Assembly (NCBI GenBank): GCA_010909165.1
Contig: MU008192.1
Location: 62,001-126,000 of the forward strand
Direction of reading: 5' to 3'
Length of the DNA stretch: 64,000 bases
Origin: Anthoceros angustus
Taxonomy: Eukaryota > Plantae > Anthocerotophyta
Shown here: in pieces, positions 1 through 64,000 of the stretch
How positions within the stretch are numbered: position 1 is the stretch's first letter
How the letters are laid out: every line of letters starts with the position of its first letter
Translations under genes and position numbers: made by a program
The notes under the pieces: generated by a model
Databases searched by the model: none
The model's input: the letters and a program-made list of their open reading frames with translations, nothing else
What the model was told of the DNA's origin: nothing

Positions 1-682
1 GCTCCAACATAACACAGTGGTGAAGCCAGCGATCCATCTCCCGCTCCGCATTAAAGCCGTCAGCTTAAGATCCATGGCGCTCCACCTTGCTGTGATCACC
101 GCCCAGCTGCAAATTCTGCTCTTCATACTCATACGTCTAGGGTGTTTCCTGCTTCGACTGATCATGAGGACGAGGGAGGGTGGATTACTCTCAAGCGCTT
201 AGGCCGTCAAGCGCGCGCTCGAGGAGGACTCCTACCAAAGACCGGGTCACCCGGCCCATTCCGGATGGATGGCGATAGGAGCTGGAAATGGGAGGGGCGG
301 CACAACGCCGGCCAGTATATTTGCGCAGGTGGTTACCATGTAGCACTCAATGTTACCTTGACTTGGAGCAGAGTTCGTGAGGGGGAGACACTCACCCTAC
401 CGGCACACGCTGTGGGAGAGGAAGGGAAGCAAGGGCTCCTCAATCAACTTCAGAAAGCTACAGAGCTCATGGGGCAGCTGAAAGAGAAGTATGGGCAGGA
501 GTAGGGCTGTCGAGACAGGCATACAGATGATTAGGTATGTCCCTTACGCTTCATCCATCTGATCATGTGTCATTCAAGTATACATGGCTGCAGAAGGCTA
601 ACTGTGTCGTTGCTCGTGCAGCAAAGACAAGTCATCTGGGAGGTGCAAACTAAACTTTCATATCAGGAAGCACAAGCTTCCA

Positions 683-698
683 CCCCCTCTCCCCCTCA
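683..698 (-). other. polypurine tract of copia element 1
   Basis: Minus strand TGAGGGGGAGAGGGGG just downstream of the RNase H stop codon. Confidence 0.7.
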
Positions 699-710
699 GA
701 TGAGCAACTG

Positions 711-1226
711 TCACTCAAAATAGGCAGAATAGTCCCTCAATCCCATGCCTTCCATGTGGTAGTAGTGTTTGTATTTAGGCAGTCCTTTCGTAAGGATGTC
801 AGCCGTGTTTTCGTCTGTCTGTACATATTCCAATTTGAGAACACCTCTGTGGACCACATCTCGGATGTAATGATGTTGCACTTCAATATGCTTAGTGCGG
901 GCATGAAACTTGGAACTTTCAACTAATTCTAGAGCTGCAGTGTTATCGCAGAGTACAAGAGTCGGCTTCTCCTGCGGCTGGCCCAAGTCCTTGAGGAAAC
1001 TGCGTTCCCATTCAGCCTCTTTTGCTGCCTCAGTTAGGGACTTGTATTCAGCCTCGGATGAGCTGAGGGCGACAGATGCCTGCTTTTTGCAGCTCCAGGT
1101 AACAGCTGCTGTGCCAAGCAAGTAGCAATATGTGGAGAGGCTCCTTCGTGCATCGGAGTCTGAAGCCCAATCGGCGTCAGTGAAGCCCCTCAAGATAAGC
1201 TGCTTCTGCCCTGTGTTCTTGTACAT
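711..1226 (-). pseudogene. copia RNase H domain
   Basis: LRGFTDADWASD...SSSEAEYKSL...LCDNTAA...RTKHIEVQHHYIRD...NTADILTKGL. Confidence 0.92.
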
Positions 1227-1320
1227 GAGCCCGTATTTGTGTGTACCTTTGAGATAACGGAATATTCTCTTACTTGACCACCCAAAGGCACCGGGTGGAG
1301 TTCTCTAAGCTAAACTGGCA

Positions 1321-2552
1321 TCACAAGATAATCGTATGTCGTCGTGTCCAATTGGCGACAAATATCAAAGACCCAACGGCATGCCTGTAAGGTATATCTT
1401 GCATGTCCAGTTTTTCTGCTTGCGACTGAGGGCACTGGTATTTAGTCAGCTTCGTCCCTGCAGCATAGGGTGTGGTAGCTGGCCTAGCTTCATCTAGGTT
1501 AAACTTCCTGAGAATTTCGTTGATATACTTGTACTGGTGAATGAATAACAGGCCTTCTGCCCTTACACGGAGGAGTTGGATTCCTAAGCAGAATTTGAGC
1601 TCCCCTATGTCTTTCATGTCGAATCTGCTGCTGAGTTTGTCTTTTACAGATGCTAACAGCCCTTGGTCGTTTGTGGCAAATATTACATCATCCACATAAA
1701 GAGCCAAGATGACGATGGATGCTCCATGTGTGAGCTTGTACACATTACTGTCAGCTGCATTCTGGACAAAGTTAATGCTGAGCAGGTATAAGTGCATTGT
1801 TATGTACCAAACGCGCCCACTTTGATTAGGCCGTAGATACATTTCAGGAGCTTTAACACTTTGTCTGCATGTTGCTTGTCCTCATATGCTTCAGGCTGCA
1901 GCATGTACAGCTCTTCTTCGAGAGCACCATACAAGAATGCAGTGCAGACATCCATCTGCTGTAAATCCAGGTCGAACTCAGCAGCATAGGCAAGAAGAAT
2001 TCTTATTGACTGTGTGCGAACGACGGGCGAGAAGGTCTCTTGATAGTCAAGGCCTTCCACTTGGGTAAACCCACGAGCCACGAGCCTAGCCTTGTACCTG
2101 GCTACCTGTCCTTGTGCATTTAGCTTTATTTTAAAACCCCACTTACAGCTGATTGCCTTTCTTCCAGGTGGGAGATCTGCAAGCACCCAGGTCTTATTCT
2201 TAATGAGAGACTGGTACTCGTCCTCCACTGCAGCCTTCCACTGTACGTGCTGAGGACCAGTAAAGGCCTGCTGTAGAGTGGTGGGCTCTTCTGGAAGATC
2301 GGGGTTAGCAGCAGTAGCCATTGCAGCAGTTCGGGCAAAAGAGGTGGATCGAAAATCAATGGACTGGTAGCGAGGTTCTGCCCACTGGTCTGGAGGTGGT
2401 CGATGTCGAGTAGAGCGGCAAGGCCCTTGATCCACAACAGGTGGAGGCTGCTCATCGGGTTCTTGCTCAACAGGCTCGTACTGTACAGGCTCACCAGCAT
2501 AAAGGTCCAAGTCATCGGCATCATCGACGGCTATGTGTTCGTCATGATCCAA
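1321..2552 (-). pseudogene. copia reverse transcriptase (RVT_2), split by frameshifts
   Basis: WKAAVEDEYQSLIKNKTW, ARLVARGF, QQMDVCTAFLYG, ILALYVDD, FDMKDIGELKFCLG. Confidence 0.92.
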
Positions 2553-2600
2553 AAGAATAGCTGGTCAGCGGCAACTGGCTGGACATCAGCAACATCAGGT

Positions 2601-3623
2601 TCAGATCAAAAGCATCCTGAACAGGTGCATCTTCAACATCAAGATCCTCCACTGTGTCAAGATCAGCAACAAGATCGACAGGAGCAGGATCCTCGTCATC
2701 CAGCGGGTAAGAAGTTGCTCCTCTGTCTTAAAAGCGGCATCCTCGATGCCTGTGGTTACATCGTCACTAACAGATGTGGTATTGGCAGGTGCAGGAGCAT
2801 GAGGCTCGAGGAAAGTAACGCTGCGAGCAAGTATCATGTCCTTGGTCTTTGAATTGTAAAGTTTATATGCCTTTGAACGCTCACTGTAGCCAACAAACAG
2901 AAGTCCCTGTGCTCTAGGATCCAGCTTTCGTCGCTTCTCAACAGGTATGTAGGCAAAAGCTCGTGATCCGAATACCCTCAGATGCAGGAGACTTGGTTTC
3001 TTATGCCAGAAAACCTCATATGGTGTTTTAGAGGGAACAGAACTTGTCAGCACTCTATTCAAAATATAAGTTGCTGTCACAATGGCTTCAGCCCAGTATC
3101 CTTGCGGCAGACCTGCCCAGATAAGCATGGATCTTGTCATTCCAAGCAAGGTTTGATTTTTGCGTTCTGACACACCATTTTGCTGGGGTGTGTAGGGCAC
3201 GGTGAGCTGCCTCGATATGCCATGTTCCTGGAGTAGAATGTCAACCTCGGCGTTGACAAATTCAGTACCATTATCCGTTCTTAATGTCTTCAATAGCATG
3301 CCAGATTGTCTTTGTGCTGTATGAAGCCATTCTTTGAAGAACTCAATAGTATCACTCTTAAGACGCATAGGAAAAGTCCAAGTATACCTACTGTAGTCGT
3401 CTGTAAGGGTGAAGAAATATTGAGAGCCTCCCAGCGATGGGGTATGAATCTTTCCAGATATATCCGCATGTACTAACTCAAGGACCTGCCTGGCTCTCTG
3501 TGCAGGAGCAGTGGGGAAAGCTGATTCCTTTTGTTTTGCCATTATACAAGACTCACAGACAGGTAAGTTCTTGAAAAACTTTGGCAACGGTTCCCTATGG
3601 CATTCTGTAACAGACATGTCCAC
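2601..3623 (-). pseudogene. copia integrase (rve plus SH3-like C-terminus)
   Basis: CESCIMAKQ, VHADISG, DDYSRYTW, RTDNGTEF, TPQQNGVSERKN, YWAEAIVTATYILNR, KRRKLDPRA..LFVGYS. Confidence 0.93.
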
Positions 3624-5227
3624 TAACTTGGATCACACGTTGACTTAGCCTAGCATGCCACAGATCGCCTCCCCGCGGTGAGCGGGTGAGCTAGTAGTGT
3701 ACAGATGTCTGCGGCCTTTTTTACAGGTAATGTCCAAGCGGTACAAGGAATGTTCAGGGATTCCTCTAAAGACACATTTGCGAAGTGATATGACTCTGTA
3801 AAATGAGCAATGCTCAGAATCTGCATGCATAACGAAGGTGCGTAGGCGCATGAGCTGACTCATAGACATGAGGTTCTTAGCCATGCTAGGGACGAAGAGA
3901 ACATCTTCGAGAGTGAGGTCTGTGTTATCTTTTAGCCTGAAAACACACGTACCCCTGCCTTCTATATGCAAGCTTGTGTTAGATTGCTCATCACCTAAGA
4001 GGACCTTCTCATGGACATGAATAAGGTCAAGGGAAGTAAACAACTCCCTCTGCTTACAAATATGTGTTGTGGCCCCAGAGTCCAGGTACCAGCTCTCATC
4101 GTCATGTGTCGTGCTTGACAGACATACGGTGAGGATCTTTACTGGCGCCTTCTCAACAGGCTGTTTATCCTTCACTGCAACACTTGCAGCAGGTCTGACC
4201 TGTTTTTGAGGCTCACCAGCTTTTCGTTTGCGGCACTCACGGGCCCAGTGGCCAGCGATACCGCACCAGTTGCAGGTACCTGGTCTCTTGGAACTTGAGG
4301 ATTCAGTCCTCTCCTTTCCTTGTCCTTGAGTATAATTTCCTCCCCTGAATTTGCCACATCCCTTTGGGAGGCGGAAATTACGTGCCCGCTNTGCTCTCTG
4401 CAATGTGATGTGCGACTTTCAAACCTCTTCTTGTACGCAATTGCTTTCTTGTCTTTCAAACCATGCCTTGACCACGGTAACTCGGTGCAATGGCGAGGCA
4501 TGTGTGGTTTTCATCTTTGTTCTAACAACTTGCTTTGGTTGGATTGAAGTGCAAGCCTTGTACGTTGGGCTTGGGTATCGATCTGGATGGATTGCGAGGC
4601 TGGCTGGCTACGAGTTGCGTGTTTGTGCTCATTTTTCAGCTTGGTGTTGCGAGCCTAGGTGAGATCCTTTTGTATCATGTTTGTTACGCAGCACTTAGCA
4701 CCACGGCAGAGACAAAAGAGTCCATCCTCTTGTCGGGTCATGTATCACAGCCTCTGTCTTGTCCGCGAGTTGACACACCATTCGATGTTTCAACCGCCAA
4801 GTTGAAAATCTCTCCCTTATTTTGGTTGCATAAGCCTCTCTACTACCAAGTAGCTGTAGTCTATATGCTTGCACGCCTTGCAACAAATGTTTCACGGTGA
4901 GAATCGGAAGCCATGAATTGAGGGCTAAAACAAATTAAGGGTCACCAAGACCTTTTAGCAGACATTTGAATCAACTCTTTCAACGTACTGAGTGAAGGTC
5001 AAATCTGCAGGCCCTTCTTCCTTTCTTTGGCATCGACGACTTAAAAATGGGACAGGCCAACAAAGCAGTGGTAAGGAACAGAGTGCAGTTTGTACCTCTT
5101 TAGCCGTGAAAAAACTTCTTTCTGCAGACTAGTGGAATTGAACCTGGAGCATCCCTGTTATCATCCCATTTTTTAATAAAGTATTTTCATTGAGTAATTA
5201 TTATTTTATAAGCCAAATGGGGAAAAA

Positions 5228-5515
5228 TTGAAGCAGGGGGAGCAGGCGAGCAGGCAGCGGGCGAGGCAGCGGGCGAGGCAGCGGGCCAGGGCAGTGGGCG
5301 ACAATGATGGGCGAGGGGCGGTGGGCGACCAGCAGTAGCAACGGAAAGAAATAATGGGAGCAGGGTTAGGGTATGGGTTAAAGATGAGTTAGGAAAACAA
5401 CGGTTCCTAAATAGCATAACAACGGTATTTGTTGTTTTCAACTAGGTTCGGGTGGCGTTGTTTTCCAACTTTTCCGTTTTTTTACAAACATCGTTGTTTT
5501 CACACGTTGTTTTGG
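5228..5515. repeat. GC-rich 12-mer repeat (GCGGGCGAGGCA x3) followed by a cluster of direct and inverted AAAACAACG motifs; probable DNA-transposon terminus
   Basis: GAAAACAACG near 5394 versus CGTTGTTTTC copies at about 5456-5510; small hairpin AACAAC-ggtattt-GTTGTT. Confidence 0.4.
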
Positions 5516-7704
5516 ATCCTCAAATGTAGTAGTGCAAGGACTTGGATGCATTCCTTCCCAAACCCCAAAGACCAAGGACTTGAGTCCTACCTATTTGAAT
5601 AGATAGGACTCTAGGACTCGGTAAGACGGACTTGGCCACCGCTTCTCGGTGTGACCACACCAAAGTAATCCTCCCATCACCACTTCCTAGGACTCCCCTC
5701 TTGTCGTGGGAAACTAGGCGAGGTAAGAGGAGCCTCGCCACCGACATTCTGCAAGGAGTCGGTGAGGTCCTCGGGTTAAACAACATGTTCAAGCCGACTT
5801 GTTGGATGAGAAGCTTGTTTCTTTGAATATGCGGGTGGTCATTGTGCTTCTCCTTCCAAGTCGAGCTCTCGGCAAACTGAGCACAGGAGGTGTGCGGATT
5901 GGATATGGGGTCGTGACACTGTAACCATCGGCCACGTTATGTGAGTAGAAGCTTCAGGCCGTTGGAGCTCTGTAAAATCTGAATAGACTATTCTATTCCT
6001 CGATCCGACTTATATCGTGCTAAAACTTTGTGCGGATAAGAAGGACATGGTTGTGGGATAGCGTTCATGATCTCACATCAAACTTGAGTGCAGTCAATCA
6101 CATACTTGGGGAACCATATCTTGCGGATGTATGTGCGGAGGTAGGCTACGGAGGGTGGGCAAACCAAATCCCTTCATGTGGTTTTCAATAATCTCACATG
6201 CTACACATGGGGAGCCTAATGAGGCGATACAACTTTACTATGCGATGTGTCGCTCGGTGTGAAGGCGGATGCCCACATCTTTATGTGACCCTTCAAGCTT
6301 GTGCATTTCTTTGTGGACACGGAATCTAGCGAAAGTGCGGCATGATATGTTGCGGTGACGATTCCACCGAACTTGTACTTATTGCCAATGCGGTGGAGGG
6401 CTCAAGGCGGTATGAGGTTGAGCATTGCAGTACCTCTGGAGGAGCTGGTGCTTGAGCAAAAGACTCTCGTGGACATGAGGTGGGTGTCTCCACTCATGGC
6501 TCGGTGGCCGATGACGTGTGGGGCGCCTCAATGTAGGGGTACCTCATGAATTGTTGCGTACCTGCGGAGGAGCCAGTCTTTGGGTTTACCTCGGGAAGGA
6601 TGATGTCTGAGGTTGGATAGAGTACGAGGGGAAATGGGCTGCACTAGTTGTTGAGGAGGTGCTGTTGTGGGGAACAGTCTTTGGTTGTTCTTGAGTTGCA
6701 TCTTGAACTTAGAAAAATCGATACTAGGTTGTCGGTGGCATAGTCATGGCCCCTCAAGATCAAGAGGGACTCGACAAGGGATGGATAACCTTGGATGCTA
6801 GGCACGAGGAGAGGATTAGATGTGAGAGAGGAATGGAGGTATGTGTGAAGAAGGTGGGATTCATTAAAATGGACCTTTGCGGGAAAATGACCTCTCGGGA
6901 AGGCTGGGTCGAAGAGTTTATAGGCTTTGACCTGATCGGAGTATCCGATGAAGAGCAGCTTGCGGCCTTTGTCGTCCCACTTCTTGCGAGTTTCATCTGC
7001 TATGTGGGCAAAGGCTGGGCTCCCAAAAATGCGAAGATGAGAGACTCTAGGCTTGTTCCCGCTCCATCTCTCAGAAGGAGTAGTGTTGGGCAAGTCTTTT
7101 GTGGGGAGTCTATTTTTCAAGTAGTTAGAAGTAGGCGGCACCAGCCCTTAGAGAGGCTAGCTTGAGCAAGGCGTGCAATTTCCGGTGAGGAGCGATTAAG
7201 GCGTTCGGCAAAGGATTACGAGGGTGTAAGGTGCGATGGTTGTCTTGAAATACCTTTGGATTCTGAAGGCCGAAGGCGTTGCTTGTATACTCACCCCGTT
7301 GTATGCGGGGTTGTGACTGGAATCTGTTTGGCGCTTTTGTGAGGATGAACTCTTGGAAGCGGTGAGTGCCGTCCTTATGTCGAGGAAATAGATGTGGCAA
7401 TATCACTCACTCATCTAAGAAGGTGATGAAGTAAAGTGACCGCGAGGGAGGTGGTGCTCATGGGGCCGCATATATCCGGTGAGCGGTCTCGAGGCAGCAG
7501 GCACGGGTAGGTGATGGGTCTTTGAAGGGTGGTGATGTAATTTGGTGTATTGGCAAATTTCACGGAAGAAGTCTTTAGGGACCCTAATCTTGGCCAGGTC
7601 TCGGTACATCTTGGGGTTTGCTAGCATGTTGAGATATCTTGGGTTCATGTGTCCTGCTCTCTGCGCCAAAGCGACTCATTTCTTGAAGTAGGAGGAGTGC
7701 TATC
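5417..7704 (-). repeat. Tandem duplicate (about 2.29 kb) of 7705-9988, carrying the degenerate copia-2 integrase/RT/PPT/LTR end
   Basis: Near-identical blocks (ORFs 6355-6549 and 8648-8842 translate identically); junction tatc-AAC-aacggtatt at about 7704. Confidence 0.92.
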
Positions 7705-7809
7705 AACAACGGTATTTGTTGTTTTCAACTAGGTTCGGGTGGCGTTGTTTTTCCAACTTTTCCGTTTTTTTACAAACATCGTTGTTTTCACACGTTGTTT
7801 TGGATCCTC

Positions 7810-10800
7810 AAATGTAGTAGTGCAAGGACTTGGATGCATTCCTTCCCAAACCCCAAAGACCAAGGACTTGAGTCCTACCTATTTGAATAGATAGGACTCT
7901 AGGACTCGGTAAGACGGACTTGGCCACCGCTTCTCGGTGTGACCACACCAAAGTAATCCTCCATCACCACTTCCTAGGACTCCCCTCTTGTCGTGGAAAC
8001 TAGGCGAGAGTAAGAGGAGCTCTCGCTCGCTCACGACATTCGGTGCAAGGAGTCGGTGAGGTCCTCGGGTTAAACAACATGTTCAAGCCGACTTGTTGGA
8101 TGAGAAGCTTGTTTCTTTGAATATGCGGGTGGTCATTGTGCTTCTCCTTCCAAGTCGAGCTCTCGGCAAACTGAGCACAGGAGGTGTGCGGATTGGATAT
8201 GGGGTCGTGACACTGTAACCATCGGCCACGTTATGTGAGTAGAAGCTTCAGGCCGTTGGAGCTCTGTAAAATCTGAATAGACTATTCTATTCCTCGATCC
8301 GACTTATATCGTGCTAAAACTTTGTGCGGATAAGAAGGACATGGTTGTGGGATAGCGTTCATGATCTCACATCAAACTTGAGTGCAGTCAATCACATACT
8401 TGGGAACCATATCTTGCGGATGTATGTGCGGAGGTAGGCTACGGAGGGTGGGCAAACCAAATCCCTTCATGTGGTTTTCAATAATCTCACATGCTACACA
8501 TGGGGAGCCTAATGAGGCGATACAACTTTACTATGCGATGTGTCGCTCGGTGTGAAGGCGGATGCCCACATCTTTATGTGACCCTTCAAGCTTGTGCATT
8601 TCTTTGTGGACACGGAATCTAGCGAAAGTGCGGCATGATATGTTGCGGTGACGATTCCACCGAACTTGTACTTATTGCCAATGCGGTGGAGGGCTCAAGG
8701 CGGTATGAGGTTGAGCATTGCAGTACCTCTGGAGGAGCTGGTGCTTGAGCAAAAGACTCTCGTGGACATGAGGTGGGTGTCTCCACTCATGGCTCGGTGG
8801 CCGATGACGTGTGGGGCGCCTCAATGTAGGGGTACCTCATGAATTGTTGCGTACCTGCGGAGGAGCCAGTCTTTGGGTTTACCTCGGGAAGGATGATGTC
8901 TGAGGTTGGATAGAGTACGAGGGGAAATGGGCTGCACTAGTTGTTGAGGAGGTGCTGTTGTGGGGAACAGTCTTTGGTTGTTCTTGAGTTGCATCTTGAA
9001 CTTAGAAAAATCGATACTAGGTTGTCGGTGGCATAGTCATGGCCCCTCAAGATCAAGAGGGACTCGACAAGGGATGGATAACCTTGGATGCTAGGCACGA
9101 GGAGAGGATTAGATGTGAGAGAGGAATGGAGGTATGTGTGAAGAAGGTGGGATTCATTAAAATGGACCTTTGCGGGAAAATGACCTCTCGGGAAGGCTGG
9201 GTCAAGAGTTTATAGGCTTTGACTGTCGGACCGATGAAGGCAGCTTCGGCCTTTGTCGTCCCACTTGCGAGTTTCATCTGCTATGTGGGCAAAGGCTGGG
9301 CTCCCAAAATGCGAAGATGAGAGACTCTAGGCTTGTTCGCTCCATCTCTCAAAAGGAGTAGTGTTGGGCAAGTCTTTTGTGGGGAGTCTATTTTTCAAGT
9401 AGTTAGAAGTAGGCGGCACCAGCCCTTAGAGAGGCTAGCTTGAGCAAGGCGTGCAATTTCCGGTGAGGAGCGATTAAGGCGTTCGGCAAAGGATTACGAG
9501 GGTGTAAGGTGCGATGGTTGTCTTGAAATACCTTTGGATTCTGAAGGCCGAAGGCGTTGCTTGTATACTCACCCGTTGTATGCGGGGTTGTGACTGGAAT
9601 CTGTTTGGCGCTTTTGTGAGGATGAACTCTTGGAAGCGGTGAGTGCCGTCCTTATGTCGAGGAAATAGATGTGGCAATATCACTCACTCATCTAAGAAGG
9701 TGATGAAGTAAAGTGACCGCGAGGGAGGTGGTGCTCATGGGGCCGCATATATCCGGTGAGCGGTCTCGAGGCAGCAGGCACGGTAGGTGATGGGTCTTTG
9801 AAGGGTGACTGATGTAATTTGGTGTATTGGCAAATTTCACAGAAGAAGTCTTTAGGGACCCTAATCTTGACTGGGTCTCGGTACATACTGGGGTTTGCTA
9901 GCATGTTGAGATATCTTGGGTTCATGTGTCCTGCTCTACAGTGCCAAAGAAACGATTCATTTCCTGAAGTAGGAGGAGTGCTATCAACGAGGAAGGCAGA
10001 TGAGGACTGAATATTGAGGAGATAAAGGTTGTTGAAGGGTTGTGTGCAAGGGGGCATTTGGTGAGGGTCTTTGGGATGATGGTGCGGTGATTACCTTGGA
10101 AGTTAATGACCAGATCGTGTTCAGTGGCGAGTTTTCGGATTGAGAGCAGGTTCTTGGTCATGGCAGGGACGTGTAGTACGCCGTTGATAGTGAGGTCTCT
10201 CGATTGTGGTATTGGACCTCTCCAGATTCCTCGGCGAGGAGTGCCTTTATCATCCCAAGGAGAACGTGCTGGTCTTGTAGGATACTGTGATATGAGGTAA
10301 ACATGTCCTTGTTTGCGAGATGTGAGTTGTGGGTCCGAATCCGGGAACCCGGTGGCATGTGTCTCTTGTAAGAGTGAGGCATGAGAAAGGATCAAGTTGG
10401 TTGGAATCTTTGATACGTCGTCATGTGAGACTCATTCGGCAGCCTCCCTCCTTGGCTACTTTGCCATCTTTTTCTACACTCACTCTCATGGTGGCACAGT
10501 ATTACACACCACTTGCAAGATCCCTTCGATGTCCGTCGCTCAAAGGGTCGATTGCTTGAGGAAGGATAGTTTCCTTGATGAGTGTGCGATTGGCCTTGAG
10601 AGTTGGGGCTTCTCTGGATGAGAAACCACCGCGTCCCGCCTCTTCTCTCCGCCTCGTCCGGACGTGAAAAGTGCTTGGTTGGGTCCAGTGTTGGACGGGG
10701 TTCTTCAGCTGGACTCCTCCTCGAGTGCTCCTCGACCAGTGAGTGTAGGTGGTGGTGTTCTGTAGTTGATTGGGCTTGCCTCGTGAGTTTTGTGGTGGCG

Positions 10801-11870
10801 AAAGTCTGTGATCTGAGCAAAGAGGTCGATAATGCCTTGGAGTTACTGTAATGCTCGTCAGCTTGGCGAGCTTGGCCCATGGACGGAAAAGCGTTTATGT
10901 CTTTGCTCGGCTCTGTCTTTCATCCTCAGTGAGTAGAATTGCCTTGTGGCGTTGATCAGTGACATTGAGCTCTGCGCTTGGAACATGTCCTTGAAGGTTT
11001 TCCAGATATCGTGAGCGGTTTTTTTTCCCTGGGTATGCTGGAGCATGCTCTTGTCTATGGTTGAGATCAATATGCTACGTGCTCTACAATTCTTCTTCTG
11101 CCAGGCTGCAATCGAGTCGGGTGTGCCGACAGGATTTGTGGTGGCTGAAGGTATGGGTGCAGTTCCGTCAGTTATTGACATTAGATCGTGTTCTTCTAGG
11201 AGTGCGGTGACTCGCATCTCCCATATGTCAAAGTCGCTTCCGTTGAAGCGATCTCTATCTCGGAAATCTATTTTAGTGGTGTTGATTACAGTGGGATTAG
11301 CCATGACTGCTCTAGCGCGTTTTATTGCTGCGGTGCACTGCGGAGAGGATTGAAGGCTAGCATGCCATGAAGGAGGGCCTCCAATCTACAGACATCGATT
11401 GCTGCTCAAGGAGAGCCTGCTTAGCGACAAATGCAAGGCTTCAACTTGAGATTCTATGCTACGGAGTTGTGCACGAAGTCGTAGTGGGCAGTAGTCAGCA
11501 GATGTGGTGGTTGCTTCGTAGTCCTCTTCAAAGAATGCTTGGTGGAATCCATGGTGAAGGTTGGTCCGTCTTGCTGGTGTCGCTCCGATGTTGGGGCGTG
11601 TTGAGGATGCGGTTCTTGCTAGGTATTCTTGGGCTCGGGGCCCGAGACCTTCAAGAAGCGATGCTCGAGCTATCATCTCGCACTTCTGCAGTTGCGATCT
11701 TGGGCGTCGCCGCGTAGCGCCGAGAGTGTCGGGGGCATCGCGCGATCCTCAAGATCGTTGACTCCCGTTGCGGTCGGTTCGTCCGAGCTCCATCCCGCGT
11801 GAGATCGACCACGGGACCAGGCGGCGGGCCCGGCGAACGGGAAGGCAGTCGCTCACGATACTATAGCGGA
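7810..11870 (-). mobile_element. Degenerate Ty1/copia element 2 (gag, knuckle, PR, pre-integrase, integrase, largely deleted RT/RH)
   Basis: Gag MANPTV...FNGSDFDIWEMRVTALLE...AHDIWK (11304-10858); knuckle CKWCVILCHHESEC; VLHVPAMTKNLLSI; LWHCRAGH; RKKWDDKGRKLLFIGYS; PPT-like AAGAGGGGAG before an LTR-like stretch; PBS-like TAGTATCGTGAGC near 11855. Confidence 0.85.
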
Positions 11871-12079
11871 GCGATCGATGCGAGAAAAAGTGATTTATTG
11901 GTGAACAAGATGAGCTTAAGTACACAATCAGTGCGTGTAGTTGCAACTGCTATGCTGGCTGTGGCCATGCTACCATCAACTACCGGGGGTATGAGCCCGA
12001 TCTAATCAAACTCTGACCGTGCCCTAGCTGATCCGCGCCCAGCGCCACTCTGCTCCAACAACAGCTGGGCAGGCCGTTA

Positions 12080-14020
12080 TGGGCATGATTGCGCCTTGTC
12101 ATGCGGCGATTGTCAATGTCTGTGCCAGCACCCAAAACAAATGCTGCATGGCGCCACAGCCGCAGGAGAGGTGATGAGCCGCTGCAGTTCGAAGCTTTGC
12201 ACGATTCAAATCCATAGCTTACGTACCCTAGCTTTGTGTGGAGCTCGTCGTGGACAATGTCCCTTGCTCGCCTCAATCCGTTGGCTCATCAAATAAGCAT
12301 ATATTTCAGACTGTCTAATTCGTGTGTCCACATGGCTTAGGCCAAATGGGGACACATTTATACCAACGTCGCTGTTTCAAGCATCCTGCGCTTCCATCCA
12401 TACTTGATACTTGATAGGGTGCCTAGAGGGAGTGGATGCCCTTGCTGCCAGTAGCTTCAGCCCACCATTCATGGTTTCGTTAATGGCCTTAAATAAACTT
12501 CTTCTCCTCCATACAGACAGCATATTATTCGTGGAGAAACTTGTGCTCAAGACATTGAAGGTCACTCAAAATGATGAACCCGCATGGTGACCTAGTACAT
12601 CAAATCCAAGAATGAGACTCATGAATCTCTGGAATGGAATCTTTGTAAGAATGAGCCTCAATTGCCGATTCTGCCACCACTCCACCCATCGGATATGTTA
12701 CACCAACCCAGGTGAAGTCTGTCTCTCCATCCTAGGATGCCATTGCAAACAGCCCATGGCCAGGACTGATCAGCAGCAACATCAAATTAAAGTCAGCGTC
12801 TTCACACTTGGCACCTCAAGCCCGACGGCTGTGTACCAAACAGGAGCACCACCACAGGCACTGCCAAAAGAAACAACGCACATATGTATGTGTCGGGAAA
12901 CAACTATTGCAACACCCGACGACGGGATAGTGAGCACTTACAAACATGTATATTTCCACACTCTAATCAAGCATTTGTGCAAAAGCCGCGAGGCAGACAA
13001 GTATGGTGCCAATTCCCGTCCAGGAGTCATAGACACATCGGCGTATACGCACAAGCACACACGGCCACAAAGAGCGATCCGGATCACATATGATACGTCA
13101 TTCCTTTCATCTTTGACAAAATGCGAGACAATCAAGCCTCGTGAGATGAAGTTCTCAAAAATTTCTTCAACTTCAACCACGATTCCGTAGCCGGATCAAA
13201 CAGTCGCTTAGGTGGAATCACGACCATCCACTCTCACGCATTTGGTGAATCGTCTCCAGATGCATAGATGAGGAGTAGAGGCGGATGCTCGCGTCGCCGT
13301 GGTGCCCTTCGACGCCAAAGGCAAAGGCATAACCAAGCTTATCATGCGGTGTTGCAATCTTGTGCTCCACGAACCTGGCACCGCATCGTGGTGGCGCCGT
13401 GTTCGCAGGGCGGTGCAATGCTGCAACCTTTGTCCGTAACGACGGAGCTGTCATCTACGGTGATGATGAAGCTCCGGGTGAGAGCACGGTGGTCCGCATA
13501 CACACCAGACTTTAAAGCATGGGAGAAGCGGGTAGTGTTACGACGGTGGATCCACCGCTTCAGTATGAATTCTTTGAATGCAATTCTTCCGTGTCATGTG
13601 TGCGCTTGTTCGTGTAGGATGTCTTTGTTGCTCGAAGGATTGTCGTGATTGGGATTTTTTGAAATCATCGAACAGATGCGATCGGTGGGCCACCGATCAT
13701 TCATATGGTTTCCAGCACAAGCACGCTTTTAATTTCTGTAAGCTTTCGAGGGCACTTCATACTTGGGCACGGTGAGAATGTGAGGTGTGAAATTGCCTAG
13801 ATCCTTCCAGAGGCAGTGACTGGCTGTGCAGTCACTCTTTCACTTTTCGTTGGAACCCATGGAGCCCTTTGAGTCATGAGGCACCGAAGCATGGAGCACT
13901 TTTTGAACCAGCCTTTGTGGGAAAGTCAGGCCACCCACAGACGTCAGTGGGAAGACCTGGACATTGTGTGATGCGTGTGAGGAGTGAGCGAGTGGCGAGG
14001 CCTGAGTTCTGGCCCATGCC
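12080..14020 (-). mobile_element. Highly degenerate L1-like LINE ORF2 (RT to zf-RVT), copy A
   Basis: Motif remnants in LINE order across frameshifts: MISLV.P..KG, LKL...L.RILSKM, RELAPYL (QGCPLAPYL), LQF.D.TSLFL (FADD; clearest in copy C), SGL, and QHLFWV near the C-terminus. Confidence 0.6.
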
Positions 14021-14118
14021 CTCATCGAATATCCACATATACTAGTCCATGATGTGACCGCATTTTTGTGAGGGAGCTCGTCCAGCCAAGTAAGCGTCTT
14101 CTACACACTTTGCATACA

Positions 14119-16870
14119 TGTTGATTACGATTGGGATTAGCCATATTTGCTCTAGCGTTTATTATTCTGCGGTGCGGAGAGGATTGAAGGCTAGCATGCC
14201 ATGAAGGAGGCCTCAATCTGAGACATCGATTCTTTGCTCAGGAGAGCACCTTAGCGACAAATGCAAGGCTTCAACTTGAGATTCTATGCTACAGTTGTGC
14301 AAGTCGTAGTGGGCGATGTCGGGATGTGGTGGTTGCTTCGTAGTCCTCTTCAAAGAATGCTTGGTGGAATCCATGGTGAAGGTTGGTCTTCTTTGGTGTC
14401 GCTCCGATGTTGGGGCGTGTTGAGGATGCGGTTCTTGCTAGGTATTGCTGGGCTCGCTGGCGTCTGAGACCTTCCAAGAACGATGCTCGAGCTATCTTTG
14501 TCTCGCACTTCTGCCCGGTTATGTGATCTTGTGTTTCCGGGCGGCAGCCGGGAGTCTGGCCGCGAGGCATCGCGCAGTCCTCAAGATCGTTGACTCCCGT
14601 TGCGGTCGGTTCGTCCGAGCTCCATCCGCGTGAGATCGATGCACGAGACCAGAGCCGGGCGGCGTCTGCAGGAAGGCCGCCTCGATACTATAAGCGGGCG
14701 CGATCAGAAAAGAGTGATTTATTGGTGAACAAGATGAGCTTAAGTACACAATCGTATGCGTTGCAAGTAACTGCATGCTGCTTTACGGTTGCATGCGCTA
14801 CCATCAACTCGGGGTATGAGCCGATCTAATCAAACTCGACGCCCTAGCCGATCCGGCGCCCTTCTGCTCCAACAGCGTGGGCGCCGTTATGGATGACATT
14901 GCGCCCTTGTCATGCAGACCGATGTTGTGCTCTGGCGCACCCAAAACAAAATGCTGCGTCACGAGCCGCGAGGAGAGTGATGATGAGCAGCTGCAGTTGA
15001 GCTTTACGATTCAAATCCATAGCTTACGTACCCTAGCTTTGTGTGGAGCTCGTCGTGGACAATGTCCCTTGCTCCCGTCTCAATCCGTTGGCTCATCAAA
15101 TAAGCATATATTTCAGACTGTCTAATTCGTGTGTCCACATGGCTTAGGCCAAATGGGGACACATTTATACCAACGTCGCTGTTTCAAGCATCCTGCGCTT
15201 CCATCCATACTTGATACTTGATAGGGTGCCTAGAGGGAGTGGATGCCCTTGCGCGGTGGCTTGACCATTCATGGTTTTTTAGTTAATGATAAATAAACTT
15301 CTTCTCCTCCATCTGGACATATTATTCGTGGAGAAACTTGTGCTCAAGACATTGAAGGTCACTCAAAATGAGGCGGAACCTGCATGGACTGACCTAGTAC
15401 ATCAAATCCAAGAATGAGACTCATGAATCTCTGGAATGGAATCTTTGTAAGAATGAGCCTCAATTGCCGATTCTGCCACCACTCCACCCATCGGATATGT
15501 TACACCAACCCAGGTGAAGTCTGTCTCTCCATCCTAGGATGCCATTGTGCAAACGGCCATGGCCGACCCATCGGCAACATCAAATTAAAGTCCTGTCTTC
15601 ACACTTGGCACCTCAAGCCCGGCTACTGTACCAAAGCAGAGCACCACCACGTGCACTTTGCCAAAAGAAACAACGCACATATGTGTCGGTGAAACAACTA
15701 TTGCAACACCGCGGGCGGGGATAGTGGAGCACCCAAACATGTATATTTTACACTCTAATCGCATTTGTGCAAAAGCACGCACTGCGGTATGGTGCCAATT
15801 CCCGTCCGAGTCATAGACACATCGGCGGCGTATACGCAAGCACACGGCCAAAAGAGACGATCCGGATTGATACGTCATTCCTTGTTCATCTTGGACAAGC
15901 TGCAACAATGAGCACGTGAGACAAATGAAGTTCTCAAAAATTTCTTGTCAGCTTCAACCCACGCCGATTAGTAGCCGGGGATCAAACCGGTCGTTAGGTG
16001 GAATCCGATCCACTCTCACGCATTTGGTGAATCTTGTCCACGAGATGCATAGATGAGGGAGGCGGATGCTCGCGTCTTCGTGGGTGCCCTTGCCCAAAGG
16101 CAAAGGCATAACCAAGCTTATCATGCGGTCGGGAACGCTTATCTGGCGCGAATCTTGTGTGGGCGTCGCGGATCGCGGGCGACGGTGCAACCCACTTTGT
16201 GAGCAGTCATCTCACGGTGATGATGAAGCCCCGGTGGACGGTGGTGGTCTGACCATACACAGACTTTAAAGCATGGGGCGGTAGTGTTACGACGGTGGAT
16301 CCACCGCTCAGTATGAATTCTTTGAATGCAATTCTTCCGTGTCATGTGTGCGCTTGTTCCGTGATGTCTTTGTTGCTCGAAGGATTGTCCGTGATTGGGA
16401 TTTTTGAAATCATCTACAGTGCGATCGGTGGGCCACCGATCATTCATATAGTTTCAGACAAGCACGCTTTTAATTTACATAGCTTTCGAGGCACTTCATA
16501 CTTGGGCACAGGTGAGAATGTGAGGTGTGAAATTGCCCTAGATCCTTCCAGAGCAGTGGCAGCAGTCACTCTTTCACTTTTCGTTGGAACCCATGGAGCC
16601 CTTTGAGTCATGAGGCACTGCGAAGCATGGAGCACTTTTGAACCAGCCTTTGTGGAAAGTCAGGCGGTCGACCACAGACGTCAGTGGAAGCCACCCCGGA
16701 CATTGTGTGAAATTTGCGTGTGAGTGAGTGGCGAGCGGCGAGAGGCAGTTCTGGCCCATGCCCTCGGGAATCCGTATCACATATACTAGTCCATGATGTG
16801 ACGCATTTTTGTGAGGGAGCTCCAACAGTAGTAAGCGTCTTCTACCGCCACACTTTGCATACATGTTGAA
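14119..16870 (-). repeat. Tandem copy B (about 2.8 kb) of 11280-14118: copia-2 leader plus LINE plus PPR fragment
   Basis: Block-by-block identity with indels; junction on shared TGTTGA (11280-11285 and 14119-14124). Confidence 0.9.
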
Positions 16871-17179
16871 CAACTGGTGGCCCAGATACATCGACCGTGT
16901 CCTAGATCCGGACATGTATATTTTACGAGTGCGGGGCGAGCATCCCGGGGAATTTCAACAACGATAATTTTTGAAGGGGTTAATAATCTCGAAGGGGTTT
17001 TCCATAAATAATCTACGAAGGGGTTTTGATGGGCCCTAAAGCAGCGTTTGAAGGCATTCGGAAAGCGACTCAAAAAGGGTCACCGTAAAGTTACTACTTT
17101 CCATCCGGCAATGTTTGTGTCGAATGGTGGTGCAAACTCGAACCTAGGGAATGATGCAAAGTAGGAGCGGTGAGGGTTC

Positions 17180-18410
17180 TGCAAACAGCCCATGGCCGTG
17201 GATCCCATCGGCAACATCAAATTAAAGTCGTCTTCACACTTGGCACCAAGCCCGACTACTGTACCAAGCAGAGCACCACCACGTGCATCGCTAAAAGAAA
17301 CAACGATGTCTGCATCACAAATTGCAACACCACTGACGATAAGTGGAGCACCAAACATATATTTCCACACTCTAATCGCATTTGTGCAAAAGCCACGTAA
17401 CTGCAAGTATGGTGCCAATTCCCGTCCGAGTCATAGACACATCTCGCACGCACACACGGCCAAAAGAGATCCGGATCACATATGATACGTCATTCCTTGC
17501 CTTTGACAAGCTGCAATCAAGCTGTGAGACAAATGAAGTTCTCAAAAAAATTCCAAGCTTCAACCCACGTGACCGATTAGTAGCCGGGGATCAAACCGGT
17601 CGCCTAGGTGGAATCACGATCCACTCACGCATTTGGTGAATCTGTCCCACGAGATGCATAGATGAGAGTAGAGCGGATGCTCGCGTCTTCGAGGTGCCCT
17701 TGACGCCAAAAGAAGGCAAAGAACCAAGCTTATCATGCGGTCACCGCAATCTTGTGCCCACGCTGCACCCAATCTTTGTGTGGGCGTCGCATCGCGGGCG
17801 GGCACGGTGCAACCCCTTTGTCCAGAACGACGGGAACGCTGTCATCTACGGTGATGATGAAGCCCCCGGGTGGAGCACCCGGACGGTGGTCCAGCCATAC
17901 ACACCAGACTTTAAAGCATGGGAGAAGCGGGTAGTGTTACGACGGTGGATCCACCGCTCGAAGTATGAATTCTTTGAATGCAATTCTTCCGTGTCATGTG
18001 TGCGCTTGTTCCGTGTGATGTCTTTGTTGCTCGAAGGATTGTCGACGTGATTGGGATTTTTGAAATCATCTGAAACAGCGATCACCCGATCATTCATATA
18101 GTTTCAGACAAGCACGCTTTTACTGTAAGCTCGAGGGCACTTCATACTTGGGCACAGGTGAGAATGTGAGGTGTGAAATTGCCTAGATCCTTCCAGATAA
18201 ATACTGACCTTGGTGGTCACTCTTTCACTTTTCGTTGGAACCCATGGAGCCCTTTGAGTGAGGCAGCCTTTGGGAAGCATGGAGCACTTTGAACCATTTT
18301 TGTGGAAAGTCAGGCGCCCATGTGACGTCAGTGGAAGCCCGGACATTGTGTGAAATTGTGTGAGAGTGAGTGAGCGAGTGCCGAGAGCTCAGAGTTCTGG
18401 CCCATGCCCT
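17180..18410 (-). repeat. Third partial copy (C) of the degenerate L1-like LINE
   Basis: Re-enters the LINE at tgcaaacagcccatgg (compare 12745) and repeats the same blocks. Confidence 0.85.
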
Positions 18411-18790
18411 CGGGAATATCCATGTCACATATACTAGTCCATGATGTGACCGCATTTTTGTGAGGGAGCCCGCCCAACAGTAGCGTCTTCTACATCGCCA
18501 CACTTTGCATACATGTTGAACAACTGGTGACATATCGACCGTGTCCTAGATCCCATGGACATATTTCGAGTGCGGGGCGAGCATCGGGAATTTCAACAAC
18601 ACGATAATTTTTGAAGGGGTTAATAATCTAAGGGGTTTTCCGCAATAATCTCTCAAGGGGTTTTGATGGGCCCTAAAATGCTTTGAAGGCATTGCGAAAA
18701 CATTCAAAAAAAAAAAGGTGTCACCCAAAGAAAGTTACTACTTTCCATCCAAAGAATGTTTGTGTCGAATGGTGGTCGCAAACTCGAACC
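18410..18790 (-). pseudogene. Degenerate PLS-type PPR gene fragment (also at about 16760-17150 and partially 14020-14128)
   Basis: Minus-strand translation across frameshifts ..LFNMYAKCGDVEDA...PHKNAV.SWTS...GYSRGHG, matching the PPR consensus LVNMYAKCG...DA...FD.M..+NVVSW..MI..YA.HG. Confidence 0.7.
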
Positions 18791-18849
18791 TAGGGAATGA
18801 TGCAAAGTAGGAACGGTGAGGAAGGCCGCCTCACGCAGGGACGATCAGA

Positions 18850-19700
18850 ACTCGCTTTGGGATGGAAATGTGGTTTTGTTATGACACCACAAAAGCCACG
18901 ATGGTATTTCCTAACATGTAAACATCAAGAACCGGACTTACAACATTAACTCGGGACCCCGAAAACGAGATTTCGCCACTCATCCCCGTAGTTCAATCCA
19001 TCGTCATCACTTGGTCCAAATTTTCTCCCGCATTGTCATCACTATCTTCGCCGCACTTTGACCGCAGTTGTATGAAGCCACGCAACTCGCAGAGCTTATC
19101 CCTTATCGCTTTTTGTCCACCGCACGGATGTTTGTCGTTCAACACAAACCCATAATACAGATGACCGTTTCATCTACAAATACACCGATGTTTTTAGGTA
19201 ATGGACCTTATTCCCTTTTTCCCAAGATTGGACCGATGGGTTACCACTGACTATGTATTCTCGCACATATCTCCTTCATACGCATCTGTGCTCGGTCCGA
19301 TACTGGATAAGAAAGTGAGGTCGTGGCTTAGCTTCACGCCAATGACCTCCCAATCCGTAATGGTATGTCCATTGCACGGCACCGCCAAACATCCTCCTGA
19401 TATGTCCCCATTCATCCGTGCCATTTCCAGCTTGCCTTCCCGCATTTTGATATGCCCCTCACATATCACGCCGTGGAGGTCCTCAATAATGCCTCATCTA
19501 GCAAAGCTTCATCCGCACTTGAAGTGGTCAGTCAGATGATCCACTTCTACACGTGAAAACCACTTCCAAGGACGTAGCACTAGCCCAATGTTATTCTCCA
19601 CAATGATAGCAATCTCCTTCCGTCCACCCAAAAGGCTTCCCACCACTTGTACTCTTCAATACCTATGGACGCAAATCTTTTAACCCTTCCCGCAAATGGG
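18850..19700 (-). mobile_element. Possible degenerate Ty3/gypsy protease/RT remnant
   Basis: Weak resemblance of CLAVPCNGHTITDWEVIGVKLSHDLTFL (19251-19469) to the retropepsin region; no clean motif. Confidence 0.3.
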
Positions 19701-19779
19701 CCACACCTTCCATCGGTGATAGGATACCGCTGCTCCTTCTTGTCCCCCTAGCTTCACCCATGCAATGGTGCAGGAGGCG

Positions 19780-20125
19780 CCACGACCGGCCTCCCCAAAG
19801 ATGCTCGCCATGGGCCGGCCACGCCTCCCCTAGCACACTGCCCATGGCTGGCCGGCCGCGCCTAGCACACTGCCATGGGCCGGCCGGCGCCTCCCCTAGC
19901 ACACCGCCTGGCGCCGCCGCCGCCTAGCACACGCCCGCCCACGCCTGCGCCGCACACCGCCTCCCCTAGCACACCGCCCATGGGCGCCGGGCCACGCCTA
20001 GCACACCGCCCATGGGCGCGCCTCCCGCACACACCGCCCGGGCCACGCCCCCACACGCCCGCCCAGCGGCCGGCCGGCGCCTCCCCTAGCACACCTGCCC
20101 CACCCATGGGCGGCCGGCCCCATGG
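19780..20125. repeat. Degenerate GC-rich tandem array, 30-45-bp units with core CCTAGCACAC..GCCCATGGGC (about 7 copies)
   Basis: Direct reading of the repeated core. Confidence 0.8.
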
Positions 20126-21049
20126 GCCTCAGGCTGTCTTCAAGAAAATATATATTTAGCGCCTCAAGAGAGTTGCAACTTGGGATTGTTGGTCAAGTGT
20201 TTGGGAAATAAGTGTAGTAATGAATAGGTTGTGTGTTCAAAACCCGTATCTTCCTAACAACTCAATTTTGTTGATTTTAAGGATGCTTGCATGGGCGCAT
20301 GGGCAACTAACTTTGTTCATTTTAAGGACGCTAGCATTGCCTTAAAGCCCAAGTGGTTGCATTGAGTGCCAGAAGGTTGAAGACCACGACGACCTTTTGG
20401 ATGAGGGTCGCAGACTAGATGTCAGGGCGCGACAGACCGGGCCCAAGAATGATACTATTGAAGACGAGCAAGCAATGGAGGAGAACGACAACTCGAGGCG
20501 GAGGATATGGACCGCCTCCGAATATGGCGGTGGTACTTGACTCCGCCGGCAAGGCATGGATGAGTCGTCGGGCCGCACTCTTGAATGACTATTGTCGATG
20601 CCGATGACCACTTCTTCCTTTAGCAGCTTGTTTGTTGCAATGTTCTCACGACCATTGAAATAAGACTCCGCTAGTACAAGATTGTTTTCATTGTGTTCCA
20701 CCACTTGAAAGTAAAAGTTTTCGGTTGTAATAAACATATGAAAATGGCAGCCCTCTATGCATTCTACTAAACGAACGGGCCACACCCTATTGTGCTCAGT
20801 TCTCGGGTGTAGACTTGAAAGTGCATCTTTTATCAAAGATATGACCTCGTAAAGGGTGTGCATTATCAAAGTAGGGCACATGCATGCTGCTCTAAGGTGT
20901 TCTTCCGTGATGGGTTGCTCGGCCAAGGGGTCTGAGATATCCTTCAAATTTGTTCAACCAGCCTTGTGATACGCAATATTGGAGGCCATTGAACGGGCTC
21001 CACGCAGGGCTTGTAGAGAGCGCACATACTTCTTTGTCACCTCGGAGGC

Positions 21050-22460
21050 TGCCTGCAGATGGTGCTTATTTCAAAACCTCATCATTCATCTCGGCCTCTG
21101 GCCACAGACGTGCCACCTTGCCACGATTTAGACGAAATGTGTACTACATGACATGTCCACTAAACCCTAAGTCCCACACAGGGACCAGCGAAAGTCTTCG
21201 AGTTCACAGAGTCGGTGTGAGCCCGGCTTCCACCAAAGACTGTGCCTTACAACCCTACATAGTGTGATGTGGGCGCCAATTGCCCAAAGATGAGGATGCA
21301 ATTACTTTCACTGTGATAACCATCAGTTGTCCCGATTGCACAGTAAATGTGGTCGTGGAACACACGAAGTGCCCTCAGCTCATTCTTGGTGTGCAACCAA
21401 GGTAAGGCATGCAAGGTAATATGCACACATCCACGACGACTTTCAGCCATTTCTGTGGCTGAGCTCATGGCTGCCAAAGAAAGAGGGGAGCCTGTTGGTA
21501 CGACCGTTGGCTACCAGTTACGGTTAGAGAATGAAGGAGGAAGACATAGTCCTTTCATGTTTCCGACCAATGGTGTCCTCCTGCGGAAGCTGGTGAAGTA
21601 CATGGAGAGCATTCAGCAATGAATGAAGATGCTGATGATGAATAACTCAGAAGATGGGGGTGGATGCAACACATGTAATTGTGCATGAGACTCATGAGCG
21701 TGATCGAATCACTGAGTTTTCTTGATTAGTGATTGTGTTGCGGAAAGTTTATGCCGATTTAGACTCAGACTTGTTCACCCGATATATATTTTGGGGTTGT
21801 CACATCATTCTGATAGGGTTTCACGTACCTGTCGAGCGAACTTATTTTCCGCCGGGATCACTCATTGGTTACGGTGATGCTGAGGGAGTGCTACGGCCGA
21901 TGTTTGCTTTGCTGCGGGCAAATGTGGTCTTTGCATCAACATTGCTATCGCTAAAGGCGGCATGTCTATTACACATGAAGATGGAATGACTTGCGCGGTA
22001 GGCAAATACAGCAACTTGAGGTCAACGCGAGGCCAGGTCCAAGCAAGAGCAATCTTGAACAAAAGAGTTTGGGGTCGCCCAATGTGAGAGCAAATGGTGT
22101 TGCTTGGCAAGGAGGACATTGATGTGGTCCTCATTGAGCGATCATTGAGTCATACATATGGACATCCAGCAGCGGCGGTTTTGGGCGTTATCTTAGTGTT
22201 CCTGCCGTGTGGATGACATCTCAAGCGTGATGTGGCAACCTCCAGGCTTTCTTCTTGCGTGATTTTACTTCTGTTTCTCAAGTGAGGCAGGAAAAGGTTT
22301 TCAAGCGTCCACCTCTGTGTAAAAATGAAGATTGTTCTCGAACCAAAGGTTGCTGCAAGCGCAATTACTATCGGTGATGTTGTACTTGTCAGCACGGGCC
22401 GACCAAAGGAGAAAAGCTATGATCCGGATATACCCGAAATGGTAGTTCGGGCTACTGGCA
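21050..22460 (+). pseudogene. Intronless degenerate DExH-box RNA helicase (plant DExH6/NIH, YTHDC2-like)
   Basis: CKVICTHPRRLSAISVAE...GYQLRLENEGGRHS..F.TNGVLLRKL; DATHVIVHETHERDR (DEIH); LFTRY..GC..I.GF..PV; ankyrin-like insert; GVILVFLP; QEKVFKRPP..KIVL...AITIGDVV...KEKSYDP; many frameshifts. Confidence 0.85.
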
Positions 22461-23489
22461 ATGTGCAGGTAAGAATAGTCTGAGCCCCGAGCTGCTCTCC
22501 ACAACCAAACGAGCACGAACAAGCCTCCTCCAGGTCCATGTCCGGCACTGGCTGGGGCTGGGTGGCATCACTGTATGCTGCCATCTCCTTGCTTCCTCTT
22601 CGGTCACGAGGAGGCTGGTTGTTGTTCAGTTCTTCTTGAAGCTCACATGACTCCAATCATGCATCCCCATCCCCATACCACACACATCAGCCTCAACCTC
22701 CACAAACAAGCAAACAAACAACGCCATCACGAGCCCTTGGATCTCGTGATCACCACCGCTCACACCCGTGCACACCAAAGCCCGCTTTCGAGGCCGAGGC
22801 GAAGCCCGTCCGAGCCACGACATGCCTCAGAAACCACTCGAGCTGACCTCCTCGCCAGAACCCGTTATTCTCACTCACTCGAACAAGCCCGGCCCCACGA
22901 GACTAAAGAATCGACTATCAAAGGCGAAGTCGGGAATCTAATGCCGCTGAGCTGGCCTCCGGCTCAACTCCGCGCCTCCCCGCCTCGCCACCTCCTCGAC
23001 CTCAACTCGCATGCCCCAAGCCTCCACACCAACCATCACGTACCTGCTCACGTGGAGGCGTGACTCGAACCCGCTCTCCCTGCCCCGGCAGTTTAGCACT
23101 ATGGCACCCACGACACCAACCACGGCGGGCAGGCGGGGCAACAGCGGCCACATCACCGCCTCAAGCTCCTTGAGCAAGCCTAAGTCGAGGCAGACATTGG
23201 CACCCAAGCGACCTCCGTGAGGGATGTGAAGAATCTAGGATGCACCACAGTTCGCTCCCGTCAGCCTTGGACCATGGCTCCCACACCCTCTATGCTCCAT
23301 GCTCCACACCCAGCTCCCTCTTACAGCCCATTGAGATTGACGTGTGAAAGGCAGTTGGAGGTAGGAGGCTCCAGTATGGGTGCCCCGTGTGGCCTTGAGA
23401 ATTACCGATCAATAAAAGTAAAAATGGAGTTTAGACTTGTGAAATGAAAGGGAGCCTTAAGTTGAGGGTGTGTGTGAGTGTGTCTCTTG

Positions 23490-23576
23490 GAAATTCAAAC
23501 ATAGGAGATGGTCTCCTGGAGATTCAAACATAGGAGATGGTCTCCTGGAGATTCAAACATAAGAGATTGGTCTGCT
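23490..23576. repeat. 29-bp tandem repeat x3 (GAGATTCAAACATAGGAGATGGTCTCCTG)
   Basis: Head-to-tail copies; internal hairpin AGGAGA-tgg-TCTCCT. Confidence 0.9.
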
Positions 23577-23669
23577 AACATTTTGGTGAAATACAAAATT
23601 TCACACATGAACTAGATGCTACGCTCTACAAGCAGCCATTGCTATTCCACTCATAATGTACAATGCACA

Positions 23670-24572
23670 TTAGTCCTGTATGTAACATTCCAATTTCTGT
23701 TCGCCGTTCTGGACAACATATGGTGTACACTTAAACACTTCATGAAATACAGCATATGCTACTGAAAACTCGTATGCTGACAAATACTTATCACTGATCG
23801 CATGAGCAATCTTCTTAGCGCTTGTTCTATGTACTATGCCCTTTGAATATGTTGAGCAGATGTTCCTCATCACCTTGGTCCTCTTAAGCAAGCCCTCTGT
23901 AATCTCGAATCTATAAGGTGTATCGCCACTGCCACTGAGAATTCCAAATCTTTTGTCCCTATGTACCTCAATACTTTTCAATATCGCCCCAAAAAAACAC
24001 CTGATTTGCTGGACAGCACCATCTCCGATAATTATGCGCATAGAATATATCTCATCCTCTAGTGCCTTTATTTTCACCACATCAACTTTCATCTCCTCTT
24101 TCAACACTTTTATCTGAGAATTTGTCTTTACATTCAAGTCTTTAATTTCTTCTTTTGTCTTTACATTCAAATCTTTAATTTCTTCTTCGAGACATCCAAA
24201 CTTGGAATTCATTTCCCTGATGGTTGCTGCCAAGTCCCCATACGTATCTCCAAAATCAGTTCCCTCAAGTAGTAAGGATCCACAAGAAGGGGATGATATT
24301 TCCTCGATGGTCCGCTCCTCAAGGTTGTAAAGTTTCAACTTGGCTCTCGTTCCCTCGTTCGCCTTCTTCTCCATTAAATTCATGATCCTCCTCTTGGTAA
24401 CCATATCCACAAAGCCGGATTGATCAGATTTCCATACAACCCATCTGTGTTTTTTTGGACCCTCATCACCTACACTCCTCTTCATATTCCCAGAATTTTT
24501 GATTTCGCTCCTTGTATAAATCGAGCTCATTTCCAACCTGCCAAAATACAAGTCGAGGTTAGGATTACGCAT
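23670..24572 (-). CDS. Intronless 300-aa orphan protein with a central coiled coil
   Basis: Uninterrupted ATG-to-stop ORF; heptad-like segment with internal duplication EEIKDLNVKT x2; no family recognised. Confidence 0.55.
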   Translation of the reverse strand: MRNPNLDLYFGRLEMSSIYTRSEIKNSGNMKRSVGDEGPKKHRWVVWKSDQSGFVDMVTKRRIMNLMEKKANEGTRAKLKLYNLEERTIEEISSPSCGSLLLEGTDFGDTYGDLAATIREMNSKFGCLEEEIKDLNVKTKEEIKDLNVKTNSQIKVLKEEMKVDVVKIKALEDEIYSMRIIIGDGAVQQIRCFFGAILKSIEVHRDKRFGILSGSGDTPYRFEITEGLLKRTKVMRNICSTYSKGIVHRTSAKKIAHAISDKYLSAYEFSVAYAVFHEVFKCTPYVVQNGEQKLECYIQD

Positions 24573-26531
24573 TCATAACCTTCCCAATCTTAAACACTTA
24601 TTCCTCATAATTCCACTTATTCCTCATAATTCTTCTGGACTTCTCAATTTTGCATTGGGATACGGCCGGAGTCATGCCTCCTAAGCCTAAACCTAATCCC
24701 GACACTACACCGAAGCCTAACCTAATCCGGCACTACAGGACCTGCCATTCCCATCATCCCCACTCCACGAGGTCCACGAGGTAGAGGACCACCAGGATAC
24801 ATGGGTGGACCTGGCATTGGTGGACGGGCCAATGCCAGAGGGCTCTCAAGATGAGGTTCCCCTCCACACCCCATGTCTTCGTGTCGGTGGACCTGGGCCC
24901 ATTCCAATGATGCCCCCATTTGGCTCCATATCATGACAACGTCCCCTAAAGATGAGGACTCCTAAACCACCCGAATCCACTCCCATACGATGCTGGGGAG
25001 CCGGTGGTGGCAACTCCTTCACCAGACCAGCTCTTTGTCAACGGTAAGCACCATAAGCCTCCGTAGCTCCCCACCCACAAACTACTCCTCCACCGATGAG
25101 AACAATAAGCCTCCGAGGCTTCCCACCCACAAAGTAAGTCTCCACCTCCACTGCCACAGCCACCGGCCAGAGCTGACCATTCTAGAATGCTTCAACAGCT
25201 ACAACCCCAGCCCACCCCACCTTCCTCACCTCCCAGCTCATTCAACGCATCCCTCTCCGCACCAGAGGGACTCTTAGCCACCCGACGACCGCGATGCAAA
25301 AGTCACAGTCTAGAATCGGTGGGAATGGTAATCATGGACGACATCAAGCAAGCTGCAACCATCTCCTTCACAAACCCTAAAGCCCCAACGGGGCCCCACC
25401 CTTCTCCTCCTCTATGGTGATCCACCTCCCCATTCGGAACCCAATGCACCCTGTTCTCAGTGCACCTCCGCTAGCAAACCCTCGACCCCCATCATTCCAT
25501 ACCTGCAACCCCAGCTCCTCCCTCCGATGATCTCCTTGAGCCTGCCTGTCCCCAGACGTGTCCCGCCGTCTAAGCTCCAATCCCCCAACAACAGTTGAAG
25601 CCACTTTGTACGAGAGGTCCAAGGAAGTAACCAAGATCGGGAACCAGCGTGGGCAGACTGTCCATCAGCTCCTCCCGGTTGCTGCTATGCTGCTGCCCCT
25701 TGATGTTTCCGAGGCGCTCCAGCTGCCGCCTCACTGTGTTGCAGCGAGCATAGGCACTGGGCCTACCGTACCCTGTCCCCTAACCATTCACACACAGCAT
25801 AGCACAGCACAGCACAGCACATGATGTACACACAAACACACACAACACACACCTGACGGGGTTCCGCACACGCGCTCCGATTGCGGCACCGAGCATTCAC
25901 CTGTCCTTGACGCGCTCCGGCGAGGGCGGGGCTGCCCCCCCCCTTCCTCAGCCCGGCCCCGTACAGGCGTACGAGGGTACAGGCGGGTGCTGCTGTCAGT
26001 CAGGGTGCTTCGCGTGTATGGGCGCCCACCCCTTACCTCTCAAAACAACCCGGATGAAGCCGGTGCTCGACATTACCACAGACCTAACCCTAATCCTGAA
26101 TCGGGCCTACTTATCGCAAGTTTCTATGACCATGACCTATCTCGATATTCTGTGGCAAGCTGAGAAGATTGCTTGGTTAGAGTGTTATCGTGGTTACTTC
26201 GCATGTTGTGCATCCCGTTCGTCATTGACCATTTCAATGCTGTAATGTCGTGCATCTTCTCAGCTTAGCTTCTGGAGCTCGGGATTTGTCCTCAACGGGA
26301 CAGGAATATCGCTGTGAGACAGGCAATTTATTGAAAGTTACAATACATCCAAGACTTACCAGACTGTTCCTTGCCCGTCGTGCACGTCGTGTCCGGATTG
26401 TTCCCTAATAGGCAAGGCCCGTTGTGTTATACAGGGCGAGATCTTTGTATTGCGCATAGTCTCTTCCTGCATCAGCCGGCAGATTCCTGCAGCATTTTGG
26501 TGTCGCCGAGTGTGGTTTTGCTGCAATTGAG

Positions 26532-27299
26532 ATGGAAAGCGTACCGAGCGAAGCTGGTTTCGGTAGGAGCAGATTCGATTCTCTGCTCTTTGATCTGGAT
26601 GATACGTTGTACCCGCTCAGCTCGGGCCTCGCTGCCGTGTGCAGACAGCACATCCAGCAGTTCATGGTGGAGAGGCTGGGAATGGAAGCTTCCACGGTGC
26701 CAGATGTCTGCTTGCGTTTGTACCATCGGCACGGCACGACTCTGGCCGGGCTGATCGCGGAAGGGTTCCGAGTGGATTTGCATGAATTCCACGCTTTCGT
26801 GCACGGAGCTCTCCCCTACGATGCGCTGCATCCGGATCCGGTGCTGCGGAGGCTGCTGCTCAGCATGCCGCAGCGGAAGCTAGTGTTTACCAACGCGGAC
26901 AGAGTGCATGCCTTTGAGGTTTTGCGCAGGCTGGGGCTGGAGGACTGCTTTGAGGGCGTAATCTCTCTGGAATCCATTCAGCAGGCGGAGGATAGTGGTG
27001 TAGTCTGCAAGCCTGCGCAGGAGGCGTTCCGACGGGCCCTGGAGATTGCGCAGGTGGATGCTGCTACAACTCTGTTTCTAGATGACAGCGTCCGAAACAT
27101 TGCTGCTGCCAGGATTGCAGGCCTTAATACTGTTTTGGTCGGCAGCTTTGAGCGGTCAGAAGGGGCATGCTATGCTGTGGCAAGCTTGCACAATTTGCGG
27201 CAAGCTGTGCCGGACATTTGGCAAGAGTGGGACAGCACGGATGAGCTCAGCCCTTGTGCCACTAATGCGATTGATAATGCAATTGAAGTGCAAGCATAG
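26532..27299 (+). CDS. HAD-superfamily hydrolase, pyrimidine 5'-nucleotidase (SDT1-like), 255 aa, no CDS introns
   Basis: Motif I FDLDDTLY, motif II VFTNAD, motif III CKP, motif IV FLDDSVRNI. Confidence 0.93.
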   Translation: MESVPSEAGFGRSRFDSLLFDLDDTLYPLSSGLAAVCRQHIQQFMVERLGMEASTVPDVCLRLYHRHGTTLAGLIAEGFRVDLHEFHAFVHGALPYDALHPDPVLRRLLLSMPQRKLVFTNADRVHAFEVLRRLGLEDCFEGVISLESIQQAEDSGVVCKPAQEAFRRALEIAQVDAATTLFLDDSVRNIAAARIAGLNTVLVGSFERSEGACYAVASLHNLRQAVPDIWQEWDSTDELSPCATNAIDNAIEVQA

Positions 27300-28391
27300 T
27301 TGCAGCGTGCCCTAATGTAATTCATCTTTCCTATGGACCCACGTCCAGGTACATGAGATATTGCTTTGAGCTCTGCTCAAGACTCACAAGATTTCTGTTC
27401 CATGTTGTTAAACGATCAGGTCTCACTTGCAACCTCAACGTGGATGGAGAGACCCTTTCTCGAGTTAGGGTTAGAGGCAAACCAAGGTTGATGAGGTCAT
27501 GATCCCGTTGACAACCTCGTTTATCTCGTAAGAGGGCCTTGTGCTAGTTAATCTCATTGCTTAAATTCATCCCCATGTTGATTTTTGTTGTTCATCTTGG
27601 GCAGCGTTGTATGCCAGGCGTGGTGCGTATTCCCATCATAACCTTCTTTTCCTTGTAACCTGCAGGAGTGCGCTTGGCAGGTGTTTGTGTTTCGAAGATG
27701 AGAAGTGAGTTTTTCAGACTTCGGCTGGGGGCGTGGTTATCAGCTGTTTTTGTGACGAGAAAAGCATGCTTGTCATAGTTCTGGCAGATGTGGGGCAGAG
27801 TGTATGTATGGCAGTTGTTTGAGCTACTCGTGTGTCAATCGGCAAAAGGACGTTGCTACTCTTCTTCAAACAACTGAAGTACATCCACCATGCTCCCACA
27901 TTTGCTGAATCAATGGCATCTGAACACTTGTCCATACATGGATCTTTACCGTCATACAGCAGTTGCGATCACAATTGTTTTTAGGGATGGATGAGGTTCA
28001 TGTACATGTGACGATACATTGTCTTCAATCCTATGCTTCACTTTTTCTAATCCACGTTTTTTGTTTCCAACTTTTGCTCCTATCCTTTCCATGTCTTTGT
28101 TTACGGCTTGTGTCACAATCCTTTTCTTATGACGTGGTTTGATTTTGAATGGTGTCCGGAGAAAAATATTCTCTGTGCGTGAAAATGGTTCACAAGCGCG
28201 ATGCACAAGTGGGATACTTTTGGCAAACATAAAGTCCCAGTCGGATTTGTATAGCGGCACCTATTCCCCTCACTGGAGAACGTAGACAGTGCCATTTACG
28301 ACCTCCAGTTTTGCGGGTAACGACCATCGCATGGGCACCTCAGAATGTATCTATACAGGCTAAGAATAACCTAACAATGAATGTAGACAGG

Positions 28392-30082
28392 CTACTGATG
28401 AGATTTTACAGAGGAACCTCTGAAATCCTTAAAATTATGAAATCCAAGTCTGTGAAGCCAGGACCTAGCGGTCTCACTGGAAATTTTCCGATGAGAGGGC
28501 AACGCCACGTCCATCCCACCCTCTGTTTGCTTAGGGGCCTGCTGACACAAACAGGAGCATTGATGAGTACCCCTTCGTCAAAGGTGGCGGTTCCCCTCTG
28601 ATTCGGCGCAGGAACCTCACCACTCACCTGTACTTCTAACAGAAGATCAGTGTTGCAAAAATCTCGGAACTGGTTGATGATGGACTCTTTGCGTGGAGGG
28701 TCACCCTTCTTCGGACAGTTCTGTTCTATCCATTGCCGTGCACGAGCTTGCAGATGTTCTGGTTGAAGAATCCACTCAACCTTAGCATGCTTCCCCTGAA
28801 AGTACAGGTTTTCCATGTTAAAATCCCCGGAGGTAGCTCCACCACCCAAACGTTGACGAGGAGAAGTGATAAAGCAGCTGAGACATACCTGCCTAGAGTC
28901 GGAGAAAGTTCCGTCTCCACGACTTTCCCAATCCTCAACCCACTTGCGTGCTGTTTTCACAGTCACACCCACAGATTCACCTGCCTTCTCATAAGCATCT
29001 GTGACCTACACCAAGCATCCCAGCTACACCAGTATTTCAGGCCCGGCATTGTGAAACATCCAAATGTTCTCCAAAAAAAGGGCAAATGCACACAGAAAGT
29101 GAAAAAGCAGCGAGCATTCAATGTTGGACGAGCAAACAGCAACGCAGACTCACCAGACGTTCCATCACAACAGAGAATCAAGTGCATCATTCAAGATGAA
29201 GACACAGATGCAAGTCCTCTACACGTACTACACATCTTCCATCCAAGATTCTATCATCTAGACAATTAAATAAGAGAGCCAGCACAATGCCTTTCCCTCA
29301 AGCTGACTTCCTCCAAGGTTCGCAGAATCCTCCACAACCTTCAGACAGAAACAGGGCAGCATCAATGCTGCACGTTGGGGAAAAGGTTTTGAAATCCATG
29401 ACAGGGGAAAAAATAAAGTGCGAACGGCCGGCAAGTGGCTGCCGATGCAAGCGATCCCCACAGCACACCAAAACCAAAGTAAGAGTTCCAAGCAGATAGG
29501 CACCTTCAAGGATGGAGACTTGGGCCGACTGGAGGCCATGTACTTGTAGAACTCCGAGACGCAGAAAAGTTGTCTCGTCTTGATCGGCAACTTGAGCACC
29601 ATCTCCAGACTCTTTTGCCTCTCCTTCTGATAATGAGTCTGCGGCTTCCCCGTTTGCCGCACTCTCTTGTTCGGCTTGATGGACTGCTGTTGCGTACAAT
29701 CCGCACCATTGGTGTGCAAGGTGAGAGAGATAGGCGGCCAGAACTGCTGTTCCAGAAGCTGCTGCGGTGGCGCGAAGGGAATATCGGGCCTCTCCAACAG
29801 CTGCTGGAAAGTGAGCTCAGTCTCGCGTGGCCTGTCCATGGTGTGAAACGTGATGTCCACAACCGGCCTCTCGATCTGCTGCGGCGACTCGATATCCACG
29901 TCCCGGTCTCTCTCCGCATCAAGAACGTCTTGCCGCTCCTGATAGGCATCCAAGCCGACCGTCCGGTGGTGATGCTCATGGTGGAGGTGCTCCTTGTACG
30001 CCTGCACGTCCGGGTGCCCGTGCACCGCATGCTCGTAGCTCTCCATCTGCATTTCCGCATGCTGGTACATCCCGACCTGCAT
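28392..30082 (-). CDS. 4-exon gene (30082-29504, 29005-28889, 28795-28628, 28541-28392; about 337 aa): His/Gln-rich N-terminus fused to an IS630/Tc1-like transposase DNA-binding region, no catalytic domain
   Basis: Three GT-AG phase-0 introns join into one open frame: ...SLK|VTDAYEKAGESVGVTVKTARKWVEDW...SDSRQ|GKHAKVEWIL...ARQWIEQNCPKKGDP...FCNTDLLLEVQ|...RKISSETARSWLHRLGF...SHQ*. Exon lengths 579, 117, 168 and 150 are all multiples of 3. The intron 1 acceptor is the least certain boundary. Confidence 0.72.
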
Positions 30083-30637
30083 TTTCTCCTACCGAAAATT
30101 TACAAGCACAATTCTCCAACCTCAAGCACCGCCTCCACTCCCTCTCACTCTTCCTCACCTCCCGCTCCCGCAATTCCCCACACTTGGAATCCGATCACCG
30201 AAACTCCCTCTCCTCACCACAAGCATCTTCCAGCCCCGTCGCCCTTGGAAAGCTAGCTCTGCGCCGGCCAGGCCACACAGCTGCATACTTCCTTCCCCCT
30301 CCACGCTACACCTTCCTCCGCTCCCTCATCCTGCCAGCCACGCTCTCCACCACACCAGGTCACGGCAACAAGCAGCGCATCGTGCTCTCCCGCAGAGATC
30401 CGCACCACCAGCACACCGCGCACCACCTCCGGCTCAACTCCCGCCACCACCGGCCTCCCCGAGCTCGCCGCACATTCCCCGGCTGCGCAGCAGCCCACCA
30501 GCAGGAATTCGCACACCGCGAAGGCAGAATCGCAGCAGAACGCTCGATCACTCGGGCGCAGGAGGAGAAGAGAGGGAACGGGAGCGGATGCTGGAGTGTA
30601 AGGGAAATTTGAAGGTTAGGTTTTCGTGGGGAGGCTC

Positions 30638-30648
30638 TTATAGTATAA
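30638..30648 (-). promoter_or_regulatory. TATA-like box upstream of a CT-rich leader of the 30082 gene
   Basis: Minus strand TTATACTATAA followed by a pyrimidine-rich leader. Confidence 0.3.
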
Positions 30649-30950
30649 GGGAATTCTTGGGCTGCCTCCCTTGCGGAGGGCCGTTCCGTTGGCAAAGGCC
30701 GCCGGGCAGCCCTGCGGGAAGGGCCGGGCGAGGTTCAATGCACCTGATCGTGAAGACCGCGCCTGCTGAGGTGGCGACACACGGCGGCCCCACGTCGGAT
30801 GCCCGGGCCCGCCGCAGGCCAAGCAAGCGCGAGCCTCGACTAGGCTGGCGACGCCCGTGCCAGCGTGTCTCGATTCATGCACCTGCGCCATGACCACTTT
30901 TAGTTTATCCGAAAAGATGTCGGGACCGCATGAGCCAGACGTTTGCAAGG

Positions 30951-33900
30951 GCCTGCGTCTCAATCTCCGGAAGCAATGCCCAGCGTGTGAAGGTGGCGTG
31001 GCATGCCATGCCTCGCCCATCACGATGCTCTCTCACGTGGTATACTTTAAACGCAACACCATGTACGGGTCCATACAGGATGTCACTGCCGTATTTTGCC
31101 CGGCCGCAGCACAACCCTAGTATACGCACCCACCACAACGAGGTTGTGATGTAAACCAACCATGCTTGATTTTAGAACCGTGCGCGAGTATGACGGCGCG
31201 GTGTCTACAAACCATCCCAAAGACAAACAGATTAACCTAAACCAAGCACCCAAAGACAAAGCAGTTAACCTAAACCAAGCACCCAAAGACAAACACATTA
31301 ACCTAAACCAAGCATTAAGCGTGCTCCGTCCATGGAGTGTCCTGAAGGTGCAATTTCGAGGCTTGGTCAATTACTACCGAGAATCTAACTTGGCGGGGTT
31401 TTGAAGGATTTGAAGATTGCCTACATTCCATGGAATAGAGTAGAAGATTTCATTTCGGTGAAGGCTTCAAATGTGCTGCAAGTTTCTATCGGAAGGATTC
31501 AAAGACTCAAAATTCACTACCACCACCAATTGTGCCGTCCTTAGACACGCAATCACATATATCGTGCTACGCAACTTCCAAGTTCTCTACACTAATTTCC
31601 CGACCATTTGGGTTTCTGGCTTGGTGGCCTCTGTCCATGTGCTTTCTTTGCCTTAAGTTGAAGCCAAATCTTGGTATTTCTTTGTGTGTTTCTATGTAGG
31701 TATTGGTGTTCATATGGACCGGAGGATTTCCGAGCTGCTACCACACCCAAGAATGTGCGCATGAAGACCGGATGTATGGCCAATTTTGTTGTGAAGCAGT
31801 TGCGCTTATTCCTTGAAGTTGCTCAAATCCTTCTTCATGAAGGAGCGCACGTAGATCGAGCAGGTGATATCTGTCATGGTCCGCAGTATGTGGGACACCC
31901 TAAATTGTCTAGAGCTCCTTGGATCTCGAAAGAGAAAAAGGATTGGGTTAAACATTGTCTTTATTGCAAGGTATCGTGGGAGATTATGCGTCGGCATGTT
32001 GCGATTGTGTAGAAGATGAGTCACTACATAGGACATGAGCGTGGTGGTGACGTTCGAGATGACTACATGCGGCAAGGATGTGTTGAACATGAAGCGACAA
32101 GTGGAAGCGGGTGAGTGGAAACTAGACCACGATGATGTAAAGTCCGAGATGTGGCTCAAAGTGAATCTTGACCTTATCTTCCATAGATCGAACGTGAACC
32201 TTTTGTTTTAGGGTTGCAAACTCCTTTCATGCGGCATATGTTCATCAAGCATGGTAACAATAGTGTGTTAGCCATGGACGCCACATTTGGTATGAACAAG
32301 TATAGGTACCACTTATTTACGGTGATGGTTTTGATCAACACCTTAATGGTATTCCGATTGCTTGGGCACTAACACGAGGCTACTATACTTTCTTTGGTAT
32401 CATGGTTGGCGCCACTCGACATGTCGCTCTTACAACATGTGCAACATGGGTCCCTAGTTGCTTCCTAGTTGATGATTGTTTAGCAGAGATAGGTGCCTTT
32501 AAACAGGTATGGGGGGCCAACATACATGTTGTGTTGTGTCTATGGCATGTAAGGAAGGCTGGCGTGAACCTTTTAAAGAAGGTAAAGTGCATTATTGCAA
32601 GGAAGAAGATTTGGGCAGCTCTTGCGGAGATCATGTATGTCGAGGCCATAATACAAGATGGTGCATCGCATGGGGTAAGGTATTGTTAGAGTTCTTCTAC
32701 AAGGAGTGGCATGGAAGTCAACCGCCTTTGTTGAGTATTTCAAGAAGCGTTGGGGTGACTCTATAGGTATTATTCTTTGCCCAAAGTGCACTAGTTTCTT
32801 TGTGCGGTAAGGGTTGCTTGAATGGATGTTTACATGGTGTCGGTGTGTAATAATGTTTTAGCATTTCTATGCGGACATGTGGTTGAAGAACCGCAGGATG
32901 TTTCCCCATGGACAAGATACCACGCGCTGGAGGCCTTTCATCGATTCTTGAAGGAAAGAGTATCTTTTACCAAGGCTGCGTTGCCGGAAGGCGTATGGAT
33001 TGGCTTCTTCATCAACTTGTGAGCAAGTAGGCATTCGGTACCTTGATTTCACCAAGGGGGGTTACAAGCGAATTTAAAACTCGAGAAGGTATATGAGCAT
33101 GTTTTGTCCATGAGCACCATCCAGAATTGTCATATTCCGTCAGTGGTCTCATTGCATATTGCATGTCCTCGAGGATAGTGACAAGGTTTACGTCATTGAG
33201 GCCACATTCTCCATGGGCATTTTGTACTTGTGGGATGGGGCGAAAGGATTCATTTGCAAACATGTTGTGAAGGTGCAATGTATGTGGTATATTTGAACAT
33301 ACTTCCCGATTATTGCGCCTTGCTTGGTGTACCAATGGATCTTATGTTCGGGCACAAGAAGAAGGAAGAACATTACGACCTAAATCTTGTTACGGAGAAT
33401 GAGATATCACATGATAATCATGTTCGGGATATACTGTCTGACAATCTTTGTTGTCGCACATCTTCCCATCAACCTGTAGCTTGGAGGAGTTGAAGTCAAA
33501 CGACGCCGAGACTTGGATGCAATCGTATGGGTATTCCAAGCATTGTGGAAGCCAAGCACTATTTTGTTTGAGGTCTGCGCAATAATGGAACAAGCACAAT
33601 TCTCCAACCTCAAGCACCGCCTCCACTCCTCTCACTCTTCCTCACCTCCGCTCCCGCAATTCCCCACACTTGGAATCCGATCACCGAAACTCCTCTCCTC
33701 ACCACAAGCATCTTCCAGCCCGTCGCCCTTGGAAAGCTAGCTCTGCGCCGGCCAGGCCACACAGCTGCATACTTCCTTCCCCCTCCACGCTACACCTTCC
33801 TCCGCTCCCTCATCCTGCCAGCCACGCTCTCCACCACACCAGGTCACGGCAACAAGCAGCGCATCGTGCTCTCCCGCAGAGATCCGCACCACCAGCACAC

Positions 33901-34570
33901 CGCGCACCACCTCCGGCTCAACTCCCGCCACCACCGGCCTCCCAGGCTCGCCGCACATTCCCCGGCGCAACGCTCCCACCAGCAGGAATTCGCACACCGC
34001 GAAGGCAGAATCGCAGCAGAACGCTCAAGACCAGAAGAAAAAGTGATTACTTTGTGACACCTTTAGGCTAAGGGCTGAAGAATTTTGCAATCGAGGGCTG
34101 AAAAATTTTGCAATCGAGGGCTGAAAAATTTTGCAATCGAGGGCTGAAAAATTTTGCAATCGAGGGCTGAAAAATTTTGCAATCGGCTGATGAGTTACAA
34201 AATTATTATGAAATTTGTTGAGTTTCGACCTTGTATAGCCTAGACTTCTTTACAATGATGTTTTACAAATTAGTACAATAATGAAGGCTCTTGTATGGCT
34301 AGAAAATCTTTGTATGGCTAGAAGGCTCTTGTATGGCAATTTCCTACGAACACTTCGATTCAAAAATACGTCCCATCCACGATGTCCCCCGCCTTTGCTA
34401 GTTGTCCTCCCTCACTTTGGTGAACAAACATGAAGACTCAACGGCGGTTTCGAGTCACGAGTACACGAGATATGGGCTGGCCAAGTGCATCTCCGGTTGT
34501 GACTCTCTGAGCACGCCTCCAAGCGACTACGCATCATTTCTAGGGGCCCTGAATGAACCTACAAAACACT
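30951..34570 (+). mobile_element. Partial tandem copy of the Mutator-like element (left TIR, SWIM transposase, truncated before the right TIR)
   Basis: Same left flank and TTTGCAAGG (30942-30950) as the full copy; transposase about 31400-33590. Confidence 0.85.
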
Positions 34571-35443
34571 TCCTCCGCTCCCTCATCCTGCCAGCCACGC
34601 TCTCCACCACACCAGGTCACGGCAACAAGCAGCGCATCGTGCTCTCCCGCAGAGATCCGCACCACCAGCACACCGCGCACCACCTCCGGCTCAACTCCCG
34701 CCACCACCGGCCTCCCAGGCTCGCCGCACATTCCCCGGCTGCGCAGCAGCCCACCAGCAGGAATTCGCACACCGCGAAGGCAGAATCGCAGCAGAACGCT
34801 CGATCACTCGGGCGCAGGAGGAGAAGAGAGGAACGGGAGCGGATGCTGGAGTGTAAGGAAATTTGAAGGTTAGGTTTTCGTGGGAGGCTCTTATAAGGAA
34901 TTCTTGGGCTGCCTCCTTGCGGAGGGCCGTTCCGTTGGCAAAGGCCGCCGGGCAGCCTGCGGAAGGGCCGGGCGAGGTTCAATGCACCTGATCGTGAAGA
35001 CCGCGCCTGCTGGTGGCGACACACGGCGGCCCCACGTCGGATGCCGGGCCGCCGCAGGCCAAGCGCGAGCCTCGACTAGGCTGGCGACGCCCGTGCGGCG
35101 TGTCTCGATTCATGCACTGCGCCATGACCACTTTTAGTTTATCCGAAAAGATGCCGGGACCGCATGAGCGGACGTTTGCAAGGGCCTGCGTCTCAATCTC
35201 GAAGCAATCAACGCCCGGCGCGTGTGAAGGCGTGGCATGCCATGCCTCGCCCATCACGATGCTCTCTCATCGTGGTATACTTTAAACGCAACACCATGTA
35301 CAGGTCCATACAGGATGTCACTGCCGTATTTTGCCCAGCGGCCCTAGTATACGCACCACCACGAGGTTGTGATGTAAACCAACCATGCTTGATTTTAGAA
35401 CCGTGCGCGAGTATGAACTGAGCGCGGGTGTCTTCAAACCATC

Positions 35444-35541
35444 CCAAAGACAAACAGATTAACCTAAACCAAGCACCCAAAGACAAACAGTTAACCTAAA
35501 CCAAGCACCCAAAGACAAACACATTAACCTAAACCAAGCAT
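35444..35541 (+). repeat. 33-bp subterminal tandem repeat x3 (also 31215-31313)
   Basis: CCCAAAGACAAACAGATTAACCTAAACCAAGCA repeated. Confidence 0.9.
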
Positions 35542-35619
35542 TCGGCGCCAGCGTGCTCCGTCCATGGAGTGTCCGTGAAGGTGCAATTTCAGGGCTCATT
35601 CTAATCTAACTTGGTTTTG

Positions 35620-37790
35620 AAGGATTTGAAGATTGCCTACATTCCATGGAATAGAGTAGAAGATTTCATTTCGGTGAAGGCTTCAAATGTCTGCAAGTTT
35701 CTATCGGAAGGATTCAAAGACTCAAAATTCACTACCACCACCAATTGTGCCGTCCTTAGACACGCAATCACATATATCGTGCTACGCAACTTCCAAGTTC
35801 TCTACACTAATTTCCCGACCATTTGGGTTTCTGGCTTGGTATCATCCATGTGCTTTCTTTGCCTTAAGTTGAAGCCAAATCTTGGTATTTTGCAGTGTGT
35901 TTCTATGTAGGTATTGGTGTTCATATGGACGGAGGATTCATTGCTACCACACCCAAGAATGTGCGCATGAAGACCGGATGTATGGCCAATTTTGTTGTGA
36001 AGCGATTGCGCTTATTCCACAAGTTGCTCAAATCCTTCTTCATGAAGAGGCACGTAGATCGGCGGTGATATCATCATGGTCCAGTATGTGGGACACCCTA
36101 AATTGTCTAGAGCTCCTTGGATCTCGAGAGAAAAGGATTGGGTTAAACATTGTCTTTATTGCAAGGTATCGTGGGAGATTATCGTCGGCATGTTGCGGTT
36201 GTGTACGAGAAGATGAGTCACTACATAGGACATGAGCGTGGTGGTGGCGTTCGAGATGACTACATGCGGCGCAGGATGTGTTGAACATGAAGCGACAAGT
36301 GGAAGCGGGTGAGTGGAAACTAGACCACGATGATGTAAAGTCCGAGATGTGGCTCAAAGTGAATCTTGACCTTATCTTCCATAGATCGAACACGGTGAAC
36401 CTTTTGTTTTAGGGTTGCAAACTCCTTTCATGCGGCATATGTTCATCAAGCATGGTAACAATAGTGTGTTAGCCATGGGCCACATTTGGTATGAACAAGT
36501 ATAGGTACCACTTATTTACGGTGATGGTTTTGATCAACACCTTAATGGTATTCCGATTGCTTGGGCACTAACACGAGGCTACTATACTTTCTTTGGTATC
36601 ATGGTTGGCGCCACTCGACATGTCGCTCTTACAACATGTGCAACATGGGTCCCTAGTTGCTTCCTAGTTGATGATTGTTTAGCGAGATAGGTGCCTTTAA
36701 GCGGTATGGGGCCAACATACATGTTGTGTTGTGTCTATGGCATGTAAGGAAGGCTGGCGTGAACCTTTTAAAGAAGGTAAAGTGCATTATTGCAAGGAAG
36801 AAGATTTGGGCAGCTCTTGCGGAGATCATGTATGTCGAGGCCATAATCGCAAGATGGTACGCATGGGGTAAGGTATTGTTAGAGTTCTTCTACAAGGAGT
36901 GGCATGGAAGTCAACCACCTTTTGTTGAGTATTTCAAGCGATGGGGTGACTCTATAGGTATTATTCTTTGCCCAAAGTGCACTAGTTTCTTTGTGCGGTA
37001 AGGGTTGCTTGAATGGATGTTTACATGTTGTTGTGTAATAATGTTTCGCATTTCGTTATGCGGACATGTGGTTGAAGAAGCTGAGGATGTTTCCCAGGAC
37101 AAGATACCACGTCCTGGAGGCCTTTCATCGATTCTTGAAGGAAAGAGTATCTTTTACCAAGGCTGCGTTGCGGAAGGCGTATGGATTGGCTTCTTCATCA
37201 ACTTGTGAGCAGTAGCAGCATTCTTGGTACCTTGATTTCCAAGGGGGTTAGCGAATTTAAAACTCGAGAAGGTATATGAGCATGTTTTGTCCATGTGAGC
37301 ACCATCCCAGACGACATATTCCAATGGTGGGTCTCTTGTTGCATATTGCATGTCCTCGAGGATAGTGACAAGGTTTACGTCATTGAGGCACATTCTCCAT
37401 GGGCATTTTGTACTTGTGGGATGGGGCGAGAAAGGATTCATTTGCAACATGTTGTGAAGGTGCAGTATGTGGTATATTTGAACATACTTCCCGATTATTG
37501 CGCCTTGCTTGGTGTACCAATGGATCTTATGTTCGGGCACAAGAAGAAGGAAGAACATTACGACCTAAATCTTGTTACGGAGAATGAGATATCACATGAT
37601 AATCATGTTCGAGGATACAACGGCTGTCTGACAATCTGCATCTTCCCATCAACCGTAGCTTGGAGGTTGAAGCGGCGTCGAGACTTGGATGCAATCTGTA
37701 TGGGTATTCCAAGCATTGTGGAAGCCAAGCCTGCTATTTTGTTTGAGGTCTGCAATAATGGAACAAGCACAACATCGTATTAGGGAAGTT
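35620..37790 (+). pseudogene. MULE-type DDE transposase with SWIM finger, resembling the Arabidopsis At4g13970/At1g60560 SWIM family; frameshifted in this assembly
   Basis: Composite of both copies: IAYIPWNRVEDFI, YWCSYGPED, GCMANFVVK, CHG, MDATFG (D1), LVDD (D2), LCLWHVRKA, ALEAFHRFLK (E), SWIM CTCG...CKH. Confidence 0.85.
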
Positions 37791-37935
37791 GCATTTCGGT
37801 GGGAGGCCTCAAGCGATGAACGGTATTAGAGGAGTTTGTTCGAACGGGACCAACGGTTAGTGCGTTTCAAGGGCATTGAAGACGCTCAAGACCAAGAAGA
37901 AAAAGTGATTACTTTGTGACACCTTTTTTGGCTAA

Positions 37936-38100
37936 GGGCTGAAGAATTTTGCAATCGAGGGCTGAAAAATTTTGCAATCGAGGGCTGAAAAATTTTGCAA
38001 TCGAGGGCTGAAAAATTTTGCAATCGGGCTAAGAAATTTTGCAATCGAGGCTGAAAAATTTTGCAATCGAGGGCTGAAGAATTTTGCAATCGAGGCTGAA
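37936..38100 (+). repeat. 23-bp tandem repeat about x7 (x5 at 34072-34186)
   Basis: GGGCTGAAAAATTTTGCAATCGA repeated. Confidence 0.92.
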
Positions 38101-38669
38101 AATTATGAGGAATTTGTTGTTGTTTCGACCTTGTATAGCCTAGACTTCTTTACTAGGATGTTTTACAAATTAGTACAATAATGAAGGCTCTGTGTGGCTA
38201 GAAGGCTCTTGTATGGCTAGAACAAGAAAGGCTCTTGTATGGCAATTTCCTACGAACACTTGATTCAAAATACGTCCCATCCACGATGTCCCCGCCTTTG
38301 CTAGTTGTCCTCCTCACTTTGGTGAACAAACATCAAGACTCCAACCGGCGGGTTTACCGAGTCAGTACACAGATAGTGGGGCTGGCCAAGTGCATCTCCG
38401 GTTGTGACTTATACGAGCCTGCCTCCAAGCGACTTTACACATCATTTCTAGGGGCCCCTGCAAAGATGAACCTACAAAACACTTCCTCCCGACAAATCCG
38501 TCTTTAGCAGTACATACTAGCGATGCTGTTTATCGGCCATACTCGGCTCATCACCAGCTCTGCATTTGACCCCGAACTTGCCATCCACCAGAATGGAGCC
38601 GATCACACATCACTCATCAATTTGAGTGGCGAAGAGCCATCGGCGGCGTCCCAACCCGCCACATCCCCC

Positions 38670-39066
38670 ACCTCCCGCCTGCCTCCCAAGGCCTCCCAAG
38701 GCCTCCCTCCCCGCCTCCCGTGGCCTCCCAAAACCGCCCGGCCTCCCTGCCTCCCGCCTGCCTCCCAAGGCCTCCCCCTCCCCCCCCACCGCGCCTCCCG
38801 GCCTCCCTGCCTCCCCGCGCCCCGCCCGCGGCCTCCCTGCCTCCCGCCTGCCTCAGCCTCCCCCCCCTGCCTCAGCCTCCCCCCCCTGCCCCGGCCTCCC
38901 AGCCCCCCGCCTGCGGCCTCCCCCGCCGCCTCCCCCCGGCCTCCCGGCCCCTCCACCCCGCCCTCCCTCCCGTGGCCCGCGCCCTCCCTCCCGTGGCCCG
39001 CGCCCTCCTCCCCGCGCCCCGCGCCTCCCTCCCCGCCCCCTCCCCGCCCTCCCTCCCTCCCCGCCT
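38670..39066. repeat. C-rich low-complexity tract inside the right arm of the MULE
   Basis: Degenerate CCTCCC/CCCGC repeats; explains the Pro/Gly-rich spurious ORFs. Confidence 0.85.
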
Positions 39067-39784
39067 GCTTTGAGTTTGAGACACCCGCTCAGTTCATACT
39101 CTCTTGGTTCTAAAGTCAAGCATGGTTGGTTTACATCACAACCTCGTTGTGGTGGGTGCGTATCTTGGGGTTGTGCCGTCTTGGGCAAAATACGGCAGTG
39201 ACGTCCTGTATGGACCTGTACATGGTGTTGCGTTTAAAGTATACCACGATGAGAGAGCATCGTGATGGGCGAGGCATGGCATGCCACGCCAGCCTTCACA
39301 CGCGCGAAGCATTCATTGCTTCGGAGATTGAGACGCAGGCTTTGCAAGGCAGGCCAATTTGGTACTGTTTCCTTCCCTTTCCTTCTGCCCTCGTCCACCC
39401 CGCCATTTATGGGGTACATACATTGAATCTGTCACACAACACCTCAGGCTTCAGGACGCGAGTCTTTCCCTTAGCTTGGCTCGAAGTCAGTGTACATTGG
39501 TACAGTGTGCATACGTTGTTGAGACACTTTGTAACCGCCCTACCGCTGTCTCTCCTTAACCCCTCAAGGACCAAGCTTGTTTTTTGTGGGTTTTGGGCTG
39601 AAATTTAGTTATTTATGTGTATTTAGAATACTGGAAAAAATCCTGTCACTTTGTTTCCACTCCCACTATCACCATCTTGCAGTTAAAAAGACAAGGTCTC
39701 ATATGCCCCTTCCACAAATTTCCAATGCGCTGTGAGCACTTTCGTGCTCACTGCGAGACAGGAGAGCATCTTCACTCCGGGGAG

Positions 39785-39976
39785 GAGCATGGCAAAGAGT
39801 TGGGTTGAGCAAACTTTGTCACGGATTCCTGGCAGGACCGTGGACATCGAGCATGGCAAAGAGTTGGGTTGAGCAAACTTTGTCACGGATTCCTGGCAAG
39901 ACCATGGACATCGAGCACGGCAAAGAGTTGGGTTGAGCAAACTTTGTCATAGATTCCTGGCAAGGCCGTGGACATC
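39785..39976. repeat. 64-bp tandem repeat x3
   Basis: Units start at 39785, 39849 and 39913 (GAGCATGGCAAAGAGTTGGGTTGAGC...). Confidence 0.93.
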
Positions 39977-41208
39977 TTCACAGAAAATCACAATAATCGG
40001 AGGTCGGGACCATGCCCATCCGAATCTACAACATTCGGCCTTTCACACTAAGGCCCTCCGTTCGCATGTAGTCTGGCCATGGTTCCAAGCATCTTTCAGG
40101 AATCTCACCTCCATGCCCATCGTTGGGCATGGAGATGGTGTCTGTTTTATATGCTCTAAAAATCCACATGTTCCTCTCAATGCCACGCACATATGCTCAA
40201 AGGTTTGAGATGAAGAATCGATGTAGAAAAACTTCCACACCCCTGAACGCATCGACAACCACTCAATTTGAGTAGGTTCATCCGTTATGGGTTGATGGCA
40301 ATTTTGTTTTAAGTTTTTACATTGGCAGCTACCTTTTTTTTTGTTCGTGTTTTTCTTGCTAGAGAGTAAAGTTCCCTTGGGTGGGAGTGATATTTAGGAT
40401 ACCGACTATACTAGTAATCCATAATCCTTATTGGCCGATCTTTGTGATTGTACATTTCCTCATGCTTGATATTATACGTGTGATTGATAATTTAAGATCT
40501 ATCACATTCAGAATATGATCCTTTTATTTATGGTAACCTTCATAATCCTCTTCCAAAAAAGGTAGGTTTATATCCATTAGTGGAAGAAGCATGTGGAATG
40601 GAATGTGTGACTACACTTTATAGTAAGAACTTCATTACTCTAAACATCCACATTATAATGAATGTCAATATGCATGTTGTCTCACACATCCTTTTGTTGA
40701 GTTGAAATAGAAGCATACAAAGACAAAGGACAAATCTGAAGCTCCACTAGCACAACAATAGAAGCTAAGGATTGCTTGTCTATCACCAGAGAAAATGTAC
40801 CCCGCGAATATGGGAATATGAACATGTCACACGTTTGGAGTGTAGGGTTTCATGTGCCCCGACAAAAATCCAAGAATGTGAACTTTCCTAATAATTATGT
40901 TTTGAATTTTCCACACATTCTTGATCCTTTCTAGCATCCACTGAAACATAATTTGAACAAAAGTGATAGCATTAGTGAATATCTCTTCGCATTGTTCTTC
41001 GTGATAATTAAATATTGTAGAAAAGGTAGGATTCAAAATATCCATCTACCGGGACCCTGCAAATAGGGCATGATTGAACTATTACCATGAATAGCCCATT
41101 CATCAACACAGTTTGTGTGAAATGGGTAATTATATTATGCCGATTTAAATTGCGAGTGAAATTATGCATAACTCTTGAATAGCAATCAAAAAACTATTAT
41201 TATTAAGA

Positions 41209-42350
41209 AGTAAGGAGCCATGCATGAAAAGCATGTAGCCCTAGATCTAGTCTAGTAAGTTATGCGGTTACTGCTAGTGAGGCTTAGCTTAGAGCTTATA
41301 AAAGAAGGTAAGGTATGGCTGAAGTTGAAACATTTCACACTACCCCAAGGATTATCTCTTAAGCTAAGGCCGAGATATGGAGGTCCTTTTGTAGTCTTGA
41401 AGCGCATTGGGGAAGTGGCTTACAAGCTACAATTGCGTGAATGGATTTTTGCACACAGTGTGTTCATGTATCACTATTGAAATCATTTGTGCCCTGGCGG
41501 CAAAGAGAAAGAGAAACATGCATAAGAAGAAGTAGAGTATTCTTGTGCAGCATAATCAAGGACTGTGGGAAATTGAGGATTTCCTTGTTGCTTGCCTACG
41601 AAACGCGAAATCATACCATAGTACATTGTCAAATTGTGTGGGATCTCAGATCCAGTTTGGGTAACTTTATGGGATATCTAGAAAGGATCCTGGATAAACA
41701 CTCAATATACTAGCTATCACTGAGGGTAGTGATTACTTTTCCTAGTGGGGGAGAAAGTAAGGAGCCATGCATGAAAGGCATGCAGCCCTGGATCTAGTTT
41801 AGTAAGTTGTGAGTAGTGCTAGTGAGGCTTAGCTTAGAGCTTATAAAGGAAGGTAATATGCTTTAGACAGTTACTTTAGGAATGATGTAAGCCTCCTTAT
41901 AAATAGGGATGAGGCAAGCTCTAGAAGGATCATCCTACTAGTGATCCTAGCACTGGGGCCACACTCTTATGAGGATAGGCTGTGCGAGCCTAGAGGTCAT
42001 GGGAGCCTAGAGTGTGTGCATGTCTAGCGGAGAATCCTAGCACTTGGGCCACACCCTTGTTAAGGATAGGACTTGGGAGCCTAGAGGCTGTGGGAGCCTA
42101 GAGGCTGTGGGAGCCTAGAGGCTGTGCGTGTGTCTAGAGGAGAGTTGTGAGGAGGAGATCAAGGGAGAGAGCTATGTACCTAGCTTAGGCAAAGAGAGCT
42201 GTTGCTAAAGTAAAGAGCAGCATTGGAGGTGCTGACTATCCCATGGAAGGATTGTGGGCTACTTGGAAGCCTAGTACTGGTGTCTTGTGGTGTTGTTGCT
42301 TCTAACTGTGTGCTTGTCCCACCTCGCTCGTTTCGAAAGGGGGTGTTACT
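41209..42350 (+). mobile_element. Internally deleted Ty3/gypsy (chromovirus-like) remnant: 5' LTR stub, integrase C-terminus and degenerate chromodomain, PPT, 3' LTR (about 41757-42350)
   Basis: LSLKLRPRYGGPFVVLKRIGEVAYKLQL; PPT AGTGGGGGAGAA; the LTR start AGTAAGGAGCCATGCATG occurs at 41209 and 41757; LTR end GGGGGTGTTACT. Confidence 0.85.
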
Positions 42351-42962
42351 CTTGTTCCCCTTTATTACTATGCATAGGATAGTATTTTAATAATTCAAAA
42401 CCCAAACATGCTCAAGAAGAGAGAGAAATTTCTTTGTAAGATAGGCTAAACTAAGAATCCATGAATGTTTTAACTCCATATTGAATTTCAAAGACTCACA
42501 GCTTTTGTATAGTTTATACGAATTTTCTTACATGGTTTGTCCCTCACCGCACGAAGCATCGCCCGCTTATTTGTACAAATATAATGGAAAACTGGCCTGT
42601 TTCAAGGCGAGTGCATACATATTCAAGGTGATAATTGAAACCCCACGCTTAAGCGCCTCGCAGGTGGATCAAAGCTTTTCGGGGATTAATAGACATGCCT
42701 ATGATGCATTCATGGTGATCAGGATGATCTGATTACAGAGGGCCGTTCACGTTCGGTACTGTGATGCATCCATGGTGATCAGGATAGTTTGAAAACAGAG
42801 GGCCATTTACATTCGGTACTAAGATGAATCTATCCCCTTGTGATTCTGCCAGCTGCCTGAAAGATGTGACATTGATTTCCTGCGTATTCACATATCTGTA
42901 GGCGCGGTCCATACAGAGTACTTTCATAGGAAAGAATGGACAATAATAGTGGGGGCGACAAC

Positions 42963-44843
42963 TTATACTTTGATAACGTTCTTACTGAATTCCCATAATT
43001 CAGCAGCTGCTCCCATGTCCCTCGTCAGTCCTGAAGCAGTTTCCGATTCATTGCAATTATCAAAATACTTGCCCGACACTCCTCGAAGAGAGGGGGATGT
43101 TGCGACATAGACACTTGTAGCAGCCCCCTGCACAAGTAAGTAACGTCTCCATTCACAACTCTGGAGTGCTGGACTACCTAGTATCTTGGACCAGCAGAGG
43201 ACAAAACCGGCTCAAGTGGCATCGTCGGGAATCACTGCAGGAGTTTGAATAGGATCTGTTTTTGGCAAAGATTGAAGAGGAACCTGAAGTGTACCTGTTT
43301 CACTGACTTCATCATTGCCGCTCCTGCAATCTGGAAAGCAGCTACAGTCGCCAAGGACGGGAGGAACACATCAGTTAGCTAAACACAACCAAGTCTGTTT
43401 CCCGTCACCCCACTGGCAGACAACCAGGCATGAATCAATTTCCAAGTACCTTTGGCTGCTGGTGAGAAGATTTCGTCCATGATGTTGGTCGCTATGTATC
43501 CCGGATGGAGGCTATTAACTGTCACATTTGCTCCCTGTTCCTGGATTCAGAAAAATGTCCAACCACCAAATGGGCATTTCAAAACCACTTCGCCTGCATG
43601 GTACGATTGACAATGTTCAACTGCTACATGTGTAGCCAGTTCTTAATTTCGACAGAAAAACCCACCTTCAGTCGACGGGCTAGCTCCCTGCCATGTAGAA
43701 TGTTTGCAACCTTGGATTGAGCATATGCGTTCATTGGTTCGAACCTGGTGTTTGAATAACCATGACAGCATAAGAGAGCAAAAAATCTTGGAGAACCTTA
43801 ATCACTACGAAGAAACAGAGCCGCAGCATCCGCTACGGCTTGCTAAACATTGAGAAAGCATATCCTTCCTTCCCTTACCTGTTGGGATTATTGATGTCAT
43901 TGAAGGGTATTCTGCTGTTCCTGTAGTTTCCATGCGCATCAGATGCAACAATCACAATCCTCCCCTCCACTCCTGTATCCTTTGCCGTGGCCACCAGGTT
44001 GTCCAGCAGAAGATCGGTGAGAAGAAAGTGACCTAAGCAGCAACTCGGTGGTCAGTTGCAACTCACGTTGGTCTTCACATGAATGCCTTGGCCTTGGAAC
44101 GGGGAAAGGAAGCTGACCTAAGTAGTTGGTAGCAAAGATGGATTCAAAGCCATCTTCAGAGAGCTGGAACTTGGATGTCGCGTAGCCTGCATTGTTGCTT
44201 CACACAGGAAGAAGTACCACAAAAACTACCCGTCAAGAGAAGGAGAGGCCAGAAAAGAGGATACCGACGTCTGGTTACATAACGACAGCAAGGCTGCTGA
44301 GAGACGTACATGAGCAAATTCAAAGGCCGGTTCTCTGCCTTGAAAGCAGCAGCGAACTTCCTCACAGAGGCAAATGAGCCGAGATCCAGTTCTCTAACCT
44401 CCACTTTTGCGTTGGGATCCTTCTTCTCTATCTCGGCTTTCACACCCTCAGCCTTTGCAAGGTTTCGAGCCGCAACCACAACAGTAGCTCCTCTCAGGGC
44501 AAGCACTCGTGCCGTCTCCACGCCAATACCAGCCGTGGCTCCTGCAATTTCCTCACACAGATGAGCGAAACTAGGACACATGAAAGGCACCCAACTGCGG
44601 CCACAGCCGAGAAAACCAACCTGTGACGATTGCAGTGCGGTCCTTCAAAGAGATGCCCTCCGAAACCTGCTCTGCAATGGACCTGGACCCGAACCCACTA
44701 GGCCCTGCGGTGCCCATGATGTGCTTGAACACTCCAGCCGGCATTTGAGCCTCTCCCGAAACAGGATCAGGGACGGGCTTCGCAAACTGACGAGCTGCTG
44801 CACTGGAACGCGAGATTGTTGCTGTGTAAGCTCTCCGAAGCAT
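42963..44843 (-). CDS. Short-chain dehydrogenase/reductase, TIC32-like; 8 exons (44843-44621, 44541-44310, 44197-44118, 44032-43879, 43744-43666, 43540-43450, 43323-43295, 43127-42963)
   Basis: SGFGSRS.AEQV, IVTGATAGIG, LDLGSFASVRKF, INNAG, GHFLLT.LLLD, YAQSK, NSLHPG, QGAATSVYVA, ELWEFS; canonical GT-AG introns. Confidence 0.93.
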
Positions 44844-45164
44844 GGAATTTGTTTTCTGCTGTGCCCAGATGTGGAGGGGAACAAGCGGGATTTAAAGGCA
44901 ACCAGCTGTGGCAGGAGCCAGGAAGGTCCCCGGCTTCCTCGATCATCCAGGTTCTTGGTGTCTAACCCTCCCTGGGACCGGCACTTGACATGCAGGCACC
45001 GTGTGCCTGCACGGAAGGTTCCACTCCATGTTGCCGCCCGTTCCAGTCCTGGTCTCGTCAGCGAGCTGGGCGATCTTGGCTTCTAGAAGCGAAGCGAGCT
45101 GGAACGTCACTTGCAATCCTCCTCCGGTCTGCTCAACTACTCTAAAGATGATACTAATTCACAA

Positions 45165-45236
45165 CCCTTCACATGGGTTCGAACCCTTGCCCTCAAGGGC
45201 GGAGGGCGGACATTGGCGCCTTAGACAAAGGCTAAC
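45165..45236 (-). tRNA. Degenerate tRNA-Leu-like pseudogene or SINE head (anticodon arm missing)
   Basis: TGTCTAAGGCGCCA (D-arm-like), GCCCTC..GAGGGC variable-arm stem, B-box GGTTCGAACCC. Confidence 0.45.
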
Positions 45237-45344
45237 TTTATTTATGTCCACAAAATTAGACGAAGATAATAGTTTTATTTATGTCCATTAATTAGAAATA
45301 AATAAATTTACTTATGTCCATTAAGGCCAGGAAGACCATCGTGG

Positions 45345-45455
45345 AATAAAGATAGCTTCGGAATATGAAAAGAGAAAAATATGTGCATGGGAAAACTAAC
45401 ACACTAAAAAAACAAGCCCACGAAAAGACAAAGGCTAGATAGCTTCGGAATATGT
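45345..45455 (+). repeat. About 88-bp repeat unit, 1.3 copies; further 2.3 copies at about 46845-47065
   Basis: GGAAAACTAGCACACTAAAA...AAGGCTAGATAGCTTCGGAATATG shared by both sites. Confidence 0.8.
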
Positions 45456-45569
45456 AAACATTATATGTTATTTTTAACAGTTTTTTGGTAATAATTAAAT
45501 TTAACAGAAATCTCAATTAGAAAATGAAATGGCTATCTCTATAAGTAATAAGCTTGTTACGATGATAAC

Positions 45570-45571
<2 letters not shown>

Positions 45572-45608
<37 letters not shown>

Positions 45609-45614
45609 AATAAT
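45572..45614. repeat. (AAT)n microsatellite
   Basis: Direct reading. Confidence 0.9.
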
Positions 45615-45905
45615 TTAAAAAATTAAAATCATAATATCACTAAGAATATCAAAAGAAACTAAAAACCATAATATTTTATTGAATAATAATATAAAATAAT
45701 TGACTCAATTGAGTTCTTGCTGTAAGTTTACAGTTTTATATTGAAAGTCATTATAATTTTTTTGATAGTATCGGAATTAATGGTCCTGGAGGGCTATATA
45801 TGTGGGGTGAGTGGTTCAATCTTAAACAAATTTGTGCTTCCCTTCTTGTGGCTTTCACATCTCTTTGTCTCACTGCATCTTGGGTTCTTAGGCTTTCTAG
45901 CTACT

Positions 45906-46238
45906 ATGGCTCTTGTGAAAATGTCTATCATGTTGAAGATGATTTTGCTTATGACGATCTTTCTCTTGGGCTTTGGAGGGGCCACAACAATGTTTGGAGG
46001 TGCTACTACCCCAAACGAGCACGTGGACTATGAATTCTGCGTTGATGCAAATGTGGTGGCTATGTGTGCTGGATCCGATCAAATATTTCCACCTCATCCA
46101 ACTGCTGGTTGTTGTTCATATTTGCGGCTTGTTGGGACCCAATGTATGTGCCAAGTTATGACAGCTCACAATTGTGACCGCAACCAGATGTATGATTACA
46201 TCCTAGATTGCAATTTTGATGAATCTCAACATTGCTGA
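45906..46238 (+). CDS. Secreted cysteine-rich peptide, prolamin/nsLTP-like 8CM superfamily, 110 aa
   Basis: Hydrophobic signal peptide (MILLMTIFLLGFGG); C-x8-C-x14-CC-x9-CxC-x7-C-x11-C-x7-C; intronless. Confidence 0.75.
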   Translation: MALVKMSIMLKMILLMTIFLLGFGGATTMFGGATTPNEHVDYEFCVDANVVAMCAGSDQIFPPHPTAGCCSYLRLVGTQCMCQVMTAHNCDRNQMYDYILDCNFDESQHC

Positions 46239-47537
46239 TGAGTGGACGGAAAAAGCTAACATGGGCACTCCTGCCATAGAACTTTTATGTTGAGGTGCAC
46301 TATTTGTACAAATAGTTGGATCTCTTGATACATGTTCAATGTGTAGAAGTGGCACAATTGTATATAGTGGATTACAAGTTTGATGAATCTCAACATTATT
46401 GAGGAGAGGATAAAAAAAAAAGTTGACGTGGGTATTCATTCCATGGAACTTTTATGTTGAAAACTACTTTTGGCTTAAATGATTATAATCCTTATTTTCT
46501 TTGTTGTAATTGAGGATATTTTTATTTAAAGGTTTAATAAGGTCATATCTCTTTGTAATTATAATCTCGTGTCCACCTCTTGTCTGTCATTGTGATGCGC
46601 AAAGTGCACATCACAAAATAATATTGTCGTACATACTCCAAAGCATGCACCAGTCATGAATAACAAGTCACCGATGATACATTGGTCAGAACTAGCACTA
46701 AAGTCTAGACCAACACAAAAAACATTTGTTCTAGGACCCCAAGCTTGTATAAGGCTATTCACATAACACTAAAAATTCACACAGTTACCGTTTCATGCCC
46801 CAATGCATGTGCCATTTAGATATGACAGCTCACAACTTAAAAGAGAAAAATGTGCGTACGGGAAAACTAGCACACTAAAAAAACAAGCACATGGAAAGAC
46901 AAAGGCTAGATAGCTTCGGAATATGAAAAGAAAAATATGCGCACGGGAAAACTAGCACACTAATAAAACAAGTACACGGAAAGATAAAGGCTAGATAGCT
47001 TTGGAATATGAAACGTGAAAAAGGTGCACAAGGGAAAACTAGCACACTAGAAAACAAGCACACTGAAAATGAAGAGTGTATCGAGCCTGAATGTCAACAT
47101 AACATAAGCGGGACACTTGAATGCAAAATGCATTTTTGTCATGTGTAGCTATGTACCATTGCCTAAATAATATTAATTAGTTATTAATTAGGACATGAGT
47201 AATAATTATTATTTTTTGGGATTATGGGCCAAGATGATGATGCTAAAAGGGAAAGCAGTTGCAAATAGCGCAATGACGACTTCCGCAGTGAAGCAAGTGG
47301 AGGCAAGGTAGAAGGCATAGGCAAGCCGAAGCGTAGGGCGCCGAGTAGGAGCAAGCACAAAACTCTGCCCATTGTAGCAGATCGCAGCTGTAAGCTTGTA
47401 CCTCAGGAAGAAATCCTTAAAAATAAGTCTTCAAAAGATTGCCCAGTTCGTGGATTTGAGAGCCAGCCTATAGCTCTAAGAGGATTGAAGTCGAGGTTTT
47501 GTGTGCTTCATTGACAAGGCATATGTGGCAGGAGGTC

Positions 47538-47701
47538 GATATTATTAATGTGACTGCAGCCTGTGCCCACCGCATTCTTGCATGCATGTCTTGATATTAT
47601 TGATAAGACTGCAGCCTACGCTCACTGCATTCTTGCATGCATGTGTTGATATTATTGATGAGACTGCAGTATGTGATCGCCGCATTTTTGGATGCATGTG
47701 T
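47538..47701. repeat. 55-bp tandem repeat x3
   Basis: GATATTATT.AT..GACTGCAG...CGCATTCTTGCATGCATGT. Confidence 0.88.
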
Positions 47702-48281
47702 ACGAGTGTGTGTGCATAAAGTGCATGGGTGTGATAATGGTGTGGCGTGGCATATTAATTAATTGATTGATGCATGACACAACACCGTACAAGTATTTCA
47801 AATTCTAGATCTAGGGAGCAGAGCTTGCAAATACATTCTTCCTGAAGAGACGTGGGTTGATGTCAACAGTCAGTCTCGATTTATAGGTGATGAAAACTAA
47901 CACGCAATTGACCAATGATTGTATGGAGTTTGAAGAAAAGAGGAGAGCTAAGGTAACGTGGGAGCGGTGGGAAACTAGAAGGAGGATTGACACAAAACTC
48001 CTCCTTGAAAAAACGAAGTCTAGGCTTGAGAGGAGGGGCGGATGAAGTATGGGACCTAATCTTGGTTCTCATTTTCCTTGTGATAGACTTGGAAGAGGAG
48101 GAATATGCAATCAAGAGTTCATGTTTTTTCAAGTTTATTTGGGATGTACAATGCAATATCTATGGTTACTTCTCACTTCAATTGGAAAATGTGATCAAAT
48201 GCTTGGGGCTAATTTGAGTAACAAACGGGCTGCTATGATTATGGTTTTGTGCACAGTTGCCCCCACCTAATAGGAAACTCT

Positions 48282-48778
48282 TGGTGGCCCCTCGGCGTCG
48301 GTGTTACACCGTCTTGGCCTTCATGATCGTAAGGTGTCATCCTTTCTCACCCAGTTACGGACTGAGCATATGGCTATTGGGGCTTATTTCAGGCGATTCA
48401 ACATCGCTGGAAACCCATTTTGTCGGAAATGTATGTCTTCCGAAGAAACTCGCCAGCACATCCTTGGTCAGTGCTCGGCTACCCGCAACTAGTGGGACCA
48501 GATTTTTCAGGGCTCTTACTATGATATGCGCCAACTCCTCAGTATTTCCAAACTCAGAGGGAAACTTATCTCTTACTTCAAGCTGATTGGCGACTACTTT
48601 TAGTGCAGGTTCCTTAGCAAAGCTATTTAGTCTTCTGATCTTTGTTTGATCTACTTTCTTTGCTTTTACGTTCTCCCAAATGTTACTTCATTCATATTCT
48701 TGATTCCTGTTCAGGCGTCATAGCCTCACGGCTGCATACGCCTAATGATATATAAATAAATAAATAAATAAATAAATA
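48282..48778 (+). mobile_element. 5'-truncated LINE with C-terminal CCHC knuckle, 3' stem-loop, (TAAA)n tail and 13-bp TSD
   Basis: TQLRTEHMAIGAYFRRFNI..PFCRKC...ETRQHILGQC; tail of about 7 TAAA units; AATAGGAAACTCT at 48269-48281 and 48779-48791. Confidence 0.88.
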
Positions 48779-49606
48779 AATAGGAAACTCTATCCCTCAC
48801 CAATTGGAACCTTGGATCTGGCTTCGTTGAAAATATATGAAAACAAATGGGATAATTTTTCAATAATAATTAAAATAAGTTAGAGAAATCAGGTTAAAAT
48901 ATTTAACACAATTAACCCTCTCCAATTTGGATTATCGAATATATATTTATTTAAAAATTAAGTAAACAAATTAGTTTAAAGATCGTAAAAGCATATTTGA
49001 TGGAGTTGTAACACAACATTATAGACTCTCTCAAAGTACTTCATGTTTTAGGGAAGAAGAAGAAGAAGAATTCTAAGAGAAGCGCCTAAGAAGGCTATTG
49101 CAGGCGCAAAGGAGTATCGTTGATTATATTACGGCACATGGACTTCTAGTATACCATTTCCCTTGGTAATTTGCAAAAACTCTTTAATGCCGCTTAGAAA
49201 GAGTGCTAGCTACTAGGTCGAGAAGTAATATCTAGTCACCAATATCTCCTTCTTTTGTCCTCCGCTTGATGAGCTCTCCTTGTCCCTAGTTTAGTGAACC
49301 TATCGATTGAACTATGCCTATTCCATACTTTCTCGCTTTTATAACTCTTAATTATTTAGTTTATAATCATATATTATTAAAAACTGCAATTGGAGGGAGG
49401 GTGGGCTGTACGTAGACAGGTACTGCACCTATATTTTGCTCCAGTCCACAGCTTCACTTCACTTCCTGCAACACAGCAATCCATCCACGTACAAGCGGAA
49501 CGCCCATCTGGATACTCTACTCTGAAAAATTCAGTCACACGCGCACAATCAACATATTCTACACTGTACAAGTCCTCCTGAAGGACACGTAACGGTGATG
49601 AACGGA

Positions 49607-51252
49607 TCAAGAGGACAGAGCCATCTCGATCACCATGAAGTGGGCGCCTTGCTGTGCGTCTGCCACCAGCTTCAAGGGCAGATCTGCAGTTTTCCCGGCT
49701 CGGATCTGCAGCAGCACAGGGAGGAGCACGGAACAAGTTTCAGAAAGCTTGCAGGGGTGATCAGGGAAATGAAACTTCAGCAGACTGGGAAGGAGGACGT
49801 GCCTCAACAGCGTCACGAGCACCGAGTTTCGTGCTCTCGTTCACTGCCAGGGAGCCTTCGATGCAGACCAGGTATGCCTGCCGTGTTTTGCCCAATAGAA
49901 AGTCCTGCTCCAGGCCTGCTTCGGCTTCTGAGACGTAGATGTTCACGTCCTGGTGGATGGGGATCACACCTTCGTGGGTGTCTTCCTTCCGCCCGTACCT
50001 CTCGTAGCTTGTGACGACGTGTTGGAGCTTGTTGTGTCTCTCACTCTTGCTGCATTGCCAGGAAGTGTGAAGTTCAGGCGCTCGAGTCAGGCAGGAGGTC
50101 TGTCGAAGGCCTATGACAGCTTTCTGCATACCTGAAAGTCCTAGAGCCGTAGTTCGGTGGGTAGCCTTTGTGATCAGGTTTTATCCAGATCTGCAGGAAC
50201 CTCAACCTGTGGGGGAAGTCTCAAGTCAGAGCAGAGGAAAGCATCGTAACAAGAAGGCTCTTCACTTAAAGAAGTAAGAAACAGGGGGGTGTCCACACTG
50301 ACAATTCGTCGGAGTTGTTCATCTCTGAGTGGGTAACACCACGGCCGGCACTCATGTACTGAACGGCACCTCGTCCCAACGTTTCCGCCGTCCCCATACT
50401 ACAAAGCCAACCACAGAGCAAGGTGTACAGTGCAGTCATGAAGCAGAAGGGTACTGTGCCGTCTTCATCGACACACAAGCAGACAAGAGAGCCTACCTGT
50501 CTTTGTGGGTGAGTTTTCCATCCACTACGTAAGTAAATATTTCCGCATCTCGATGAGGATGAGTCCCAAATCCAGCTCGGGGCTAATCCACAGACGAGCA
50601 ATCTGATCAGTACGCCATTCGCAGTGGACGCCTGATAGCCAGGATATGAGTGGGCAACCGAGACTTACCTTCACCAGATCATCGTTCAGAACACGCAACA
50701 CTCCAAAGTCCTGGTTCTTGGGATTGTAGTACTCTGCAAAGCTGCAGCAACCCACCAGATATCTTTCAGGTTGGGAAACAAACTACCCAGCAAGAAACAA
50801 AACAGACAAACCAGCAGGACAGCATCTCACCTGAAGTGGAACCTGCTCTCCAGCCACCACGTAGGGGTAGAGACATGAAGGTTCTCCTTTGGGATGTGGG
50901 TGAGAGACCTGCAAGATAACAACAAGATGTCAGTATCACAGTGAGATAGTGTCGAAATGTGAAGCGAAGACCCAACATCCTCCCAGGAACAGGAACAGGA
51001 ACAGGGACAGGAACAGGAACAGGAAGCTCACATGTTCCCGGCGGTGCTGCTAACGGAAGACTCCCTCGCGATGCTTGCTCTCACAGCCCAAGCCCTGGCA
51101 GATGGCTGGACGCTGGGCGCAGCGACACCAAAGCTGGAACCAACAGCAGACAGAGAGGAGGAGACGCAGGATGAGGAGACTGTCCGGGGAACCATGCGAG
51201 CCCCAACCCCCAACATGAGATGTGGCATCTCTGCAGCCAGCACAGAGGTCAT
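49607..51252 (-). CDS. Pirin-family protein of the bacterial YhhW type with a putative plastid transit peptide; exons 51252-51032, 50908-50831, 50741-50669, 50582-50497, 50398-50303, 50206-50132, 50049-49803, 49705-49607
   Basis: WWLESRFHFSFAEYYNP..FGVLRVLNDD, GFGTHPHRD, QYMSAG.GVTHSEMN, RFLQIWI.PD, IHQDVNIYVSE, RQAYLVCIEG; Ser/Ala-rich N-terminus ending AVRAS; last intron GC-AG. Confidence 0.9.
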
Positions 51253-51564
51253 CCCCTCTCTAATCCGAAACGACCCACACAGCAATGCCAATTGCAAATT
51301 AGAATCTAAGATCCAAGCAAGTACCAGCCTTGAGCCTTCAGTCTTGAGCCTTGCCTTGCTTACACAGAGACGGGATCTGATTCCTAGCTTGCGTGCTGGA
51401 GGCTCGAGTTCCGGTCGGGCTGATGAGCCAGCGGGTTTTTATAGAGCGTTGGGCCCCGCCAATTTGAGGGAGAGGAGGAAGCTTCCGCGGGACCTGCGCT
51501 CTGGCAGGCGCCCGGGAAAGCTCTTTCGGTCCAGACCAATCACTCAAACAGTGCTGTGAATCAA
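51253..51564. promoter_or_regulatory. Compact divergent (bidirectional) promoter region
   Basis: 312 bp between opposing ATGs; TGGGCC site-II-like motif near 51450, CCAAT boxes, TTTATAG. Confidence 0.5.
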
Positions 51565-52250
51565 ATGGGCACGCTGCTGCGTCTCTCGTGGTGTCCTATC
51601 GCACCTGCCGCCCTCCTGGCCCAGCAGCCGCGGCGGCGGCGCCGGCCCGGGCTCGCTCTGGGTGTGCGCGCGGGCGGGCACAACGGCAGTGCAGGCGGGG
51701 AGGAGGAGGAGCAGGCGAAGAGGGCTCTCAAGGAGCTGGACCAGCAGCTCAGCCAGCTCTCCAGCCCCAACGGCCGGGCAGGCCCCAATGTCGCCAAGCC
51801 CAAGCCCCAGCCCCAGCCTTTGCGGGTGCTGCCAGGTGAGCTCGCCGTTGCCTCTGCTGCTGGTGCCGCTGTTGCTTCTTCATCGGCTCGGATGGACTGG
51901 ATGGAACTCGTCTCGTCCTCTCTCAGCTTTGTTTCCGCTTTCCTGAGGGAATGGAATGCAATGCAGGATCCGACGCCCGGAAGGAGGATGGCAAATTCGA
52001 ATTCCCTGAGCTTACAGACAGCTTCCTGGCTTACAGTGCTGGATTCCTCATCTTGCTCACCATCGTCAACAATCTCGCGTTCAATTTCGTGTTCAAGCCG
52101 GACGTAAGTCCCAAAAACCCGCTCTTTCCAGACGACACTGTCACGGCTTCCGGAGGAGAACGTACCAGGCCCAGGTTCAAGCTCCGCTCGTTACAGGAGG
52201 AAGCGGAGAGTCCGCCATCGCCAGTCCTTGACTTTAAGTCTCTTCCGTGA
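51565..52250 (+). CDS. Uncharacterised plastid-type single-TM protein; exons 51565-51835 and 51967-52250
   Basis: Transit-peptide-like N-terminus (..GVRA), coiled segment AKRALKELDQQLSQL, TM FLAYSAGFLILLTIVNNLAFNFVFKP; phase-1 GT-AG intron. Confidence 0.78.
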
Positions 52251-53539
52251 CGCGATTTAGGGTTTATGGTGATATGAGGTGCGTCAACATGATATATGAA
52301 ACGAGACGGAAGAGTTTGTCTACTGAGCAAGTCGCAGTAGTGGAATCCCAGTTAGTTACTTAGTTACTTCGTTAGTTTTGACGTCGTCGTCCTCGTGCCT
52401 TGTCCTCTTGAGGCTTTCAGGCAGAATTGGCTCGGCAGTGACGATGATTACAACCAGAGCCAGCACAATGAGGAAGGCAAAGACTCATCTCATTGCCTGC
52501 AAAGGACGGACAAGGCACCCTCGTCAGTGCAGGTTTAGGGTTCTGGGGCTTAGGTCTACACACTAAAGACCATAGTGTGGAGAGACGAGCTTGCCAAAAG
52601 CCCAGCCAAAGACGGTACCTGGAAGAATGTTGGAGTGCCGGCTTTGAGTCCAAGGAAACCTGCGCAGGGACGAACACTTGAACCGTTATAGAGCAGAGGT
52701 GGAAGGATGTGTGATACTGTACATTCAAGCTCATGTCATGAGGTGATTTTGTGTGTAACGCACATTGCACCCGTTTGCGCGTCCTCGTTGGCTTGGTTTC
52801 TGCACACAAATCGCAAATCCAAGCCGGCTGGGGTGTAAAATAGGATTGTGGTAGTGGTAATGTTTGCGAAACCAGTCTGGGGGATGAGATGGGGCTAACC
52901 ACTGAGTTGTTGATGAGAAAGAATGTTCCACCCGTAGTCGCACCCTGCGGAAGAGAGTAGAGTATGTTAACGTGAGACTGTCCAGGTGCTCTGATTTGTG
53001 CGAGGAGACTAAGCTTTTGTAAGTCTGGAAGGTGGGGACTCACCGAAGTGGCGATAGATGGCAGCAGGTACGGGAATCTGGATGGTCATCCAGGTCATGT
53101 CAGCTCTCTTCAGCACTTGAAGATGAAGTGAAGCCAAGCCAGGAGACAGTAGTTACCTGTCAAACAAAGAGCCAGGCGGAAATAAGGCCGGGTACGTCAG
53201 AGCTGGCCGCACACAAGCACAGCACACAACACCACATAGAATTCTGTTCAGTGGAGTCTGCAACATTGACAGGAGCGCACACATGATGAATCCATGGACT
53301 GAACCTGTGAGAGAACCTCCGAGAGCAGGGCCGATTACCAAGAGAGCTGACATACTCGCCCAATGCTGAACCAACTGAGGAAGTCCGAGAGACTCAAACC
53401 ACTCTTGATGCGATGTATGTGTGGGTAATCCCACTAACAAACGACACAAGAAAAAACTCATGCCGTGAGCTGAATTCTTCGTTTCTTCTTTTTCTCAACG
53501 GAGATTTTTAGTGAGTTCGGAGACTACGCACTGGGATTT

Positions 53540-53955
53540 TTGTTCTGGAGTAAAACTGGCGGTCCGAAGAGCACTGACAACTGGCGGCCCCGAGGGCACT
53601 GACAACTGGCAGCCCCGCTTTTTCATTTGGAGTAACCCTGGACGGCACTTACAACTTGTGGCCCGTTGATTGGGATTTTTGTTCTGGAATAACTCGAAGG
53701 ACACTGAAATTGGCGGCCCCCGAGGGCACTAACAAATGGCAGTCTTGCTTTTTTGATCCGGAGTAATCCTGGAGGGCACTAACAACTGGCGGCTTCGCTT
53801 TTTTTTAATCACTAACAACTTCATGGCCCGGAGGGCAATAACAACTAGCGGCCTCGCTTTTTTATCATTAAAAAATGATAGCTCCGGAGGGCACTAACAA
53901 CTGGCGGCCTCGTTTTTTTATCACTAAACAATGATGGTCCCGGACGGCACTAAGG
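53540..53955 (+). repeat. Array of about 10 copies of a 23-bp motif GAGGGCACTAACAACTGGCGGCC with related T-rich linkers
   Basis: Copies near 53566, 53592, 53641, 53696, 53722, 53772, 53831, 53887 and 53944; higher-order repeat of about 135 bp. Confidence 0.8.
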
Positions 53956-54549
53956 GAATAAAGTCTTGATATTGATAACAAGTAGCCTCATAAGGCCATG
54001 AAGCGGTGGATGCGTGGCAGCCCATTTGAGCATTGATACGTACAAAGGATGCTTAACTGGGAAGTTCCAATGTACTCATTTCAAGATGTCAAAATAAAAG
54101 GAAGAGATTGTTAATTACTAATAATTCATGAATATAAATGACTTTTTACATAAATATTAGAACATATAAGAACAAATTCAACGATAACTTCACTCAAGGA
54201 AGCAACCATTGTACAATGATAATGCATGATACATTGAATTATATTACATATTTATCACGTTTAGGGTTGTTCCATAATGGGGCTAAAACATGTATGCATT
54301 TTGGAAATATAACGTAATCTAGGTCTTGTAATTTTGGTTGCTTGATCGTTGTACCTGGTATGTATATTTTCGTTACTATATTTAATAATGCATTGGGAAG
54401 GACTAAACGTCTTTTGGTAGTGTAGTTTTTAAACTAAAATTTACACATTACTAGTTAATATGGCAACTACATAGATTGAGGTAAAATGGTCTGGATGAAT
54501 GTAAAGGTATTTTCAAAAAGAAAAATAATCTTCAATCAATCAACAGTAT

Positions 54550-54990
54550 CAATGAAAATGCCTGAACAAGGAGTAAACACCACCAATTCATCCTCACGAA
54601 AGAAAGCTACTTGACCTACAACACGAGCAGCTTTGAAAATGGGTAACTTCTCCTTCTTAGTTTTCCATTGCAATGGTGTAAGATCATGAGTTGTCTATAA
54701 CATAGACCTAGCCTTCATGACCTGGAGGCAATCATCCATAAAGTGAAAAGTCATGATCAATATGCACTCCCTACCAGAATCCTTTCCAATCCAGAAGGCT
54801 CGAGGAACGATCACATCGACCTCTAGCCTGTTGAGATACTCCTTTGCAGCCACAAATGGTGCAACAATGTCGTTAACTTACCAATACCATAAATTCTCAA
54901 GTTCAAAGCACGGCGAGCACGGTCCGCCGTCTCGGAAACAACTTGTGATACTGTATTGCCACTAGGAGAAGAAGGAGCCGGGGGATTATT
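54550..54990 (-). pseudogene. LINE ORF1p-like remnant (RRM/CTD type, CR1/L2/L1-like)
   Basis: ETADRARRALNLRIYGI...VPRAFWIGK...ILIMTF...HDLTPLQW...AARVVGQVAFFR; one frameshift and one stop. Confidence 0.55.
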
Positions 54991-55079
54991 AACCCCTAGG
55001 AGGTTTTTACTAGGTTGTTACTCTAGGGTTTCAAGTGTCTAATAAAGATTTAAGAATTTGAACCTTCCTGATAATTATT

Positions 55080-55397
55080 TTAATTTCCCCATGTATTCAT
55101 GAAATTTTCTACCATATACTCACATATAATTTGAAAAAACAAGGCAAGATTAGTAAGTCTCTCTTGCCATGGTTCATCATGATCATCAAAATACAAAGGT
55201 TGCATTAGATGATTTTGATCTAATGGTCCCCTGCAAATAGGGCATGTACTCTTACCATGAAAAGCCCATTCATCGATACATTTTTTGTGAAATCGGTGAT
55301 TACATGATGTTAACAATGTATCGTTGTCAATTGTCATAAAGGAAAGGCAAATGCTACAATTGTCACAATTTACAGATATATACTCTTTCTTGGTCAT
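55080..55397 (-). CDS. Small intronless RING-H2 protein, 105 aa
   Basis: C-x2-C-x14-C-x-H-x2-H-x2-C-x11-C-x2-C (CSIC...CNHRFHKKC...CPIC); ATG at 55397. Confidence 0.7.
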   Translation of the reverse strand: MTKKEYISVNCDNCSICLSFMTIDNDTLLTSCNHRFHKKCIDEWAFHGKSTCPICRGPLDQNHLMQPLYFDDHDEPWQERLTNLALFFQIICEYMVENFMNTWGN

Positions 55398-55879
55398 TCT
55401 CTATATTTCTTATATGCCTTCTGGAAATGATAAAAGAGTGACCCTAAATGTGTGAAAATCGAATATAAGTAAATAATCCAATATAGCTCTCGTTTAGCTC
55501 TCCTCCAAACTAGCTTTCCATAATGCTCTAAGCAATGTCCCAAGGAATGATCTAAGCTGTAATTTAAGTTCGCCCTTTTATATTGTGCAAGCTTGCCCCG
55601 AATGAGCAGTTGCTATCTCTGCGATCCCATGTGACCACCTTTTAGGCTCTTCTTTTGGGAAAGCATGTATACTTTCCTAGAAGTTATGGATTTAGTATAT
55701 ACTCGTTATGTATAATAGCAAATCGGAATTATTAACTTAATTTATACAATTAAAATTAATTTTTGAAGTGAAACTTTTATTCCTAACTCGATCTCAACAA
55801 TACTTTGAAATTTTTTTACAAAGGTCCTTAGTAAGCCCCAAATCTGAATAATGATCAGTCCAAGGAGCCCTTCACTACA

Positions 55880-56560
55880 AATTTCCAAAGCAGTCTATGC
55901 CATGTGTCCGATTGTTACGGTTGACTACGGAATTTTGGCTTGAGTTAGAGGAATGGGTTATAAACCTGCAACTTGTTCTTCTAGTCCAAGCAAAAATTGG
56001 ACATATTCTTAGCATCAAATTCTTCGGAACTCCCCAGTCAAATACGAGAATTGAAGACTTAACATTGAGTTCTTCGAACCAGTGCCAAAGTTTTGTTGTG
56101 CTACCTTTGATAAGTTTAAACATGTACTCGAACGTCACACTCATGTGAAGGCCGTTTCCTATTTACACAACAATTGTGTCCTCCTCATTTACTTGTGATT
56201 GTCTTCCTTCATTTCAGCAAGCAATTTTTTCTTCATTTACATGCTACTATCTTCCTTCCTTTCTGCCCTTAAAACCTTTACTTTTGCTTTTGAATTTTTA
56301 TGCTCTCATTTGAGTGCATTGAACTCTGGATCCGCTTGCCATGGGATAGTTTGTCGCTCCTTAAAACCGCATCTCAAAAATCCAACATCACATGCCTGTG
56401 CAGGTCGTTTGCTATGGACGCACGTTGTACCATGTACATGCTTGAATGGGCTCAAGAGGCTGCAATATGTGTTGAGAGAAATTACGATAAACAAATTTAC
56501 ACCAGGACCTGGAAAGTTCCGAGCAAAGGAGGTATGTGCGGATGATAGTATTGACCGAAA
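55880..56560 (+). pseudogene. Degenerate MULE/SWIM-like transposase fragment (different from the 35-kb element)
   Basis: GTPQSNTRIE (resembles P.TNN.+E) and ITCLCRSFAMDARC (SWIM-like). Confidence 0.4.
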
Positions 56561-57511
56561 AATATAGGTTTACAATTTGCTTGGGAAGAAAGGCCAAAAT
56601 GAAGGGTTGCACAAGTACATACAACGATATCTTTTTATATACTCTTGAATCTTCATAATTTCAGCTACACAATAGTTTGCTATACAATATTTGTCTTGTA
56701 TTTTCTAACTAATCTATGGAAACAAGAGAAAATTTTTAATGGATGATAGAAGATTTTAATAGATGTAACATGGTCATCACATGATCCAAGAATTTAAAGT
56801 CAAACATAAAATTGTATATATTGCAAATTTTAAGAAACTATGATACAATCTATTGCAGTTCATTGTACCTTTCATCTTTCGTATCCAGACCAAAAAATAT
56901 CCACCTTCAATATCCACATTGAATTTGACCACAAGAAGGGCAATATAAGTGATCGATTCGGTCAACACTAATGGACCACGCGTTCACGCTCTTCAAGTAG
57001 TAAAGATGCTCGTCAATGTGCAAATTCTCTCTGGCAGATACAAAGAATGATTTTTGCTCAAGATGTTTAACCACTTAATTATGTCGATGGCTCGGACAAG
57101 ATGGATAGGTGATCGAGTTCCTTCTTTAAGAAATTTGACTCCGTCCTCATTCGGCCCATCCGTCCTTCCTCCATCCCCATTTCCCATAGCCTGCTCTGTA
57201 GGGCGAGGCTTGGTTAAGCTCTTGGATATGGAAATGAGAATCAACGGGAAACAACCTAACCTAGCATGAGCCTTATGTGAAAGTTGCAATGGTGTACGTG
57301 AAAGTTGCCCTCGTACATGGCCTTCCATTGTGGCCTAACTCTATACATCCGGCAAATTGCCCTTACAACATGGGGCCTACCCAGCAATACTTGTGCCCTA
57401 GAACACATCTTCTAGCCGCCGCACCTGCGCCTTTTGATCATGGATTTTATTATAGTGTTTATAATTTTGGAAATATTTATTGTAATGACTTTAGTTGACC
57501 TCGGTATGACA

Positions 57512-57614
57512 TTGGTGGTATGACAGCCTAAGTGAATTATCAACGACCAGTCTTGTAACAATATCTCTAACTAGCTAAAAGATTTATCACGCACTAAGGC
57601 TGTCATACCACCAA
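57512..57614. other. Inverted repeat: 23-bp stem (1 mismatch) with 57-nt loop
   Basis: TTGGTGGTATGACAGCCTAAGTG ... CACTAAGGCTGTCATACCACCAA. Confidence 0.85.
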
Positions 57615-57899
57615 GACTTTTTGTTTTAGGCCAGTAGGTGTCCTTGAAATTCAGTACTTTTTGACTACGTGTATGTTTGTTTCTTTAGGCACATAGAAAG
57701 TGGCTTAAATAATTTCACCCAAGTTGGTTTTGATATGCATAGAAAACGGCTATGAGCTTTGCAGTCTACGGGACCCATGCACCATATTGACAACATTCAT
57801 TTGAGACTCTATTAGAGAGTTAGAACTTAATCGGTTGATTGCATAAAAGGCCCCACTATATATAAGAACATGGAATAGAAGACAGGCAGGCCAAAGAAT

Positions 57900-58610
57900 T
57901 GCTTTCTGCGGATGCTCCGCGGGATTTTCCTCGTTTCTCGGCGTTTATCTCCGATGGTTTCAGGGGGTTGGAGACGTTGTTGCTTAAGAAGCAGCTTGGC
58001 TAGGCTTTCTAGTCCGTCCTCTTGGACTCCTCCATCCCTAAGTCCACGAGAGCTCGGCTTCGCTCTAGTTCTAGTAAGGGCGCAAGCGCTTGGCTTCTGG
58101 CTCGTCCATGTATATGGGGTTTTGTCATCGCACCAGCCACCTTCACCACTGCGATGTGATTCCGTCTTGGCCTGCTTCACCTTGTGGCGTCTTCCCTTCT
58201 TACCAGCGAGTGCGGCTCTGCCCTCGATGACTCTGAGGTACACCTTGCTCGTTATCTCCATGGGAGTCATCGCATTGCCACCCACGATGCTATCCACGAT
58301 GTCATGTTTGCCATAGCTCGCGAAAGCGACTACATAGCCTGGAGGGAGCGAGGGTACTCTCTTCGAACATGTCGCTCAATCAGGGTTGACTTGTACTTTG
58401 TCCGCTCAATCAGGGCTGACTTGTACTTTGTTCGCAGTGACTAGGTTTAGTGGCGGATGTGGTAGTTATTTACCCTGCTCGAGCCACCATCTCCGCTCAG
58501 GTTATCATTAACCGTCCTGGTTGGGCTGCCGCCGGTGCTGCGGCTCTCAAGGTCAGAAAGTATAGCGGGATGCAAGCGAGCCACATCTTTATTCCACTTT
58601 ATGTGAAGTA
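57900..58610 (+). mobile_element. Degenerate CRE/SLACS-like (restriction-like endonuclease) non-LTR retrotransposon 3' part
   Basis: RARLRS.S.KGASAWLLARP...FRLGL...ECGSALDD...H...HD.IHDVMFAIARE...RVDL...VADVVV..P.. Confidence 0.65.
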
Positions 58611-59326
58611 AGCTGTGAAATAAGAAAGGGGCAACCCTGCACCATGCTTGCGGGCATGGTAGGATTTGGCATGGTAGGATTTGGCACAGGACTTGAGAAA
58701 TTGATCGAAGTCCGTAGCCATTGCCCCATACGTTTTGACGCTTCTTCCTCTTCCTCTGTCATTTGCAGGCCATTTGTTCTTCCTGCATATGATGTTCTAG
58801 GAATAGTAGGTAATTTTAGGTAAAAGCTTAGTCATTCTTTTTCACCTTGACCCCCGAGGTCCACCTTCATTGTCCCAAACTGGAAGGGTTTTTCCCTTCA
58901 TTTTTTCCTCAATAAAACACAAAGAATAGAAGACTATAATTCAATGTTTATGCTTATTTTTGCTCGCACTAATAAGTACCTACCCAAATTTCTGGCGATG
59001 GATTCGTATATGTACGTAGTTCTCTTGCTACGAGTCTCGGTGTGTACCAAATTGACTCCCGGTGTATGGTGGTGCGGGATCAGACGCTTGGTTAGGTTAA
59101 CTAACTGCATACATGATGTGATGACTGCGTCAAGTCAGCCGTAATATAATCTTCTTTGGAGCCGGAGGGAGTAAAAAGGGGGCCTGGCCCTCGGAAAACA
59201 AAAGCTATGAAAGCTTGTGAAGAGGGACAGGAACCCCACTGGCTGGCGGCTCAATTCAGCCGCAGCAAAAGAGCATTTTGAGGGAGTGGAGCCCCGTCTC
59301 CGCCTGCGCTGCCAAAGATTGCAGTC

Positions 59327-62300
59327 ATGGGGTCGTCTCTCCCGCCGAAGGAGGCCAACCTCTTCAAATTCATCGTGGTTTGTGTTTGATGCCGCCGGTG
59401 TTGCTGGAATTGGTGCTGCCTCCATCCCGCTATTTCTGATTCCCAGCCCTGGTCTTGCAGCGATCCTACGAGACAAAGCAGTACAAGAAGGGGCTCAAGG
59501 CGTCGGACCAGGTTTTGAAGAAATTTCCTGAGCATGGAGGTAGGCATCTTCCAATCCCACCGTCGTGCTGCACAGTTGGTACGCTCAATCCAACATCCCC
59601 TGTGCGGCTGGCGCGGTGCTTGTCGCAGAGACTTTGGCGATGAAGGGACTGACCTTGAACTGCATGGAGCGCAAGGCTGAGGCCTATGAGCTCGTTCGGA
59701 AAGGGCTCAAGGTGAGTGAGTGAGACCTGGGAGCTTGAATGCATCTGTGTGCGCTTGCTCTGCGGGTGTTGACGGCACAGGTCTGTCCTGGCAGAATGAC
59801 CTCAAAAGCCATGTCTGCTGGCACGTCTACGGGCTGCTGTATCGATCGGACCGTGAGTACCGGGAGGCTATCAAATGTTACAGGAATGCGTTGCGGATTG
59901 ATCCAGAAAACATTCAGATTCTGAGGGACCTGTCACTGCTGCAGGTGAATCATTTTTCCCCGTCCAGGTCAAATCTGGGATGATTGTTGTGGATGTGCTT
60001 GACACTGTGGTGGGTTGCAGGCTCAAATGCGAGATTTGGTAGGCTTTGTTGAGACACGCAGGCAGCTGTTGACTATAAAGCCTAGCCACCGGAACAATTG
60101 GATCGGTTTTGCAATTTCGCACCATATGAACTTCGAGTGAGTGTCACTTGGTTGCCTGCTTTGTTTGAGCTCCCCCTCCTTGCACGTCTTGACAATATGT
60201 TCATCTTATACGTGTGCTGAAATATATGGCGGGTGACTGATCACCACATCATGTTTTGCCACAGTCCTGGTATGGCTGTTCAAATCCTCGAAGCATATGA
60301 AGGCACATTGGAGGAAGACTTCCCGCCAGACAATGAGCGTTATGAGCACAGTGAGATGTTGCTCTATAAGGTGAGTCGCACCTCATTGTACCTCCTTTCC
60401 GGATCCTTCTCTGTAACTTGTGCCCATGTCTTCATGTAGCTTTGCTGGTGACGTATGTAGGCCTCTTTGCTCGAGGAAGCAGGTGCTCCAGAAAGAGCTC
60501 TCGAAGAGCTTTCAAGAAAGGATATCAAAATTGTATGACTCTGTGAGCTGAATTCATCTATTAGGCTTAGTGTCTGCTCCAATTTGGTCTACGGGCTTAT
60601 GTCTTACCCCATCCTTCTCGATGTCCTGTCTCATACCCACTGTTTCTGCTTCATCTTTTGAACTAATGAATGGCATCCATCTGGCAGGTTGACAAGTTGG
60701 GTCTGCGCGAACATCGTGCAAGCTTACTTTTACAAACAAAGCGTCTGCAAGAGGCAGAGGATGCTTACAATCATCTCCTTACTGTTAACCCGGACAACTA
60801 CAGGCAAGTGCAAAGGTGCTGCTTGTTTGGACAGTGGATAGCTGTAATTGTCCTGGATTTGTGTCCTGAAATCAGCTGCCTGTGTTGGCAGCTACTATGA
60901 AGGACTGCAGAAATGCCTGGGCTTGTGGCCACAGAGTGGAGAAGGCTATACCAGTGAACAGGTGGAAAAACTTGTTGTGCTCTATGATGGACTTCGTACA
61001 AAATACCCACACTCTGCAGCTGCAAAGGTACAGAAGTCCCTCTGCCCAATTTTGCTAACATTTGAAACCATGAATGTATCAACGTTGAAATAGTGGTGGT
61101 GGTCATATATTACTTGTCTAGGTGCCTATTGGCATCTCTTTACCTATCTAAGGCATGCCCTTAATGACAGGTTGGTTGGTTGTGCTGGAAATCTTTTCTC
61201 TTGTCTTCAGCGCATACCTTTTGACTTTTTGGAGGGTGAGGCTTTCGAGAGAGCTTTAGAGATCTATGTCAGGCCTTTTCTTTCGAAGGTGAATTTTCTC
61301 GACTACCCTTCATCAGCTGCTCTGCAGTAGAAAGTTGTTGAGACCAGCTCTGGTGTTGAAGTTTTTCCAGAATGAAGCTCTATGGTGTTCGTTGTTGTGT
61401 CCTTTAGCTCTTTGTTCTTGTGCTAATTTAAACCTCTGTGGTTTCAGGGTGTCCCGTCCCTTTTTTCTGATCTTCGACCTCTTTATCATCATCCCGGAAA
61501 GGTGAGACCAAATTTTGTTTGCTTAATTAGTTTTTCTTTATCCTCTGCACCAACAGTTTGATTATCTCAACTGTACGCTCGGTACAGGCAGATATCATGG
61601 AACGTGTCTTCCTCGGAGTGGAGTCTGCACTCCAGAGTACAGGGTGCTTTCCCTCCAGGTATTTGAGGTTGAGTTATGTTCTTGTAGTCCTGGGAGCACG
61701 GACTACAATCGATTTGGAGGTGCCCTTTCCTGATGCCTGGTTCGCTGTACAGCACTGACAAGGAGCCTCCCTCAACTCTTATGTGGACTTTGTTTCTCAT
61801 TGCTCAGGTGTGGAAGAATTGGTGGCAGTTTTTCTCTTTCCTGTATTCTTTTGGTTTATTGTTTGGGATCCAGCTTGTTAATGCTCGAAGGGATGGTGAT
61901 TTGCAGCATTATGACAAAAGGCGGCAGTATAGCAAAGCTTTGGAAAATATTGACAGAGCCCTTGAACATACTCCCACCGCTATTGATTTGTACCTTGTCA
62001 AAGTAAAGTTCCAATGTCCTCTTTCAGCACTTCCTTCAAATACCAAATCACAGTGAAAAGTAGGCCATTACTGAAGTTCCAGGCAGGGTTGGGTACTGAA
62101 CTGTTTCCATCTTCTCAGGGAAGGATATTGAAGCATGCAGGTGATCCCCTTACTGCAGCAAATCTAGCAGATGAAGCTCGGACAATGGACCTTGCGGATA
62201 GGTTTTTGAATAGTGAGTGCGTCAAGAGGATGCTGCAAGCAGATCAAGTAAGTTGCACGCATATTCAGATACGGGACCTGTGCCTTGGTGCACATTCCTA

Positions 62301-63578
62301 GAACCTTGTAGCATATTGTTATGTTTTAGATTTGCTGTTAAGTCGTTCGTAGCGTATCTGGTTAGCACATTACTAACGGTCTCTAGTTGAAGCATTGGAA
62401 GAATTTCCAGTCCTTTCTGTAGCTCACCCCCACTTTATAGTCGCACCTGTTTCACGTGATTGGTTTTTTGTCATGTTTTCTCACTCGTCCCACATGTTGC
62501 AGGTCGAGCTAGCGGAAAAGACTGCTGTCCTGTTCACTAAAGATGGTGATCAGCACAACAATCTTTTTGACATGCAATGCATGTGGTATGTGCTGCGCTA
62601 AGTTTTAGCTTAGGCTCACAGGATGGTTGCCAGGCACTCTTTACTCAGCTACTACTTGCACCATTCCATGCAGGTATGAATTAGCGTCTGGCGATAGTCA
62701 TTTTCGACAAGGGTCTTTGGGAAAAGCATTGAAGAAATATTTGTCAGTGGAGAAGCACTACAATGACATGGTCGAGGACCAATTTGATTTTCATACATAT
62801 TGCTTACGAAAGATGACTCTCCGTGCCTACATCCGAATGCTACGGTTTCAGGACCAATTGCATTCACACCGCTTCTTCTGCCGAGCTGCTTCAGCAGCCA
62901 TAAGGTCTGGGCTGAAGATGGTGGATTCAGATTCATACTGTCTATGTTCTTGTACCTCTGGAAAGTAATAAATTTTATGTTAAGCAGGTGCTATTTATTG
63001 TTATATGATTCACCACCCAAGGCTGCTGTGGAGGCAGAAGAGGCTGCAGCTGCAGGGCTTCCAGCAGCTGAGCGCAAGAGGATGAAATTTAAGGCACGGA
63101 AACTTGAAGCCCGTGCGAAAAAGGTATGGTGGCTGGCAGTAATGTCGTGGTATGGGCTTTAAGCATAACTGCAAGGTCATTTGATCCACCATTGCTCTTG
63201 GCAGGAAGCAGAAGGCAAAGCTAAAGAGGAGGAAGCCGCTGCATTGGCTGCAAACAAAGGTGGAAAGAAAGGTGTGCAGGCACCTAAAGCTGTTGATAGT
63301 GACCCAGATGGGGAGAAGCTTAAACATGTACTTCCGAACGAACCTGATTGCTCGTGAGACTGTTTGGTGGGCTGTGGGACTATAGCTAGCTGTGTTTGCT
63401 CATGCTGAGGTTGTAATGTCCAACCCAAAAATATTTTGGTGAGCAGGTTGAACATCCTCTTGGAGAGGCTATAAAATATTTGAGGCTCTTGCAAGACCAT
63501 TCTTCTCTTTCGCTTGAGACACATTTGCTGGCGTTTGAAGTCTACTTTCGAAGGGGCAAGACCCTCCTTGCTTTACAG
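59327..63578 (+). CDS. NAA15: N-terminal acetyltransferase A auxiliary subunit NAA15; first 20 exons, gene continues beyond the window
   Basis: [103 protein letters not shown]. Exons 59327-59377, 59461-59539, 59629-59711, 59795-59944, 60021-60136, 60265-60370, 60461-60532, 60688-60803, 60892-61027, 61211-61288, 61448-61501, 61588-61658, 61753-61807, 61907-62002, 62119-62247, 62503-62585, 62674-62904, 62988-63123, 63205-63327, 63447-63578. Confidence 0.97.
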
Positions 63579-64000
63579 GTATGTAGCCATTTTGGGAGCA
63601 TCTGTAGGCATCCGGTGGTTGGAGCTGTATTTAATTGCATTTGAGAGGTCATTTGGTGCTGTCTTATCTGTTTGAGTGGTCACTGCTTCATGAGTGAAAT
63701 TGCTGGTCAGAGCCTGCTTTCTCTTGTTAAGAGCTTGGGATGCAGTTTTCCTCCACTTAGAAGCAAGAGTGTGTATCTGTGCTCAAGAACGAAGGAAATG
63801 TAGTGTTAGTGGTTTGATATTATTGCCTCCTGGTGCACGATGAATCCTGGAAAACGCCAAAATGAAAACGGTATCTGGTATTCAGTGATGTCATGATAAT
63901 CAGCTACTTCTGAAGCTTTAGTGATTAAAAATATGGGCTGAGAATACCGGATCATGAGGCTCTGATTGTAGATCTTTTCTGGGTGATTTGTTATGTGCAT

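Follow-up and report, generated by a model that had tools for sequence, protein, structure and literature searches.

A spliced hornwort gene probably exapted from the DNA-binding region of a Tc1/IS630-superfamily transposase

The minus strand of a 64,000-nucleotide stretch of Anthoceros angustus contig MU008192.1 (here called the window, whose numbering is used throughout) carries a spliced four-exon gene for a protein of 336 amino acids. The C-terminus of this protein lies immediately ahead of the position from which related transposases continue into a DGHER motif and a DDE catalytic core. We consider it probable, at roughly four chances in five, that the locus is an exapted host gene, derived from the bipartite DNA-binding region at the N-terminus of a Tc1/IS630-superfamily transposase. 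A preliminary description of the locus had proposed an exapted origin of this type, and the proposal is now supported by observed splicing, a low dN/dS ratio, homology to transposases, and the absence of a DDE core and of terminal inverted repeats (TIRs).

Gene structure and splicing

The coding sequence extends on the minus strand from 30082 to 28392, and its spliced exons form a stop-free frame of 336 codons. The locus comprises the following features.

30648-30637 (-), TATA-like box, TATACTATAAG on the gene strand; putative promoter, assigned from sequence only
30596-30083 (-), 5' UTR of 514 nt, G-rich, with five short uORFs (X1 record 6)
30082-29504 (-), coding part of exon 1, aa 1-193; ATG at 30082, orthologs aligned
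29503-29006 (-), intron 1, 498 nt, GT..AG, phase 0; joint in 4/4 runs
29338-29291 (-), optional 48-nt cassette exon within intron 1; alternative joints in runs
29005-28889 (-), exon 2, 39 aa, first helix-turn-helix (AGESVGVTVKTARKWVEDWE); from ortholog alignment and structural model
28888-28796 (-), intron 2, 93 nt, GT..AG, phase 0; joint in 4/4 runs
28795-28628 (-), exon 3, 56 aa, encoding the GKHxK linker motif and the helices that open the second helical domain
28627-28539 (-), intron 3, 89 nt, GT..AG, phase 0, NAGNAG acceptor; joint in 4/4 runs
28538-28392 (-), coding part of exon 4, 48 aa plus stop (stop codon 28394-28392), with the recognition-helix motif KISSETARSWLHRLGF and then the tail NFKDFRGSSVKSHQ
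28391-28261 (-), 3' UTR of ~131 nt; X1 record 2 ends at 28261

Searching public sequencing runs identified 21 that carry the locus, from 7 studies. Four of these, one for each of the coded organisms A-D, were aligned to positions 27800-30700. In contigs of all four organisms the joints leave out precisely 498, 93, and 89 nt and end CT..AC on the plus strand, thus GT..AG on the gene strand. The run type "RNA" was a guess by the tool. The runs resemble RNA assemblies in that intron-less contigs with canonical splice ends are accompanied by intron-containing contigs at lower depth and by alternative joints; it is difficult to account in any other way for contigs that lack introns and have GT..AG joints. 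Because the joints are present in contigs, splicing of the gene is observed and goes beyond prediction. The run from the source organism (X1) had zero differences from the window, as did its record 6, which spans 29502-30596. As judged by the contigs, the transcript ends lie near 30596 and 28261.

The four-exon structure with phase-0 GT-AG introns in the preliminary description, which had named spliced transcripts as a check, was thereby borne out in four organisms, together with its intron sizes of 498 and 93 nt. The third intron had been given as 86 nt, but in 4/4 organisms the acceptor used is the second AG of a CAGCAG sequence. Intron 3 is therefore 89 nt in length, and the protein has 336 residues rather than ~337. 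The orthologous protein of the hornwort-like contig L001 (below) lacks the extra glutamine of the 86-nt version. Intron 2 is by chance free of stop codons in frame.

Alternative forms were also present in the runs. The cassette exon is in-frame and free of stop codons, and it adds 16 aa between exons 1 and 2. One of its joints, 29336>29502 (165 nt), was found in runs X1 and X2, and the other, 29004>29290 (285 nt), in runs X1, X2, and X16; by organism, both joints occur in A and B and one of the two in D. The intron downstream of the cassette exon is of the GC..AG type. In organisms C and D an alternative acceptor is used 18 nt upstream of exon 2, a form that would introduce a stop in the window sequence. 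Organism C additionally yielded a transcript contig of a diverged, paralog-like sequence (X15 record 8).

The longest transcript contig has its 5' end at 30596, and the sequence TATAAG of the TATA-like box (30642-30637) lies ~46 nt further upstream. The box had been reported previously and is present. The CT-rich leader reported with it is confined to a stretch just after the box, and the 5' UTR is otherwise 43% G in the mRNA sense. Downstream of the gene lies an unrelated, convergent 255-aa open reading frame (26532-27299), whose transcript contig ends near 28003; read depth is near zero between the two genes, at 27994-28187.

Relationship to IS630/Tc1 transposases

Residues 1-134 of the protein are acidic, His/Gln-rich, and variable, with a net charge of -15 and a combined Gln, Glu, His, and Asp content of 40%; this N-terminal part is probably disordered. 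The conserved module of ~200 aa that follows (residues 135-336) has a net charge of +15. It begins within exon 1 with a basic stretch and then the LKLPIKTRQLFCVSEFY helix and proceeds through the first helix-turn-helix, a GKHxK linker with one invariant glycine, and a second helical domain ending WLHRLGF. The C-terminal motifs quoted in the preliminary description are present in the sequence as read.

No Pfam or NCBIfam family scored above threshold on the plant proteins. The sub-threshold matches were Pfam HTH_23 (E 0.006-0.05, with 0.006 on exon 2) and, over the first helix-turn-helix, the NCBIfam IS630 model NF033545 (E 0.073). A profile of the 197 conserved positions (A2), run against 1.84 billion representative proteins, gave 125 matches at E<=1e-3. 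Beyond the plant family itself and fragments of its exons from genomic DNA these form a long tail at E values of 1e-12 to 1e-4, so that the ~200 C-terminal residues of the plant protein match the N-termini of transposases, the outcome of a profile search that had been suggested as a check. The motif DGH[ED][RKQ] is present in 44 of the 116 distant matches, and it falls within 30 residues of WLHxLGF in 21 of the 33 that have WLHxLGF and at least 25 residues past it. Full-length matches carry the motifs hHDE[CS], FDQSSNH, and HCELNPIE. The continuation into DGHER and then a DDE domain, which the preliminary description had given as usual for such proteins, is thus seen in the profile-matched transposases.

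Direct comparisons gave a similar picture. In BLASTP the window protein aligned with six transposases over 95-175 aa, with identities of 28-37% and pairwise E values of 1e-13 to 1e-16. In the case of P0016 the alignment reaches residue 336 of the window protein, opposite the DGHE of P0016, in agreement with the earlier remark that the protein ends at this point. The transposase relatives match NF033545 at E values of 1e-7 to 1e-11 over both helix-turn-helix and catalytic parts, with the model aligning from its position 15 across their helix-turn-helix region; their matches to Pfam DDE_3 are sub-threshold. Among the 44 aligned N-terminal regions, Pfam detected HTH_23 in 13, HTH_29 in 7, HTH_28 in 6, and HTH_33 in 2. 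The profile matched none of the sequences of solved structures, and phmmer of the transposase P0037 against the same set gave nothing useful. As judged from sequence similarity, the plant module is homologous to the DNA-binding N-terminus of IS630/Tc1/mariner-superfamily transposases.

Both transposase relatives examined sit in real transposons. A total of 15 metagenome contigs encode P0055 (858 aa) in identical form. The unit that contains it in L004-L007 is 4.07 kb in length with 37-39-bp TIRs, four different flanks, and ends that read TA|CAGTGCC...GGCACTG|TA. The unit of P0037 (531 aa) is 2.97 kb and has perfect 29-bp TIRs, which also start TA|CAGTGCC. TA-bounded TIRs of 29-39 bp are thus found across L004-L008, and TA flanks with CAGTG termini are hallmarks of Tc1-type elements.

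The nearest named lineage found for these transposases is Sailor/DD82E, which is defined by DD78-111E spacing, I/VVYLDET, VIIMDNA, and HCELNPIEL motifs, and a TATA target duplication, and for which a single land-plant case is reported (PMC8533490). The sequence HCELNP[IM]E around the catalytic Glu of the relatives matches the HCELNPIEL motif (PMC8533490). In contrast, their D-E spacing of 110-126 lies at or beyond DD78-111E, the second-D motif is FDQSSNH rather than VIIMDNA, and the elements are bounded by TA rather than TATA. Because of these differences in spacing, second-D motif, and flanks, membership of Sailor/DD82E is not established on motif comparison. Most of the relatives come from metagenome contigs, and only an ESM Atlas feature search points to Basidiomycota, Rotifera, and Mucoromycota, so that the mainly fungal and animal association given in the preliminary description is tentative.

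The plant gene and the P0037/P0055-type eukaryotic IS630/Tc1/mariner transposases are alike over ~130-175 N-terminal aa at 28-37% identity. The first helix-turn-helix, the GKHxK linker, and the second helix-turn-helix ending WLHxLGF are common to both. The transposases then continue with KG.Y.DGHER and a catalytic part with a long D-E spacer, whereas the plant gene has no DDE core, TIRs, or TA-bounded ends and has introns and an unrelated acidic N-terminus. When 13 catalytic regions were used as tblastn queries, the best E value was 0.16 for the window and L001, and no match at E<=0.1 came from two more divergent loci with the module, L002 and L003. Around the gene only short chance inverted matches were found, with no TIRs or TA duplication, as the preliminary description had noted for TIRs. 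Within the 64-kb window the gene is present in one copy, and this stretch has none of the dispersed, TIR-flanked copies with a DDE domain that the preliminary description had named as contrary evidence. The plant gene therefore lacks both a catalytic domain and TIRs.

The module was modeled with AlphaFold from 44 sequences, giving two helical bundles at a pLDDT of 86.5. Bundle 1 comprises helices 30-46, 56-67, and 71-84, and bundle 2 comprises helices 107-120, 130-143, and 171-180; the helices of exon 2 are modeled at a pLDDT above 90. A first model, from 8 sequences, had a pLDDT of 65 and gave uninformative fold searches, and it was discarded. The best match to a solved structure was the insertion sequence-encoded helix-turn-helix protein TnpE (Z 7.5, rmsd 2.3 over 54 residues), followed at Z ~5 by Mu transposase, TnsB, and Myb, trihelix, and Zeste-type DNA-binding domains. 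A Foldseek search with the model gave nothing significant, and the domains of Tc1, Tc3, Mos1, and Sleeping Beauty were not among the top rows of the structure search. The modeled fold agrees with two helix-turn-helix-like domains, although the structural matches are non-specific and undiagnostic. Of the structure comparison proposed in the preliminary description, the two helical bundles were obtained and the match to a Tc1/mariner DNA-binding domain was not, there being none among the top rows.

Conservation, selection, and descent

Database searches were seeded with exon sequences or with orthologs. With exon 1, a search among 5.8 billion proteins returned one relative, P0001, which is 77% identical. 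P0001 is encoded on L001, a hornwort-like 7.6-kb Logan contig that holds the whole gene with four exons as in the window and introns of 365, 141, and 128 nt. Exon 3 is 92% identical to L001 in tblastx. Because only P0001 matches exon 1, the N-terminus of the protein is lineage-specific. No synteny between the window and L001 was detected beyond the gene itself.

With the exon 2-3 frame and then an ortholog as query, an ortholog of 317 aa was found in Selaginella moellendorffii. Further orthologs are encoded by Diphasiastrum complanatum (344 aa), Sphagnum troendelagicum (390 aa), and Sphagnum magellanicum (388 aa), and all four proteins are annotated as "hypothetical." The spliced window protein is 65% identical to the Selaginella (P0002) and Diphasiastrum (P0003) proteins over 221 aa and 63% identical to the Sphagnum protein P0004 over 191 aa. 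In the searches made, the gene was found only in hornworts, Sphagnum, and lycophytes. An ortholog search had been suggested in the preliminary description, and the orthologs that it called for exist in these three groups, but the expected synteny was not seen with L001.

The exon-exon junctions of the window gene fall inside continuous conserved sequence of the ortholog proteins. In Sphagnum the genomic open reading frames P0007, P0010/P0011, and P0009 break at the three intron positions of the window, as read from breaks in prokaryote-style ORF calls on genomic DNA. Since these intron positions are common to the window and Sphagnum, they predate the split of these lineages. The proteins also resemble one another in how they end. 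The window and lycophyte proteins terminate ~15 residues or less after WLHRLGFxNFKD, and the Sphagnum proteins have a tail of ~30-35 residues after this motif, without DGHER. In the more divergent L002 (Logan) and L003 (JGI metagenome) the module is split into three pieces, and these loci likewise have no catalytic region.

The gene is under strong purifying selection. By the method of Nei and Gojobori, applied to the one pair of the window and L001, the overall dN/dS is 0.07 (dN 0.088, dS 1.26, the latter near saturation). The ratio is 0.035 for the module (residues 135-336) and 0.15 for aa 1-134 in the same pair. The value for the whole protein is far from 1, the figure that the preliminary description had named as evidence against its proposal.

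A tree of 48 N-terminal regions over 170 alignment columns was computed with IQ-TREE and is unrooted. The seven sequences without a DDE core form one clade with support of 100/98; in it, the sequences from hornworts, Sphagnum, and lycophytes have L002 and L003 as sister. Terminal branches in this clade are short, at ~0.02-0.35, compared with a median of 0.73 for the tree as a whole. On either side of the midpoint, the clade is surrounded by DGHER-bearing sequences. The unrooted tree alone gives no direction of descent; descent from transposon to host is indicated by the HTH-HTH-DDE layout, which is general to the superfamily, including bacterial IS630.

Proposed role, alternatives, and known domesticated transposases

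Under the exaptation reading, the 336-aa protein would enter the nucleus, where its two helical domains would be expected to bind specific DNA sites, by analogy with the binding of the parent transposase to its own terminal repeats. The glycine of GKHxK appears to sit where Tc1-type transposases have a GRPR-like minor-groove motif. The acidic N-terminus, which the preliminary description had likened to an activation region and which is at most a putative one, would recruit other factors, making the protein a predicted regulator of transcription or chromatin, and it would be unable to cut or move DNA.

A fuller scenario, which we put forward tentatively and at slightly below even odds, is that the transposase region was domesticated once and very early, ahead of the divergence of hornworts, mosses, and lycophytes, or possibly earlier if L002 and L003 come from streptophyte algae. 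The product would be a sequence-specific regulator that was kept in non-seed plants and lost in seed plants and several model bryophytes. It would constitute the first characterized plant transcription factor family derived from IS630/Tc1/mariner, with GKHxK as its linker where a GRPR-like motif is usual.

The main functional rival is a role in transposon control, in which the protein would still bind terminal repeats and would block or silence any elements that remain of the parent family. That transposase products which only bind DNA act as competitive inhibitors is an established idea for P elements and for some Tc1/mariner elements, and the retention of the whole TIR-binding region and nothing else would fit such a role. 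The window, however, contains no related element, and conservation from hornworts through mosses to lycophytes, with a module dN/dS of 0.035 and short branches, is unlike that of an arms-race gene. The variable acidic N-terminus suits a recruiting role equally well. We therefore consider transposon control unlikely.

It might also be supposed that a transposase lineage took up an old helix-turn-helix protein of plants, or that the two, without exaptation, merely have a helix-turn-helix ancestor in common. In the unrooted tree a well supported branch sets off the plant clade on one side, which leaves room for such readings. They are nevertheless quite improbable, given that the HTH-HTH-DDE layout is typical of the whole IS630/Tc1/mariner superfamily, that NF033545 spans the helix-turn-helix region of the relatives from its position 15, and that DGHER-bearing sequences lie all around the plant clade and on both midpoint sides. 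The similarity, moreover, extends to the position of DGHER, at which the plant proteins end. A decayed or non-autonomous transposon fragment of the ordinary kind, transcribed by chance, would account for the clear homology to transposases but is very improbable against a frame intact over four exons, identical splicing in four organisms, Sphagnum and two lycophyte orthologs with the same end point, introns common to Sphagnum, a dN/dS of 0.07 at a dS of 1.26, and no TIRs or remnant of a DDE core.

Several plant genes are domesticated transposases, with DNA- or chromatin-directed roles. FHY3/FAR1 and MUSTANG are Mutator-like, DAYSLEEPER is of hAT origin, and ALP1 and HDP1/2 are of PIF/Harbinger origin; all of these proteins retain most of the transposase body. 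To our knowledge, the plant cases described so far are of Mutator, hAT, or Harbinger origin and are found in seed plants. Under the exaptation reading, the hornwort gene resembles FHY3/FAR1 (PMC13306707), ALP1 (PMC4671723), MUSTANG, DAYSLEEPER, and HDP1/2 in being transposon-derived, immobile, conserved, and under purifying selection. It differs from them in its IS630/Tc1/mariner origin, in keeping only the DNA-binding region, and in its range, which comprises hornworts, Sphagnum, and lycophytes and not the seed plants of the known cases. Literature searches on the locus tags of the orthologs and on plant genes of Tc1 descent yielded no paper about the family. Although the phenomenon of transposase domestication is well known, this family, its source superfamily, and its non-seed-plant range appear to be undescribed.

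Domesticated transposases such as FHY3/FAR1, MUSTANG, SLEEPER, and ALP1 are a recurring source of plant regulators. The present family offers a clean and testable case, in transformable bryophytes, for following the use of a transposase DNA-binding module after ~450 million years in a host, and it raises the question of why some plant lineages kept the gene while others apparently did not.

Outside plants, the Pax paired domain and the pogo-derived CENP-B/Abp1 proteins contain bipartite helix-turn-helix modules related to the N-termini of Tc1/pogo-type transposases. Profile and structure searches gave no sequence or structural match between the plant module and the Pax paired domain or CENP-B/Abp1. 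The likeness lies in the use by a host protein of a bipartite helix-turn-helix DNA-binding module, here a predicted one; Pax and CENP-B/Abp1 are animal and fungal proteins and belong to other branches of the superfamily.

Transcript variants and 5′ leader of the studied gene

Contigs from public runs of four organisms (A to D) were compared with the part of the window around the four-exon, minus-strand gene. They delimit the following features:
29291-29338, minus strand: in-frame cassette exon of 48 nt within intron 1, defined by contig joints
29006-29023, minus strand: alternative acceptor that extends exon 2 by 18 nt at its upstream end, used in organisms C and D according to their contigs
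30083-30596, minus strand: long 5′ UTR

The cassette exon is stop-free, adds 16 residues and is followed by a GC..AG intron. The contigs of organisms A and B each show both of its joints; those of organism D show one. The extra 18 nt at the alternative acceptor contain a stop as read in the window's own sequence. The 5′ UTR has a G content of 43% and carries five upstream ATGs opening short ORFs of 6-43 codons, which may subject the gene to translational control.

A spliced contig of 1260 nt from organism C (run X15, record 8) aligned to 28627-28794 and 29501-29766 with about 84% identity to the window and joins the same exon boundaries as the studied gene. It represents either a diverged paralog or another species within the sample.

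Convergent neighbor and a possible dispersed repeat

Two features lie downstream of the gene:
26532-27299, plus strand: intron-less ORF of 255 aa, convergent to the studied gene, with a transcript contig extending to about 28003
27864-27907: short segment matched by multiple contigs of all four runs

The ORF contains DLDDTLY, a motif characteristic of HAD-type hydrolases. The 3′ ends of the two convergent genes are ∼260 nt apart, and a single contig of organism B spans both genes. At the short segment, many contigs in each of the four runs align over only about 35-40 nt and then diverge into dissimilar sequence; their summed depth is high. The segment, which is overlapped by an imperfect inverted repeat (27792-27822/27866-27896), is possibly a short dispersed repeat of 3′ UTRs.

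Relatives with and without a catalytic domain

Relatives were located on other contigs:
L002:5228-6911 (Logan SRR23617307): more divergent family member lacking the DDE domain
L003:5005-7217 (JGI metagenome 3300060284): more divergent family member lacking the DDE domain
L004:15-4079 and L005:113-4177, also L006 and L007: intact-looking Tc1-type elements encoding transposase P0055
L008:29-2999: intact-looking Tc1-type element encoding transposase P0037

The L002 and L003 members differ from the studied gene in exon layout and in the tail that follows WLHKLGY. The transposase-encoding elements are bounded by TIRs of 29-39 bp beginning CAGTGCC, with TA flanking each side. The 4.07-kb P0055 element recurs in the four contigs L004 to L007, each time within a different flanking sequence.
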